Origin: Alphaproteobacteria bacterium
GTDB lineage: Bacteria > Pseudomonadota > Alphaproteobacteria > Rs-D84
Length of the DNA: 42,903 nt
Direction: 5' to 3'
NCBI GenBank assembly: GCA_017554365.1
Contig: JAFZIM010000081.1
Location: 1-42,903, forward strand
In this document: piece by piece, positions 1 through 42,903 of the stretch
How the letters are laid out: each line of letters begins with the position of its first letter
Position numbering within the stretch: position 1 is the first letter of the stretch
The notes under the pieces: generated by a model
The model's database searches: none
What the model saw: only the letters and a program-made list of their open reading frames with translations
What the model was told of the DNA's origin: nothing
Program-made: the position numbers and the translations under genes

Positions 1-81
1 CAGCCACAGCATTATTTATAATACTAAACAATATCCCTATAAATAGAAATTTTCTGTATTTCATAAAATATTTACCATTAA

Positions 82-1554
82 TTAAAATGCGTATTTTAAT
101 CCGATATGCAATCCATAAGAACGCCATACTGCTTTCTTCAAAGATTCATCAACATGTTCTGTATAAGCAGGTTGGGTTTGGACTATGAAATTACCAGGGT
201 TTAATTCATCTTCAACATAAATAGTTGTTTCTGCAACATATAATTCGCCAGGTATTTTGCCAATCTGATAATAATTTGTATCAGCCATAATTGATATTTG
301 CATACGATCTGATAATTGATATGTGTATTCCATTTCTGCAGAATATGCAAAAGAACCATTTGTCCCTTCGTCAAGGAAACTTGGGTTTTGTTGCCAATCA
401 TCACGATTAGGCCATGTTCCTTCTGATGAATATTTTGGCATGCTGACTTGAACATAAAAACGTAATTTATCAGCCAAAGTCATCTGCTTTTCTAATTCAA
501 GACCAAGATAAAATCCAGACCATGTTGTGTTGTAAATATGTGTCACACCATTAACAACAACCATTCCATCACCACCAATTACGATACAATCGCCTTCTGC
601 AACACCCCAAGGTAAATCGCCGTATGAAGAATTCCAATCTGTTGTTGTTAAATAATCACCAATCAAGAATATACCACTGCCACTTGAAGAAGCAGGAACA
701 ACCTTTACATCTTCTGGACTCATACAAATTTGATACAAACCTGAATCATCTTCAACATAAGTATCTTGGGAAACAGCATAATAATTTCCGTCTACATCAC
801 CAAATACATAATCGCCGGAACTTGTCATCAAAGGCAGATATACGCCAGGGTTAGGGTATATATGGTTGCTCATTTTCATATTATGTTTGAAAATTTCATA
901 ACCAATTTGTGGGGTTATTTTCCAGCCACCTAAATCCCAAATGTGATGTGCACCGATACCAAATCTTAAACGATTTAAAGTACCTGTTTGATCGCCCATA
1001 GATATTGTGAAAATACCATCTGCTGGATATGCATAATCATAAGGTTCAAGGTCATAGTCCATTGAAAGACCGCCACCTTCTAATTCACCATAAGAATAAT
1101 TAGCGTATGTCAACAAATCAAAACCATGGATATCGAATACATGGCTGACACCAACACCTATTTCATTAAACAGCATATCGTCCCATTCCAAAATAGAATT
1201 AACACCTGTTTTAAATTCAAAATCAGCGAAACGACGTACGTATTTTGCGTATACAGATGTGTTAAATTCTTTTCCTTTTGCAACGCCATTTGTTGTCATT
1301 GCGCCACGACTTGGTTTTGGAACCAATCTTGGAACCTGATAAGAATAACTTTCAGAAGAAACTATTTGTTTTTTGCCTGTATTACCGACATACGGCTTAT
1401 ACCCCATATTTTGATAACGGGTATATGCGCTACGATTGGCATATTGTCTGTTGGCATAATCATTAGAGTAATATGCAGGAACACCCTCGTTAGAAGCAAA
1501 AGATGCTAACGGGGCCACCAAACCGCACAAAAAAGCAATTAGATTCTTTCTCAT
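82..1554 (-). CDS. Outer-membrane beta-barrel protein, family unassigned
   Basis: 490-aa ORF. Signal peptide MRKNLIAFLCGLVAPLASFA, then a Tyr/Asn/Gln-rich segment. Strand-like alternating C-terminal half ends ...HIGLKYAF; a terminal Phe is typical of BAM substrates. Confidence 0.6.
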   Translation of the reverse strand: MRKNLIAFLCGLVAPLASFASNEGVPAYYSNDYANRQYANRSAYTRYQNMGYKPYVGNTGKKQIVSSESYSYQVPRLVPKPSRGAMTTNGVAKGKEFNTSVYAKYVRRFADFEFKTGVNSILEWDDMLFNEIGVGVSHVFDIHGFDLLTYANYSYGELEGGGLSMDYDLEPYDYAYPADGIFTISMGDQTGTLNRLRFGIGAHHIWDLGGWKITPQIGYEIFKHNMKMSNHIYPNPGVYLPLMTSSGDYVFGDVDGNYYAVSQDTYVEDDSGLYQICMSPEDVKVVPASSSGSGIFLIGDYLTTTDWNSSYGDLPWGVAEGDCIVIGGDGMVVVNGVTHIYNTTWSGFYLGLELEKQMTLADKLRFYVQVSMPKYSSEGTWPNRDDWQQNPSFLDEGTNGSFAYSAEMEYTYQLSDRMQISIMADTNYYQIGKIPGELYVAETTIYVEDELNPGNFIVQTQPAYTEHVDESLKKAVWRSYGLHIGLKYAF

Positions 1555-1650
1555 ATCCCTTTTCGTATGTTGTATTATATCATAAAAAACGATTGAAAAA
1601 AAGCATTAGTTTATATTGAATTTTATTTTTCTTAATATAAGATATTTTGT

Positions 1651-2706
1651 ATGAATTGTCCGCATAATCTTTATATACATGTCCCGTTTTGTATGTCAAA
1701 ATGCCAATATTGTGCATTTTTTTCGGTTGCTTGTAATAATCCTGATTGGAAAAAATATGCAGATAATATTTGTTCTGAATTAAAATTTTGGTCTGATAAA
1801 TTAGGAAAAATTAAAATTCCAACGATATTTTTTGGTGGTGGCACACCATCTTTGATGCCGGTTGAAACACTAGAACAGATTTTGAAATGTATTTATGACA
1901 ATTTTGATGTGGATAAAGATTGTGAAATTACATTGGAATCTAACCCAAAAACTTTGGATAAAACAAAATTGTCTGAATTTGTATCTTTGGGAATGAACAG
2001 ATTGTCTGTGGGGGTTCAATCTTTGAATGATGAAGAATTGAAATTTCTTGGCCGTATTCATAATGTCAAAGATGCAATTGATTTGATACAAAACGCCCAA
2101 AATATGAATCTAAGGGTTTCTGCCGATTTTATTTATGGATTGCCAAATCAAGACGAAAATTCAGTTATAAATTTATGCCAAAATATTAATAAAATAGGAC
2201 TCGAACATGTTTCTATGTACGAATTAACTATTGAAAAAAATACACCTTTTAGGCGGCAGAATTTAAAAATGCCAAATAATGAAACAATGGCTAAAATGTA
2301 TAATGCAATTCCTGAATATTTAAATTTACCAAGATATGAAGTTTCAAATTATGCAAAACCTGGTCAAGAATGTCGGCATAATCAAAATATTTGGCATGGT
2401 GGTGCATATATTGGTATTGGTCGTGGTGGTGCAGGTCGTGTGTTTATGAATGATAAATGGTACGAACAAATGGGAAATAACGAAAAATTTGATGAAATAT
2501 CAAATGAAATTCGTGCTGTTGAAAAAATTATTACTGGTCTAAGAACTATTTTAGGTGTAAGGTTAGACGAAGATATAAAAAATCAAATTAATTTTGATTG
2601 GGTAAAAAATCATAGTGATTTGGTTGTTGTATCTGATGAATATCTAAAAACAACGAAAAAAGGAATGTTGTTCTTAGATGATATAATGGTGGATGTAATA
2701 AAATGA
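1651..2706 (+). CDS. hemW: Radical SAM HemN/HemW-like protein (oxygen-independent coproporphyrinogen oxidase-like / heme chaperone)
   Basis: N-terminus LYIHVPFCMSKCQYCAFFS carries the CxxxCxxC cluster motif. GGGTPS follows ~45 residues downstream. The 351-aa length fits HemW better than HemN. Confidence 0.85.
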   Translation: MNCPHNLYIHVPFCMSKCQYCAFFSVACNNPDWKKYADNICSELKFWSDKLGKIKIPTIFFGGGTPSLMPVETLEQILKCIYDNFDVDKDCEITLESNPKTLDKTKLSEFVSLGMNRLSVGVQSLNDEELKFLGRIHNVKDAIDLIQNAQNMNLRVSADFIYGLPNQDENSVINLCQNINKIGLEHVSMYELTIEKNTPFRRQNLKMPNNETMAKMYNAIPEYLNLPRYEVSNYAKPGQECRHNQNIWHGGAYIGIGRGGAGRVFMNDKWYEQMGNNEKFDEISNEIRAVEKIITGLRTILGVRLDEDIKNQINFDWVKNHSDLVVVSDEYLKTTKKGMLFLDDIMVDVIK

Positions 2707-4685
2707 AAAATAAAATTTTAAATATATTTGGAATAATCGCTGTATTAATCGCAGGTATCGTTTCAAATTTTTTATTAAAGGGGAAAGAAATGCAAATAGG
2801 AATTAAATCAGAAAATATGATGTTGTCAGCAAAACCTGGCGATGATTTTTACGATTATGCCACAGGTGGTTGGCGTAAAAATAATCCAATTCCTGATGAT
2901 TATACACGTTGGACTTCTTTTCACATGCTTGATGCGTTAAATTTGGAACGTGTTCGTGAAATCGCAGAACAAGATAATGGAAAAATTGGAACTTTATATA
3001 AAATCGCGATGGATTCTGAAAAATTAAATAAAGAAAACACATCACCAGTAGAATCTTATTTAAAAGAAATAGATAACATTAAAAACAAAAAAGATTTAGC
3101 AAAATATCTTGGTAAAATGCACACTTTTTCTTCTGCATTTTGGGGTGATGGTGTTTTGTTAGATGATAAAGACAGCGAACATTATATCTTTGTTATCGGT
3201 CAGGGTGGTATTGGTCTATCTCGTGATTACTTTTTTGATAAAGATGAAAAATCAAAAGAAGTCAGAACAAAATATAAAAAATATATGAAAGATATTATGA
3301 ATAATTTTGGTATCAAAGCAGATGTAAAAAAATTATATGCTTTTGAAGAACGTATGGCTAAATCTTTTTATGAAAAAGAAAAATTACGCGACCCATTAAT
3401 TAATTATCATAAAAAATCTTATGATGAATTGAAAAAAGATATGCCTGCATTTGATTGGGATTTGTTTTTCGAAGCCCGTGGGGTTAAACCTGAATTTGTT
3501 AATATTGAACAAATAGAACCAATTGCTGAATCTATTGCAATTATGAATGATACTGAATTGGAATTAATCAAAACATATTTGAAATATAGAATTGTAAATT
3601 CTGCAACAGGGTTATTAGATGATAAAACATACGATATAGCATTTGATTTTTATAATCGTGTTTTATCAGGTCAAAAAGAACAAAAACCACGTTGGAAAAG
3701 GTCTGTTGATATCTTAGATGGTTCATTGGGTGAAGAAATAGGTCAATTATATGTAAAAAAATATTTTTCTGAATCTGCAAAAAAACGTATGACAGAATTA
3801 GTGGAAAATTTAAGACGTGCTTATGAAATCCGTATCAATAATTTAGATTGGATGAGTGATGAAACCAAAAAACAGGCCTTGGCTAAATTAAAATCTTTCA
3901 AAGCAAAAATAGGTTATCCAAACAAATGGCGTGATTATTCAAATTTAGAAATTAAAAATGATTCTTTGTTTGAAAATATGATGCGTGTTGCTGCATTTGA
4001 AGACGCATTTTGGTTAGAAAAAGTAGGCAAGAAAAAAGACCCTGAAATTTGGTATATGAATGCACACGAAATAAATGCATATTATGATCCATCTACAAAT
4101 GAAATTTGTTTTCCTGCTGGAATATTACAAAATCCTTTCTTTGATATGAATGCAGATGATGCGTTTAATTACGGGGCTATTGGTTCTGTCATAGGACATG
4201 AAATGACACATGGTTTTGATGATAGTGGTCGTCATTTTGATAAAGATGGAAATATGAATGAATGGTGGACCAAAGAAGACGCAAAACATTTTGAAGTGCA
4301 TGCTAATATTATGAAAGATTATTTTAATAATATTATTGTTGCACCAAATGTTCATGCAAATGGTGAATTTACATTGGGTGAAAATTTGGCTGATTATGGT
4401 GGGGTTACAATTTCTTATACTGCATATAAGAATTTTGGTAAAAAATCAGAAGACGCGTCTGGGTTTACAGCAGACCAAAGATTCTTTTTGGCTTTTGCAA
4501 TGACAGAAGCAGGCAATATCAGAGATGACGAATTAATTCGGTTAACAAAAACAAATGAACATTCTTTATCTCGTTGGCGTGTTAATGGTATTTTGCCACA
4601 TGTTAATGCTTGGTATGAAGTTTTCAATATCACACCAAATGACAAGATGTATATAGAACCTGAAAAAAGAGTAAATTTATGGTAA
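2703..4685 (+). CDS. pepO: M13 family zinc metallopeptidase (PepO / neprilysin-like), N-terminal membrane anchor
   Basis: HExxH in VIGHEMTHGFD and a downstream ENLADYGG (ExxxD) motif. C-terminal ...RVNLW. N-terminal TM helix IFGIIAVLIAGIVSNFLL. The ATGA start/stop overlap with hemW implies translational coupling. Confidence 0.9.
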   Translation: MKNKILNIFGIIAVLIAGIVSNFLLKGKEMQIGIKSENMMLSAKPGDDFYDYATGGWRKNNPIPDDYTRWTSFHMLDALNLERVREIAEQDNGKIGTLYKIAMDSEKLNKENTSPVESYLKEIDNIKNKKDLAKYLGKMHTFSSAFWGDGVLLDDKDSEHYIFVIGQGGIGLSRDYFFDKDEKSKEVRTKYKKYMKDIMNNFGIKADVKKLYAFEERMAKSFYEKEKLRDPLINYHKKSYDELKKDMPAFDWDLFFEARGVKPEFVNIEQIEPIAESIAIMNDTELELIKTYLKYRIVNSATGLLDDKTYDIAFDFYNRVLSGQKEQKPRWKRSVDILDGSLGEEIGQLYVKKYFSESAKKRMTELVENLRRAYEIRINNLDWMSDETKKQALAKLKSFKAKIGYPNKWRDYSNLEIKNDSLFENMMRVAAFEDAFWLEKVGKKKDPEIWYMNAHEINAYYDPSTNEICFPAGILQNPFFDMNADDAFNYGAIGSVIGHEMTHGFDDSGRHFDKDGNMNEWWTKEDAKHFEVHANIMKDYFNNIIVAPNVHANGEFTLGENLADYGGVTISYTAYKNFGKKSEDASGFTADQRFFLAFAMTEAGNIRDDELIRLTKTNEHSLSRWRVNGILPHVNAWYEVFNITPNDKMYIEPEKRVNLW

Positions 4686-4690
4686 AAAAT

Positions 4691-4716
4691 AACCGCCGTT
4701 TTGGCGGTTGTTTTTA
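4691..4716. terminator. Bidirectional rho-independent terminator between pepO and ihf
   Basis: Stem aaccgcc(4691-4697)/ggcggtt(4703-4709), 5-nt loop. An A-run lies upstream and gttttt downstream. Confidence 0.8.
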
Positions 4717-5001
4717 TTTACCTGAAACAATTTTTCTAAATTCTGTACTTGGGTGAAAACTCGCAACACGACGTGCTGATATAACAGCAGGAACACCTGT
4801 TTTTGGATTGCGTCCGATACGTGCAGATTTAGATAATATTTTAAATGTTCCAAAACCAGAAATTTTAACATCCTCGCCATGAATCAAAGATTGTTCTATT
4901 TCGTCAAAAATAATATCAATCATCTTATAAGAATCTGCGCTGGTTAATCCAAAACGATTTCTTAAAGTATTTGCCAAATCTATACGTGTTATTGTTGCCA
5001 T
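4714..5001 (-). CDS. ihfA: Integration host factor / HU family DNA-binding protein (IHF-alpha-like)
   Basis: 95 aa. GFGTFKILSKSARIGRNPKTGVPAVISARRVASFHPS matches the HU/IHF beta-arm signature (GFGxF...RxGRNPxTG...ARRV.xFxP), which is closest to IHF alpha. Confidence 0.85.
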   Translation of the reverse strand: MATITRIDLANTLRNRFGLTSADSYKMIDIIFDEIEQSLIHGEDVKISGFGTFKILSKSARIGRNPKTGVPAVISARRVASFHPSTEFRKIVSGK

Positions 5002-5069
5002 TGTTTTACACCTATCTCTTTTAATTGCACTTATTATACAAGGCCTTTGAAATAATGCAAATACAAAAG

Positions 5070-5097
5070 TTGATTTATTTTTTTAAAGGTGTAGAAT
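5070..5097 (+). promoter_or_regulatory. Putative sigma70-type promoter for tRNA-Arg
   Basis: ttgatt(5070-5075), 16-nt spacer, tagaat(5092-5097), ending ~14 nt upstream of the tRNA 5' end. Confidence 0.4.
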
Positions 5098-5110
5098 CTA
5101 AAACCGATAT

Positions 5111-5186
5111 GTCCTCATAGTTCAATTGGATAGAACAAATCCCTCCTAAGGATTAGATGCAGATTCGAGTTCTGCTGGGGACGCCA
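5111..5186 (+). tRNA. tRNA-Arg (anticodon CCT)
   Basis: Hand-folded cloverleaf. Acceptor gtcctca/tggggac, D arm gttc-aattggata-gaac, anticodon arm aatcc-ctCCTaa-ggatt, T arm gcaga-ttcgagt-tctgc. Discriminator G and encoded CCA; 76 nt. Confidence 0.9.
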
Positions 5187-5205
5187 GAAAAAATAGGGGA
5201 TTTAT

Positions 5206-5532
5206 ATGAAAAATAAGGCCGTAAAGTTAGGTTTAATTGCGTCATTGTTGCCACATTTGTTTTGTTGTGTTTTACCAATAGTTTTATCAGTAGCAAGTTT
5301 GTTTGCACCTGAAATAGCACATTCTAAATTCGTTCCTGAATGGATTGAACCATGGTTATTTGTATTTTCTGCTTTGATGTTGTGTTTATCATGGGTTTTG
5401 GTTTTACAAGAATGTCCTTGTGCTGAATGTGGTGAAGAAAAATCTCATAAAAAACAGAAAATAATATTAAGTGTAATAACAACATTATTTGTTATAAGTG
5501 TTGTTTTGCATTTGTTTTCACATGTTCATTAA
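5206..5532 (+). CDS. Small Cys-motif membrane protein (MerT-like; possible metal transport)
   Basis: 108 aa with three predicted TM helices. First helix carries LFCCVLPIVL, like the CCxxP pair of MerT TM1. A loop carries ECPCAECGEE. Good SD (aatagggga) lies upstream. Confidence 0.35.
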   Translation: MKNKAVKLGLIASLLPHLFCCVLPIVLSVASLFAPEIAHSKFVPEWIEPWLFVFSALMLCLSWVLVLQECPCAECGEEKSHKKQKIILSVITTLFVISVVLHLFSHVH

Positions 5533-5534
5533 TT

Positions 5535-6272
5535 TTATTTTAAAATAAATTCTTCTGATTCGTGTTTTATGGCACGATTTTCAAGTTCGGTCATAATACC
5601 ACGATTACGTATTCTTCGCCAAGCGATATACATAGAAGTAATTGGTTGAACGATATTAGTATCGTGTGCCAAATTTTTAGAATTGTGTATGTTTTGATGT
5701 AAATTCTGAATTTCGTCTATTTGGAAACCATTTGCTTTGACTTTGCGGAAGTCCTTTAATATTGCACGATATATGCCGTCGGCTTCTTTTTTTAATTGGC
5801 GAAACTCTTTATCTGATACAACGACAGGTCTGTAAATCCAAAGTTGATTTAATAAAGAATACATAGAACCTGTTCTATAACGTCCTTTGTGTTTATAACT
5901 ATTCACTGCTTCAAAAGATAAATCTACTTTGCGTCCATAAATTTGACAATGATGAGTCATCGCCCAATTGTAATAAAACATAGTTAACATCTTTTGAAGA
6001 TGTGGATCAGAATTTTTTTCTTTTAATTTATCTATGTCAAATAAAATACAAATATCAATGTCTGATTTTTTGTTATAAAAATAATTTGTCGAAGAACCAT
6101 ATATAAAAATATCAATAACATCTGAATTAAAGATTTTTATACCCTGACGACAACGAACATTATCTATATAAGCCCAGGCAATAGATAACAATGTTTCACG
6201 AACTTCTGGATATAAATATTCAGAATTTTGCCATAATGTAGGTTCAAGAACTTTGTGTTTTCTTATTGCCAT
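5535..6272 (-). CDS. Pol-beta-superfamily nucleotidyltransferase domain protein
   Basis: 245 aa. IFIYGSSTNYFYNKKSDIDICILFD fits the minimal NTase motif G[SG]-x9-13-DxD. The rest is unassigned. Confidence 0.55.
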   Translation of the reverse strand: MAIRKHKVLEPTLWQNSEYLYPEVRETLLSIAWAYIDNVRCRQGIKIFNSDVIDIFIYGSSTNYFYNKKSDIDICILFDIDKLKEKNSDPHLQKMLTMFYYNWAMTHHCQIYGRKVDLSFEAVNSYKHKGRYRTGSMYSLLNQLWIYRPVVVSDKEFRQLKKEADGIYRAILKDFRKVKANGFQIDEIQNLHQNIHNSKNLAHDTNIVQPITSMYIAWRRIRNRGIMTELENRAIKHESEEFILK

Positions 6273-7114
6273 TCAATCAATCCATTTTGTTTAAATCGTC
6301 TTAATTTAAATAATAAACATATAAATTTATATTTCCAAGGTATAATATTAAAAGGTATTTTTTTACAACAATAAATCAAAGTATTTGAATTATGTTGTGA
6401 TATCGTGTCGTTTAACATTTCTGGAATTAATATCTGGAAATAATTTTTCCAAAAATGTTTATCTATATTTGTTTTGTTTTCAATATAAGTATCAATTATT
6501 TTTTTATATTCAACAGAAGCAAAATTTGGGATAGATTCTGTATGTATAACCCCAACAAGTTTTGTTCTGCATATTGCAGGTGTTGAAATCAAAGTTTTTA
6601 AAATAAACAAATTTTCTGGTTCAACAAAATCAGCATTCGCAAGAAAATCTTTTCTGAAACAAAAACCAGATAAATCTTCGAAAACATATTCCAATATGCT
6701 TTTTCTGCGAACAAGATAACGATATATACATGTATATTCTTTGTCTGGTAATTCAAGAACACGTTCAGAAAAAGTCGTTTCATAAGAAATAACTTCTGAT
6801 TCCGTAGATTCTGTCATTTGGGTAAATATAGATAAGGCATAAGGTATAAAATAATCAGAAGAATTTAATATAAATATATAATCTCCATTTGATTGATTTA
6901 TTATATTTTTAATGTTTTCCTGACTTGAAATACGTGGGTTGTTTATAAAATTAAAACGTTTGTCTTTTTGAATATGTTCTTTAAGAACGTCTGTTTCATT
7001 TCCGAATATAAAACATTCCCAATTCGTCAAAGATTGGGATTTTAAAGAATCTATCAATATGCCTGATTTATTATCTTTGATTATAATTGTAAAGTAGGGT
7101 TTATTAGTTTTCAT
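6263..7114 (-). CDS. GT2-like glycosyltransferase fold protein with degenerate catalytic motifs
   Basis: N-terminus YFTIIIKDNKSGILIDSLKSQSLTNWECFIFGNE follows the GT2 pattern. The usual DD and DxD positions read GNE and NSSD (FILNSSDYF). Overlaps the downstream NTase gene by 10 nt. Confidence 0.4.
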   Translation of the reverse strand: MKTNKPYFTIIIKDNKSGILIDSLKSQSLTNWECFIFGNETDVLKEHIQKDKRFNFINNPRISSQENIKNIINQSNGDYIFILNSSDYFIPYALSIFTQMTESTESEVISYETTFSERVLELPDKEYTCIYRYLVRRKSILEYVFEDLSGFCFRKDFLANADFVEPENLFILKTLISTPAICRTKLVGVIHTESIPNFASVEYKKIIDTYIENKTNIDKHFWKNYFQILIPEMLNDTISQHNSNTLIYCCKKIPFNIIPWKYKFICLLFKLRRFKQNGLIEWQ

Positions 7115-7125
7115 TTTACAAACAT

Positions 7126-7785
7126 TTAATCTTGTGAAGTTGATATTTGTTCAAAATAACCTTCGGCGTCTGGTTTATAATAGCATTTTTCTTTACCGGA
7201 ATTTACGGTATCAATATAATGGTAAACCCCAGTTGCATCAGAATATTCTTGTAAATAACAATCTGCGATGGTATAGAATACCCATTTCCCAGCAACACTA
7301 TTATCATTATAATTTAATTCAACAGAAGGTGATGCTTTTTCTTGGGCGTCTATGAATCCACCATTAGGACATGCTTCGCATACAATGGAAATTTGTGCGC
7401 CTTCTTGATATGGGGAACATATTTCTTTTAATTGTATTCTTGGATCCAAAGTAGTTTCTTGTATGTTTACCAATTCATCTTTATTTGCTGCCGCAATATA
7501 TTTTCTAAAATTTTTAGTATTAACACTTAAACTATTATTTTCATCAATTGAAAAAACATTTGTTTTTACGCCATTTGATGTTGTAGCCGATCTTAACCAA
7601 TTTATTCCGACATCTTTGCCGTTGCAGGATTTTATATAATAATTTGATTTATCACCCTTGCCACAAAGAGATACCCTGCGGGTGCGAATTGAATCTGTGT
7701 CAGCAAAAGAAGAACCAGTCGCGTTTGATAAAAACGCAACAATAACACCCAACAATTTCCACAAAATATTGTTTATTTTTGTCAT
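7126..7785 (-). CDS. Secreted Cys-containing protein, unknown function
   Basis: 219 aa. Signal peptide MTKINNILWKLLGVIVAFLSNATGSSFA and multiple Cys in the mature part. First gene of a three-gene minus-strand unit. Confidence 0.5.
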   Translation of the reverse strand: MTKINNILWKLLGVIVAFLSNATGSSFADTDSIRTRRVSLCGKGDKSNYYIKSCNGKDVGINWLRSATTSNGVKTNVFSIDENNSLSVNTKNFRKYIAAANKDELVNIQETTLDPRIQLKEICSPYQEGAQISIVCEACPNGGFIDAQEKASPSVELNYNDNSVAGKWVFYTIADCYLQEYSDATGVYHYIDTVNSGKEKCYYKPDAEGYFEQISTSQD

Positions 7786-7908
7786 CTTCTTCTCTTGGGT
7801 AAAAGTGTAAACTCTTTGCCATTATTTATCAAGAAAAAAATAAAAAATGCTTGCTTTTATATCTCGGTTATTTCTATAATCTTTTCGATTAAGAAAGGAG
7901 ATTTTTAT

Positions 7909-8469
7909 ATGAAATTTATAAAGATATTTGGATTGTTATGTTTATGTGGTGTGTTCTCGGGTGCAAATGCAGCGAATATAACTATTTATCATTCGCCTTC
8001 ATGTCCGCATTGTCATCATGCACGTGATTTCATAGAACACGAATTAGTATATGTTTATGACACTATTTCAGTCAGGGAAGTTAATGTTATGGAACAATCT
8101 AATCGTGATGAATTTATTAGCACAATAAAAAAATGTGAATATAAAACAGGCGGTGTTCCTGTGATGGTTATTGGCGAAAAATGTTTTCAGGGTTATGCTG
8201 AATCAATGAATGATGAAATTCGTGCTGCTGTTGAAATAGATTTAAGTGCAGAACAAAAACAAACTGCAAAATCTAACAAAGCAGAATTTGACAAAGATAA
8301 AGATTCTTTTGTTGCAAATCATTCAGACAGAAAAAATGCTATAACAAAATCTGAACCAGACGTAAAAAAAAATTTGAATAAGACAAATACAAACAATGTA
8401 TTATTGGGTGGTTTTATAATTTTGTTGGTATTGGGTTTAGGATTCGTATTATTTAAAAAACAAAAATAA
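7909..8469 (+). CDS. Periplasmic thioredoxin/glutaredoxin-fold protein (CPHC) with C-terminal TM anchor
   Basis: ATG at 7909 is preferred over the TTG at 7795 because of the strong SD aagaaaggag at 7891-7900. Signal peptide MKFIKIFGLLCLCGVFSGANA, then ITIYHSPSCPHCHHAR (CxxC). C-terminal helix VLLGGFIILLVLGLGFVLF. Confidence 0.7.
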   Translation: MKFIKIFGLLCLCGVFSGANAANITIYHSPSCPHCHHARDFIEHELVYVYDTISVREVNVMEQSNRDEFISTIKKCEYKTGGVPVMVIGEKCFQGYAESMNDEIRAAVEIDLSAEQKQTAKSNKAEFDKDKDSFVANHSDRKNAITKSEPDVKKNLNKTNTNNVLLGGFIILLVLGLGFVLFKKQK

Positions 8470-8483
8470 CATAGGCGGTATAA

Positions 8484-9200
8484 ATGTTTAATTTAACCAT
8501 ACTTGATTACATATATATAGTAATGATAATAGGTTCTACTATTTGGGCTACTATCCGTGGTGGAATATACGAAACGATTGCTACTATGTCTTGGGTTGTG
8601 GCTGCTATTTCAGCCAGATTTGCATCGCCATATCTTGATAAATTATTACAGGGTTGGTTTGATTTGCAAGATTCAACCGTTGTCACATTAGTCGTGTCGT
8701 ATTTTATTGTTTTCTTTATAATTTTAATAGTGGTTGGTTTTATAAATCAAAAATTGCGTGAAAGAATCCAGAATAGTATTTTATCTGTCACAGATAAAAC
8801 TTTGGGTGTTTTATTTGGTATTATTCGCAGTGTTGTTGTTATGGGATTCGTTTATTGGGGTATATTGTGGTATTATTCAGATGTTCCACGTGGAATGCCT
8901 GAATGGGTCACACATGCTTCGAGCAGACCTGTAATGCAATTGACAGCAGTTAAATTAGATGAATGGTTTTTCTTTGGAAATAATAAATTATTACAACGTG
9001 ATATGACTGGCGCCAAAGAAGCCAAGGCAATATATGATAACCTTGTGAATCCACATGTTGAAAAGAAAGCAGATAAAGATAATAAGAAAGATTCTGAAAC
9101 AGGTTATAAATCATCTGAACGTGCTGCGTTGGAAAATCAATTATTACAGATAGAATCTGTGGCTAATGCGATTCAGGAAGATGATAAAGACAAAGAATAA
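8484..9200 (+). CDS. cvpA: CvpA family membrane protein (colicin V production protein homologue)
   Basis: N-terminus LTILDYIYIVMIIGSTIWATIRGGIYETIATMSWVVA and a 4-TM layout are typical of CvpA. Charged C-terminal tail. Confidence 0.75.
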   Translation: MFNLTILDYIYIVMIIGSTIWATIRGGIYETIATMSWVVAAISARFASPYLDKLLQGWFDLQDSTVVTLVVSYFIVFFIILIVVGFINQKLRERIQNSILSVTDKTLGVLFGIIRSVVVMGFVYWGILWYYSDVPRGMPEWVTHASSRPVMQLTAVKLDEWFFFGNNKLLQRDMTGAKEAKAIYDNLVNPHVEKKADKDNKKDSETGYKSSERAALENQLLQIESVANAIQEDDKDKE

Positions 9201-9258
9201 TATTTAACTGGAAAACTATCCTGTGTTTTTTATTACTTTTCGTGTGTATAATTTATGC

Positions 9259-9669
9259 ATGCGAAAAGTAAAAATTATTTTAACTATATTTTTGTTGTAT
9301 GAATTTTTAATTATATCTGTATTGCAAATACCAGCGTATTGCGAAAGTGTGTTTAATAATAATTTTTGTTTAATGGGAAATTATAAATATTGGCTAATGT
9401 GTATAATTTTGCCTGTAAGTGCAGGGTTGTTTATATGGTGGGTGCCTGATATAGCAAAATTATTTTGTAAAAACACATGTGAAATACAAAATAATAAACC
9501 GAATAATGATATAAAAGATATTTTACATGAAATTGTATCAGCAAAAGACATAGAACGTTTGATAACTGCTGCAATTATTATGGGAATTCAGAAATTTGCG
9601 ACAAATCATCCTGAAACCAAAGAAACTTTTGATAATATTCTTGATGTTATAAAGAGGGTAAAACAATAA
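9259..9669 (+). CDS. Hypothetical 2-TM membrane protein
   Basis: ATG at 9259 (MRKVKIILTIFLLYEF...) is preferred over the GTG at 9223. Two hydrophobic helices, then a soluble helical C-terminus. No family recognised. Confidence 0.45.
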   Translation: MRKVKIILTIFLLYEFLIISVLQIPAYCESVFNNNFCLMGNYKYWLMCIILPVSAGLFIWWVPDIAKLFCKNTCEIQNNKPNNDIKDILHEIVSAKDIERLITAAIIMGIQKFATNHPETKETFDNILDVIKRVKQ

Positions 9670-9672
9670 TTC

Positions 9673-9700
9673 TTGACAAAAATATATTTTGTGATATAAA
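9673..9700 (+). promoter_or_regulatory. Near-consensus sigma70 promoter for the HNH-like/radical SAM operon
   Basis: ttgaca(9673-9678), 16-nt spacer ending in tga (extended -10 TGn), then tataaa(9695-9700). Ends 25 nt upstream of the ATG at 9725. Confidence 0.5.
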
Positions 9701-9724
9701 TAAACCAAAGTAAACAAGGTTATT

Positions 9725-10756
9725 ATGTCAGATAAATTTTGTATATTTTGTGGTAAAAAACCGAAAGACAAGAATTTAGAACATGTTATACCCCAATGGT
9801 TGATAAGAATGACCGGGCGTGAACATTCTGATGTTTATTCTTTATACCATGAACACGATAAACATATTTCTTTTTTGCAATTTAAATTTCCTGCATGTAC
9901 AGAATGTAATAGTAAATATGCTGATTTAGAGGGAAAAATAAAGGCAATTATGGAAAAAGTTTTATCAGGGCAATCTGTTAATGGGGCAGAAGCAAATTTA
10001 TTAATGGATTGGTTTGATAAAATTCGTGTTGGTATGTGGTTAACTGCGATGTTTTTTGATAAAAATTTAAAACAAGATATTCAACCTCATTTCTTTATTG
10101 ATTCACGTGTCGTCAAAGAAGACAGAATGTTATCTATTCGTAAAGTATGCGAAACAGATGCTAATAAAGGTATTTATATTGGTGGAACACAAACACCTTT
10201 GTTCACATATTGTCCAAGTGCTTTTACAATGCGAATAAACAATTATTATTTTGTAAATGCATCAACTCATAATTTGGTTTCACCACGAATTGGTTTTCCA
10301 TTTGTATCTAATATGAAAATTAGGGATACAAATGATGGGTCTTTCTTTTGTGATATTATCAACGGCAGGGGAAAATTAGTAAATCCTGTGGTCCCAAGTT
10401 TTATTCCAAACAAAGATTCTATTACTTTCTATCAACCTATATACAAAGATTTTGTTGGTTTTGAAGATTTTACCATAGATGATTATATGATTGAACATTC
10501 TTATGATGTTGCAAATGGTTTGGGTGGGGTTTTCGTTCAGAAAGGTAATGTTGGTAATACAAGATATTTACATGAAACAGATAATGTTTCTACAAAAATC
10601 AAAGTCAGCCCATTACCAGAAATGGAAAAAGATATATGTGAAATACAAAATAAGGTAAGTTCTATATCAAAAATTCAAACCATGGAAACAGAATGTGGAA
10701 TGAAATACAATTCTTTGATTTTGAATGCAATAAAAAACGCGAAAATAAAAGGTTAA
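9725..10756 (+). CDS. HNH-like zinc-finger (putative nuclease) N-terminal domain protein with ~240-aa unassigned C-terminal region
   Basis: C6-x2-C9 ... E19-H20-VIPQWL ... C58-x2-C61-N62 (CIFCG...NLEHVIPQWL...ACTECNSK) matches the CxxC/EHxxP/CxxCN pattern of HNH (HNH_5-type) endonucleases. SD aagg lies upstream. Confidence 0.5.
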   Translation: MSDKFCIFCGKKPKDKNLEHVIPQWLIRMTGREHSDVYSLYHEHDKHISFLQFKFPACTECNSKYADLEGKIKAIMEKVLSGQSVNGAEANLLMDWFDKIRVGMWLTAMFFDKNLKQDIQPHFFIDSRVVKEDRMLSIRKVCETDANKGIYIGGTQTPLFTYCPSAFTMRINNYYFVNASTHNLVSPRIGFPFVSNMKIRDTNDGSFFCDIINGRGKLVNPVVPSFIPNKDSITFYQPIYKDFVGFEDFTIDDYMIEHSYDVANGLGGVFVQKGNVGNTRYLHETDNVSTKIKVSPLPEMEKDICEIQNKVSSISKIQTMETECGMKYNSLILNAIKNAKIKG

Positions 10757-10760
10757 TATA

Positions 10761-11924
10761 ATGTCAGATGGTTTAATACCTGTTTTTCAAAACGAAAGTC
10801 AACCAGAATTAAGTATTAAAGAAAGATTTAAGATGGCTTTCGTGTATCCTTTTTCAAAAAAAATATTTTATAAACAATGGGAAAATACACCTGTTTCTAT
10901 GCGTTTTCGTTTAACAAATAAATGTAATGAAATTTGTCCAAGATGTTTTGAATGTTCTGGGCCAAATAATCCAGCAAATAATATCCCTGTGGAAGATGTT
11001 GCTTTTTATGGCAATGTGGATAATATGCATTATTTTGATACTTTTATGACAGGTGGTGAATGGTCTTTGATTTATGATAAAGAACCACATTATTTACTTA
11101 AAATTTTTAATAAACTCGATTTATCTAAATCAAGCAATTATATTATTCAAACTAATGCTCGTTGGGTTGACGGGCCAAATGCAAAACAAATATTAGACGA
11201 TTTAAAAAAGATTCAATTGAAATTGGGTAAAAGTGGAAAAATATTAAAATTAGATACATCTGTGGATAGATACAGAAGCCAGAAAAGTATTGATGGTGTT
11301 ATAAAATTAATTCGTACAATAGTATTAGACCCTGAATTTAAAAACACAAAGATTCGTATAGCGTCTTGTGCTTTAGATGCAGGAATGGCGAATAAAAAAG
11401 TTTTACGTCCAGAATTTTTTGAACCTTATGGTATTAAATTAAGATTTGAAAATCGCAGTTTACACAATATGTATTTTCAGGTTTGTTATGCAAACGACAG
11501 ACGTATCGTAATCCATGAAGAATCACCAACTATGATGGTTGGACGTGCCAAAGAAAATGGTATTGGATATAAAATATATTATCCGCAAATGCAATGCGAA
11601 GGTTTGCAAAATGGTTATGAATATATGGAATTGGCTTTGCGTGAAGATGGTATGATTAAATGGCACAATTGGTATGATTGGAATATAATGGTTCCTTATA
11701 AAGACAAAAATAATCAAAATAAACCATTAGAACAAATCAAAAAAGAATTAGTAGATATGGCATGGAAACGTGCAATTAAATCTAATATAAAAGATACTTT
11801 GATAAATTTTATACCGATATACGGGCAAATACGTACTATTTATAGAACTAATCAAATGAAAAAAACATTTGATGAAAATCGCAAGAAATTTGTAATTAAG
11901 GCCCAACGAGTAAATTGTATATAA
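10761..11924 (+). CDS. Radical SAM domain protein, subfamily unassigned
   Basis: RLTNKCNEICPRCFECSG carries C55-x3-C59-x2-C62. The SAM-binding GGE motif is at FMTGGEWSL (G98-G99-E100). No SPASM/twitch Cys cluster at the C-terminus. Starts 4 nt after the upstream gene. Confidence 0.7.
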   Translation: MSDGLIPVFQNESQPELSIKERFKMAFVYPFSKKIFYKQWENTPVSMRFRLTNKCNEICPRCFECSGPNNPANNIPVEDVAFYGNVDNMHYFDTFMTGGEWSLIYDKEPHYLLKIFNKLDLSKSSNYIIQTNARWVDGPNAKQILDDLKKIQLKLGKSGKILKLDTSVDRYRSQKSIDGVIKLIRTIVLDPEFKNTKIRIASCALDAGMANKKVLRPEFFEPYGIKLRFENRSLHNMYFQVCYANDRRIVIHEESPTMMVGRAKENGIGYKIYYPQMQCEGLQNGYEYMELALREDGMIKWHNWYDWNIMVPYKDKNNQNKPLEQIKKELVDMAWKRAIKSNIKDTLINFIPIYGQIRTIYRTNQMKKTFDENRKKFVIKAQRVNCI

Positions 11925-11953
11925 AAAAACGCACCATTTGGTGCGTTTTAATT
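11925..11953 (+). terminator. Rho-independent terminator after the radical SAM gene
   Basis: Stem acgcacc(11929-11935)/ggtgcgt(11940-11946), loop attt, then tttaattt. Abuts the tRNA-Thr 3' end. Confidence 0.8.
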
Positions 11954-11955
11954 TC

Positions 11956-12031
11956 TGGTGCCGGTTGTCGGACTTGAACCAACGACCCTCTGATTACAAA
12001 TCAGATGCTCTACCAGCTGAGCTAAACCGGC
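11956..12031 (-). tRNA. tRNA-Thr (anticodon TGT)
   Basis: Reverse complement gccggtttagctcagctggtagagcatctgatttgtaatcagagggtcgttggttcaagtccgacaaccggcacca folds as a 76-nt cloverleaf. Anticodon arm tctga-ttTGTaa-tcaga; encoded CCA. Confidence 0.9.
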
Positions 12032-12096
12032 AATGCGAGATACATATTATACGGAAATAAAACTTTTTGCAAGAAAAAAATGCAAAAAGTCAAAAT

Positions 12097-12681
12097 TTAA
12101 TGAATTTCTAAATTTTCTATGTTTTCCATTACTATTTGTGCCAAATACATATCTTTTGTTCTTTTATACAAATTTTCATAATCTGGTTTTGACGATAATG
12201 GAATACCAAGATGGTTTTGTAATGAAAGTATTGGTTCATATCTTTGAAAACCATATTTTTTTGTTTTTTGGTTATAACCAATAGCATAAAATTTATCGTC
12301 AAAGCCTTTTGCTATGTAGGTTTCAAAATCATTAACCATTACAAAAGAAACATCTGCGTATGGAATAATGCTATGGAATATTTTTGTAATATTTTGTTCT
12401 TGTGAAGCTATTATGTTGTAAATTTGGTTTTGAAATTCTACCCAATTATAAACCAATTCAAACTTTGGTTTGTTTTCTGGCTTGAAACCATATTGTTGTA
12501 ATGTGTTTTGAAAATCTGGATGTAAAAACATATAGTATTCTTCGGTAAAGCCATTGTATTTGATACTAAACAAAACGTCTTGGGGATTAAAAATAAAATA
12601 TTGTCTAGATTCTGGGTCGTATTTTACGCCAGATACTTGTATTATATTGCGGTATAAATCATTGATGTTCATTTGTCCCAT
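12097..12681 (-). CDS. Hypothetical protein (194 aa)
   Basis: Balanced soluble-protein composition. Strong SD (aaggaaa) 8-14 nt upstream of the ATG, embedded in the end of the upstream ORF. No motif recognised. Confidence 0.5.
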   Translation of the reverse strand: MGQMNINDLYRNIIQVSGVKYDPESRQYFIFNPQDVLFSIKYNGFTEEYYMFLHPDFQNTLQQYGFKPENKPKFELVYNWVEFQNQIYNIIASQEQNITKIFHSIIPYADVSFVMVNDFETYIAKGFDDKFYAIGYNQKTKKYGFQRYEPILSLQNHLGIPLSSKPDYENLYKRTKDMYLAQIVMENIENLEIH

Positions 12682-12683
12682 GA

Positions 12684-13052
12684 TTAACGTTTCCTTGTAT
12701 AATTATCATGTAAAAATTTTGATGCCTTTAATTCTTGTTCGTTCATTGTCGAATTACATATTCCGTTCTGTTCTGAAAATTTCAGTGCCAATTTTGATGA
12801 TATTTGCCAAATATCATAATTGTTATCAAATTGTTCTTCTGTTCTGGCGAAATGATTTATGCATGTGCTATACTTTTTTCCAATTTTTAATGTGGCACGT
12901 GGAAAATCTGTATCAAAAACCTCGACAGATAAAATGCATTTACCTTTTTTATTACATAATTTATATACATAATGTATGTCAGAAAATTCAATTTCTTTCA
13001 CGAAATTATGTCTGATGTGGTATAAGATATCTTGTTTTAAATCTGGGTTCAT
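12684..13052 (-). CDS. Hypothetical protein (122 aa)
   Basis: ORF ends 2 nt before the next minus-strand ORF. No obvious SD and no motif recognised. Confidence 0.4.
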   Translation of the reverse strand: MNPDLKQDILYHIRHNFVKEIEFSDIHYVYKLCNKKGKCILSVEVFDTDFPRATLKIGKKYSTCINHFARTEEQFDNNYDIWQISSKLALKFSEQNGICNSTMNEQELKASKFLHDNYTRKR

Positions 13053-13163
13053 AATGTAAGTATTTTTGCACTAAATATTAAATTGTCAATAAAAATATAA
13101 GTATGTCTTGAATTTCAGTTTTTATCTGATAAAATCGATTGCGACATAAAAAATGGATAAAAA

Positions 13164-14408
13164 ATGATTAAATTGCCTGAATTACTTGCACCTGGTGGAA
13201 CATTAGACGCATTTAAGACCGCTATTTTATATGGGGCAGATGCGATTTATGCTGGATTGCCTGGCTTTTCTATGCGTGCAAGGGCCAAGATTAGTGTTGA
13301 TGAAGTAAAGCAGGGTATAGATTTCGCCCACGAACATGGAAAAAAGGTTTATTTAGCGTTTAATTTGTTCGCGCATGACCGCGATTATGACAATATGGGT
13401 CGTGTATCCGAAGTAATTAATTATTTGCGTCCTGACGCGTTAATTGTGTCTGATGCGGGTGTTATTATGTGGTTGAAAGAAAATCATCCTGATATTCCAA
13501 TTCACATATCTACCCAGGCAAATATTTGTTCTGCGGCCAGTGTTAAATTTTGGCAAAATGTCGGTGCAGTTCAATGTGTTTTAGCACGTGAAGTTTCACA
13601 CAAAGAATTTGAATCTATACGTGAACAATGTCCTGATATAGGATTGGAAATATTCATACATGGTGCAATGTGTATGTCTTATTCTGGTCGTTGTTTATTA
13701 TCTAATTTTATCACAGGGCGTCCATCAAATCGTGGTGCATGCGCGCAATTGTGCCGTTGGAAATACGATGTTATTTTGCGTGAAAAAGAAAGTGGTATTG
13801 AAATGCCTTTGGAAGAAGATGAACGTGGTGCGTATATCATGAATTCCAAAGATTTATGTTTAATGCCAAGATTAAAAGAAGTCATAGAATCAAGACCTGA
13901 TTCATTGAAAATCGAAGGTCGTAATCGCAGTGAATATTATGTTGGTTCTGTTGTTCGTGCATATCGTAATGCATTGGATGCTTATGCCAAAGACCCAGAA
14001 CATTTTGATCCAACACCTTTTATGAATGATTTAAATGTGTTGGAATCACGTGGTTATACAACGGCTTTCTTTGATGGGCCATTACCACCAGATGCGCATG
14101 ATTATGAATCTACACATTCTACATCCGATTTTCAGGCAGCAGGTGTAATTACAGAAGTTAATGATACAAATATCACACTTGAATTACGTAATGAAATAAA
14201 ACAGGGTGATGAAATAACATTTATTTTGCCACGTACACAAAACAAAGTTTCAGTTGTATTGGATAAAATCATAAATGCTAAAAATGGTGAAGAATTACCT
14301 AAAATGTCAGCAGGTCAGAAGAATTCTTTGCTTGTCCCAATTGAAAAGATACCAGAACAAGAACGTGAAAAATTTGTTCCATTGGTATTGGCGTATAAAC
14401 ATAAATAA
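13164..14408 (+). CDS. Peptidase U32 family protein (YegQ/RlhA/TrhP-like)
   Basis: N-terminus ELLAPGGTLDAFKTAILYGADAIYAGLPGFSMRARA and the core IHGAMCMSYSGRCLLSNF...CAQLCRW are characteristic of U32 proteins. Confidence 0.85.
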   Translation: MIKLPELLAPGGTLDAFKTAILYGADAIYAGLPGFSMRARAKISVDEVKQGIDFAHEHGKKVYLAFNLFAHDRDYDNMGRVSEVINYLRPDALIVSDAGVIMWLKENHPDIPIHISTQANICSAASVKFWQNVGAVQCVLAREVSHKEFESIREQCPDIGLEIFIHGAMCMSYSGRCLLSNFITGRPSNRGACAQLCRWKYDVILREKESGIEMPLEEDERGAYIMNSKDLCLMPRLKEVIESRPDSLKIEGRNRSEYYVGSVVRAYRNALDAYAKDPEHFDPTPFMNDLNVLESRGYTTAFFDGPLPPDAHDYESTHSTSDFQAAGVITEVNDTNITLELRNEIKQGDEITFILPRTQNKVSVVLDKIINAKNGEELPKMSAGQKNSLLVPIEKIPEQEREKFVPLVLAYKHK

Positions 14409-14417
14409 GGTTTTAAA

Positions 14418-14990
14418 ATGGAATGTATCGAAATATATAAAATGAGATTATCAACAATTTTGCCACATATAAATGGCTTTTATAATGTATTGTCTGATAA
14501 CAGGGCAAGATTGGAACCTTGGTTTTGGTGGGCAAGCCCAAAAATAACACCAAACAAATTTAAATTTGCAAGTTTTATATTGTTGTATTTATTGGATACA
14601 AAACGTAAAGAAATCATGCATAAATTCAGCAAAAAGAATTTATATGATGAACAATTTATGATTTATTATAATGGCGAATTTTATGGAATGATGGGGCTTG
14701 ATAAAATTGATGATATAAAACAAAATGCAGAATTATGGGGTTTTATGTCTGGTGCTGATAAAACACCAATGGTGGTTGATGAAAGTACCAAAATAATAGA
14801 AGATTATTGTATAAAAGATAAAAATTTAAAATCTTTATATGCAAAAACACAATTATCAAATAGACCTGTGGCGATTGCTGCGGTAAGAAATGGGTATAAG
14901 AAAATTAAAACAGAATATGGTGTCAGAATATCAGAACGTAATGAAGGAATATCTGAGTTGATTACATGGGAAAAACAATTAGTAAAATAA
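14418..14990 (+). CDS. GNAT-like (RimJ/RimL-type) acetyltransferase-fold protein, degenerate CoA loop
   Basis: The pattern ...LEPWFWWA..., YGMMGLDKI...AELWGFM..., AIAAVRNGYKKI... and ITWEK resembles Acetyltransf_3 proteins. The Q/RxxGxG/A loop is not evident. Start is uncertain (M1 or M9). Confidence 0.4.
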   Translation: MECIEIYKMRLSTILPHINGFYNVLSDNRARLEPWFWWASPKITPNKFKFASFILLYLLDTKRKEIMHKFSKKNLYDEQFMIYYNGEFYGMMGLDKIDDIKQNAELWGFMSGADKTPMVVDESTKIIEDYCIKDKNLKSLYAKTQLSNRPVAIAAVRNGYKKIKTEYGVRISERNEGISELITWEKQLVK

Positions 14991-15016
14991 AAACGCCGTA
15001 ATGGCGTTTTTTTTTA
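14988..15016. terminator. Bidirectional rho-independent terminator
   Basis: Stem acgcc(14993-14997)/ggcgt(15003-15007), loop gtaat. Flanked by an A-run and a long T-run, between convergent genes. Confidence 0.8.
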
Positions 15017-16912
15017 TTTTTGTTCTGTTTGTGGTAATGGTATGCTGAATGAATCATTATATTGGGACAGGAATCTTCCACCAGTCATACATACAAAATT
15101 AGATAAAGAATCATTATAAACACGTACCGCGTCAGTCCAACGTTGTTCTATTTCTGATTTTGCACCTTGATACCCTGAAAATCCACCCAAAGCACCACCG
15201 GCAGCAGTTCCAACCAATGTTCCTTTGGCACGGGCTTCGTTAGAAAGGTCTATTATACCACCATCACTGGCGTCTTTTGAATTTGCAGTAAATTTGAAAT
15301 CGTCTTCGGCTGTCACCTGACTTTGTGTTCCATCAGGATTTTGAACAATCTTGGTCTTTGGTTTTTCGCCAGGACATTTTTTTAAACACATACCAACTGA
15401 ACCATCTGCATTACGTGCGTAATATGCAGGCGCACTGAAGACACCATCTTTGTTGGAATCAAAATCACTTATGGTATAACCAAATGCTTTGTGGTTAATA
15501 GGGTGGTCAAATACAGCATAAGCACGTTGAGAACCCGCAGTTTTATTACCTCTTTTTACCAAGAAGTATGCTGTAGATGATGTATCACCTTGAACCATTT
15601 TCATTTCATCAGATTTAAAACTATATCTATAATCTTTATCTACCTGATCGTACCATGTTCCAGGTTGTTTTGTCCCAGTAGAAGATGAATGATCCAATGT
15701 TATTTGGTCAAAATTAATTTCTACGCCATTTCCCCATAAATAAATATCTAATAAACGTGTGGTTGAACGACATGAAGCGTATGTGCCATTAAATTTTCCA
15801 TCGGAATTTTTTTCTGGAAAACAAATATAAAAATCGCCTTTTGTATTTATGAAATATGATTCATAAGATGTATCGGTTGTTATACTACCTGTTGCAGTAG
15901 TAGTTTTTTCGTTTGCTTCTTTGATTTTATTTAATGTTTCTTCACCACTATATACATCGCCATAGGCCTGAATCTTACCAGGAACACAATCGCGTTCAAC
16001 TTCATTAACCATACATTTTGTTAATGACAATACAGCATTTCCGCCAGCCATACCAGCAGCCATATTTCCAACCATCATACCGGCGGCAGCATTTACAGCC
16101 GTAGATTTGATTGTATCACCTGCGACTTTGCCTGAATATGTACTCGCAGCGATAATACCTGCGCTGGCGGTTGCGCCAATTGCAGTATCCATCAATTGTG
16201 TTTTACTTGTTCCAAATGCTTTGGTATCACCTGCCTGTTTTGGTGCCAAGAAATTACCAGCAACACCACCGATAATAGCAGCAGCAGCAATTTTGAAACC
16301 AGCACCTTGCTTTTGTTCTTCGTTCAAAACTTTTTCTACATCTTCCAAGGTTGGTGGATTATCCCCAGGCAATTCTACTTTTTCAATAGCAGGGAAAAGA
16401 CCATTTTGTGGGAACATATCAACATTACATTTCATTGAATCCCCAGCACCAACCGTTGTTGTTGCCAATATTGCATTTGTATTTGCATCTCTTAATTCAA
16501 TTACTGCGACACATTGATTTTGTCCGTTTGCACGAACACCTGATTCAGGAATTCCCCATCTGAAAACACCATTTGGATAAATCATCGAACATGCTTCCAA
16601 ATCAGATGTATTTACAGATGTAGATGTATTATTTAAAATTGATTCTGCCAATTTTTTATCATCAACTGCCACAGGTAAATTACCTATAGCGCTGGCAGTT
16701 GTTGCATTTGTTGCAGTTGCATCATAATATGCTTGCTGTTGCTGAACAGCCATAACCTGATTATAACCATCGGCATAACTGCGGCCAGCATTTGTTTTAA
16801 CATTTACACGTGCAGACACAGGCATATTTGCGATACATGCCAACATTGCAGAAAACAAAGATATTTTACATATTTTCGTTGTCATATTATGCCTGTGATG
16901 GCGAACCATCAT
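15014..16912 (-). CDS. Large secreted/envelope protein with glycine-zipper segments, unknown function
   Basis: 632 aa. Signal-like ICKISLFSAMLACIANMPVSA; the start may be the internal MTTK at 16885. Gly/Ala-rich stretches include IIGGVAGNF, AAGMMVGNMAAGMAGGNAV and a C-proximal GTLVGTAAGGALGGFSGYQG. Starts 3 nt after the upstream OMP gene. Confidence 0.55.
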   Translation of the reverse strand: MMVRHHRHNMTTKICKISLFSAMLACIANMPVSARVNVKTNAGRSYADGYNQVMAVQQQQAYYDATATNATTASAIGNLPVAVDDKKLAESILNNTSTSVNTSDLEACSMIYPNGVFRWGIPESGVRANGQNQCVAVIELRDANTNAILATTTVGAGDSMKCNVDMFPQNGLFPAIEKVELPGDNPPTLEDVEKVLNEEQKQGAGFKIAAAAIIGGVAGNFLAPKQAGDTKAFGTSKTQLMDTAIGATASAGIIAASTYSGKVAGDTIKSTAVNAAAGMMVGNMAAGMAGGNAVLSLTKCMVNEVERDCVPGKIQAYGDVYSGEETLNKIKEANEKTTTATGSITTDTSYESYFINTKGDFYICFPEKNSDGKFNGTYASCRSTTRLLDIYLWGNGVEINFDQITLDHSSSTGTKQPGTWYDQVDKDYRYSFKSDEMKMVQGDTSSTAYFLVKRGNKTAGSQRAYAVFDHPINHKAFGYTISDFDSNKDGVFSAPAYYARNADGSVGMCLKKCPGEKPKTKIVQNPDGTQSQVTAEDDFKFTANSKDASDGGIIDLSNEARAKGTLVGTAAGGALGGFSGYQGAKSEIEQRWTDAVRVYNDSLSNFVCMTGGRFLSQYNDSFSIPLPQTEQK

Positions 16913-16915
16913 TAA

Positions 16916-18037
16916 TTAGAATTCTAATCTTAATCTGACCCCAACATCCAAATTGCTTAATCTTCCGCTTTCATACCAATTTGTATAATGGAATACACTA
17001 TCATAAGGTGCTTCGTATTCATCACCTGCACCATCACTTAACCATTCTGTCTGAGATACTATGATAGAACCTGAAGTTTTTATTTTACCAAGATTTGCAT
17101 ATCTGATAAAGAAATCAAGTTTCAAACCATCATTCATATCTGTTGTGACACCGGCTTCTAATGAGAAAGCCAATTGTTCCATTGTTCCGCCATTATGATA
17201 TGCATAAACATCACTGATACCTGTTAAACCACCGGCTGGGATACTGCTTGGGCCTAAATCGCCAGTTTCATCATAGAAAGTACTATCAAATACGACATAG
17301 TCAGCAATTGTATTTAAAGCCAAACCAACACCAGCACCGATATAAGGACGCAAAGAACCACCCATCATATAACCAGTAAATGAATCAACATTATAATAAA
17401 CATTTAACATGGTTGAATTAGATGTGATTGCACCACCTGAAACGGTTGCTGTTGTGTATTCAGAACCTGTATATGTCTGAACTTTGTCAGCATAAGACAG
17501 ACCAGATATACGCATAAATGAAAAATCAACACGGATATCGCTGTTAATAGCGGCACCAACTGAAATCTGCAAAGGAATAATAGTGTCTTTGTTAAAATCT
17601 GATGCACGGAAAGAACCCGGTGCAAAGAAAGAATTTTCTTCACCAGCATAATCGGTAGACATAGACCCTGAAATAGCGGTGCTATATGCGGCAGATAAAC
17701 CAATATATAAGCCACTTTCAGCCAATCTGTTATAATCTGCGGCCTGATAATATTGACGTCCAGCATTAGTAGCCGAAGAACCAACACGTGGCAAAGAACC
17801 AGTCACACGATTTGGATTAGCCATTGGACGACCATTTACAGCGGATGCAGATGCCAATTGTTGTGGCATAATGTTTGTACGTTGGTTTTGTTGCATAATA
17901 GCATAATTTTGTGTCGGTACAGCATAGCCGTTATTCATAACCGGGTATTGATTATATACAGGATAAGCGGCACCTGCCATGAATGGCAAAGATGACATTA
18001 AACCCGACAAAACCGCAAGAATCTTGGTTTTTTTCAT
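16916..18037 (-). CDS. Outer-membrane beta-barrel protein (Omp25/31-like porin-family fold)
   Basis: Signal peptide MKKTKILAVLSGLMSSLPFMAGAA and a Tyr/Asn/Gln/Pro-rich linker. Barrel onset GLYIGLSAAYS. C-terminus ...VGVRLRLEF. Confidence 0.7.
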   Translation of the reverse strand: MKKTKILAVLSGLMSSLPFMAGAAYPVYNQYPVMNNGYAVPTQNYAIMQQNQRTNIMPQQLASASAVNGRPMANPNRVTGSLPRVGSSATNAGRQYYQAADYNRLAESGLYIGLSAAYSTAISGSMSTDYAGEENSFFAPGSFRASDFNKDTIIPLQISVGAAINSDIRVDFSFMRISGLSYADKVQTYTGSEYTTATVSGGAITSNSTMLNVYYNVDSFTGYMMGGSLRPYIGAGVGLALNTIADYVVFDSTFYDETGDLGPSSIPAGGLTGISDVYAYHNGGTMEQLAFSLEAGVTTDMNDGLKLDFFIRYANLGKIKTSGSIIVSQTEWLSDGAGDEYEAPYDSVFHYTNWYESGRLSNLDVGVRLRLEF

Positions 18038-18109
18038 TCCTTCCTACAATTCCTTTGTGGATATTATATCATAAAATGAACCCTAAAAAAAGTGTAAAAA
18101 CAAAAATTA

Positions 18110-18146
18110 TATAAAAAATAAAAAATGCACCCGAAAAATCGGGTGC
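18110..18146 (-). terminator. Rho-independent terminator of the porin-like gene
   Basis: Stem gcacccg(18127-18133)/cgggtgc(18140-18146). On the minus strand it is followed by attttttatttttt. Confidence 0.8.
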
Positions 18147-18181
18147 AAATTGTCCAATATAAGTTAATTTTATTTTTTTTA

Positions 18182-19324
18182 TTAGAAACGTGCGTTCATA
18201 CGAACACCCAATTCCATTTTACAATCTGTTGCATTCTGAGAATTTGCATGTGCATCATCGAATGTATATTCAAAGAATGCTGCAAATTGGATGTCTTCGT
18301 TGTATTGATATGCAACGCTGGTTTTAAGAACATATTCGTCCCAACCATCTTTCATAGTTTTTGTTTCATCCAATAAACCCTGTTTTACACCTTCTTGTAA
18401 TTGTTTTGCAGTTGCTGTACCTTGTGCTGCACCGCCAACATAAGGTGCAAGTATAGAAGCCGCTTCATCAGGATTCTTTAACTTTGTATGAATACTTTTT
18501 ACACCATTGTCATAATGTTCAATGTATTCAAAACCACCACCAAATGACCATTTAGAATTCATTTGATACATTACATCAAATCCAGCAACTGTTTCGTGTG
18601 TTGATTTCAAATCAACTGCGATTTGATCTGGAAAACCAAGTTGTGGCATAGTAAGTGCACCAACGACATCTCTTATTGGGTATAAAGGATGTGCACTAGG
18701 CAAATTTGCCATTGTTGTTGCCAAAGGTGTGATTGTTGGTTCAATACCAATTTCGTTGTTGTGGTTTCCAAATGTTTGTAAATATTCAATATGGGCTGCC
18801 AAAGTCCAATTGTCTATTTCTTTACCAAAACGTGCACCACCGATTGCACCCCAACGTCCGTTGGAATAATTTGCAAAATCAAAACCTTTTGATGTATATG
18901 TTCCACGCATAGGTGTCACACCTGACAAATATGCGTCAGCATACAAATCAAGTATAAAAGGTGATTGTTCTGTTAATGCACGATACATTAAACCAATACG
19001 TCCACGATGCATTCCTTTGCGGTTTATTTCGCCGTCTTTTGTATAACCGAAATGTCCGTGTAAATCTAATCTGTCTGTGATTCCATAACCGATGTCGCCA
19101 GCAAAACGCCATACAGGAAATTCAAGATTACCATCGGTGCCTTTCTTTGCAGTTGCTTCTGTTTTTTCAACAGTTTTATACATAATTGCTGCACCAGTTT
19201 TTAAATATACTTCATGTGCCTTTGGCATATAAAGTGGGTTTTCCATGTTTGTTGAAGCAAAAGCACCAGTAGTCATAACTGCTGCAGAAACTGCAATCAA
19301 ACTTTTCAAAGATTTTTTCATCAA
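18182..19324 (-). CDS. Outer-membrane beta-barrel / porin-like protein
   Basis: Signal peptide MMKKSLKSLIAVSAAVMTTGAFA. Strand-like repeats throughout. C-terminus ...ELGVRMNARF. SD aaaggaga lies upstream. Confidence 0.7.
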   Translation of the reverse strand: MMKKSLKSLIAVSAAVMTTGAFASTNMENPLYMPKAHEVYLKTGAAIMYKTVEKTEATAKKGTDGNLEFPVWRFAGDIGYGITDRLDLHGHFGYTKDGEINRKGMHRGRIGLMYRALTEQSPFILDLYADAYLSGVTPMRGTYTSKGFDFANYSNGRWGAIGGARFGKEIDNWTLAAHIEYLQTFGNHNNEIGIEPTITPLATTMANLPSAHPLYPIRDVVGALTMPQLGFPDQIAVDLKSTHETVAGFDVMYQMNSKWSFGGGFEYIEHYDNGVKSIHTKLKNPDEAASILAPYVGGAAQGTATAKQLQEGVKQGLLDETKTMKDGWDEYVLKTSVAYQYNEDIQFAAFFEYTFDDAHANSQNATDCKMELGVRMNARF

Positions 19325-19363
19325 ATTTCTCCTTTCTATTATAACGAGATGAAATAACCGACC

Positions 19364-19413
19364 CCCATTATTGGCAAGACCGGCGTTATATCCATACCAC
19401 CCATTATTGGCAA
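19364..19413. repeat. Direct 14-nt repeat in the porin leader/divergent promoter region
   Basis: cccattattggcaa at 19364-19377 and 19400-19413, 36 nt apart, 40-90 nt upstream of the porin-like gene start (minus strand). Confidence 0.6.
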
Positions 19414-19566
19414 TAGCATGCTTTGCGATATAACAAGTACATTGTTATACATTATAAGACATAAGTCAAAAAATAAATTAACTTGACATATCACTTGAAA
19501 TATGAAAAGCCAAAACTATATCTAGTATAGAAAGTGTGGGAACCCAATAAACCAAAGGGGGCGAAC

Positions 19567-20142
19567 ATGATGAATAATACAGATAAAAGTTTTCTTGCAA
19601 AGCCAGAAGTTCAGCAGAATATGATGAAATTGATGGGAATTGCAAATGCGACAAATAAAAAACAAATTTCAGAAGAACAAAAAAAGCAAATTGTGAAAAA
19701 ATATGTAAATATGTTCTTTTCATTGGCTTGTATAAATTGGTGTAATGGTGCAACATTGGGGCAAGCATGGCAGAAAGCATTGGATACAATGGGTGAATAT
19801 ATTAAATCAAAAACAAAAGTTTTAAATCATCCGATAAATCCTTACTTGGTTGCAATTCATGCCAGGTATCGTCGTCATGTTGCAGAATCTTTATTGACCA
19901 GCCCTCATGCAGGGGAAAAATTAAATCTTGGGGCAGATGTAAAAAGTCAATGGAAATCGTATTCTTCAAAATGTATAAGTGGAGATATGAAATTTTTTGA
20001 TGATTTACACAAAGAATATATGCCAGAACAACATATTACAAAGTTGAATTCTGCAGAACCTTTCAAACAAGCCCAAGACAAAGCAATAGAAAAAATGCAA
20101 AGATTTATAGCATTACAACAATTGCGCGTAAGGGCTGCTTAA
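19567..20142 (+). CDS. Hypothetical protein (191 aa)
   Basis: ATG at 19567 is preferred over the GTG at 19534 because of the SD aaaggggg at 19554-19561. Helical, Lys/Gln-rich. No motif recognised. Confidence 0.5.
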   Translation: MMNNTDKSFLAKPEVQQNMMKLMGIANATNKKQISEEQKKQIVKKYVNMFFSLACINWCNGATLGQAWQKALDTMGEYIKSKTKVLNHPINPYLVAIHARYRRHVAESLLTSPHAGEKLNLGADVKSQWKSYSSKCISGDMKFFDDLHKEYMPEQHITKLNSAEPFKQAQDKAIEKMQRFIALQQLRVRAA

Positions 20143-20154
20143 TAAAAAAATATA

Positions 20155-20190
20155 TAAAAAAACAACCGCCAAAACGGCGGTTGTTTTTAT
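20155..20190. terminator. Bidirectional rho-independent terminator
   Basis: Stem caaccgcc(20163-20170)/ggcggttg(20176-20183), loop aaaac. Flanked by an A-run and ttttt, between convergent genes. Confidence 0.8.
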
Positions 20191-20201
20191 TTGTTCGGTT
20201 G

Positions 20202-21563
20202 TTATTGATTTACTATTTCAAGAACTTTCTTAACCACATCTTCGGATTTAATACGTTCTTGTTCCATAGAATCACGATAACGTAATGTTACGGTGCCATC
20301 TTCCAATGTTTGATGGTCTATTGTTATACATACTGGTGTTCCAATTTCATCATGACGACGATAATTTTTACCAATATTACCTGAATTTTCTAATTCTATT
20401 TTACCGATTCCTAATTTGCGTAAATCAGCAACGATTTTATTAGATAAATCTACAATTTCAGGAACATTACGAACCAAAGGTATAACAGCGGCTTTGACCG
20501 GTGCCAACCAAGGTTTTAATCTTAATACAACACGTGATTTACCATCACCCAAATCTTCTTCTTCGTATGATTCAATCATAACTGCCAACATAGCACGATT
20601 TACACCCATAGCAGTTTCAATTACATAAGGTATGAAATTTTCACCTGTTTGTGCGTCGCTATATGACAATTTAGTTGTAGAATCTTTGTTTTCCAAAACA
20701 TGTGCAGCCAATTTGAATTCAGATTGTGATTTAGTATGTGAACCCAAATCAAAATCTTGACGATTATGGACACCTTCGACTTCATCAAATCCGTCTGGGA
20801 AAGCATATTCAATATCAACTGCTGCTTTGGCATAATGGGCCAATTTTTCATGTGGTAAAAATCTTAATTTTTCAGCAGGTATTCCCAATACATTTACCCA
20901 CCATGCAAGACGAGTTTCTTTCCAATATTCAAAATATTTTTCGTCTTCACTTGGGTTAACAAAATATTGCATTTCTGCCTGTTCGAATTCACGCATACGG
21001 AAAACAAATCCACGTGGTGAAATTTCGTTTCTGAATGCTTTACCAATTTGTGCAATTCCAAAAGGTAATTTGTGTGGCTTAGAATCCAATACGTTTTTGA
21101 AATTAACATAAGTTGTGGTTGCTGTTTCAGGACGCAAATAGGCGTTAATTGCACCATCAGCCATAGCACCAATAGACAATCCCATCATTAATTGATATGC
21201 ACGTGGTTCTGTAATTTCAGTACTGCCACAATTATCGCATTTTGTTGGGTCTTTCATTTTATCCTGACGCATGCGGGCACCACATTTTTTACATTCAACC
21301 AATGGATCTGAAAAACTGCCTTCGTGGCCGGAATATTTCCACATCAAACGATTAGAAATCAATGCGGCATCTAAACCTTCAATGTCGTTTCTTGAATAAA
21401 TCATGGCGTTCCACCATGCGTTTCTGATATTACGCATCATTTCTACACCATAAGGGCCGTAATCATAAGCCCCGCCAAGTCCACCATAAATTTCTGAACC
21501 TGTAAAAATAAAACCACGTCTTTTGCAAAGTGCGACTATGTCATTTACTGATTTTGCTGGCAT
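20202..21563 (-). CDS. glyQS: Glycine--tRNA ligase (homodimeric class II type)
   Basis: N-terminus IVALCKRRGFIFTGSEIYGGLGGAYDYGPYGVEMMRNIRNAWW. Zn-like insertion CKKCGARMRQD...CDNCGS. Class II core FRNEISPRGFVFRMREFEQAEMQYF. Confidence 0.92.
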   Translation of the reverse strand: MPAKSVNDIVALCKRRGFIFTGSEIYGGLGGAYDYGPYGVEMMRNIRNAWWNAMIYSRNDIEGLDAALISNRLMWKYSGHEGSFSDPLVECKKCGARMRQDKMKDPTKCDNCGSTEITEPRAYQLMMGLSIGAMADGAINAYLRPETATTTYVNFKNVLDSKPHKLPFGIAQIGKAFRNEISPRGFVFRMREFEQAEMQYFVNPSEDEKYFEYWKETRLAWWVNVLGIPAEKLRFLPHEKLAHYAKAAVDIEYAFPDGFDEVEGVHNRQDFDLGSHTKSQSEFKLAAHVLENKDSTTKLSYSDAQTGENFIPYVIETAMGVNRAMLAVMIESYEEEDLGDGKSRVVLRLKPWLAPVKAAVIPLVRNVPEIVDLSNKIVADLRKLGIGKIELENSGNIGKNYRRHDEIGTPVCITIDHQTLEDGTVTLRYRDSMEQERIKSEDVVKKVLEIVNQ

Positions 21564-21623
21564 TTTCTATACCTCTATATTTTTTATATGCCGATATTGT
21601 ATATGTTTTTTATGTGTTTGCAA

Positions 21624-21806
21624 TTATTTATTATCTGGAACAATTGCAGACATAGGACAAACAGAAGCACATGTTCCACAACCCTTACATTTTGTTGGGT
21701 CTATGACACATTTTCCATCAGGTGATGTTGATATAGCCATAGCAGGACACATTCCCATGCAAGTATGACAGCCTATACAATTATTTGGGTCAATTTTATA
21801 AATCAT
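21624..21806 (-). CDS. 2x[4Fe-4S] ferredoxin
   Basis: 60 aa with two CxxCxxCxxxCP motifs: CIGCHTCMGMCP and CKGCGTCASVCP. Confidence 0.85.
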   Translation of the reverse strand: MIYKIDPNNCIGCHTCMGMCPAMAISTSPDGKCVIDPTKCKGCGTCASVCPMSAIVPDNK

Positions 21807-21820
21807 TTTATTTTCCTTTT

Positions 21821-22525
21821 TTAATCTCTGTTATTTAACAAGCCCAGTATATATTCAAACAAAGCAACGAAAGATATATACATGTGCAAAGCACCCAATA
21901 CAGCCAATTGGTCTTTCTGATTTTCATCGCTTATAACATTATATGCGTTTTTCAAAGTTTGCATATCATAAGCAGCAAACAACGCGAAAATCAATACGCC
22001 CAACAAGCATACGATTTGATTGAAAGTTGCACCTAATGGAACGAATATTGATACAACACCAACCAAAATCAAACCAATCATTCCAAGAAATAAGAATATT
22101 CCAAGAAAAGATAAATCTTTGATTGTTTTATAACCAAATAATGTCATACAACCGAACATTACGGCTGCCAATATTAAAGCCATTACTATTGAATCCATAC
22201 TTGAAAAAGCAACCATAGGGCTAAGAACAATTCCCATTAAAACTGAATATATAAACAATAATATTAATGCAGTAGATGGTTTCATTGAAAAAGCACGTGC
22301 CTGGGCCCAAAGAGATAACCCAAGTCCACCAAATGCAATAATATAATATGCAGCAGATAAACTGCCATTATGGAATAAATTTACTATACCACCCGAAGCA
22401 ATCATTAAATATGTTGTCAAAGCAGTTAAACCAACTGCAGCCGCCATATATCCAAATATGCGTTTAATGTATAATTCAATTCCGCCGATTTTTTGTGCTT
22501 TGGCAATAGATTTGTTTGCAACCAT
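21821..22525 (-). CDS. BAX inhibitor-1 / YccA family membrane protein
   Basis: ATG at 22525 (MVANKS...) has the strong SD aaggaga; the longer ORF to 22636 lacks one. Seven hydrophobic helices. Family-like N-terminus IKRIFGYMAAAVGLTALTTY. Confidence 0.75.
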   Translation of the reverse strand: MVANKSIAKAQKIGGIELYIKRIFGYMAAAVGLTALTTYLMIASGGIVNLFHNGSLSAAYYIIAFGGLGLSLWAQARAFSMKPSTALILLFIYSVLMGIVLSPMVAFSSMDSIVMALILAAVMFGCMTLFGYKTIKDLSFLGIFLFLGMIGLILVGVVSIFVPLGATFNQIVCLLGVLIFALFAAYDMQTLKNAYNVISDENQKDQLAVLGALHMYISFVALFEYILGLLNNRD

Positions 22526-22673
22526 AACTTTCTCCTTAATTACTATATGTGAAAATATAATACACATCAGTTGATAATTCAAGAGATAACAAAACATAAA
22601 TTTTAACACATTGCTTGACAAATACACTTTTGTCAATTATATTATTCGTATAAAAACAATAAAAGGGGCTAAC

Positions 22674-22910
22674 ATGGCTATAAAAAAAGAAGATTTAACA
22701 TATAAAACAGACCACCAAAAATTTTTGGAACAGCAGGAAGCTTTGCTTATACAAAGAGAAACTGAATTATCCAAATTAGAATCTATTAAAGATAAAACAC
22801 CTGCCATTGAAAAACGCATAGCCAGATATAATGAAATTATATTCAATATAAAAACAGGTATTGCTTTTGTTCAAATGGCTGAAAAAACACGTCGTCCTTA
22901 TGGTTTATAA
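22674..22910 (+). CDS. Small coiled-coil-like hypothetical protein (78 aa)
   Basis: ATG at 22674 is preceded by SD aaaagggg. Charged helical sequence. No motif recognised. Confidence 0.45.
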   Translation: MAIKKEDLTYKTDHQKFLEQQEALLIQRETELSKLESIKDKTPAIEKRIARYNEIIFNIKTGIAFVQMAEKTRRPYGL

Positions 22911-22925
22911 AAAAAGGAAAATAAA

Positions 22926-23204
22926 ATGAAACGCATGAGTCATGCAGCAAGAGATTTATTAAGACGCAAAACAATATATGAAAATGCGCAAAATAAGTAC
23001 AATCGTAATGCGGTTTTTGATTATCCTGCAAATGCACAAATTAACATAGAAAGATTTGAACACAAAATAGAAGAAGTAAAAACAGAAAGTGGTTATACAG
23101 AAGAACAAAGGGCAGAAAAGATTGCTTGGTGTCAAAGTAAAATTGCAGATATTAAACAATCTGTCCAAAGATTTTATGAACAACACCCTTGGATACAAAA
23201 ATAA
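22926..23204 (+). CDS. Small hypothetical protein (92 aa)
   Basis: SD aaaggaaaa lies upstream. Charged helical sequence. A terminator follows. Confidence 0.45.
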   Translation: MKRMSHAARDLLRRKTIYENAQNKYNRNAVFDYPANAQINIERFEHKIEEVKTESGYTEEQRAEKIAWCQSKIADIKQSVQRFYEQHPWIQK

Positions 23205-23208
23205 GATT

Positions 23209-23238
23209 AAGGCCACAAAAATGTGGCTTTAATTTTTT
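23209..23238 (+). terminator. Rho-independent terminator
   Basis: Stem gccaca(23212-23217)/tgtggc(23222-23227), then tttaatttttt. Confidence 0.7.
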
Positions 23239-23295
23239 GTTGAAAATAAAATGCCTTTGATAATACAATGCTTTGTAAGATTAAAGGTTTTTATT

Positions 23296-24123
23296 ATGGC
23301 TATTGTTATTGACCCTATATCACCGATTGCATTTTCTGTATTTGGTTTACCAATACGTTGGTATGCGCTGGCTTATATAACAGCGTTTGTCGTCGGTTTT
23401 TTTCTTTTGAAATATTTATCAAGACGCGATGATTCAGAAATATTTTTATCAAAAAAACAATTAGATGATATATTAACTGCCTTTGTCTTAGGCGTAATTA
23501 TCGGTGGCAGGTTAGGGTATGTATTATTTTATAATTTACCTTTCTTTTTATCACACCCATTGGAAATATTTGCACTTTGGCATGGCGGAATGAGTTTCCA
23601 CGGCGGATTTTTAGGTGTCATAGTCGCAACAATGTTATTTGCAAGAAATCAAAATTTTGCGGATAAATCTGTATATAGAAATACTATGCGAATACTTGAT
23701 TTGATGGCGGTGTTATGTCCAATTGGTTTAGGATTGGGGCGTATTGCAAACTTTATCAATATGGAATTAATAGGTCGTGAAACAACATCTTCACTTGGTA
23801 TCGTATTTGCTGGTTATTCAACAATACCGCGTCATGCAAGCCCTATATATGAAGCATTTATGGAAGGTTTAATTTTATTTATAATAATGTGGTTGCTTTA
23901 TAATAAAACAAATCTTCGTAAATACGCTGGTGCGTTAAGTGGTTGTTTTTGTATGCTTTACGCCATATTCAGAATTATATGCGAACAATTCAGACAACCT
24001 GATGCACAGATTGGATTTTTGACTTCTTGGGGATTAACAATGGGGCAATTATTATCAATTTGTGTATTTATAATTGGAATAATCGTTTTTTCTTGCTCAT
24101 TCATAAAAAAGAAAGTACAATAG
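23296..24123 (+). CDS. lgt: Prolipoprotein diacylglyceryl transferase
   Basis: The internal ATG at 23296 gives the typical Lgt N-terminus MAIVIDPISPIAFSVFGLPIRWYALAYI. Also LWHGGMSFHGGFLG and GRIANFINMELIGR. Confidence 0.9.
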   Translation: MAIVIDPISPIAFSVFGLPIRWYALAYITAFVVGFFLLKYLSRRDDSEIFLSKKQLDDILTAFVLGVIIGGRLGYVLFYNLPFFLSHPLEIFALWHGGMSFHGGFLGVIVATMLFARNQNFADKSVYRNTMRILDLMAVLCPIGLGLGRIANFINMELIGRETTSSLGIVFAGYSTIPRHASPIYEAFMEGLILFIIMWLLYNKTNLRKYAGALSGCFCMLYAIFRIICEQFRQPDAQIGFLTSWGLTMGQLLSICVFIIGIIVFSCSFIKKKVQ

Positions 24124-24146
24124 TTATATAGCAAAAGGGGGACGAT

Positions 24147-24206
24147 ATGATTTTGAAAGTTTCAGTTGGTGGCATAAGAATAAAACGTGATGATAATCAG
24201 GACTAA
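24147..24206 (+). CDS. Micro-ORF, copy 1: MILKVSVGGIRIKRDDNQD
   Basis: SD aaaggggga lies 5 nt upstream of the ATG. A paralogous copy sits 142 nt downstream; all three substitutions in the first 16 codons are synonymous. Confidence 0.4.
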   Translation: MILKVSVGGIRIKRDDNQD

Positions 24207-24288
24207 AAATGCGATGGTTTTGTAATCGTTTTTTCTTGTTCTTATCATGAAAAAGAAAGTATAATATTTATATACAAAAGGAAACAAT

Positions 24289-24348
24289 ATGATTCTGAAA
24301 GTTTCAGTTGGTGGTATCAGAATAAAACGTGATGATTACCAGGAATAA
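24289..24348 (+). CDS. Micro-ORF, copy 2: MILKVSVGGIRIKRDDYQE
   Basis: SD aaaagga lies upstream. Same length and frame as copy 1. Differs by three synonymous changes plus N17Y and D19E. Confidence 0.4.
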   Translation: MILKVSVGGIRIKRDDYQE

Positions 24349-24408
24349 ATAGGATTATACTATGAAAATAAGATTGGAAATAGAATTTTAGTCATATATA
24401 AAAAAATA

Positions 24409-24437
24409 TTGACTTTTCCAATATGAAAATATAAACT
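24409..24437 (+). promoter_or_regulatory. Putative sigma70-type promoter for tRNA-Ser
   Basis: ttgact(24409-24414), 17-nt spacer, taaact(24432-24437), ending ~29 nt upstream of the tRNA 5' end. Confidence 0.4.
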
Positions 24438-24465
24438 TTGCTATGCTTGAAAGGCAAAATGTTTA

Positions 24466-24555
24466 GGATGGGTGGCAGAGCGGTCGAATGCGACGGTCTT
24501 GAAAACCGCTGAAGTCGCAAGGCTTCCGGGGGTTCGAATCCCTCCCCATCCGCCA
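24466..24555 (+). tRNA. tRNA-Ser (anticodon TGA), class II with long variable arm
   Basis: Acceptor ggatggg/cccatcc. Anticodon arm acggt-ctTGAaa-accgc (one A:C mismatch at the top of the stem). Variable arm tgaagtcgcaaggcttc. T loop ttcgaat. Discriminator G and encoded CCA; 90 nt. Confidence 0.88.
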
Positions 24556-24565
24556 CTAAGTTTAG

Positions 24566-24599
24566 ACATCCCGTGGTAATCCCACGGGATGTTCTTTTT
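24566..24599 (+). terminator. Rho-independent terminator after tRNA-Ser
   Basis: 11-bp stem acatcccgtgg(24566-24576)/ccacgggatgt(24582-24592), then tcttttt. Confidence 0.85.
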
Positions 24600-24783
24600 C
24601 GCCCGGTTTCCGGCTGTTTTTGTGGGCAACATTACCAGTGTATATCGCCATCCGCGCCCAACCCGCTAAAATTCACCACAATTATATACCTTGTCCAATT
24701 TCCCGATGCCAGTTTCTTGTTGTTTTTTGTGGATTTTATAATAATTTGTTTTAACATAAAATGAGTAAAACGATAGAAATCAA

Positions 24784-25758
24784 ATGACACAAGATAATAA
24801 AGTAATAAAATTAGAAACCTTTTCCACCCATTTCTTTACAAATGGGGCAGACAAACATTTTATAATAGCGGAAGATTATAAAATATTTATAGAAAGCATA
24901 GAACAGATACTAGCGAACATAAATACGGAATTACTGAAAGGACAAGCAAAGTACGAATTATGCATCGTTGCAAACAAAGAAGGTGGTTTTTGGAGTACTG
25001 TTGGTGTGCTTGGGACTTTAATAAGTATACCTGCTGCATTGGATTCAGAACTTATACATGGTTTCTATACAGGATTAACTGGACACGATTATGATTTAAG
25101 AAGTGTCGGTGAAAATGTTGGAAGTTTTTTACGAGACGCAACTGTCGGTATTTTTTCTAAGAATGCGACAGAACTGTCGAAAATTATACCCCAAGAATTA
25201 AATCTAGACAAAGCGATTTATGCTAAAAATGGGTTTTATCGTATGTGTGCTACGAATCAAGACATTAGGGGTGTGTCTTTTTCTGATAGCAATGAGCCAG
25301 AAATTCAAAAGAAAGATTTTGTAAATTATATTGTGTCCGATACCGACAAAAATTTACCAGCAGAACAGTTTATAGATATTGTTACAATTGTTAAATCGGT
25401 AAATGTAAAAAGTGATGCTAAATGGTCGGTAAAAATTGGCGAAAGTGCCAAACCCAAATCTGTAGAAATGTTAGATGACGAATTTAAAAAAGAATTCCTA
25501 TCTGGTCGATATGCAATAAAACAGACTGAACAAGATGACACGATGACGGTTTTATTAGAAAAAAAGAAAAAATATGTCAACGGACATGAACAAGACGCCG
25601 GTTTATCCATAGTAAAAGTATATAAATTTAATGATACACAAATATTACCAATTCCGTCAGATATTGTTCATAAAACACGTCGTCCAAAAATAGATTTGTT
25701 TAATTTTCAAGACGAAACAGCAATTGATTCTTCTGCGCAATCTGAAATAACTCATTAA
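24784..25758 (+). CDS. Hypothetical protein (324 aa), orphan
   Basis: Long ORF with balanced composition and one hydrophobic segment, GGFWSTVGVLGTLISIPAAL. Its convergent 59-nt overlap with the recombinase 3' end makes the exact C-terminus uncertain. Confidence 0.45.
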   Translation: MTQDNKVIKLETFSTHFFTNGADKHFIIAEDYKIFIESIEQILANINTELLKGQAKYELCIVANKEGGFWSTVGVLGTLISIPAALDSELIHGFYTGLTGHDYDLRSVGENVGSFLRDATVGIFSKNATELSKIIPQELNLDKAIYAKNGFYRMCATNQDIRGVSFSDSNEPEIQKKDFVNYIVSDTDKNLPAEQFIDIVTIVKSVNVKSDAKWSVKIGESAKPKSVEMLDDEFKKEFLSGRYAIKQTEQDDTMTVLLEKKKKYVNGHEQDAGLSIVKVYKFNDTQILPIPSDIVHKTRRPKIDLFNFQDETAIDSSAQSEITH

Positions 25759-27310
25759 CATTAATTTTTAATTTCCCAGACAAGATTTGATTTATCTTGT
25801 TTGGGTTCATATATGCTATGTCTAGGTATCGATAGAATTGTCGTGGTGATATATGTAATTTATGTGTGATGTCATCCACACCTTCATCTTGTTCATATAG
25901 TTCCCTATATTTCCATGCGGTAGCGAAGGCTTTGACTATTAGGTGATGATTGTCAGTTACACTTAGAACGCCATTTTTACCACGGTCATATACTGTATTA
26001 ACATATTTTCTTAGGAACACTTTTTCTGTTATTGTTATATGGTTGTCACTAATTATATATTCCATTTGTTCTGTATTTTGGTTCATGTAATTTTCAGTTA
26101 TAAATGGTTGCAATATTTTTGGGTCTATTGTCAGTGTATAAATTAGTTGTTCTTGGGAATATATGACCTTTTCAACAAGTGTGCGTATAAAACAACGTTT
26201 TTGTGTATATGGCATATCAGTGATATTTATTTGTTTCAAAATGGTTGATAAATTAAGTGGCAAATTTGACATATCACTGTTTAAGAAATTTGTTATTGTT
26301 TTTATTACTATTTCATCAACGCGAGGACTACTTAAATAAAATCCTTTGGTTGCATAGTAATGCACAGATTGATTGTTTTTACCTTTGGTACATTGGTTTA
26401 TGAATTTCACACCATTGTGATTAAATAGTTTACCAGTTAATATGTTTGGCGCATGTGTGGTTTTAGCAGATTTATTATTTGAATTATTTGTTAGTGCAAT
26501 TTGTACCTGGTTAAATAAATCATTTGATATAATTGGTTCATGTTCGCCTTTGGCAAAGGTGTTTTCTTTTTTGTTTTCAATTTGACCTATATAAATCTTG
26601 TCACGCAGAATGCGATGCATACTCATTTTGCTAATTGGATTACCACCACGAATTTGACGTTTATTTGTTTCCCAACGTTTACCATATATACCATTTTGAC
26701 GTGCGTATTCAGTCAAGTCATTTACAGATTGTAATTCCAAATACTTTTCAAACAATTGCTGAACCTGTTCGGCTTCAGTTGGGTTCACCACCAATTTTTT
26801 ATTTATCAAATCATAACCTAGTCGTGGTGGACCGCCCATCCATAGCCCTTTGGCTTTACTTGCTCGTATTTTATCACGAACACGTTCACTTGAAACTTCG
26901 CGTTCAAATTGCGCGAATGATAACAGCATATTTAATGTTAGTTTTCCCATGGAAGTACTGGTATCAAACGATTGGGTAATAGATACGAAATTAGCACCGT
27001 ATTTTTCAAAGTATTTCATCATATTGTGGAAGTCTAAGATTGAACGTGATAATCGGTCAACTTTGTAAACTACTACAGTATTTACTAAACCATGTGCCAT
27101 ATCATCTAACATTTGCTTTAGAGCAGGGCGGTCCATAGTTCCACCAGATATAGCAGCATCGCTGTACGTTTTATAATGTTGCCATCCATTGAATGATTGG
27201 GAGGCAATATATGCCTTGCAAGATTCTTCTTGGTTTTGCAAAGAATTAAATTCCTGTTCCAATCCATGTTCAGTAGATTTACGCGTATAAATAGCGCATT
27301 TAATTGTCAT
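25700..27310 (-). CDS. Large serine recombinase (resolvase/invertase catalytic domain plus recombinase domain)
   Basis: N-terminus CAIYTRKSTEHGLEQE contains the catalytic Ser in the YxRxS context. Also VVVYKVDRLSRS and FAQFEREVSSERVRDK. 536 aa. Only 4 Cys, none in CxxC pairs. Overlaps the upstream DUF2924-like gene by 11 nt. Confidence 0.88.
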   Translation of the reverse strand: MTIKCAIYTRKSTEHGLEQEFNSLQNQEESCKAYIASQSFNGWQHYKTYSDAAISGGTMDRPALKQMLDDMAHGLVNTVVVYKVDRLSRSILDFHNMMKYFEKYGANFVSITQSFDTSTSMGKLTLNMLLSFAQFEREVSSERVRDKIRASKAKGLWMGGPPRLGYDLINKKLVVNPTEAEQVQQLFEKYLELQSVNDLTEYARQNGIYGKRWETNKRQIRGGNPISKMSMHRILRDKIYIGQIENKKENTFAKGEHEPIISNDLFNQVQIALTNNSNNKSAKTTHAPNILTGKLFNHNGVKFINQCTKGKNNQSVHYYATKGFYLSSPRVDEIVIKTITNFLNSDMSNLPLNLSTILKQINITDMPYTQKRCFIRTLVEKVIYSQEQLIYTLTIDPKILQPFITENYMNQNTEQMEYIISDNHITITEKVFLRKYVNTVYDRGKNGVLSVTDNHHLIVKAFATAWKYRELYEQDEGVDDITHKLHISPRQFYRYLDIAYMNPNKINQILSGKLKINVNELFQIAQKNQLLFRLEN

Positions 27311-27740
27311 GTTTGCCTCCTTTGTTTATACCAAAGAAGAACATCCCAGATGTTTTTGCACCTGTTATTTTAGTTGATATAGCAGACAGGCTTTTGTATT
27401 TTTCATTATTATAAGTAAATGTATCGTCATCATTGACAATAATTTCATGCTTTATACCCTTGAAATATCGTGTCAGAATTGTGCCTGGAATAAATAGATA
27501 TTTATTTTGCCGTGCATGTTCTAGGCATTGTTCCGGATTATCTTTGAATTTGCGAATTTTTATCAGGTATTTTGGTTCAATTCGCAGGTTTAGGCGGTCA
27601 TATTGAATATAATACCAAAGCGACCGCATTTGTCGTTTAAACGGATATTGTGAGTACTTTGTCCATAATCGTGCCCGTTCATCAAAAGACAAGGCTTTTA
27701 GCTCGTCTAGCGTCTTTGGCAGGGTATCTTTATACGACAT
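27300..27740 (-). CDS. DUF2924-like protein (recombinase-associated)
   Basis: 146 aa. C-terminal ...YNNEKYKSLSAISTKITGAKTSGMFFFGI matches my recollection of the DUF2924 signature (Y.SLSAIA..ITG...SG..FFGL). That family is typically encoded directly upstream of serine recombinases. Confidence 0.6.
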   Translation of the reverse strand: MSYKDTLPKTLDELKALSFDERARLWTKYSQYPFKRQMRSLWYYIQYDRLNLRIEPKYLIKIRKFKDNPEQCLEHARQNKYLFIPGTILTRYFKGIKHEIIVNDDDTFTYNNEKYKSLSAISTKITGAKTSGMFFFGINKGGKHDN

Positions 27741-27849
27741 ATAGACTCCTTTATAACGTCAAGCAATTACCGCTCTAAAGAAGCCAAAAGTCAAGTTATT
27801 AAAAGAAATACAAATAACCACGTAATATATGTCTAAAAACATCATACAA

Positions 27850-29037
27850 TTATAAGTGTTTGTTCAACCATCGGCGTACAGAATTTTTTATCTGCTCGCT
27901 TGGCATAATACGGGGTACAGCATAAACCAGCATGCGTTTAATTTGATAACGCATAAAGCCGCCTTTTGCACGAAAAGCATGGCGGTATTTCTGTCTTGTT
28001 TTGTCATTACAAATAAGATCTTGTTCATTATAAATAAATTTATAATCGTGTAAAAATTGTTTTAGATATTTTGTTGGACCAATGATTTGTGGAAATTCAG
28101 ACCAATGATGTGTCGGCAATATCTCTTTTGCACAATCTACCAGAACAAAATTACATTTTTTTATTTTACATAACAAATATTGCGTATCAGAATTATCAGC
28201 AAGCAATTTGTTGCGTTTAATTTGTATGACTCTGCCTCCATTGGGCATAAATAAAGATAGATGCAATGCTGACCCGGCAATACCGGCTAAACATTTACAA
28301 TGGCTCATGTATTCAATTTGTTTAGATAGAGATAATTGCTCTGGATGAATAACAACGAAACCATTTTTTTCAAAGATTTTTTGAATACAACTTTCTCCAA
28401 AAGTGGCACGATTCGGCAATTTTTCTCGTGATACATATATTTTGTCAAAGTATAATTTTGGATGGATACGAGTAGAAGCAGAATCAAATATTTTGGCAAA
28501 TTCCAAAGAATATTTATTAGGAATCTCAAAGGCAACTGGCGGCACATACAGGCATTTGACTTTCACGTTGGTATTTATCAAGTAAATATCTGATTTTTTA
28601 ATACCCAATGCAGCCAGAAATTCTAATACAAAATCAGGTATTTTTTGCAAATTTCGGTTATTCAATATTATATATTTCACATTCTTGTATTTATGATACA
28701 AAGCTGAGTACAAACGATTTGTATGTTCTAATAAAAAATGTCCAAAATGATCTTCCAGTGTGCCGAGATAAACCGCATCTATATCCAATACTTCCGCTTC
28801 GGATGTAAATACTGGAGCTTGTTGCACAATTTTGTTTCGCAACTGTAAAGACTCTTTAATTATATTGCCTTTTGCATCAAACACTCCGAATCTTTGTGTG
28901 TTCGGCTCAATAACTATGGTGGCATTGTTTATAGTACGAATACGTAAAGAGCGCGTATTGTGAATATTATTGATAGATTTTGCGAAAAAACGCTTATATC
29001 TATCAGAAGCATAAATAATTGGGTTCATACTATTCAT
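27850..29037 (-). CDS. GT61/DUF563-like glycosyltransferase
   Basis: 395 aa. EDHFGHFLLEHTNRLY resembles the conserved H-x-[FY]GHWL..-..RL motif of DUF563 (GT61) capsule/protein glycosyltransferases. Confidence 0.55.
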   Translation of the reverse strand: MNSMNPIIYASDRYKRFFAKSINNIHNTRSLRIRTINNATIVIEPNTQRFGVFDAKGNIIKESLQLRNKIVQQAPVFTSEAEVLDIDAVYLGTLEDHFGHFLLEHTNRLYSALYHKYKNVKYIILNNRNLQKIPDFVLEFLAALGIKKSDIYLINTNVKVKCLYVPPVAFEIPNKYSLEFAKIFDSASTRIHPKLYFDKIYVSREKLPNRATFGESCIQKIFEKNGFVVIHPEQLSLSKQIEYMSHCKCLAGIAGSALHLSLFMPNGGRVIQIKRNKLLADNSDTQYLLCKIKKCNFVLVDCAKEILPTHHWSEFPQIIGPTKYLKQFLHDYKFIYNEQDLICNDKTRQKYRHAFRAKGGFMRYQIKRMLVYAVPRIMPSEQIKNSVRRWLNKHL

Positions 29038-30139
29038 GTTTTGTTTTTATAATATTTTGATACAATTTAATTACAGAATCTATATTATGTTGAATGTCAT
29101 ATTTATTGCAGACAGATTTTTTTAATTGTTGCCCCAGGATTTTTTGACGTTCTTCATCTTGTAATAACTTTATTATTGCACGAGCTAATAAATCAGTTGA
29201 GCAACTTTTTATTAAAACACCTGTTTTGTTGTTAATAAGCTCTTTGATTCCCCCGACTTTTGTCGCTATTACAGGTTTTCCCAGTAATGCTAGCTCTATT
29301 AAAGATGTAGGAATGCTTTCAAACAAGGACGGTTGTACAAAGATATCGTGTTTGTTTGCGATAGTACCAGGTCCCAGGCTCGGATCAAATACACCAGCAA
29401 AAACAACATTGTTTCCCAGTCCTAATGACATAGCAAGTCGTTCATAGTGTGGTTTGGCACGACCATCACCGTACAAAAATAATTTTGCGCCGGGGATATG
29501 TCGAATTACCTCTTTCCATGCAAACAATAATACACCAATACCCTTTTCTGGGGACATTCTTGCAATGCAGGCGACTGAATTTGGTATATATTTGGTTTTG
29601 TGTAAGCGTGGTTTGCGTATAAAATGCGGAATTATTTGTATAGGCCCATCAAACTTATGAAAATTTTTTATGCCTTTAGCTGATGCTGTACAGGTTGCAA
29701 CAAAGGTATTTATACAATTTAATATCCTGCCGAAATGTTTTGGGTACCAAAACGCGGAATCCGTACATGGTGTTGTATGTTCGGTTGCAACAATCGGGAT
29801 GTTTGGTGCTTTTTTATATTTTAAGTATGCCGCTAACAAATTACCTGCTGGACTGGCATGGATTATATCTGGTGACCAAGCGATAAAATCCGCCATGATA
29901 TCTTTGATGAATTCATCATCTATACTGCGGTCTTCACGATTTTTGCGAAAATGTTTAGGGGCATATGTTTTTATGTTATGTTTTTGTAAAATTTCAAACC
30001 AGTACAAGTTTGTCGGTTTTTCGCACACAAACACACGTACGTCTATATCTCTTTCCTTTAATTCCAATGCCAATGTGGCGTTGTAATGCTCTGTACCCCC
30101 GAATGAGTGCAAGTAATCACAAAATATAGCAACTTTCAC
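29030..30139 (-). CDS. GT4 (GT-B fold, Glycos_transf_1) glycosyltransferase
   Basis: N-terminus MKVAIFCDYLHSFGGTEHYNATLALEL. C-terminal EX7E region VQPSLFESIPTSLIELALLGKPVIATKVGGIKELI. Confidence 0.85.
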   Translation of the reverse strand: MKVAIFCDYLHSFGGTEHYNATLALELKERDIDVRVFVCEKPTNLYWFEILQKHNIKTYAPKHFRKNREDRSIDDEFIKDIMADFIAWSPDIIHASPAGNLLAAYLKYKKAPNIPIVATEHTTPCTDSAFWYPKHFGRILNCINTFVATCTASAKGIKNFHKFDGPIQIIPHFIRKPRLHKTKYIPNSVACIARMSPEKGIGVLLFAWKEVIRHIPGAKLFLYGDGRAKPHYERLAMSLGLGNNVVFAGVFDPSLGPGTIANKHDIFVQPSLFESIPTSLIELALLGKPVIATKVGGIKELINNKTGVLIKSCSTDLLARAIIKLLQDEERQKILGQQLKKSVCNKYDIQHNIDSVIKLYQNIIKTKHE

Positions 30140-30253
30140 TTTTATGCCTCTTTGTGTTTAATTTTAACAACAGAAATTCTAAGGTCAATAATTTCTATAA
30201 AAATTTGACAACTAAAAACAATATGCTACGATGAAACAGTCACAGGGGCCATT

Positions 30254-30751
30254 ATGTCAGAAAAGACACTTTTTATATTAAAACCTGATGCTCTTCAACT
30301 GAGCTTAAGGACATTGTGCGCCAGATTTGACTTTTATAAACAACTTCGTACAAATGATTTATCTATCTTGGCATCTGCAAAATTCAATATGACATATGAT
30401 ATGTTGATGGCATATCAGCCTGTGTTGGCACCAGATTTTCAGACAGAAATGACTCAGGATTGGAAAGATGCTACAATAGATTATCATTTGGGTAAAGATC
30501 ATTCTGGGAAAGAACATTTGTTGGTTGTTGTTGAGGGATACAACGCTCTGGCGAAAGGTCCTATTATTAAACGAGCTATTCGAAACAAATATTGTACACC
30601 ATGGGAAAAGTATGCACCTGGTAATTTGATTCATGCACCAGACAACAATGAAGAATACGAAAATGATTTATATTCATTTCAATCTGTACTTAGTTCGACA
30701 AAGAATTCAAAAAAACTAGACTTTTTCCATAATACAAGGAGAGAAAAATGA
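30254..30751 (+). CDS. Nucleoside-diphosphate-kinase-like fold protein (divergent)
   Basis: EKTLFILKPDAL aligns with NDK ERTxxxIKPDAV. LLVVVEGYNALAKG aligns with the NDK VLEGENAV region. NLIHAPDNNEE aligns with the NDK catalytic-His motif NxxHGSDS. SD aggggc lies upstream. Confidence 0.5.
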   Translation: MSEKTLFILKPDALQLSLRTLCARFDFYKQLRTNDLSILASAKFNMTYDMLMAYQPVLAPDFQTEMTQDWKDATIDYHLGKDHSGKEHLLVVVEGYNALAKGPIIKRAIRNKYCTPWEKYAPGNLIHAPDNNEEYENDLYSFQSVLSSTKNSKKLDFFHNTRREK

Positions 30752-31215
30752 TAAAAGAAGTAAGTTATGCGGCATATATCATACCAGTCCGTGTTGTTGA
30801 CGGCAAAAAAGAAATCGCTATATTAGAATATGCACCTGGGGCTTATGGCACCATTGGTGGTCGTTTTGATGATGGTGAAACTACAGCCACACAAGCATTA
30901 ACCCGTGAATTATGTGAAGAGTTGGGCAAATCTTCCGAATTTATGGTTGGTTTAGCTCAACAAGTTGCTGAACCTTATAAGTTTAAGGTTGCAGAACATA
31001 AAATAGAGAAGCGCGGTGCTTATAACGAAGCACATGTCTTTTTTGTCGCAAAGGTCCCTAGCAACACAGTGCTTGAATTTTGTGAAGAACGTGAAGACAC
31101 GGTAAAAGTGTTTTGGCTTGATTCTGAAGCATTGGTTGATGAAAAGGTGATTGGGCTTCCAGATCAACGAGAATATTTTGAAAAGAATGTTATGCCAATA
31201 ATACGCAAGATATAA
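30748..31215 (+). CDS. NUDIX hydrolase
   Basis: Nudix box GGRFDDGETTATQALTRELCEELG (Gx5Ex7REUxEExGU). ATGA overlap with the upstream gene. SD aaggaga. Confidence 0.85.
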   Translation: MIKEVSYAAYIIPVRVVDGKKEIAILEYAPGAYGTIGGRFDDGETTATQALTRELCEELGKSSEFMVGLAQQVAEPYKFKVAEHKIEKRGAYNEAHVFFVAKVPSNTVLEFCEEREDTVKVFWLDSEALVDEKVIGLPDQREYFEKNVMPIIRKI

Positions 31216-31223
31216 AGTAAGCT

Positions 31224-32300
31224 ATGAATATACTGATTCATTATTATAGATTGGGACATTACATCGGTGGTACCGAGGTTGTTGCCTTGAATCAATGTAC
31301 GGAATTTGTAAAACAAGGACATAATGTAACTATTTTGACGGCCGATGTTGGTAGGCATTCAAAAATATTTAATGAATTTATTTCTGCAAACCCGACTGTA
31401 AAGCTCGTGGAATTGCCTCTAACGATACCACGAAAAACAGGCGACACGTGGACAGATATAGATGTAGAATCATATTTGTTTGGAAAAATTGCTGCGATAA
31501 ATTTTTATGCCACCAATACAGAGCAATTTGATATTGTTGTTATTCATAATAAAACAGATGCACTTTTTATTCCGGATTGCTATAAAAAAGTCATACACCT
31601 GCATGGTTCACCAGAAATTTTTGATAATCTAATGGAAATTGCTTTGTATGACGCTAATGGATTATTGGCTGTTTCTGAAAGTGTAAAAGATGCCTGGACT
31701 ACTAATATTAAATCTCTGCGGCAACCAATATCGGTTATTCATAATGGTATTGATAATTCAATCTTTTACAACACACATCAAAAGCGGGATATAGATGTTT
31801 TGTTTGTTGGTCGTCTTTATCCACACAAAGGTATTTTAGAATTATTAGAAATATCCGATACCAATGATTTTAAATTTGTTATTATTGGTGCAGGACCATT
31901 GGAAACCGAAATAGTAAAACACCCTCGAGTTCAGCATTACAAAAACTTATCCACTGAACAATTAACCGATTTTTATAATAGAGCAAAAATTTTTGCTGGT
32001 CCCTCTACTGCAAAAGAAGGGGTTTTAACAACGATGTTAGAAGCAGCAATGTGTGGCTGCGCAATAATAACCACAGATTGTGCCGGCATGGTGGATTTTG
32101 CAAAGCATGGTTTTAATTCTTTGCTAGTGCCACCCAAAGATGTTGAAGCTTTATCTGCTGCAATAAAAGAATTGTTAGCAAACGATGAACTGCGCTCACT
32201 TATTGCCAGAAATGCTGAATCCGATGCTGTGAACAATTGGAATATACAACGACAAACCAACAAATTGTTAGAGTTTTATAAATCTGTAATATGCGAATAG
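31224..32300 (+). CDS. GT4 (GT-B fold) glycosyltransferase
   Basis: GGTEVVALNQCTEFVKQGHNVTILT and the C-terminal PSTAKEGVLTTMLEAAMCGCAIITTDCAGMVDF (EX7E-type region). Confidence 0.8.
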   Translation: MNILIHYYRLGHYIGGTEVVALNQCTEFVKQGHNVTILTADVGRHSKIFNEFISANPTVKLVELPLTIPRKTGDTWTDIDVESYLFGKIAAINFYATNTEQFDIVVIHNKTDALFIPDCYKKVIHLHGSPEIFDNLMEIALYDANGLLAVSESVKDAWTTNIKSLRQPISVIHNGIDNSIFYNTHQKRDIDVLFVGRLYPHKGILELLEISDTNDFKFVIIGAGPLETEIVKHPRVQHYKNLSTEQLTDFYNRAKIFAGPSTAKEGVLTTMLEAAMCGCAIITTDCAGMVDFAKHGFNSLLVPPKDVEALSAAIKELLANDELRSLIARNAESDAVNNWNIQRQTNKLLEFYKSVICE

Positions 32301-33118
32301 AAATACAATCTTTAGGTCAAGGTATTGTGTGTGATATGCCACAAGATATATGCGACATGGTATCTGACCATTATTTTTTATCAGAGTATATACCAAATGC
32401 ACGTGTAATTAAATCAAAGGCACAAGCAGAACTAAATGTTCATATTGGCAATACTTTTGACCGGCAAGACAAGCATATTACAATTACAAAAGTTGACAGT
32501 GACATACGTTCATTTATTGTGATTGTAGGGGCTTTACTAGAGTATAAAAGACAGCATTGTAGGTTATACCAAGTTCATGGCTCTGCGGTTGCGATAAAAG
32601 ATAATGCAGTTGCTATAATTGGTGGCATGTCGGGTATTGGAAAAACGACTTTGGCTCTGTTCATGCATACTATGCCACATGTGATATTTATCGGAGATGA
32701 GAAATTTGTTTTGGACGGGCAAAATAAAACACTAGTTGGAGGTTGTCCAATATCAAAAGATAATTATAAAAGTAAAAATATACAATCTGTCAGTGTTGCT
32801 CCTTACAACGGTGCAGTGCATTTAAAATTAGTCGTATTTCCCATTATTACCGACGAACCAAGTATAACGTATTACAAATTGGATTCATTAAAGTTATTTT
32901 GGCATTTGTATGAGGAAGCAAGCAGAGATATCCGTAATCTAAATATGTTGTATGATAATTTCACAAAAACTGCAAACAGTTTTGATTCTGACAATATAAT
33001 GAAACAACGATTAGCAGATATTCAAAATATATCAAAAAACACTCCCGCATATTTTATACGTGGCAATGTATCAGAAGTTGCCAAATTTATTTATAATTTA
33101 ACGACATCATCAACGTAA
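32291..33118 (+). CDS. HPr-kinase-C-like P-loop protein (HprK-related kinase)
   Basis: VHGSAVAIKDNAVAIIGGMSGIGKTTLALFM...FIGDEKFVL parallels HprK C-domain HGvlv...G.GvLitG.SGiGKSe.AL...lvaDD. The N-terminal ~90 aa is unassigned. Start is uncertain (no SD at 32291). Confidence 0.55.
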   Translation: MRIEIQSLGQGIVCDMPQDICDMVSDHYFLSEYIPNARVIKSKAQAELNVHIGNTFDRQDKHITITKVDSDIRSFIVIVGALLEYKRQHCRLYQVHGSAVAIKDNAVAIIGGMSGIGKTTLALFMHTMPHVIFIGDEKFVLDGQNKTLVGGCPISKDNYKSKNIQSVSVAPYNGAVHLKLVVFPIITDEPSITYYKLDSLKLFWHLYEEASRDIRNLNMLYDNFTKTANSFDSDNIMKQRLADIQNISKNTPAYFIRGNVSEVAKFIYNLTTSST

Positions 33119-33711
33119 TTACTAACAAGTACAGTCTTGATGCCTAGCAGATGTGCTGGCATAATATCTACTGCTACATTATCCCCAAACAAAATGGCTT
33201 TTTCAACAGGAACATCAAGTTTCTGTAGAATAATCTCCAAATTTCTGATAGATGGTTTTGATTCTACTTGGTCTTCGCGAGCAAAAACAACCACTTTGGA
33301 CGATAAAGGATATCTACTGGTTATAGAATCTACTTTTTCCCTAGACAACGATGTGTACAAACATACCTTGTTTGTTTCGCTTAGTTTATTTAGGAATTTG
33401 ATGATTTCTGGTTTGATACGGTTTAATTCATAATACTTTTTTGACAATTCTTCCGCTTTACTATCATCTATTACAATGCCGTTACCCGCACACGCACTCG
33501 CAATATGTGAAGCAGTCGAACTGTTTTTACTTTTCTCATATGCTCGTTCCATACCAACATTTATTTCGGCAACCTGTAATTTAGACAAGTCCGGAAACGC
33601 ATCAGACAGCATTTTAACCTTGGCATCGTGATTGTTATCTAATACACCATTTATATCAAAAATCAGCACATCATAATGACTTGCATATTTCATAAAATCA
33701 TCTATAATCAT
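33091..33711 (-). CDS. HAD-superfamily hydrolase-like protein
   Basis: Motif I-like VLIFDINGVLD (DxN instead of DxD). Motif IV-like LFGDNVAVDI. 206 aa. Confidence 0.6.
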   Translation of the reverse strand: MIIDDFMKYASHYDVLIFDINGVLDNNHDAKVKMLSDAFPDLSKLQVAEINVGMERAYEKSKNSSTASHIASACAGNGIVIDDSKAEELSKKYYELNRIKPEIIKFLNKLSETNKVCLYTSLSREKVDSITSRYPLSSKVVVFAREDQVESKPSIRNLEIILQKLDVPVEKAILFGDNVAVDIMPAHLLGIKTVLVSNYVDDVVKL

Positions 33712-33733
33712 TATAAATCCTTATAAATTGGAC

Positions 33734-34714
33734 ATGATGATGATATCACCTTTGACAATTGGTATTCCAGTAAAAAATGAAGAAAACACAATTTCCTCTA
33801 CATTGAGAGCCTTGGATAATGCTATAAAATATTTAGACAAGCGAATACCGATTGAAACTATTGTTTGTCTTAATGGTACCACTGATAATACACAGGCTAT
33901 AATCGAAAGTTATAAAAACAGAGCATTGTGCAAAAGACTGAATTTGAGCATCGTACGCTCTCGTGCCGGCAAACTTCTAGCAGAAAGGAAAATTGCACGT
34001 GTACGTAAATTACACGGTTTTATACTGTATTGTGACGCTGATACCATAATAGATAAACGAGCGATAAAAGAGCTATATGCGAGTGTGTGTAAAAATGATA
34101 ATTTGCGTGTGGCTTGCGCCAAGGTTTTACCTATTTTTAATAAACCTCTAAATAATTTCCAAAAAATAATGAAAGCATACTATGAAATGCGTTATTTGCT
34201 GCCTGTACGAGGTTGTTTTCATGGACGTATGTTTATTGTGCGTGATGCGGATGATGTCTTGGAACAGTATGATATTGCGGAACGGATTAAGAGAGTGCCA
34301 CGGAACACCGTAAGGAAACTATATTTGGATAAAGGACCAATATGTGATGATATTGTGCTTTCAGCGGCGATTGTACACAAATATGGTCAGCACGCAATAC
34401 AAAGGGTGCATACGGCCAAGGTTTATTTCTATCCGCCAGCCAATCGGTATGATTTTTTCTTAGGTGTGCGACGATACACAATTGAAATGCAACGTATAAA
34501 TACATTATTTCCGGAATTTGTATCTATAAACAATTCTAAACCATTTGAACGCCCAGTAAAAATAGTTAAATGGACAATGTTTAGGCGTAAAAAACATCTT
34601 GCCGAAACTTTAATGGAATTTGAATATTTCTTGAGTAACATTGTAAAAATGTACGAACTTGAAACCAATAATCTTGAATTGTGGGAAACTGTAGAATCAA
34701 GCAAGCTCCACTAA
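33734..34714 (+). CDS. GT2 glycosyltransferase
   Basis: LTIGIPVKNEENTISSTLRALDNA...IVCLNGTTDNT and the DxD in ILYCDADTII. The ATG at 33734 was chosen; a TTG at 33728 is also possible. Confidence 0.7.
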   Translation: MMMISPLTIGIPVKNEENTISSTLRALDNAIKYLDKRIPIETIVCLNGTTDNTQAIIESYKNRALCKRLNLSIVRSRAGKLLAERKIARVRKLHGFILYCDADTIIDKRAIKELYASVCKNDNLRVACAKVLPIFNKPLNNFQKIMKAYYEMRYLLPVRGCFHGRMFIVRDADDVLEQYDIAERIKRVPRNTVRKLYLDKGPICDDIVLSAAIVHKYGQHAIQRVHTAKVYFYPPANRYDFFLGVRRYTIEMQRINTLFPEFVSINNSKPFERPVKIVKWTMFRRKKHLAETLMEFEYFLSNIVKMYELETNNLELWETVESSKLH

Positions 34715-34736
34715 AAGTGATAATTTTCGCATTTTA

Positions 34737-34904
34737 ATGCTTTTTCTTGATTTTTATGTTGTTTTAAGCTATGTTTTTGATGAATCCAACTCTGCATCAT
34801 TAAATCCGATGTATAACCAAAATAAAACAGCATATGATTTTTATATTAAATATGGATTTAAACCCATAGAACAAAAAATGCATTTAAAGATAATAACAAG
34901 ATAA
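34737..34904 (+). pseudogene. 5'-truncated GNAT acetyltransferase relic (C-terminal ~45 codons)
   Basis: The frame reads ...YVFDESNSASLNPMYNQNKTAYDFYIKYGFKPIEQKMHLKIITR*. This is the classic GNAT C-terminal A..FY.K.GF motif, with no upstream acetyl-CoA-binding core. Confidence 0.55.
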
Positions 34905-34930
34905 AAAAACGCCCATTTGGGCGTTTTTAT
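34903..34930 (+). terminator. Rho-independent terminator
   Basis: Stem acgccca(34909-34915)/tgggcgt(34919-34925), loop ttt, then ttttat. Confidence 0.8.
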
Positions 34931-34967
34931 AAAAGTGTTTGTTGGAAAGAGAATATATACAAAAGAT

Positions 34968-34995
34968 TTGACATTTGGTCTTTTATTGTTAAACT
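34968..34995 (+). promoter_or_regulatory. Putative sigma70-type promoter with ~140-nt leader before the 80-aa ORF
   Basis: ttgaca(34968-34973), 16-nt spacer, taaact(34990-34995). This is the same -10 hexamer as the tRNA-Ser promoter candidate. Confidence 0.35.
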
Positions 34996-35137
34996 ACTTC
35001 ACAATGATTTATTTAAAACGCAATTTCTTTGGTTTATTTTTTGCCCTGTAAAACGGGGCTATATTTCATACTATTTTTATTTTTCATAATACTTATTTTA
35101 CAAGCAATAAACAGATAATAAAAAAAAGGATATTATC

Positions 35138-35380
35138 ATGCTAAATAATAAACATATACCAATGTATGTACGATATTTCTATCAACCATGGATGGGGGAT
35201 AAATGTACAGCAGGTGCTTTGCCAGAAAAATCTGAAGTAGAAAAAATTAACACAAGAATATTATGTTTGAATCCAATTCAAAGAAAAGAATTATTCAAAT
35301 TAATATCAAAAAATTATGAAGTAAAAATCATAAAAGAAAAAACATTTTTATCTATTGTCAGAAATGAAAGAGGAAAGTAA
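35138..35380 (+). CDS. Small hypothetical protein (80 aa)
   Basis: SD aaaggat lies upstream and a terminator follows immediately. No motif recognised. Confidence 0.4.
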   Translation: MLNNKHIPMYVRYFYQPWMGDKCTAGALPEKSEVEKINTRILCLNPIQRKELFKLISKNYEVKIIKEKTFLSIVRNERGK

Positions 35381-35408
35381 AAAAAACGCCCGTTTGGGCG
35401 TTTTTTAT
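35380..35408. terminator. Bidirectional rho-independent terminator
   Basis: Stem acgccc(35386-35391)/gggcgt(35396-35401). Flanked by an A-run and a T-run, between convergent genes. Confidence 0.8.
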
Positions 35409-36178
35409 ATATTTAATAAAATATCTTGGACACATGTTCGTGCTGCATGATATTTTTTACGTGTGTCTTCGCCTGAATCAATTAAATGTTGTCCCACCGA
35501 AGAATTATCAGATATTACCAAAATCGCTGATGCTGGTTTACCAATCGCATTCATCGCGTTAAAGAAAGCAGATGTTTCCATTTCAATTACATTTGCACCC
35601 ATTTCTTTGAATTCTGATAAATGTTGATATTCGCACATAATGCTGTCCATGGAAATAGGCACAGCGTTAATTGTTTTTATGTTTTGTTTTTCGCAAATGT
35701 TTCTGATTTCTTGGTTTAATTCTGAATTAGCATACGCTTTTTTATACATATTAGATGGGTCTAATTTTTCATACAAGTACAAAGAAGCACCTTCGCCAGA
35801 TATAGAATATTCAGGTATAATAAAATCACCAATTTTTATTTCTGGAACCAAAGAGCCAGCAGAACCAATAAATACAAATTTATCACAATTTAATTCGCTA
35901 CATGCTAAACAAAAATCTATTATGTTTGGTGCCCCAATATTTAATTTTATATGCAAATATTTTTTACCATTGACTTCTATTTTATGGGCTATGCTTTCAA
36001 GTCCGCCTTTGAATAAAAATTGAGATTTGATTTTAGATGAATCAAAAATATCTTCTACAGACCAAACAGGTGCAACAAAAACACAATCAAAATGTTCTGA
36101 TGATGGAATACCATAAACCAATTTTAAAACATCATCTGTGTTGGAATATTGTTTAAATAAATTTATTATTTTATTCAT
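35405..36178 (-). CDS. Nucleoside phosphorylase / nucleosidase family (PNP_UDP_1) protein
   Basis: FVFIGSAGSLVPEIKIGDFIIPEYSISGEGASLY and ANVIEMETSAFFNA match the phosphorylase family 1 core motifs. Its start abuts the stop of the upstream Nudix gene (36178/36179). Confidence 0.7.
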   Translation of the reverse strand: MNKIINLFKQYSNTDDVLKLVYGIPSSEHFDCVFVAPVWSVEDIFDSSKIKSQFLFKGGLESIAHKIEVNGKKYLHIKLNIGAPNIIDFCLACSELNCDKFVFIGSAGSLVPEIKIGDFIIPEYSISGEGASLYLYEKLDPSNMYKKAYANSELNQEIRNICEKQNIKTINAVPISMDSIMCEYQHLSEFKEMGANVIEMETSAFFNAMNAIGKPASAILVISDNSSVGQHLIDSGEDTRKKYHAARTCVQDILLNI

Positions 36179-36703
36179 CTAGTCGCCCTTTGTTTGCACT
36201 TTTTTTGTCATATTAATGTAATTATATACCATTTGTAATCCGGATATAATTGATGGTATAAATGTCCCGTTTTCTTGCATTTGTTGAATTTCTTGTTGTG
36301 TTGCCCATTTAGCATTTTGTACTTCTGATTCTTGTAATTTTAAATCTTTGATATCAGTATCTGCATAAACCAACCAAACATCAACAAAATCAGATGGTCT
36401 TTTGAATGTGCCAACCAATACAGAATTTTCAATTGTTGGTTTTATGCCCAATTCTTCGACGGATTCACGAACACAAGTATCCCAACTTGATTCACCTTTT
36501 ATTGCACCGCCCCCAGTTTGCCCCCACATATTAGGAAACTTTTTAGCAGTTGCAACACGTTGTTGTAATAAAAACTGATTAAATTTATTAATAAACCATA
36601 CATGTACAGATAATTTATTTAAACCATTTGGAATAGGTGATTTTCTGTCTGCAGAGCCAACAATTTGACGGGCGTTATTATAAAGGTCAATTATTTCAGG
36701 CAT
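36179..36703 (-). CDS. NUDIX hydrolase
   Basis: Nudix box GGGAIKGESSWDTCVRESVEELGI. 174 aa. Confidence 0.85.
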   Translation of the reverse strand: MPEIIDLYNNARQIVGSADRKSPIPNGLNKLSVHVWFINKFNQFLLQQRVATAKKFPNMWGQTGGGAIKGESSWDTCVRESVEELGIKPTIENSVLVGTFKRPSDFVDVWLVYADTDIKDLKLQESEVQNAKWATQQEIQQMQENGTFIPSIISGLQMVYNYINMTKKVQTKGD

Positions 36704-36843
36704 AATTTATCCTTTTAAAGTATATAAATATGTTAAATTAAAAATATGCTATTTCAATATTTATTTTTTTACAATGTCGTATTATGTTGATATTTTAAGT
36801 TTTTATGTTATTTTACTCACCTATGAAAAAAGGCAAAACATAG

Positions 36844-37647
36844 ATGAAACCTGATATAGAAAAAGCAAGAAATAGGGTAAAACGAGATGTTTTTTCAGAA
36901 TATTCAGAAGCATATATTGTGTCAAATGAATATGTACATAGTGCATTAAAATTTGTTCCAAAAAATGCGAATATTTTAACTATTGCTGGTTCTGGGGACC
37001 AAGCAATGTTTTGTTCTTTGAAAAATCCAAAAAGCATAGATACATTTGATATTTCTTATAATGCAAAAATAATTATGGATATAAAAACATCTGCTTTGCA
37101 AATATTGGATTGCGAAGATTATTGGGAATTGCTTTGTCGTTTATACGAACCTTTGGATATATTAAAAATACACAATATGCCAGAAATAGTAAAAACATTA
37201 CCAAAACAAGAACAATTATATTTACAACAAATGCGTTATTATGAAATTTTTAGTATTGGATTACCACCTTCGAAATATCCAAATTCTTTTCCTAATGAAC
37301 GTGAATATATGCAAATGCGTGAAAAGATTAAGAAACCTTTTAATTTTATCTGGTCAGACATAGAATCTTTGCATATAAAATTAGATAAAAAATATGATTT
37401 TATACATTTATCAAATATTTTGGATTATATAGATGACAAGAAAATAAAAAAGATAATATTATCTTTGTCAGAATATACAAACCCAGGTTGTAATATTTAT
37501 TTTGAATCACATTCTTATTATCGTATAGGAACCAAAAAAATACGTAAGTGTTGCGAAAAAATTTCACAAATTACCAATCAAGAATGGGTGTTTAAAGAAA
37601 TACCAAGTGTTAAAAGATTAAGATGCGTTATTCATCGTGTAAGATAA
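36844..37647 (+). CDS. Class I SAM-dependent methyltransferase-like protein (DUF3419/BtaA-like)
   Basis: NILTIAGSGDQAMFCSL...IDTFDISYNAKIIMDIKTSAL resembles the DUF3419 N-terminal pattern (vL.I.SaGdnaL...v.avDln..Q..Ll.LK). The assignment is from memory only. Confidence 0.45.
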   Translation: MKPDIEKARNRVKRDVFSEYSEAYIVSNEYVHSALKFVPKNANILTIAGSGDQAMFCSLKNPKSIDTFDISYNAKIIMDIKTSALQILDCEDYWELLCRLYEPLDILKIHNMPEIVKTLPKQEQLYLQQMRYYEIFSIGLPPSKYPNSFPNEREYMQMREKIKKPFNFIWSDIESLHIKLDKKYDFIHLSNILDYIDDKKIKKIILSLSEYTNPGCNIYFESHSYYRIGTKKIRKCCEKISQITNQEWVFKEIPSVKRLRCVIHRVR

Positions 37648-37785
37648 AAGAGCAAAATTAATTTCGCGGTCTATCTTGCTTTTGCCGTCCATGAAGATAG
37701 ACAGAAACGGACTAGGAGACGCAACAACACAGGTCAAAGGAGTTTAAAACCTATGTAATAATTACGCAGGCAGCGGGAACTGATA

Positions 37786-38367
37786 TTAATATCTTTTATT
37801 TATCTCAAATACCCTTGTTAAATCAGTTGAAATACAAAGAATATCAGATACTAAGTTAAGGGATTTTCTGATTTCGCGTATTTCAGGATTGTTAGATTGT
37901 GTCATTTCTAACAATACGTCCAACACTAATTTATTGTTTCGATTTTTTCCTTGCATTTGATCACGTTCATATAATTCTCTTACAATAGGTTGTAACCATG
38001 ATGGAAAGTCAGCAGGGTTAAAAGGTTTTTTGTTTGGTTGAAGATATGAACGCCAATATCTAAAGAAGTAAGAAACAATCAATAGTGCCAAAAGTGATTC
38101 CAAAGAATTTGAATGAGGATTAATTGAATAAGGGTCTATAAGATGTAAAAGTGCCAATATATCAGAACGGGATAGGGCGTATAAAAATCCTGTCCAAAAT
38201 ACATAGAACAAATAATCGTCGCGTAATTCATTTGCGTCTGCATCTTTCAATAATTGCATTAATCCGTCCCATTGTTCTTGAACAGGGATATTACGAATAG
38301 ATGCTCTTGGTGCAGGTGGAAATGGATTGTTTCTTGGTGTTATGCTTTGAAAATAGCGTGATTTCAT
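37786..38367 (-). CDS. Hypothetical protein (193 aa), orphan
   Basis: SD aaggag lies upstream of the ATG. Helical composition. No motif recognised. Confidence 0.45.
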   Translation of the reverse strand: MKSRYFQSITPRNNPFPPAPRASIRNIPVQEQWDGLMQLLKDADANELRDDYLFYVFWTGFLYALSRSDILALLHLIDPYSINPHSNSLESLLALLIVSYFFRYWRSYLQPNKKPFNPADFPSWLQPIVRELYERDQMQGKNRNNKLVLDVLLEMTQSNNPEIREIRKSLNLVSDILCISTDLTRVFEINKRY

Positions 38368-38429
38368 TATTGACTCCTTAGGTTATGTGGTTCTTATATA
38401 GGGATATTTTCTGTTGTGTCAATACCCCC

Positions 38430-38474
38430 GATTAAAAAATATTTATCTGGGTCACAGGAAGGTTTTTGTGGCCC
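38430..38474 (-). terminator. Possible terminator of the 61-aa gene
   Basis: 8-bp stem gggtcaca(38449-38456)/tgtggccc(38467-38474) with one G:U pair. On the minus strand the U-run is 9 nt away rather than adjacent. Confidence 0.35.
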
Positions 38475-38495
38475 AGTAAATATTAGGTTTGCGGA

Positions 38496-38681
38496 TTAAC
38501 AGGAATGTGTAGATATCAGATGTCCAGTTTCATCATATACATATATCCAATTACCGCGTTTGATAGAAACAGAAGACCCAGTGAATCCGTGTAAGTCCCC
38601 TGAAATAGTTGTTTTTAAACTTGATTTTTCATCGTAAACGTAAACCCATGCGCCACGTTGAACTGCAGTAGAGATTGCCAT
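38496..38681 (-). CDS. Small protein made of two ~33-residue repeats (RGxW[VI]YVYDE motif)
   Basis: 61 aa. Residues 4-27 STAVQRGAWVYVYDEKSSLKTTIS align with residues 37-60 SVSIKRGNWIYVYDETGHLISTHS. SD aaaaggat lies upstream. Confidence 0.55.
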   Translation of the reverse strand: MAISTAVQRGAWVYVYDEKSSLKTTISGDLHGFTGSSVSIKRGNWIYVYDETGHLISTHSC

Positions 38682-38782
38682 ATTTTTATCCTTTTTTTAT
38701 ATTGGTTCATTGTTCAGAAACGATTCGTTTTATCATTTCTTTACAATCAAAATATAATTAATGCTTAGGACAAAAATGGTCC

Positions 38783-38806
38783 AAAAAAAACACCCTAATA
38801 GGTGTT
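38783..38806 (-). terminator. Rho-independent terminator of the ABC/4-TM operon
   Basis: Stem acacc(38790-38794)/ggtgt(38801-38805), loop ctaata. On the minus strand it is followed by tttttttt. Confidence 0.65.
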
Positions 38807-39355
38807 TTATTTAAATTTTCTAAATTTTATAATATTTGGAATTTTTATAAGAAAATATATAAATGGTATGGTAATCAAAGCCCACCATTTATTTATATTC
38901 ATATTAATATTAAACAAAGACAATGTTTCGCACGTCATACATATAAAACTGAATATAAATACAACCAAACTTATCATTGTGTTGATTTTATAAGGGGAAT
39001 AAGGGTAAGAACTTAGAATCTTTTTGTTATCTATCTGTTTGTGTAAAACATTAGTCAAAGAATGTTCTTTGTTTGATTCTAATTCTTTGATATGTAGTTC
39101 CCAATTTTCTTGCCAAAATTTAGAACCGCGATTTGATAAATACCAACTGAAAGCCAAAAAAGTAAATAACATACTGAATAACAAACTGGCAATAGGATTT
39201 GTTGGTTCCATGGTTTTGATTTTCAAATATCCGGCACCAATAATACTGATAAACCCAAAGAAATAAAGTGCACGTTGCCAATAAATTTGGATTTCTTGAC
39301 GCCAATTTTGCCACGCAATATTTAATTCTGTATCAGTATTAGAATTTGTTTTCAT
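38807..39355 (-). CDS. 4-TM membrane protein, unknown function
   Basis: 182 aa. Helices ALYFFGFISIIGAGYL, IASLLFSMLFTFLAFSWYL, MISLVVFIFSFICMTCETL and WWALITIPFIYFLIKI, with a charged segment RGSKFWQENWELHIKELE between pairs. Lies 15 nt downstream of the ABC gene. Confidence 0.55.
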   Translation of the reverse strand: MKTNSNTDTELNIAWQNWRQEIQIYWQRALYFFGFISIIGAGYLKIKTMEPTNPIASLLFSMLFTFLAFSWYLSNRGSKFWQENWELHIKELESNKEHSLTNVLHKQIDNKKILSSYPYSPYKINTMISLVVFIFSFICMTCETLSLFNINMNINKWWALITIPFIYFLIKIPNIIKFRKFK

Positions 39356-39370
39356 AAAATTTCTCCGTTT

Positions 39371-41137
39371 TTATTCGTTTATAAATCCACCTGATTGCAT
39401 TTTCCATAATTTAGAATACACGCCATTTTTCCGAAGTAATGATTTATGTGTTCCCATTTCAACAATTTTGCCATTAGCAAGAACGATTAATTTATCCATA
39501 TTACGTAATGTTGATAAACGATGGGCGATAACTATGGTTGTTTTGTTCTTTGATAATTCAGCAAAAGATTTCTGAATTGTGGTTTCAGTTTCACTATCCA
39601 ATGCAGATGTTGCTTCGTCCAATACTAAAATAGGGGCATCTTTTAAAAATGCACGTGCGATGGCTATGCGTTGTCTTTGACCGCCTGATAATTTTATTCC
39701 CCTGTCGCCAACAAAAGAATCATATTTATTTGGTGTAGATAAAATGAATTTTTCAGCAGATGCACGACGGGCTGCTGATTTGATTTCTTTGTCAGATGCA
39801 CCAATACGGCCATATTCTATGTTTTCACGAATTGTGCGGTTAAACATAGTTGAATCTTGCGGAATAAATGCAATATTTTCATGCAAAGATTTTTGAGTTA
39901 TAGTTTTTATGTCTGTGTCATCAATTAAAATACTTCCATTTGTTGGGTCATAAAGACGTAAAATCAAATTTACCAATGTTGTTTTTCCAGCACCAGATAA
40001 ACCGACTATACCGACTTTTTCGCCAGGTTTTACTTTGAAAGAAATATTTTTCAATACCAAACTTTTGTTGTATTTGAAACTAAGGTTTTTAATTTCTACC
40101 GAAGCATTTTTTATAACCAATTTTTTTGCGTTTTCAATATCTGTTATTTTTATTGGTTTTATCAAACTATCATAAGAACCCACAGAACGACCAATTCTTT
40201 CAATAAAACCTTTTAATTCCATAATTAAATTAAATGACACAGCACTTATACCAGTAAAGACACTTAAAGCAAAAGATATATCAGCAATACTTGATTGACC
40301 CGTAGAATACATATAACCACATAATACGATTAATGCAGTCATACCAATAACGTCCATTCCATAATTACCAGGGCCCCAGAACCAGCGGGAAAGGGCATGA
40401 CCTGCGCGTGCTGTTTTTTCATAATCTTTACGATATGGTTCAGCACATTTTTGTTCGTATTCTGTATGTGCAAAAGTTTTTACTGCGATAAAATTGGAAA
40501 GCGCATCTAATAAACGTCCATGTAATGTGTTTAATGTGCGTGATGCGTTTGCTGAACCTCTTAATGAAGAATTAATTCTGCATATTCCGAAACCAATACG
40601 AAAACTGGCGGCTAATAATATAACAACAACATATTGCCAACCAATTACAAATAAACCACCAATAGTTAATGCGAAAGCACATAATACAGCAATCATACTG
40701 CCAAATACGATTTGTATTGTGTCATAAAATCCAGTTGATATCCCGTCTATTTGAGAATTGATTTTCCCAGGCATAGAATTAGCATAATATTCAATGCTTT
40801 GATTAAATACATATTTATATAAATCGCGTGATATTTTATTATATGAACGATATTTAATCGTGTTATCAAATACAACCCAACGCAAAATAGCACCGCCAAC
40901 CAACAAAGAACGAATGACAAAATAAAGTATTGCGATTGGTATGATTTTATCAAAAGCGTCAGATATATAGGTGTTTTCTAATGTTGATATAACCATCTTG
41001 ATAAAAAACGCAGGTATTATTGTATGTCCTGCTGTATCAAAAGCAGAAACCAAAGTATAAACAAAAGGCCAACCTTTGGCATATCTGAATAAATTTTTAA
41101 AATAAAAAACAAGAACGCTTTTAGGAAATGTAATCAT
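39371..41137 (-). CDS. ABC exporter, fused permease/ATPase (MsbA/type I exporter-like)
   Basis: Six N-terminal TM helices. Walker A GLSGAGKTT, signature LSGGQRQRIAIARA, Walker B ILVLDEATSALD, H-loop IVIAHRLST. Confidence 0.9.
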   Translation of the reverse strand: MITFPKSVLVFYFKNLFRYAKGWPFVYTLVSAFDTAGHTIIPAFFIKMVISTLENTYISDAFDKIIPIAILYFVIRSLLVGGAILRWVVFDNTIKYRSYNKISRDLYKYVFNQSIEYYANSMPGKINSQIDGISTGFYDTIQIVFGSMIAVLCAFALTIGGLFVIGWQYVVVILLAASFRIGFGICRINSSLRGSANASRTLNTLHGRLLDALSNFIAVKTFAHTEYEQKCAEPYRKDYEKTARAGHALSRWFWGPGNYGMDVIGMTALIVLCGYMYSTGQSSIADISFALSVFTGISAVSFNLIMELKGFIERIGRSVGSYDSLIKPIKITDIENAKKLVIKNASVEIKNLSFKYNKSLVLKNISFKVKPGEKVGIVGLSGAGKTTLVNLILRLYDPTNGSILIDDTDIKTITQKSLHENIAFIPQDSTMFNRTIRENIEYGRIGASDKEIKSAARRASAEKFILSTPNKYDSFVGDRGIKLSGGQRQRIAIARAFLKDAPILVLDEATSALDSETETTIQKSFAELSKNKTTIVIAHRLSTLRNMDKLIVLANGKIVEMGTHKSLLRKNGVYSKLWKMQSGGFINE

Positions 41138-41330
41138 AACATATAAATTATATCATTTTATTCCTATGCTTGCAAATCATAAAAAATACACATTTTTATT
41201 TAATAAAAATGGATTAAAACAAACGGACAAAAATGGTCTGAAAGAATTATCAGAATGCTTTTTTGCTTTAATTTTCAGAAAAAAATACGTATATATATAG
41301 TAAATAAAATTTTTAACGAAAAGGCGAAAA

Positions 41331-42581
41331 ATGAAAATATGTATATATCGTGGTACGAATGAGATAGGTGGTAATTGTGTTGAATTGGCTTCAAATAAAA
41401 CACGTGTGTTGATGGATGTTGGGATACCTTTGATTTCTATGGAACAAAGGGAAGTGCCGGTAAGTGAATACAAAGTTCCTTGCGCTGGGTTATATAAAGA
41501 TGAAAAAGCATCTGTTGATGCAATTTTTATTAGCCACGGACATCCAGACCATTATGGTTTATTACCAATTGTAAATAAAGATATACCGGTTTATATGTCA
41601 AAGGTGTTGCATGAAATTTTATTAAAAATACAACCTTTGTTGCCGGGCGGTTTTGATATTTCTGATTTAGATATTCATGATATCGAACCTGATGAATCTG
41701 TTAAAATTGGCGATATGACGATTACAGCACGTGCTGTGGACCATGCACCTGGGGCTTATGCTTATGAAATAGAACATAATAATAAACGCGTTGTTTATAC
41801 TGGTGATATTCGTTTCCATTCAAATCAAAAATATAAATCATGGGCTTTGGCGAAAAAAGCAGTAAACCCAGATTATTTGATTATGGAAGGAACGCGTTTA
41901 TCAAGACCTGAATTAAAAGAAAAATATCCAACTGAAAATGCAGTTTGCGATGGTATGAAAGATTTAATTCGTGATTCTGGTAAATTAACTTTTATCAGTA
42001 TGTCTTCACAAAATATGGACAGGGTTGTTTCAGTAATAAAGGCATGTCGTGCAACTGGTAAAACTTTTGTAATTGACCCTTATACAGCAGCATTATTTGA
42101 TGTATATCATGAATTAACCCCTAAATTTCCAAAAGTAGAAGATATATCTTGTGTTCGTATTTATTATGGTATGAGTGAATCTATCGTTAATCGTATGATA
42201 AAATCAGGCCTGTTTTATAAACACAAATCACAAAAAATTACCAAAGAAGAAATTATGGCAAAACCAGATAATTTTGTAATTAAATATAACTTGAAATTGG
42301 CAAGATATTTATTGAATAATGTAATCAAAGATTATGATTTTATATATTCTATGTGGACTGGGTATCTTGACAGACAAAAAACATGGGACAGATATAAAAA
42401 GCATATCACAGAAATACATACATCTGGACATGCTGAAATAATGGCTTTACAAAAATTTGTAAAACAAATAAAACCTAAAAATTTGATACCTATACATACA
42501 GAATGTAAAAATGAATATAAAAAAATGTTTGGTGTTGAAAACACTATTGTTTTAAACGATAACGAAGCAAAAAGGATATAA
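41331..42581 (+). CDS. Metallo-beta-lactamase fold, beta-CASP-type nuclease (RNase J/CPSF-like family)
   Basis: Motifs in order: ISHGHPDHYG (HxHxDH), VDHAPGA, YTGDIRF, IMEGTR (beta-CASP A), HTSGHA (B), IPIHTE (C). Confidence 0.75.
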   Translation: MKICIYRGTNEIGGNCVELASNKTRVLMDVGIPLISMEQREVPVSEYKVPCAGLYKDEKASVDAIFISHGHPDHYGLLPIVNKDIPVYMSKVLHEILLKIQPLLPGGFDISDLDIHDIEPDESVKIGDMTITARAVDHAPGAYAYEIEHNNKRVVYTGDIRFHSNQKYKSWALAKKAVNPDYLIMEGTRLSRPELKEKYPTENAVCDGMKDLIRDSGKLTFISMSSQNMDRVVSVIKACRATGKTFVIDPYTAALFDVYHELTPKFPKVEDISCVRIYYGMSESIVNRMIKSGLFYKHKSQKITKEEIMAKPDNFVIKYNLKLARYLLNNVIKDYDFIYSMWTGYLDRQKTWDRYKKHITEIHTSGHAEIMALQKFVKQIKPKNLIPIHTECKNEYKKMFGVENTIVLNDNEAKRI

Positions 42582-42582
42582 A

Positions 42583-42903
42583 ATGGCTATGCAAACAAAT
42601 AATATAGTTAGCGCACAAGAAAATTGGCAACGTTCTATTTCTGAAGCTTTTTTAGAAAGATTTAAATCTGGTAATTTAAAAAATTTAAAAAAATTAATAG
42701 ATAAAAACGGTAGATATAAGTCAAGATTTATGCTGAATTTACGCGGAAACAGGGTTATAATTTATTATAAAGGGTTACGTGCATTAACTATATATGATGC
42801 TGGTGATGAAGAAAAACAACAAATTGAATATGAATTTGAATGTACAAAAGAATATGTAAAAGATACTGTTGATTTCCAAAAACTTGGTGTGTCTTTGGTT
42901 AAA
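42583..42903 (+). CDS. Hypothetical protein, 5' partial view (runs off window end)
   Basis: Not in the supplied ORF track. ATG at 42583 lies 1 nt after the beta-CASP stop, with SD aaaagga. Open for 107 codons: MAMQTNNIVSAQENWQRSISEAFLERFKSGNLKNLKKLIDKNGRYKSRFMLNLRGNRVIIYYKG... Confidence 0.5.
   Translation, partial: MAMQTNNIVSAQENWQRSISEAFLERFKSGNLKNLKKLIDKNGRYKSRFMLNLRGNRVIIYYKGLRALTIYDAGDEEKQQIEYEFECTKEYVKDTVDFQKLGVSLVK

What the first reader, a model, noticed from the sequence alone, without database searches (positions are those of the whole stretch)
9673..11953. Self-contained operon: HNH-like Zn-finger protein plus unassigned radical SAM enzyme, wedged against the 3' end of tRNA-Thr
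The unit has its own near-consensus promoter (TTGACA, 16 nt, TGn-TATAAA), a 4-nt intergenic gap and a strong terminator that abuts the tRNA-Thr 3' end. That position is the classic landing side for acquired DNA. Gene 1 shows C6xxC9 / E19-H20-VIPQWL / C58xxC61-N62, an HNH-nuclease-type zinc finger, followed by ~240 residues I cannot assign. Gene 2 has a bona fide radical SAM core (C55x3C59x2C62, G98-G99-E100). It has no SPASM/twitch cluster, and I see no resemblance to HemN, QueE, MoaA, viperin or other subfamilies. I know of no described system pairing these two proteins. A nuclease-like protein with a radical SAM enzyme in an accessory position is the architecture expected of a nucleic-acid- or nucleotide-modifying conflict system, by analogy with prokaryotic viperins. 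That functional idea is inference only. The upstream 2-TM gene (9259-9669) may or may not belong to the unit.
Basis: partly seen in the sequence, partly recalled or inferred. Interest (0 to 1): 0.72.

Follow-up and report, generated by a model that had tools for sequence, protein, structure and literature searches.

The report
Two separable genes beside tRNA-Thr
The two genes are real and are transcribed together here, but across related gut bacteria they come and go independently, so they look like a mobile fast-evolving nuclease-like gene parked next to an uncharacterised radical SAM enzyme related to peptide epimerases, not like a new two-part defence system.

Summary
Two co-directional ORFs (9725-10756, 10761-11924) lie 4 nt apart. 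A TTGACA-16-TGnTATAAA promoter precedes them and a hairpin abutting tRNA-Thr(UGU) follows.

Gene 1 carries an invariant CxxC/EH/CxxCN motif with sub-threshold Pfam HNH_5 matches. Its roughly 280-residue C-terminal part has no fold match in PDB or BFVD. Gene 2 is a radical SAM enzyme: CX3CX2C and GGE are conserved, and the closest fold and profile match is the peptide epimerase YydG/EpeE. It lacks auxiliary-cluster cysteines.

The window comes from Candidatus Enterousia, a gut alphaproteobacterium with a reduced genome. The stretch between cvpA/2TM and tRNA-Thr is a variable slot holding gene 1+2, gene 1 only, gene 2 only, or other cargo.

- In the second-closest syntenic relative, gene 1's stop runs straight into the same hairpin and tRNA, with no gene 2.
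- Gene 1 relatives sit alone on plasmids, ICEs, prophages and in defence-like islands of other phyla, and diverge far faster than their neighbours.
- Gene 2 is confined to this clade, is absent from the mobile-element collections searched, and usually stands alone with its own strong promoter.

An obligate two-gene conflict system is not supported. Repeated juxtaposition with HNH_5-type genes keeps a looser link possible (about 0.2).

The parts
9673..9700 (+). Sigma-70 promoter with extended -10: TTGACA, 16 nt, TGaTATAAA
   Evidence: Sequence read. The motif TTGACA-N9-12-TTGTR-N-TA occurs only once in the window. It is conserved upstream of gene 1 in L040, L051 and L055, and the same architecture precedes stand-alone gene 2 in most relatives.
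9725..10756 (+). Gene 1: 343-aa protein with an N-terminal HNH_5-type His-Me finger (C6xxC9, E19-H20, C58xxC61-N62) and a roughly 280-aa C-terminal domain of unknown fold
   Evidence: ORF. Pfam HNH_5 E = 0.002, below cutoff; 21 of 53 homologs hit HNH_5. Invariant motif residues. AF2 pLDDT 89, pTM 0.90. No PDB or BFVD fold match. No PADLOC, NCBIfam or PHROG hit.
10761..11924 (+). Gene 2: 387-aa radical SAM enzyme of an uncharacterised YydG/EpeE-related family, with no auxiliary-cluster cysteines
   Evidence: C55/C59/C62 invariant; GGE 98-100. AF2 pLDDT 89. Foldseek top hit EpeE at E = 3e-10, then SkfB, SuiB and anSME. The wider-family profile hits YydG at E = 5e-16. Only C65 and C279 are additionally conserved.
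11926..11949 (.). Bidirectional intrinsic terminator hairpin shared by the operon and tRNA-Thr
   Evidence: The same hairpin follows gene 1 in L051/L052 and gene 2 in L040, L055 and L001.
11956..12031 (-). tRNA-Thr(UGU), the conserved right-hand anchor of the variable slot
   Evidence: ARAGORN and Rfam at 73 bits. It lies next to the U32 gene in L007-L009, L011, L022, L040, L043 and L051.
9259..9669 (+). 2TM protein gene: the left-hand anchor of the slot, syntenic with cvpA, not part of the unit
   Evidence: Homologs follow cvpA in L040, L043, L051 and L019 and precede gene 2 in L001/L034.

Best explanation
The region is the edge of a variable gene slot at the 3' end of tRNA-Thr(UGU) in a reduced-genome gut alphaproteobacterium (Candidatus Enterousia, order Rs-D84). 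In this lineage the slot holds two functionally independent genes, which are co-transcribed from one strong extended -10 promoter and end at the tRNA's bidirectional terminator.

Gene 1 belongs to a widespread, fast-evolving family carried on mobile elements. Its N-terminus is a zinc-stabilised His-Me (HNH_5-type) finger. By inference, H20 acts as general base and N62 as metal ligand. The large C-terminal domain, of unknown fold, would provide target recognition or control. The protein most likely acts alone as a nuclease in phage or mobile-element conflict.

Gene 2 is a clade-restricted, largely vertically inherited radical SAM enzyme from an uncharacterised sister family of the YydG/EpeE peptide epimerases. 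By inference, it binds a [4Fe-4S] cluster through C55/C59/C62, cleaves SAM to a 5'-deoxyadenosyl radical, and abstracts a hydrogen atom from a peptide or protein substrate. It has no auxiliary cluster. The co-conserved C65/C279 pair is a candidate hydrogen donor or redox pair. It works as a stand-alone enzyme on a cellular substrate that is not encoded next to it.

What is shown: the gene structures, the motifs, the fold relationships, the distribution and the synteny. What is inferred: the catalytic roles, the substrates and the biological function.
For: Organism and slot:
- NCBI names the proteins from an Alphaproteobacteria MAG, and relatives are Ca. Enterousia.
- These genomes are 0.75-1.0 Mb (PMC12306168).
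- The cvpA-2TM ... hairpin-tRNA-Thr-U32 frame is conserved.
- Slot content differs between relatives. It holds G1+G2 in the window, L040 and L055. It holds G1 only in L051/52 and L043/44. It holds G2 only in L001/34 and L022. In L007-L011 it holds longer cargo.

Independence of the two genes:
- L051 shares U32 at 96% and cvpA at 87% with the window. It lacks G2, and its G1 stop codon is followed directly by the same hairpin.
- No G2 homolog of 66-84% identity exists in the 5.8-billion-protein collection.
- G1 identity falls to 36-48% where G2 stays at 60-78%.

Gene 1 on mobile elements:
- Relatives are on plasmids and an ICE, next to HEPN-NTase and an R-M system.
- In Pseudomonas the neighbour is a SIR2_2 giant gene.
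- In L053 the neighbour is an R-M cluster.
- Fourteen IMG/VR contigs hold relatives, including a position beside tail fibre and baseplate genes.

Gene 2:
- No match in phages, plasmids or IMG/VR.
- It usually has its own TTGACA / extended -10 promoter.
- Wider-family relatives sit among housekeeping genes: bamD, era, queA, tgt.
- The fold and profile both point to YydG/EpeE.
Against: - G1-G2 is a tight operon in three lineages down to about 65% identity.
- L007 has a diverged G1, a 254-aa ORF and G2 with overlapping stop and start codons.
- A second HNH_5 family (c59) lies 112-115 nt downstream of G2 in L011 and L020 and 335 nt upstream in L019.
- Overall, an HNH_5-type gene is within about 2.5 kb of G2 in roughly 9 of about 36 loci. 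That is more than an arbitrary pair of genes would show, although a shared insertion hotspot could explain it.
- No substrate, partner or precursor peptide for G2 was identified.
- G1's HNH assignment rests on a sub-threshold profile match and a motif, and Foldseek did not recover an HNH structure.
- I could not measure how many Enterousia genomes lack G2, because there was no denominator.
Confidence: 0.6

Rival explanations
1. One reading: gene 1 and gene 2 (in some relatives with an extra gene) form a cooperating nuclease plus radical SAM conflict system. For example, the radical SAM enzyme would make a modified nucleotide or nucleic acid, or a signal, that is coupled to HNH cleavage.
For: - The operon has 4-14-nt gaps in the window, L040 and L055.
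- L007 has overlapping G1-X254-G2.
- Two or three different HNH_5 families are found beside G2, in both orders.
- The location is a tRNA-linked variable slot with an integrase in L001.
- G1 relatives lie in defence-like neighbourhoods.
Against: - About three quarters of G2 loci have no HNH_5 gene nearby.
- G1 is alone in the close relative L051 and in all other phyla.
- G2 is never found on plasmids, phages or viral contigs.
- The two genes have different evolutionary rates.
- G2 usually has its own promoter.
- There is no PADLOC hit for either protein.
- The nearest relatives of G2 modify peptides, not nucleotides.
Confidence: 0.2
2. Gene 2 is a RiPP-type maturase like YydG/EpeE. Its substrate would be a nearby small protein, either the 2TM protein or an unannotated peptide, yielding a modified and possibly membrane-active product.
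For: - YydG/EpeE is the closest relative by fold and by profile.
- The 2TM gene lies directly upstream of G2 in L001/L034 and upstream of the operon here.
Against: - The 2TM gene follows cvpA whether or not G2 is present (L043, L051, L019).
- No protease or ABC exporter genes like epeP/epeAB are nearby.
- No conserved small ORF accompanies G2 across its many contexts.
- The auxiliary-cluster cysteines of EpeE are missing (EpeE features from PMC13012085).
Confidence: 0.12
3. Gene 2 is a housekeeping RNA- or cofactor-modifying radical SAM enzyme. For example, it could be linked to tRNA modification, and its position next to tRNA-Thr(UGU) and the U32 (TrhP-like) gene would reflect function rather than an insertion hotspot.
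For: - It shows steady, vertical-looking divergence and a strong promoter.
- Wider-family members lie near queA and tgt.
- A distant archaeal relative lies 24 nt after a U32 gene.
- The U32 gene is the fixed neighbour of tRNA-Thr(UGU).
Against: - G2 is missing from the close relative L051 and from the L043 slot.
- Its genomic context varies widely.
- The family is restricted to one clade.
- Its fold neighbours are peptide-modifying enzymes.
- The U32, queA and tgt links are each one or two observations.
Confidence: 0.08

Closest known systems
YydG/EpeE radical SAM peptide epimerase (Bacillus subtilis epeXEPAB; PDB 8ai1-8ai6; NCBIfam TIGR04078)
   Same: It is the best fold match to the gene 2 model (E = 3e-10, TM 0.45-0.55). 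It is also the best PDB sequence match of the wider-family profile (E = 5e-16 over about 170 residues). Shared motifs are CNxxCxxC, TGGE, (T/S)N(A/G)xW and S(V/L)DxxH. TIGR04078 is the top or near-top NCBIfam hit for most of the wider-family members tested.
   Different: Gene 2 itself gives no TIGR04078 hit at E <= 1, and the best score among relatives is 36 bits against a cutoff of 300. EpeE has an auxiliary [4Fe-4S] cluster in an extended twitch domain and a catalytic Cys223 (PMC13012085). Gene 2 conserves only two extra cysteines. It has no precursor peptide, protease or ABC transporter genes beside it. It also has about 40 extra N-terminal and about 60 extra C-terminal helical residues.
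Other SPASM/twitch peptide-modifying radical SAM enzymes (SkfB, SuiB, anSME)
   Same: They are the next-best fold matches (E = 3e-5 to 5e-4). SkfB is the best single-family sequence hit of the gene-2 profile (E = 7e-5).
   Different: The similarity is confined to the radical SAM core. The seven-cysteine SPASM motif is absent, and no RRE-like domain is evident in the model.
HNH_5 (PF14279) His-Me finger endonucleases
   Same: Gene 1 has the pattern CxxC ... EH(V/I)(I/L)P ... CxxCN, with all motif residues invariant. HNH_5 is the only Pfam family recovered, in 21 of 53 members. The predicted strand, strand and helix run in the right order around H20 and N62.
   Different: All scores are below the Pfam gathering threshold. 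A variable insert of about 30 residues splits the finger. About 280 further residues have no recognisable relative in PDB, BFVD, Pfam, NCBIfam, PHROGs or PADLOC.
Prokaryotic viperins and other radical SAM defence systems (pVips; Ophion)
   Same: They share a radical SAM core. The gene lies in a variable island next to a nuclease-like gene.
   Different: Gene 2 gives no hit to the NCBIfam prokaryotic viperin model. PDB viperins match only the cluster motif, at E = 0.2-0.4, and are not among the top 50 fold matches. Gene 2 is not on mobile elements. Ophion pairs a radical SAM enzyme with PHP and PRTase proteins, not with an HNH protein (bioRxiv 10.1101/2025.09.30.679545).

Membership tests
Radical SAM superfamily | CX3CX2C motif ligating the [4Fe-4S] cluster | tested here: met
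   C55, C59 and C62 are invariant in 37 homologs and in 18 wider-family sequences.
Radical SAM superfamily | GGE SAM-binding motif and partial TIM-barrel fold | tested here: met
   G98-G99-E100 are at least 90% conserved. The AF2 model (pLDDT 89) matches radical SAM structures at probability 1.0.
Radical SAM superfamily | Pfam PF04055 above the gathering score | tested here: not met
   The window protein gives no hit. Four of 37 homologs hit weakly (best E = 8e-4). Several wider-family members score near the cutoff, and three of them reach it.
YydG/EpeE peptide epimerases (TIGR04078) | Score above the NCBIfam equivalog cutoff (300 bits) | tested here: not met
   Gene 2 gives no hit at E <= 1. 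Wider-family members score 22-36 bits.
YydG/EpeE peptide epimerases (TIGR04078) | Auxiliary [4Fe-4S] cluster in a twitch-type C-terminal domain | tested here: not met
   Beyond the CX3CX2C motif, only C65 and C279 are at least 97% conserved. EpeE features are taken from PMC13012085.
YydG/EpeE peptide epimerases (TIGR04078) | Operon with a precursor peptide, a protease and an ABC exporter | tested here: not met
   Neighbours differ from locus to locus and none is of these kinds.
YydG/EpeE peptide epimerases (TIGR04078) | Epimerisation of Val/Ile C-alpha in a peptide | not testable with these tools
   This needs biochemistry.
HNH_5 / His-Me finger nucleases | Pfam PF14279 above the gathering score (27.5 bits) | tested here: not met
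   The score is 18.4 bits, E = 0.002, covering profile positions 1-21 only. The best E-value among 53 homologs is 5.5e-4.
HNH_5 / His-Me finger nucleases | Two CxxC zinc ligand pairs, a catalytic His after the first strand, and Asn/His at the start of the helix | tested here: met
   C6, C9, H20, C58, C61 and N62 are invariant.
HNH_5 / His-Me finger nucleases | Beta-beta-alpha-metal fold recovered by structure comparison | tested here: inconclusive
   The whole-protein Foldseek search gave no significant hit in PDB or BFVD. The small finger was not searched on its own.
HNH_5 / His-Me finger nucleases | Metal-dependent nuclease activity | not testable with these tools
   This needs biochemistry.
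Prokaryotic viperins | Match to the viperin family model or fold | tested here: not met
   There is no NF038283 hit. PDB viperins match at E = 0.2-0.4 on the cluster motif only. They are absent from the top fold matches.
Known anti-phage defence systems (PADLOC-DB 2.0) | Match to any defence protein model | tested here: not met
   Neither gene 1 nor gene 2 gives a hit at E <= 1.

The most novel reading that the evidence does not exclude
Two novel readings remain open. First, gene 1's family could be an undescribed single-gene anti-phage or anti-plasmid nuclease with a sensor domain of new fold. Second, its repeated juxtaposition with gene 2 in Enterousia could reflect a real functional module in which a YydG-like radical SAM enzyme without an auxiliary cluster cooperates with HNH_5 nucleases. 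The juxtapositions are the G1-G2 operon, the G1-X254-G2 operon and G2 next to c59. That would be a new class of radical SAM-based conflict system.
Probability: 0.15. Interest if true: 0.75.

Novelty: new variant of a known kind. Interest (0 to 1): 0.4.

Why it matters
As a two-gene system the finding mostly dissolves, but each gene is a useful lead.

**Gene 1.** It represents a widespread family carried by plasmids, ICEs and prophages. None of the libraries tried here annotates it. It is confidently predicted, yet has no structural relative outside a small HNH-type finger. That makes it a reasonable candidate for a new single-gene defence or addiction nuclease.

**Gene 2.** It defines an uncharacterised sister family of the YydG/EpeE epimerases that has lost the auxiliary iron-sulfur cluster. 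It is retained with a strong promoter in gut symbionts with genomes under 1 Mb. Finding its substrate would show what a "twitch-less" YydG-like enzyme does, and why such small genomes keep it.

**The slot.** It is also a clear natural example of presence/absence variation at a tRNA-linked hotspot.

Tried and rejected
- **Direct repeats or att sites flanking gene 2.** The window holds no second copy of the tRNA 3' end. An apparent 11-nt repeat (ATAAAAAACGC) at the 3' ends of gene 1 and gene 2 is not conserved in L040 or L055, so I treat it as chance.
- **Base composition.** There is no distinct GC signature: the unit is 0.29-0.30 GC in a window ranging from 0.25 to 0.39.
- **RNA elements.** Rfam finds nothing except the tRNA.
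- **Fold of gene 1.** Foldseek against PDB and BFVD gave only noise. A profile search against PDB sequences returned nothing.
- **Homology between gene 1 and the second HNH_5 family (c59).** Similarity is limited to the 21-residue finger.
- **Contexts of wider-family radical SAM relatives.** Only two could be looked up directly, and neither gave a clear functional lead; one had a U32 gene immediately upstream. The metagenome scan gave housekeeping neighbourhoods with no conserved partner.
- **Third homology search.** Run with the wider alignment, it added almost no new proteins.
- **Neighbours.** The ORFs between and around the genes in relatives (X254, c16, c29, c31, the 116/102-aa ORFs, d194, d122) have no informative family hits.
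- **Viperin-like reading of gene 2.** Rejected.
- **2TM gene as a member of the unit.** Rejected, because it tracks cvpA.
Full report
**1. Observation**

- ORFs 9725-10756 (343 aa, gene 1 or G1) and 10761-11924 (387 aa, gene 2 or G2) are co-directional and 4 nt apart.
- Upstream lies TTGACA (9673), a 16-nt spacer, then TG-A-TATAAA, followed by an AAGG ribosome-binding site.
- Downstream lies a 10-bp G+C-rich hairpin at 11926-11949 (-14.7 kcal/mol, z = -4.0). It ends 6 nt before the 3' end of tRNA-Thr(UGU), at 11956-12031 on the minus strand.
- The hairpin has an A-run on one side and a T-run on the other, and it scores as a terminator on both strands.

**2. What the proteins are**

*Gene 1*
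- The only family signal is Pfam HNH_5 (E = 0.002, 18 bits against a cutoff of 27.5), covering residues 6-24.
- Twenty-one of 53 homologs give the same sub-threshold hit and nothing else.
- C6, C9, E19, H20, P23, W25, L26, C58, C61 and N62 are invariant across homologs as low as 28% identity.
- An AF2 model (pLDDT 89, pTM 0.90) places E19-H20 on a strand and C58xxC61-N62 at the start of a long helix. That is the order expected of a His-Me finger.
- The remaining roughly 280 residues are well predicted but match nothing. This holds for PDB by fold, PDB by profile and BFVD by fold. It also holds for NCBIfam, PADLOC and PHROGs.

*Gene 2*
- It has no Pfam hit, but C55/C59/C62 are invariant and GGE 98-100 is conserved.
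- The AF2 model (pLDDT 89) matches radical SAM structures. EpeE/YydG is first (E = 3e-10, TM 0.45-0.55), followed by SkfB, SuiB, anSME, SpeY and BlsE.
- An exhaustive profile search found only 155 relatives at E <= 1e-3 among 1.84 billion representatives.
- The nearer of these (316-362 aa) carry weak Radical_SAM hits, and TIGR04078 (YydG) is the top or near-top NCBIfam hit for most of them, far below its cutoff.
- A profile of this wider family hits YydG in the PDB at E = 5e-16 over about 170 residues, with shared motifs.
- EpeE has an auxiliary [4Fe-4S] cluster in an extended twitch domain and a catalytic Cys223 (PMC13012085).
- Outside the CX3CX2C motif, the G2 family conserves only C65 and C279. 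The single homolog lacking one also lacks the other.
- G2 is therefore a YydG-related enzyme, but it is not a member of the YydG family and it is not a viperin.

**3. Organism and genomic frame**

Source names and GTDB titles place the window and its relatives in Alphaproteobacteria MAGs of Candidatus Enterousia, order Rs-D84. These are gut bacteria with genomes of about 0.75-1.0 Mb (PMC12306168).

Across relatives the frame grx-cvpA-2TM ... hairpin-tRNA-Thr(UGU)-(two small ORFs)-U32 peptidase is conserved, but the content between 2TM and the hairpin varies:

| Locus | Slot content | Notes |
|---|---|---|
| Window, L040 | G1+G2 | L040 G1 83%, G2 85% identical to the window |
| L055 | G1+G2, 14-nt gap | G1 66%, G2 64%; same promoter type, hairpin and tRNA |
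| L051/L052 | G1 only | Nearly as close to the window as L040 (U32 96%, cvpA 87%, 2TM 80%); the TAA stop of G1 runs directly into the same hairpin and tRNA |
| L043/L044 | G1 only | |
| L001/L034 | 2TM-G2-hairpin | Followed by only the 3' half of tRNA-Thr and an integrase, i.e. the att site of an integrated element |
| L007-L011, L022 | G2 plus other cargo | G2 lies 0.8-9 kb from the tRNA |

The hairpin belongs to the tRNA frame rather than to the unit.

**4. Are the two genes a pair?**

*Evidence that they are separable*
- G2 relatives were found in 33 GTDB species. Only four of them have a G1 homolog within 10 kb: L007, L010, L017 (opposite strand) and L019 (5.4 kb away).
- G2 otherwise sits in many contexts: after a PLD-like gene in five species, beside nrdDG, beside licD genes, or after HU-2TM.
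- G2 usually has its own promoter. The motif TTGACA-N9-11-TTGTR-N-TA occurs 40 times in 705 kb of these loci, and 29 of those lie 12-32 nt upstream of a G1 or G2 start. It occurs once in the window.
- G1 relatives occur without G2 in several other settings:
  - in Pseudomonas, next to a SIR2_2 gene;
  - on a Vibrio plasmid among ICE-type conjugation genes;
  - on an Agrobacterium plasmid, between a HEPN-nucleotidyltransferase and an R-M system;
  - on Legionella plasmids;
  - beside an R-M cluster in L053;
  - in 14 IMG/VR contigs, one of them next to tail fibre and baseplate genes.
- G2 has no match in phage, plasmid or IMG/VR collections.
- The rates of divergence differ. Among L007, L010, L017 and L019, G2 is 72-78% identical but G1 only 41-48%, apart from one pair at 70%. 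In L051, G1 is 61% identical to the window where U32 is 96%.
- No G2 homolog of 66-84% identity exists in the large protein collection. The L051 lineage therefore most likely lacks G2 altogether (inference).

*Evidence pointing the other way*
- The tight G1-G2 operon persists in three lineages.
- L007 has G1-X254-G2 with overlapping stop and start codons.
- A different, bona fide HNH_5 family (c59; Pfam E = 1e-11) lies just downstream of G2 in L011 and L020 and just upstream in L019.

I attribute this mainly to a shared hotspot. A conserved TTATTCGCATCACA segment directly after the G2 stop marks where many loci diverge. I cannot exclude a functional link and give it about 0.2.

**5. Mechanism (inferred)**

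*Gene 1.* It is a zinc-stabilised His-Me finger nuclease, with H20 as general base and N62 as metal ligand. The C-terminal domain, whose fold matches nothing in PDB or BFVD, would control specificity or activation. Its distribution, rapid divergence and neighbourhoods fit a stand-alone conflict gene, meaning defence or addiction.

*Gene 2.* It would carry out reductive SAM cleavage at the C55/C59/C62 cluster and hydrogen abstraction from a peptide or protein substrate, by analogy with YydG/EpeE. It has no auxiliary cluster. C279, paired with C65, is a candidate hydrogen donor.

The following point to a stand-alone cellular enzyme rather than a defence component:
- its confinement to one clade;
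- its steady divergence;
- its strong promoter;
- its apparently leaderless starts when it stands alone;
- its absence from mobile elements;
- the housekeeping neighbourhoods of wider-family relatives (bamD, era, queA, tgt).

It is nevertheless dispensable in some lineages. No substrate was identified.

**6. Comparison, novelty and verdict**

No library or paper I could search describes an HNH plus radical SAM pair as a system. Known radical SAM defence systems are viperins and Ophion, which combines a radical SAM enzyme with PHP and PRTase proteins.

The finding is best described as two uncharacterised variants of known superfamilies, juxtaposed in a tRNA-linked variable slot.

- Interest is moderate, at 0.4. 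Neither gene is surprising in kind, but both are clean leads.
- The most novel reading not excluded is a radical SAM/HNH_5 module or a new single-gene defence nuclease. I give it a probability of 0.15.

Noticed in passing
window 9673-9696; L001, L005, L008, L014, L022 upstream of gene 2: A full-consensus promoter (TTGACA-N9-11-TTGTR-N-TA) is rare in these genomes: 40 copies in 705 kb and one in the window. It precedes gene 1 or gene 2 in 29 cases. Stand-alone gene 2 starts about 7-9 nt after the -10 hexamer with no Shine-Dalgarno sequence, which suggests leaderless, strongly expressed mRNAs.
   Followed up: partly
L001 9170-9700 (also L002, L003, L034): Gene 2 is followed by the same terminator hairpin, then only the 3' half of tRNA-Thr, then a phage-type integrase and cargo. 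This is the att junction of an element integrated into tRNA-Thr.
   Followed up: partly
L017 4519-5568: A 349-aa paralog from the wider YydG-like family lies directly upstream of gene 2. It is about 26% identical to gene 2 over the aligned part. The two subfamilies therefore coexist in one genome.
   Followed up: no
L020 4038-5267; L011; L019: A second, unrelated HNH_5 protein family (403-410 aa; Pfam HNH_5 E = 1e-11) sits 112-115 nt downstream of gene 2 in L011 and L020, and 335 nt upstream of it in L019.
   Followed up: partly
L007 8158-11170: This is a three-gene arrangement: gene 1 (40% identity), a 254-aa ORF with no family hit, and gene 2, with overlapping stop and start codons.
   Followed up: partly
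L008, L010-L012, L015, L016, L018-L021, directly after the gene 2 stop: A conserved segment TTATTCGCATCACA, often followed by a second GCATCACAG, lies directly after the gene 2 stop. Beyond it the loci diverge. It may be a recombination or insertion site.
   Followed up: no
window 13164-14408 and 11956-12031: The U32-family gene (PF01136 + PF16325) is the fixed neighbour of tRNA-Thr(UGU) across the genus. A distant archaeal relative of gene 2 lies 24 nt downstream of a U32 gene. From general knowledge, U32 proteins include tRNA ho5U34 hydroxylases. No link to gene 2 was established.
   Followed up: no
window 12097-13052 (minus strand): Two small ORFs (194 and 122 aa) between tRNA-Thr and U32 have no family assignment. 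The only signal is a weak hit of the first to an ICE protein model (E = 0.009). They are conserved in L040 and L051 at 74-91% identity.
   Followed up: no
alignment A1, positions 65 and 279 of gene 2: P0068 is the only homolog lacking C65 and also the only one lacking C279. This hints that the two cysteines act together.
   Followed up: no
L043 13938-15515; L053 1172-5446: Relatives carry a Cas9-like gene (L043) and an AlwI/Mrr/methyltransferase cluster (L053) within a few kb of their gene 1 homologs. These small genomes therefore do keep defence genes near this family.
   Followed up: no

What the first reader, a model, noticed from the sequence alone, without database searches (positions are those of the whole stretch)
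24081..24366. Tandemly duplicated 19-codon micro-ORF (MILKVSVGGIRIKRDD..) with an lgt-tail relic, between lgt and tRNA-Ser
A ~143-bp unit is present twice in tandem. It comprises the last 14 codons of lgt, a spacer, a Shine-Dalgarno and a 19-codon ORF. In copy 2 the lgt-tail is decayed and has lost its stop, yet both micro-ORFs keep identical length, start, stop and SD. All three substitutions in the first 16 codons are synonymous (ttg>ctg, ggc>gtt-type third-position change ggc>ggt, ata>atc). The only replacements are at the C-terminal positions 17 (N>Y) and 19 (D>E). The upstream non-coding part of the unit is more diverged, roughly 15-18% with indels versus 10% in the ORF by hand count. This looks like purifying selection on a tiny peptide that standard annotation would miss. 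The function is unknown; a small regulatory or secreted peptide, a leader peptide or an addiction-type peptide are all speculative. Both copies also contain the palindrome tgaaagtttca, so a DNA or RNA element cannot be excluded.
Basis: seen in the sequence. Interest (0 to 1): 0.58.

Follow-up and report, generated by a model that had tools for sequence, protein, structure and literature searches.

The report
Duplicated micro-gene from a micro-peptide array
The repeat is a duplicated, real 19-codon gene, one member of a previously undescribed family of tiny (5-26 codon) genes kept by selection behind the lgt gene in some gut bacteria with very small genomes; what the peptides do is unknown.

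Summary
A 142-bp unit (lgt tail, spacer, Shine-Dalgarno site, 19-codon ORF) occurs twice in tandem at 24080-24349, 86% alike. The host is an uncultured Candidatus Enterousia-like alphaproteobacterium with a genome of about 0.9 Mb.

The nearest sampled relative (Lgt 96% identical, lgt synonymous divergence 0.30) carries one copy encoding the identical peptide. A relative with 85% identical Lgt keeps the ORF with in-frame indels and synonymous changes.

The ORF belongs to a family. At least 19 of 257 species genomes of the genus carry 1-7 micro-ORFs, each with its own Shine-Dalgarno site, always between lgt and tRNA-Ser(UGA). Most end in an acidic Asp-Asp-Asn/Thr-Gln/Glu-Asp tail.

Across four independent species pairs, codon positions 1+2 diverge 7% and position 3 diverges 24%, the same as the spacers (p = 1e-5).

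Arrays grow by tandem duplication; a second lineage also copied an lgt tail. They shrink by decay. Copy 2 here has changed the family's most conserved motif.

No RNA structure, Rfam, Pfam or NCBIfam match was found. Function is unknown. My best guess is small acidic peptides that act free in the cell.

This scan has noted analogous but unrelated micro-ORF arrays in other genomes.

The parts
23296..24123 (+). lgt (prolipoprotein diacylglyceryl transferase). Its last 44 nt form the left end of repeat copy 1.
   Evidence: ORF listing. PF01790 on identical and related proteins.
24080..24222 (+). Repeat copy 1: lgt tail, 23-nt spacer with Shine-Dalgarno site (24135-24142), micro-ORF 1, and a 16-nt junction.
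   Evidence: TRF; alignment A1; the repeat finder.
24147..24206 (+). Micro-ORF 1: 19 codons, with the family's acidic C-terminal motif intact. This is the conserved copy.
   Evidence: Identical peptide in the single-copy relative, with 1 synonymous difference and 0 of 45 non-synonymous sites changed. Homologue in L114:4231-4293.
24223..24265 (+). Relic of the lgt tail in copy 2. It is non-coding, with a 1-nt insertion.
24289..24348 (+). Micro-ORF 2: the duplicate. It has 19 codons, its own Shine-Dalgarno site at 24278-24282, 4 synonymous and 2 replacement changes, both in the conserved tail motif.
24362..24391 (+). Micro-ORF 3: 9 codons. It is a truncated member of the helical sub-type of the family and is shared with the single-copy relative.
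   Evidence: last row of alignment A2. The full-length homologue is at L114:4306-4362.
24409..24437 (+). Sigma-70-like promoter of tRNA-Ser. The array ends 17 nt upstream of its first hexamer.
   Evidence: The same hexamer context is seen in relatives.
24466..24555 (+). tRNA-Ser (anticodon UGA), the right-hand landmark of the array in most species.
24565..24593 (+). Intrinsic terminator after tRNA-Ser. It is the only terminator-like site between lgt and the downstream island.

Best explanation
The 142-bp repeat is a gene duplication of a real, independently translated 19-codon micro-gene.

**The family.** The micro-gene belongs to a lineage-restricted family of micro-genes of 5-26 codons, each with its own Shine-Dalgarno site. 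They sit as an array of 1-7 units at the tail of the lgt transcription unit, just before tRNA-Ser(UGA), in a subclade of Candidatus Enterousia.

**What selection sees.** Selection acts on the amino-acid sequence. The most conserved features are an aliphatic or basic start and an acidic tail (Asp-Asp-Asn/Thr-Gln/Glu-Asp, then stop).

**How arrays change.** Arrays evolve by birth and death. Tandem duplications add units, and sometimes drag along a piece of the lgt tail. Point mutations then remove start codons, truncate units or fuse them. In this window copy 1 is the conserved gene. Copy 2 is a diverging, probably relaxing, duplicate. A third, truncated unit follows.

**What is shown and what is inferred.**
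- Shown: the repeat, its homologues, the coding-type selection and the turnover.
- Inferred: that the units are transcribed by read-through from lgt, since no terminator lies between them.
- Inferred: that the products act as free small acidic peptides in trans. I put this at about 40%, against about 25-30% for a cis effect of their translation. The longer members can form an amphipathic helix followed by the acidic tail.
For: **The repeat is real**.

**Orthologues.**
- The single-copy orthologue encodes the identical peptide. The flanking lgt has pS 0.30 and dS 0.39, while the ORF has 0 changes at 45 non-synonymous sites (p = 1e-6 against the lgt synonymous rate).
- In L114, 13 residues are kept, 5 of them with synonymous changes, and there are two in-frame indels.

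**The family is specific to one locus.**
- The tail-motif pattern gives 27 hits in 19 of 257 genus genomes, against 0 for the reversed control. Every hit lies behind lgt.
- The profile of the helical sub-type hits 12 further genomes at the same locus, always in frames of 23-39 codons.
- Micro-ORFs with a Shine-Dalgarno site number 45 on the lgt strand and 1 on the other strand, against 7.6 expected by shuffling.

**Coding-type selection.** In four independent species pairs, codon positions 1, 2 and 3 diverge by 8.1%, 6.4% and 24.2%, and the spacers by 24.4%. Positions 1+2 against position 3 give p = 1.1e-5. A five-codon member uses all four Gly codons while the rest of it is unchanged.

**Turnover.** There is an independent duplication that includes an lgt tail in L129. 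Start codons have been lost in L122 and L129.

**Independence from the tRNA.** Arrays persist and end in a strong terminator where the tRNA is inverted (L118, L132, L133). This argues against a role as leader of the tRNA.
Against: - There is no expression data of any kind: no transcript, ribosome footprint or peptide.
- Most species of the genus have only 5-90 nt between lgt and tRNA-Ser and no array, so the function is dispensable.
- Peptides of 5-7 residues are unlikely to be stable trans-acting molecules. That favours a cis effect for at least those members.
- The two copies in this window alone give only weak evidence (p about 0.02).
- Micro-ORF types used for the tally were picked by peptide pattern, which biases that tally. 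Only the comparisons annotated on a reference genome avoid this.
- The relatives are few and partly close kin.
Confidence: 0.55

Rival explanations
1. The micro-ORFs work in cis. What matters is the act of translating them and the behaviour of the nascent chain at termination. For example, they could keep ribosomes on the lgt read-through transcript so that Rho does not terminate before tRNA-Ser, or pause ribosomes at the acidic tail.
For: - No terminator lies between lgt and the tRNA.
- Rho is present in this genome and in 12 of 12 relatives.
- Units are spaced 10-25 nt apart, as in coupled re-initiation.
- Many members have only 5-7 codons, lengths at which the known functional ORFs act on their own ribosome (established knowledge of macrolide-resistance pentapeptides and of the cat and cmlA leaders; recalled, not tested).
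Against: - Simply being translated would not constrain the amino-acid sequence, yet positions 1+2 are conserved.
- The tRNA has its own promoter.
- In three species the tRNA is inverted and the array ends in a terminator with nothing downstream to regulate.
- There are no alternative hairpins.
Confidence: 0.25
2. It is a neutral by-product. A slippage-prone spacer next to a recombination hot spot duplicates at random, and the small frames are spurious.
For: - The locus is highly plastic, with tandem arrays of tRNA-Ser 5' halves and 3' fragments in relatives.
- Arrays are missing from most of the genus.
- Units decay.
Against: - Divergence is periodic by codon position (p = 1e-5).
- The peptide is identical across dS 0.39.
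- The strand bias is 45 to 1.
- Indels are in frame.
Confidence: 0.07
3. It is an RNA or DNA element rather than a set of genes: either a structured RNA or sponge that displays look-alike ribosome-binding sites (CsrB-like or STAB-SD-like), or a protein-binding palindrome or upstream activating region of the tRNA promoter.
For: - Purine-rich GGA-type motifs repeat along the array.
- The 11-nt palindrome is present in both copies.
- The last unit abuts the promoter, and its nucleotides persist in two lineages after the start codon was lost.
Against: - Folding energies are no better than shuffles, with z from -0.4 to -1.5 and one value of +1.1.
- No Rfam family matches.
- No CsrA was found, although the genome is only 73% complete.
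- The palindrome is not conserved in L114.
- Variation at third codon positions is the opposite of what a sequence-specific site predicts.
Confidence: 0.05
4. The units are scars or cargo of small integrative elements that target tRNA-Ser, with each insertion leaving a ribosome-binding site and the start of a gene.
For: - tRNA-Ser is an insertion site. An island with a serine recombinase lies 3' of it in this window and is absent from the 96% relative.
- Relatives carry tandem pseudo-copies of the tRNA's 5' half.
Against: - The units contain no tRNA fragment.
- Their order is conserved between species.
- Whole ORFs, including their stops, are conserved.
- The window's duplication is a plain head-to-tail copy of chromosomal sequence that includes the lgt tail.
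Confidence: 0.05

Closest known systems
Polycistronic small-peptide operons in bacteria (for example staphylococcal psm-alpha and B. subtilis yrzI/spyTA). This scan has also noted analogous unannotated micro-ORF arrays in CPR bacteria, a haloarchaeon and E. coli prophages (e1-1195606, e1-2643237, e1-140641).
   Same: - Several very short ORFs lie head to tail, each with its own ribosome-binding site.
- They are unannotated.
- The peptide sequences are conserved in close relatives.
- Copy number varies.
   Different: - There is no sequence relationship.
- The peptides here are acidic and not hydrophobic.
- Members are as short as 5 codons.
- The position between lgt and a tRNA gene is fixed.
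- The family is confined to part of one genus.
Repeats distal to tyrT in the E. coli tyrT operon, which carry tpr (a small protamine-like protein) and rttR (operon described in bioRxiv 10.1101/2024.07.17.603846; repeat details recalled from older literature).
   Same: - A tandemly repeated unit of 140-180 bp lies next to a tRNA gene.
- It holds a very small ORF.
- It is co-transcribed with neighbouring genes.
   Different: - The repeats there lie after the tRNA and the peptide is basic.
- The array here lies before the tRNA promoter, the peptides are acidic, and selection on the peptide is shown by comparison.
- Homology with tpr was not tested.
Leader peptides of attenuators and arrest peptides (trpL type, tnaC, cat-86 and cmlA leaders, erm leaders).
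   Same: - The ORFs have similar lengths and a Shine-Dalgarno site.
- The amino-acid sequence is under constraint although the peptide is too short to fold.
- Some known leaders also end in Asp (recalled from memory).
   Different: - No regulated protein gene lies downstream.
- There are no runs of a regulatory codon.
- There are no alternative hairpins.
- Arrays survive with a terminator directly behind them.
Mini-genes and macrolide-resistance pentapeptides (mini-gene effects: Dincbas et al. 1999, as cited in PMC10192219).
   Same: Family members of 5-7 codons with strong ribosome-binding sites are formally mini-genes.
   Different: - Those were found in selections or in phage.
- Nothing here links the array to antibiotics or to peptidyl-tRNA drop-off.
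- The ORF in the window has 19 codons.

Membership tests
Ribosome-mediated transcription attenuator (leader peptide) | The short ORF lies upstream of the structural genes that it regulates. | tested here: not met
   Downstream is a tRNA with its own promoter. In three species there is a terminator and an inverted tRNA instead.
Ribosome-mediated transcription attenuator (leader peptide) | Clustered codons for the sensed amino acid, and mutually exclusive terminator and antiterminator hairpins. | tested here: not met
   The only recurrent cluster is the Asp-rich tail. Folding is no better than shuffles, and there is no terminator-like site before the tRNA.
Type I toxin or addiction peptide | A hydrophobic membrane-spanning peptide of 20-60 residues. 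| tested here: not met
   The peptides are charged and acidic, have 5-26 residues, and show no hydrophobic stretch.
Type I toxin or addiction peptide | An overlapping or adjacent antisense RNA with its own promoter. | tested here: inconclusive
   The promoter scan gives one weak minus-strand match, near the tRNA, and counts are not above shuffles. There is no RNA data.
CsrB/RsmZ-type protein-sponge RNA | Many GGA motifs presented in hairpin loops, and a CsrA protein in the genome. | tested here: not met
   There is no structure signal. No CsrA was found in the own assembly, which is 73% complete. No Rfam hit.
Class II bacteriocin or double-glycine precursor | A leader of about 15-30 residues ending in Gly-Gly, followed by a core peptide. 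| tested here: not met
   The Gly-Gly falls at residues 8-9 of 19. Other family members lack it, or end directly after it.
Class II bacteriocin or double-glycine precursor | An adjacent C39-peptidase ABC exporter. | not tested
   The neighbouring genes seen are lgt, small unknown ORFs, and a recombinase island. No systematic search was made.
Microcin C-type heptapeptide precursor | A C-terminal Asn and an adjacent adenylating enzyme gene (recalled definition). | tested here: not met
   Family members end in Asp, Gly, Glu, Val or Ala. No such neighbouring gene is present.
Known protein or RNA families (Pfam, NCBIfam, Rfam) | A significant profile match. | tested here: not met
   No hit even at E = 10 for the three members of at least 20 residues. 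In Rfam only the tRNA matches.
Translated small-ORF gene (generic criteria) | Start, stop and ribosome-binding site are conserved, and substitutions are concentrated at third codon positions. | tested here: met

The most novel reading that the evidence does not exclude
A bank of ultra-short genes, some of only five codons, has peptide sequences under purifying selection in a bacterium with a genome of about 0.9 Mb. The peptides would act on the ribosome that makes them, or on the translation apparatus, for example by conditioning ribosomes or modulating termination or peptidyl-tRNA turnover. The array's copy number would be tuned by rapid tandem duplication. This would be a new class of cis-acting or ribosome-directed micro-peptides that is not tied to any downstream gene.
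Probability: 0.12. Interest if true: 0.85.

Novelty: new variant of a known kind. Interest (0 to 1): 0.55.

Why it matters
Standard annotation leaves this spacer empty. It nevertheless holds genes that selection maintains in an organism under strong pressure to lose DNA, including five- to seven-codon ORFs, the smallest size class for which coding constraint is rarely demonstrated.

The locus also shows the life cycle of micro-genes: birth by tandem duplication (caught twice independently with a telltale lgt-tail relic), fusion, truncation and loss.

It offers a compact, sequence-defined test case for asking what very short acidic peptides do in bacteria. It is also a reminder that intergenic repeats next to tRNA genes may be coding.

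Tried and rejected
**RNA-level explanations.**
- Rfam on the window region and on four related loci gave only the tRNA.
- Single-sequence folding of both units gave no signal.
- A CsrA search of the own genome found nothing.

**Protein-family searches.**
- Pfam and NCBIfam gave nothing for the three members long enough to submit.
Relatives among longer proteins were therefore not examined.

**Searches for more copies.**
- A six-frame search with the 19-residue peptide in 100 genus genomes found only the window. The family came to light only by reading the lgt-downstream DNA of relatives.
- Nucleotide search for further copies in the own genome found none.

**Ideas dropped.**
- That the ORF is a relic of the folD start: the relative with folD has the intact array after folD.
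- That a promoter lies inside the duplicated lgt tail: the consensus scan does not support it.
- The one out-of-genus pattern hit has no start codon and is judged to be chance.

**Other limits.**
- folD was not found in the own assembly, which is 73% complete, so this is uninformative.
- Several contigs of close relatives could not be fetched because the files were too large.
It was redone by reference.

Full report
**1. The observation**

Tandem Repeats Finder reports a single array at 24080-24349: period 142, 1.9 copies, 86% matches, score 419. A pairwise alignment and the repeat finder agree.

Each unit holds four parts:
- the last 44 nt of lgt (stop codon at 24121-24123);
- a spacer;
- a purine-rich Shine-Dalgarno site;
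- a 19-codon ORF.

ORF1 is 24147-24206 and ORF2 is 24289-24348. Three changes in codons 1-16 are synonymous, and there are replacements at residues 17 and 19.

By Nei-Gojobori counting the two ORFs differ by 4 synonymous and 2 non-synonymous changes (pS 0.33, pN 0.044). Only 1.7% of simulations with six random substitutions keep the frame with at most two residue changes. Taken alone this is suggestive, no more.

**2. Organism and context**

The window is contig 74 of an 0.88-Mb, 73%-complete assembly. Its lgt relatives are MAGs named Candidatus Enterousia or unclassified Alphaproteobacteria from ruminant, horse and human guts. This genus belongs to the order Rs-D84, whose members have reduced genomes (PMC12306168).

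Gene order is two small unknown ORFs, lgt, the repeat, tRNA-Ser(UGA) with its own promoter and terminator, and then an island with a serine recombinase.

**3. Close relatives**

An identical copy of the locus, with the duplication, occurs in two other assemblies that probably come from the same sample (L111, L112).

The next relative is L113, with Lgt 96% identical. Its lgt has pS 0.30, dS 0.39 and dN 0.02 against the window.
- It carries one unit only.
- Its ORF encodes exactly the peptide of copy 1, with one synonymous difference.
- Zero changes at 45 non-synonymous sites, against the lgt synonymous rate, gives p = 1e-6.

The copies differ from each other about as much as the two genomes differ at silent sites. 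Copy 1 is much closer to L113 than to copy 2. Either the duplication is about as old as that split and L113 lost a copy, or copy 2 has evolved faster. I cannot tell which.

In L114 (Lgt 85% identical) folD lies between lgt and the array. The homologous ORF follows folD. It has 21 codons, two in-frame indels and 13 conserved residues, five of which use different synonymous codons. Both the start region and the acidic tail are intact. A second ORF follows it, and the window's 9-codon ORF3 (24362-24391) is a truncated version of that ORF.

**4. A family, not a single ORF**

Reading the DNA behind lgt in other species showed arrays of micro-ORFs of 5-26 codons. Each has a Shine-Dalgarno site 5-10 nt before its ATG, and the units are separated by 10-25 nt.

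A degenerate 18-nt pattern for the common tail (Asp-Asp-Asn/Thr-Gln/Glu-Asp-stop) gave these results:
- 27 hits in 19 of 257 species genomes of the genus, and none for the reversed control;
- every hit lies just behind lgt, usually in front of tRNA-Ser;
- outside the genus there was one hit in 61 genomes, in a frame without a start codon, while the control hit twice.

A profile of the longer, helix-compatible sub-type (alignment A2) finds 12 further genomes. All hits are at this locus, in open frames of only 23-39 codons.

In the own genome the family occurs only here. Many other species of the genus have just 5-90 nt between lgt and the tRNA and no array.

Recurrent unit types appear in a conserved order in one subclade, with sizes of 7, 18, 13, 5, 5 and 7 codons.

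Alignment A3 shows two things about the window's ORF. Its second half aligns with free-standing 10-codon members. Its first half resembles a free-standing 7-codon member that ends in Gly-Gly. The 19-codon ORF may therefore be a fusion of two older units. This is an inference.

**5. Selection**

I aligned whole spacers between four phylogenetically separate species pairs and classified columns by the micro-ORF annotation of one partner only.

| Class of site | Differences | Divergence |
|---|---|---|
| Codon position 1 | 10 of 124 | 8.1% |
| Codon position 2 | 8 of 125 | 6.4% |
| Codon position 3 | 30 of 124 | 24.2% |
| Spacers | 81 of 332 | 24.4% |

Positions 1+2 against position 3 give p = 1.1e-5, and position 3 equals the spacers. 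Divergence at third positions of the lgt tail in the same pairs is similar.

A five-codon member uses all four Gly codons in different species with no other change. A seven-codon member varies only at the third positions of its Ile and Val codons. That tally selected sequences by peptide pattern, so I treat it as illustrative.

Micro-ORFs with a Shine-Dalgarno site number 45 on the lgt strand and 1 on the opposite strand, against 7.6 expected from shuffles.

Together these results show coding-type purifying selection.

**6. Alternatives tested**

- Neither unit folds better than shuffled sequence, with z from +1.1 to -1.5.
- Rfam finds only the tRNA.
- CsrA was not found.
- The palindrome is not conserved in L114.
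- No Pfam or NCBIfam family matches.
- A promoter inside the duplicated lgt tail is not supported by the consensus scan. The only terminator-like site lies after the tRNA. Read-through from lgt is therefore the simplest source of the transcript, which is an inference.

**7. Turnover**

- L129 carries an independent duplication in which a 49-nt block, including the end of lgt and the following Shine-Dalgarno site, occurs twice (94% identity). Its 18-codon unit also occurs twice.
- In L122 and L129 the last unit has lost its ATG. In L120 another unit has lost its start. Some species keep only one short unit.
- In the window, copy 2 has replaced two residues of the tail motif. One is now Tyr, which none of the roughly 45 family members seen has at that place. 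Copy 2 therefore looks like the relaxing partner.

**8. How it may work**

The longer members have aliphatic residues at spacings i, i+4, i+7 and i+8, followed by the acidic tail (alignment A2). This fits a short amphipathic helix that could dock on a partner protein.

In three species the tRNA is inverted and the array ends in a strong terminator. The array therefore does not need a downstream gene, which speaks against a leader function.

On this basis I favour free acidic peptides acting in trans, at about 40%. The five- to seven-codon members are hard to imagine as stable ligands, so a cis effect on the translating ribosome or on Rho-dependent polarity remains a serious rival at 25-30%. 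Rho is present. Nothing here measures expression.

**9. Comparison with known systems**

The closest kinds are:
- polycistronic small-peptide operons;
- the repeats distal to tyrT in E. coli, with tpr and rttR (bioRxiv 10.1101/2024.07.17.603846);
- leader and arrest peptides;
- mini-genes (Dincbas 1999, cited in PMC10192219).

The defining features of attenuators, type I toxins, CsrB-like sponges, double-glycine precursors and microcin C precursors were tested and not met (see the membership table).

This scan has recorded analogous, non-homologous micro-ORF arrays in CPR bacteria, a haloarchaeon, prophages and a Clostridia RNA. The phenomenon is therefore recurrent, but this family is new.

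**10. Verdict**

This is a new, lineage-restricted family within a known general kind. Its function is unknown and its interest is moderate.

Noticed in passing
L025:1000-1600; L129:1075-1291; L010:2449-2485; also L014, L122, L125, L126: Relatives carry 1-3 tandem pseudo-copies (period about 118-160 nt) upstream of the intact tRNA-Ser. Each pseudo-copy is the tRNA's 5' half up to the anticodon loop, followed by a G+C-rich insert of about 80 nt and the tRNA leader. This looks like repeated insertion of a miniature element that carries a replacement 5' half. No Rfam match.
   Followed up: partly
L010:2803-2821; L025:1748-1766; L114:4770-4797: Fragments of the tRNA-Ser 3' end (from the T-loop onwards) lie 150-250 nt downstream of the intact gene, each preceded by G+C-rich sequence. 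They look like att-type scars of integrative elements. In L118, L132 and L133 the tRNA plus its fragment is inverted relative to lgt.
   Followed up: partly
window 24556-35000: In the 96%-identical relative's contig, an acetyltransferase gene and a PNP_UDP_1 gene follow within 2.5 kb of lgt. In the window, a 324-residue orphan and a serine recombinase follow tRNA-Ser instead.
   Followed up: partly
L114:3342-4175: In the 84-85% relatives folD sits directly behind lgt and in front of the micro-ORF array. folD was not found in the window's own assembly, which is 73% complete. Elsewhere in the genus lgt is followed by RNase J, by tRNA-Asp plus tRNA-Glu, or by other genes. The lgt 3' flank is therefore a rearrangement hot spot.
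   Followed up: partly
L114:4420-4530 versus L010:2340-2450: The last short unit plus the tRNA-Ser promoter is about 96% identical between two species whose Lgt proteins are only 85% and 72% identical to the window's. L114 also holds a decayed second copy of the promoter. This may reflect recent exchange or strong constraint on this segment.
   Followed up: no
window 22611-23204: Two small co-oriented ORFs of about 78-99 and 92 residues, without Pfam hits, lie directly upstream of lgt. They are conserved in position in all close relatives examined.
   Followed up: no
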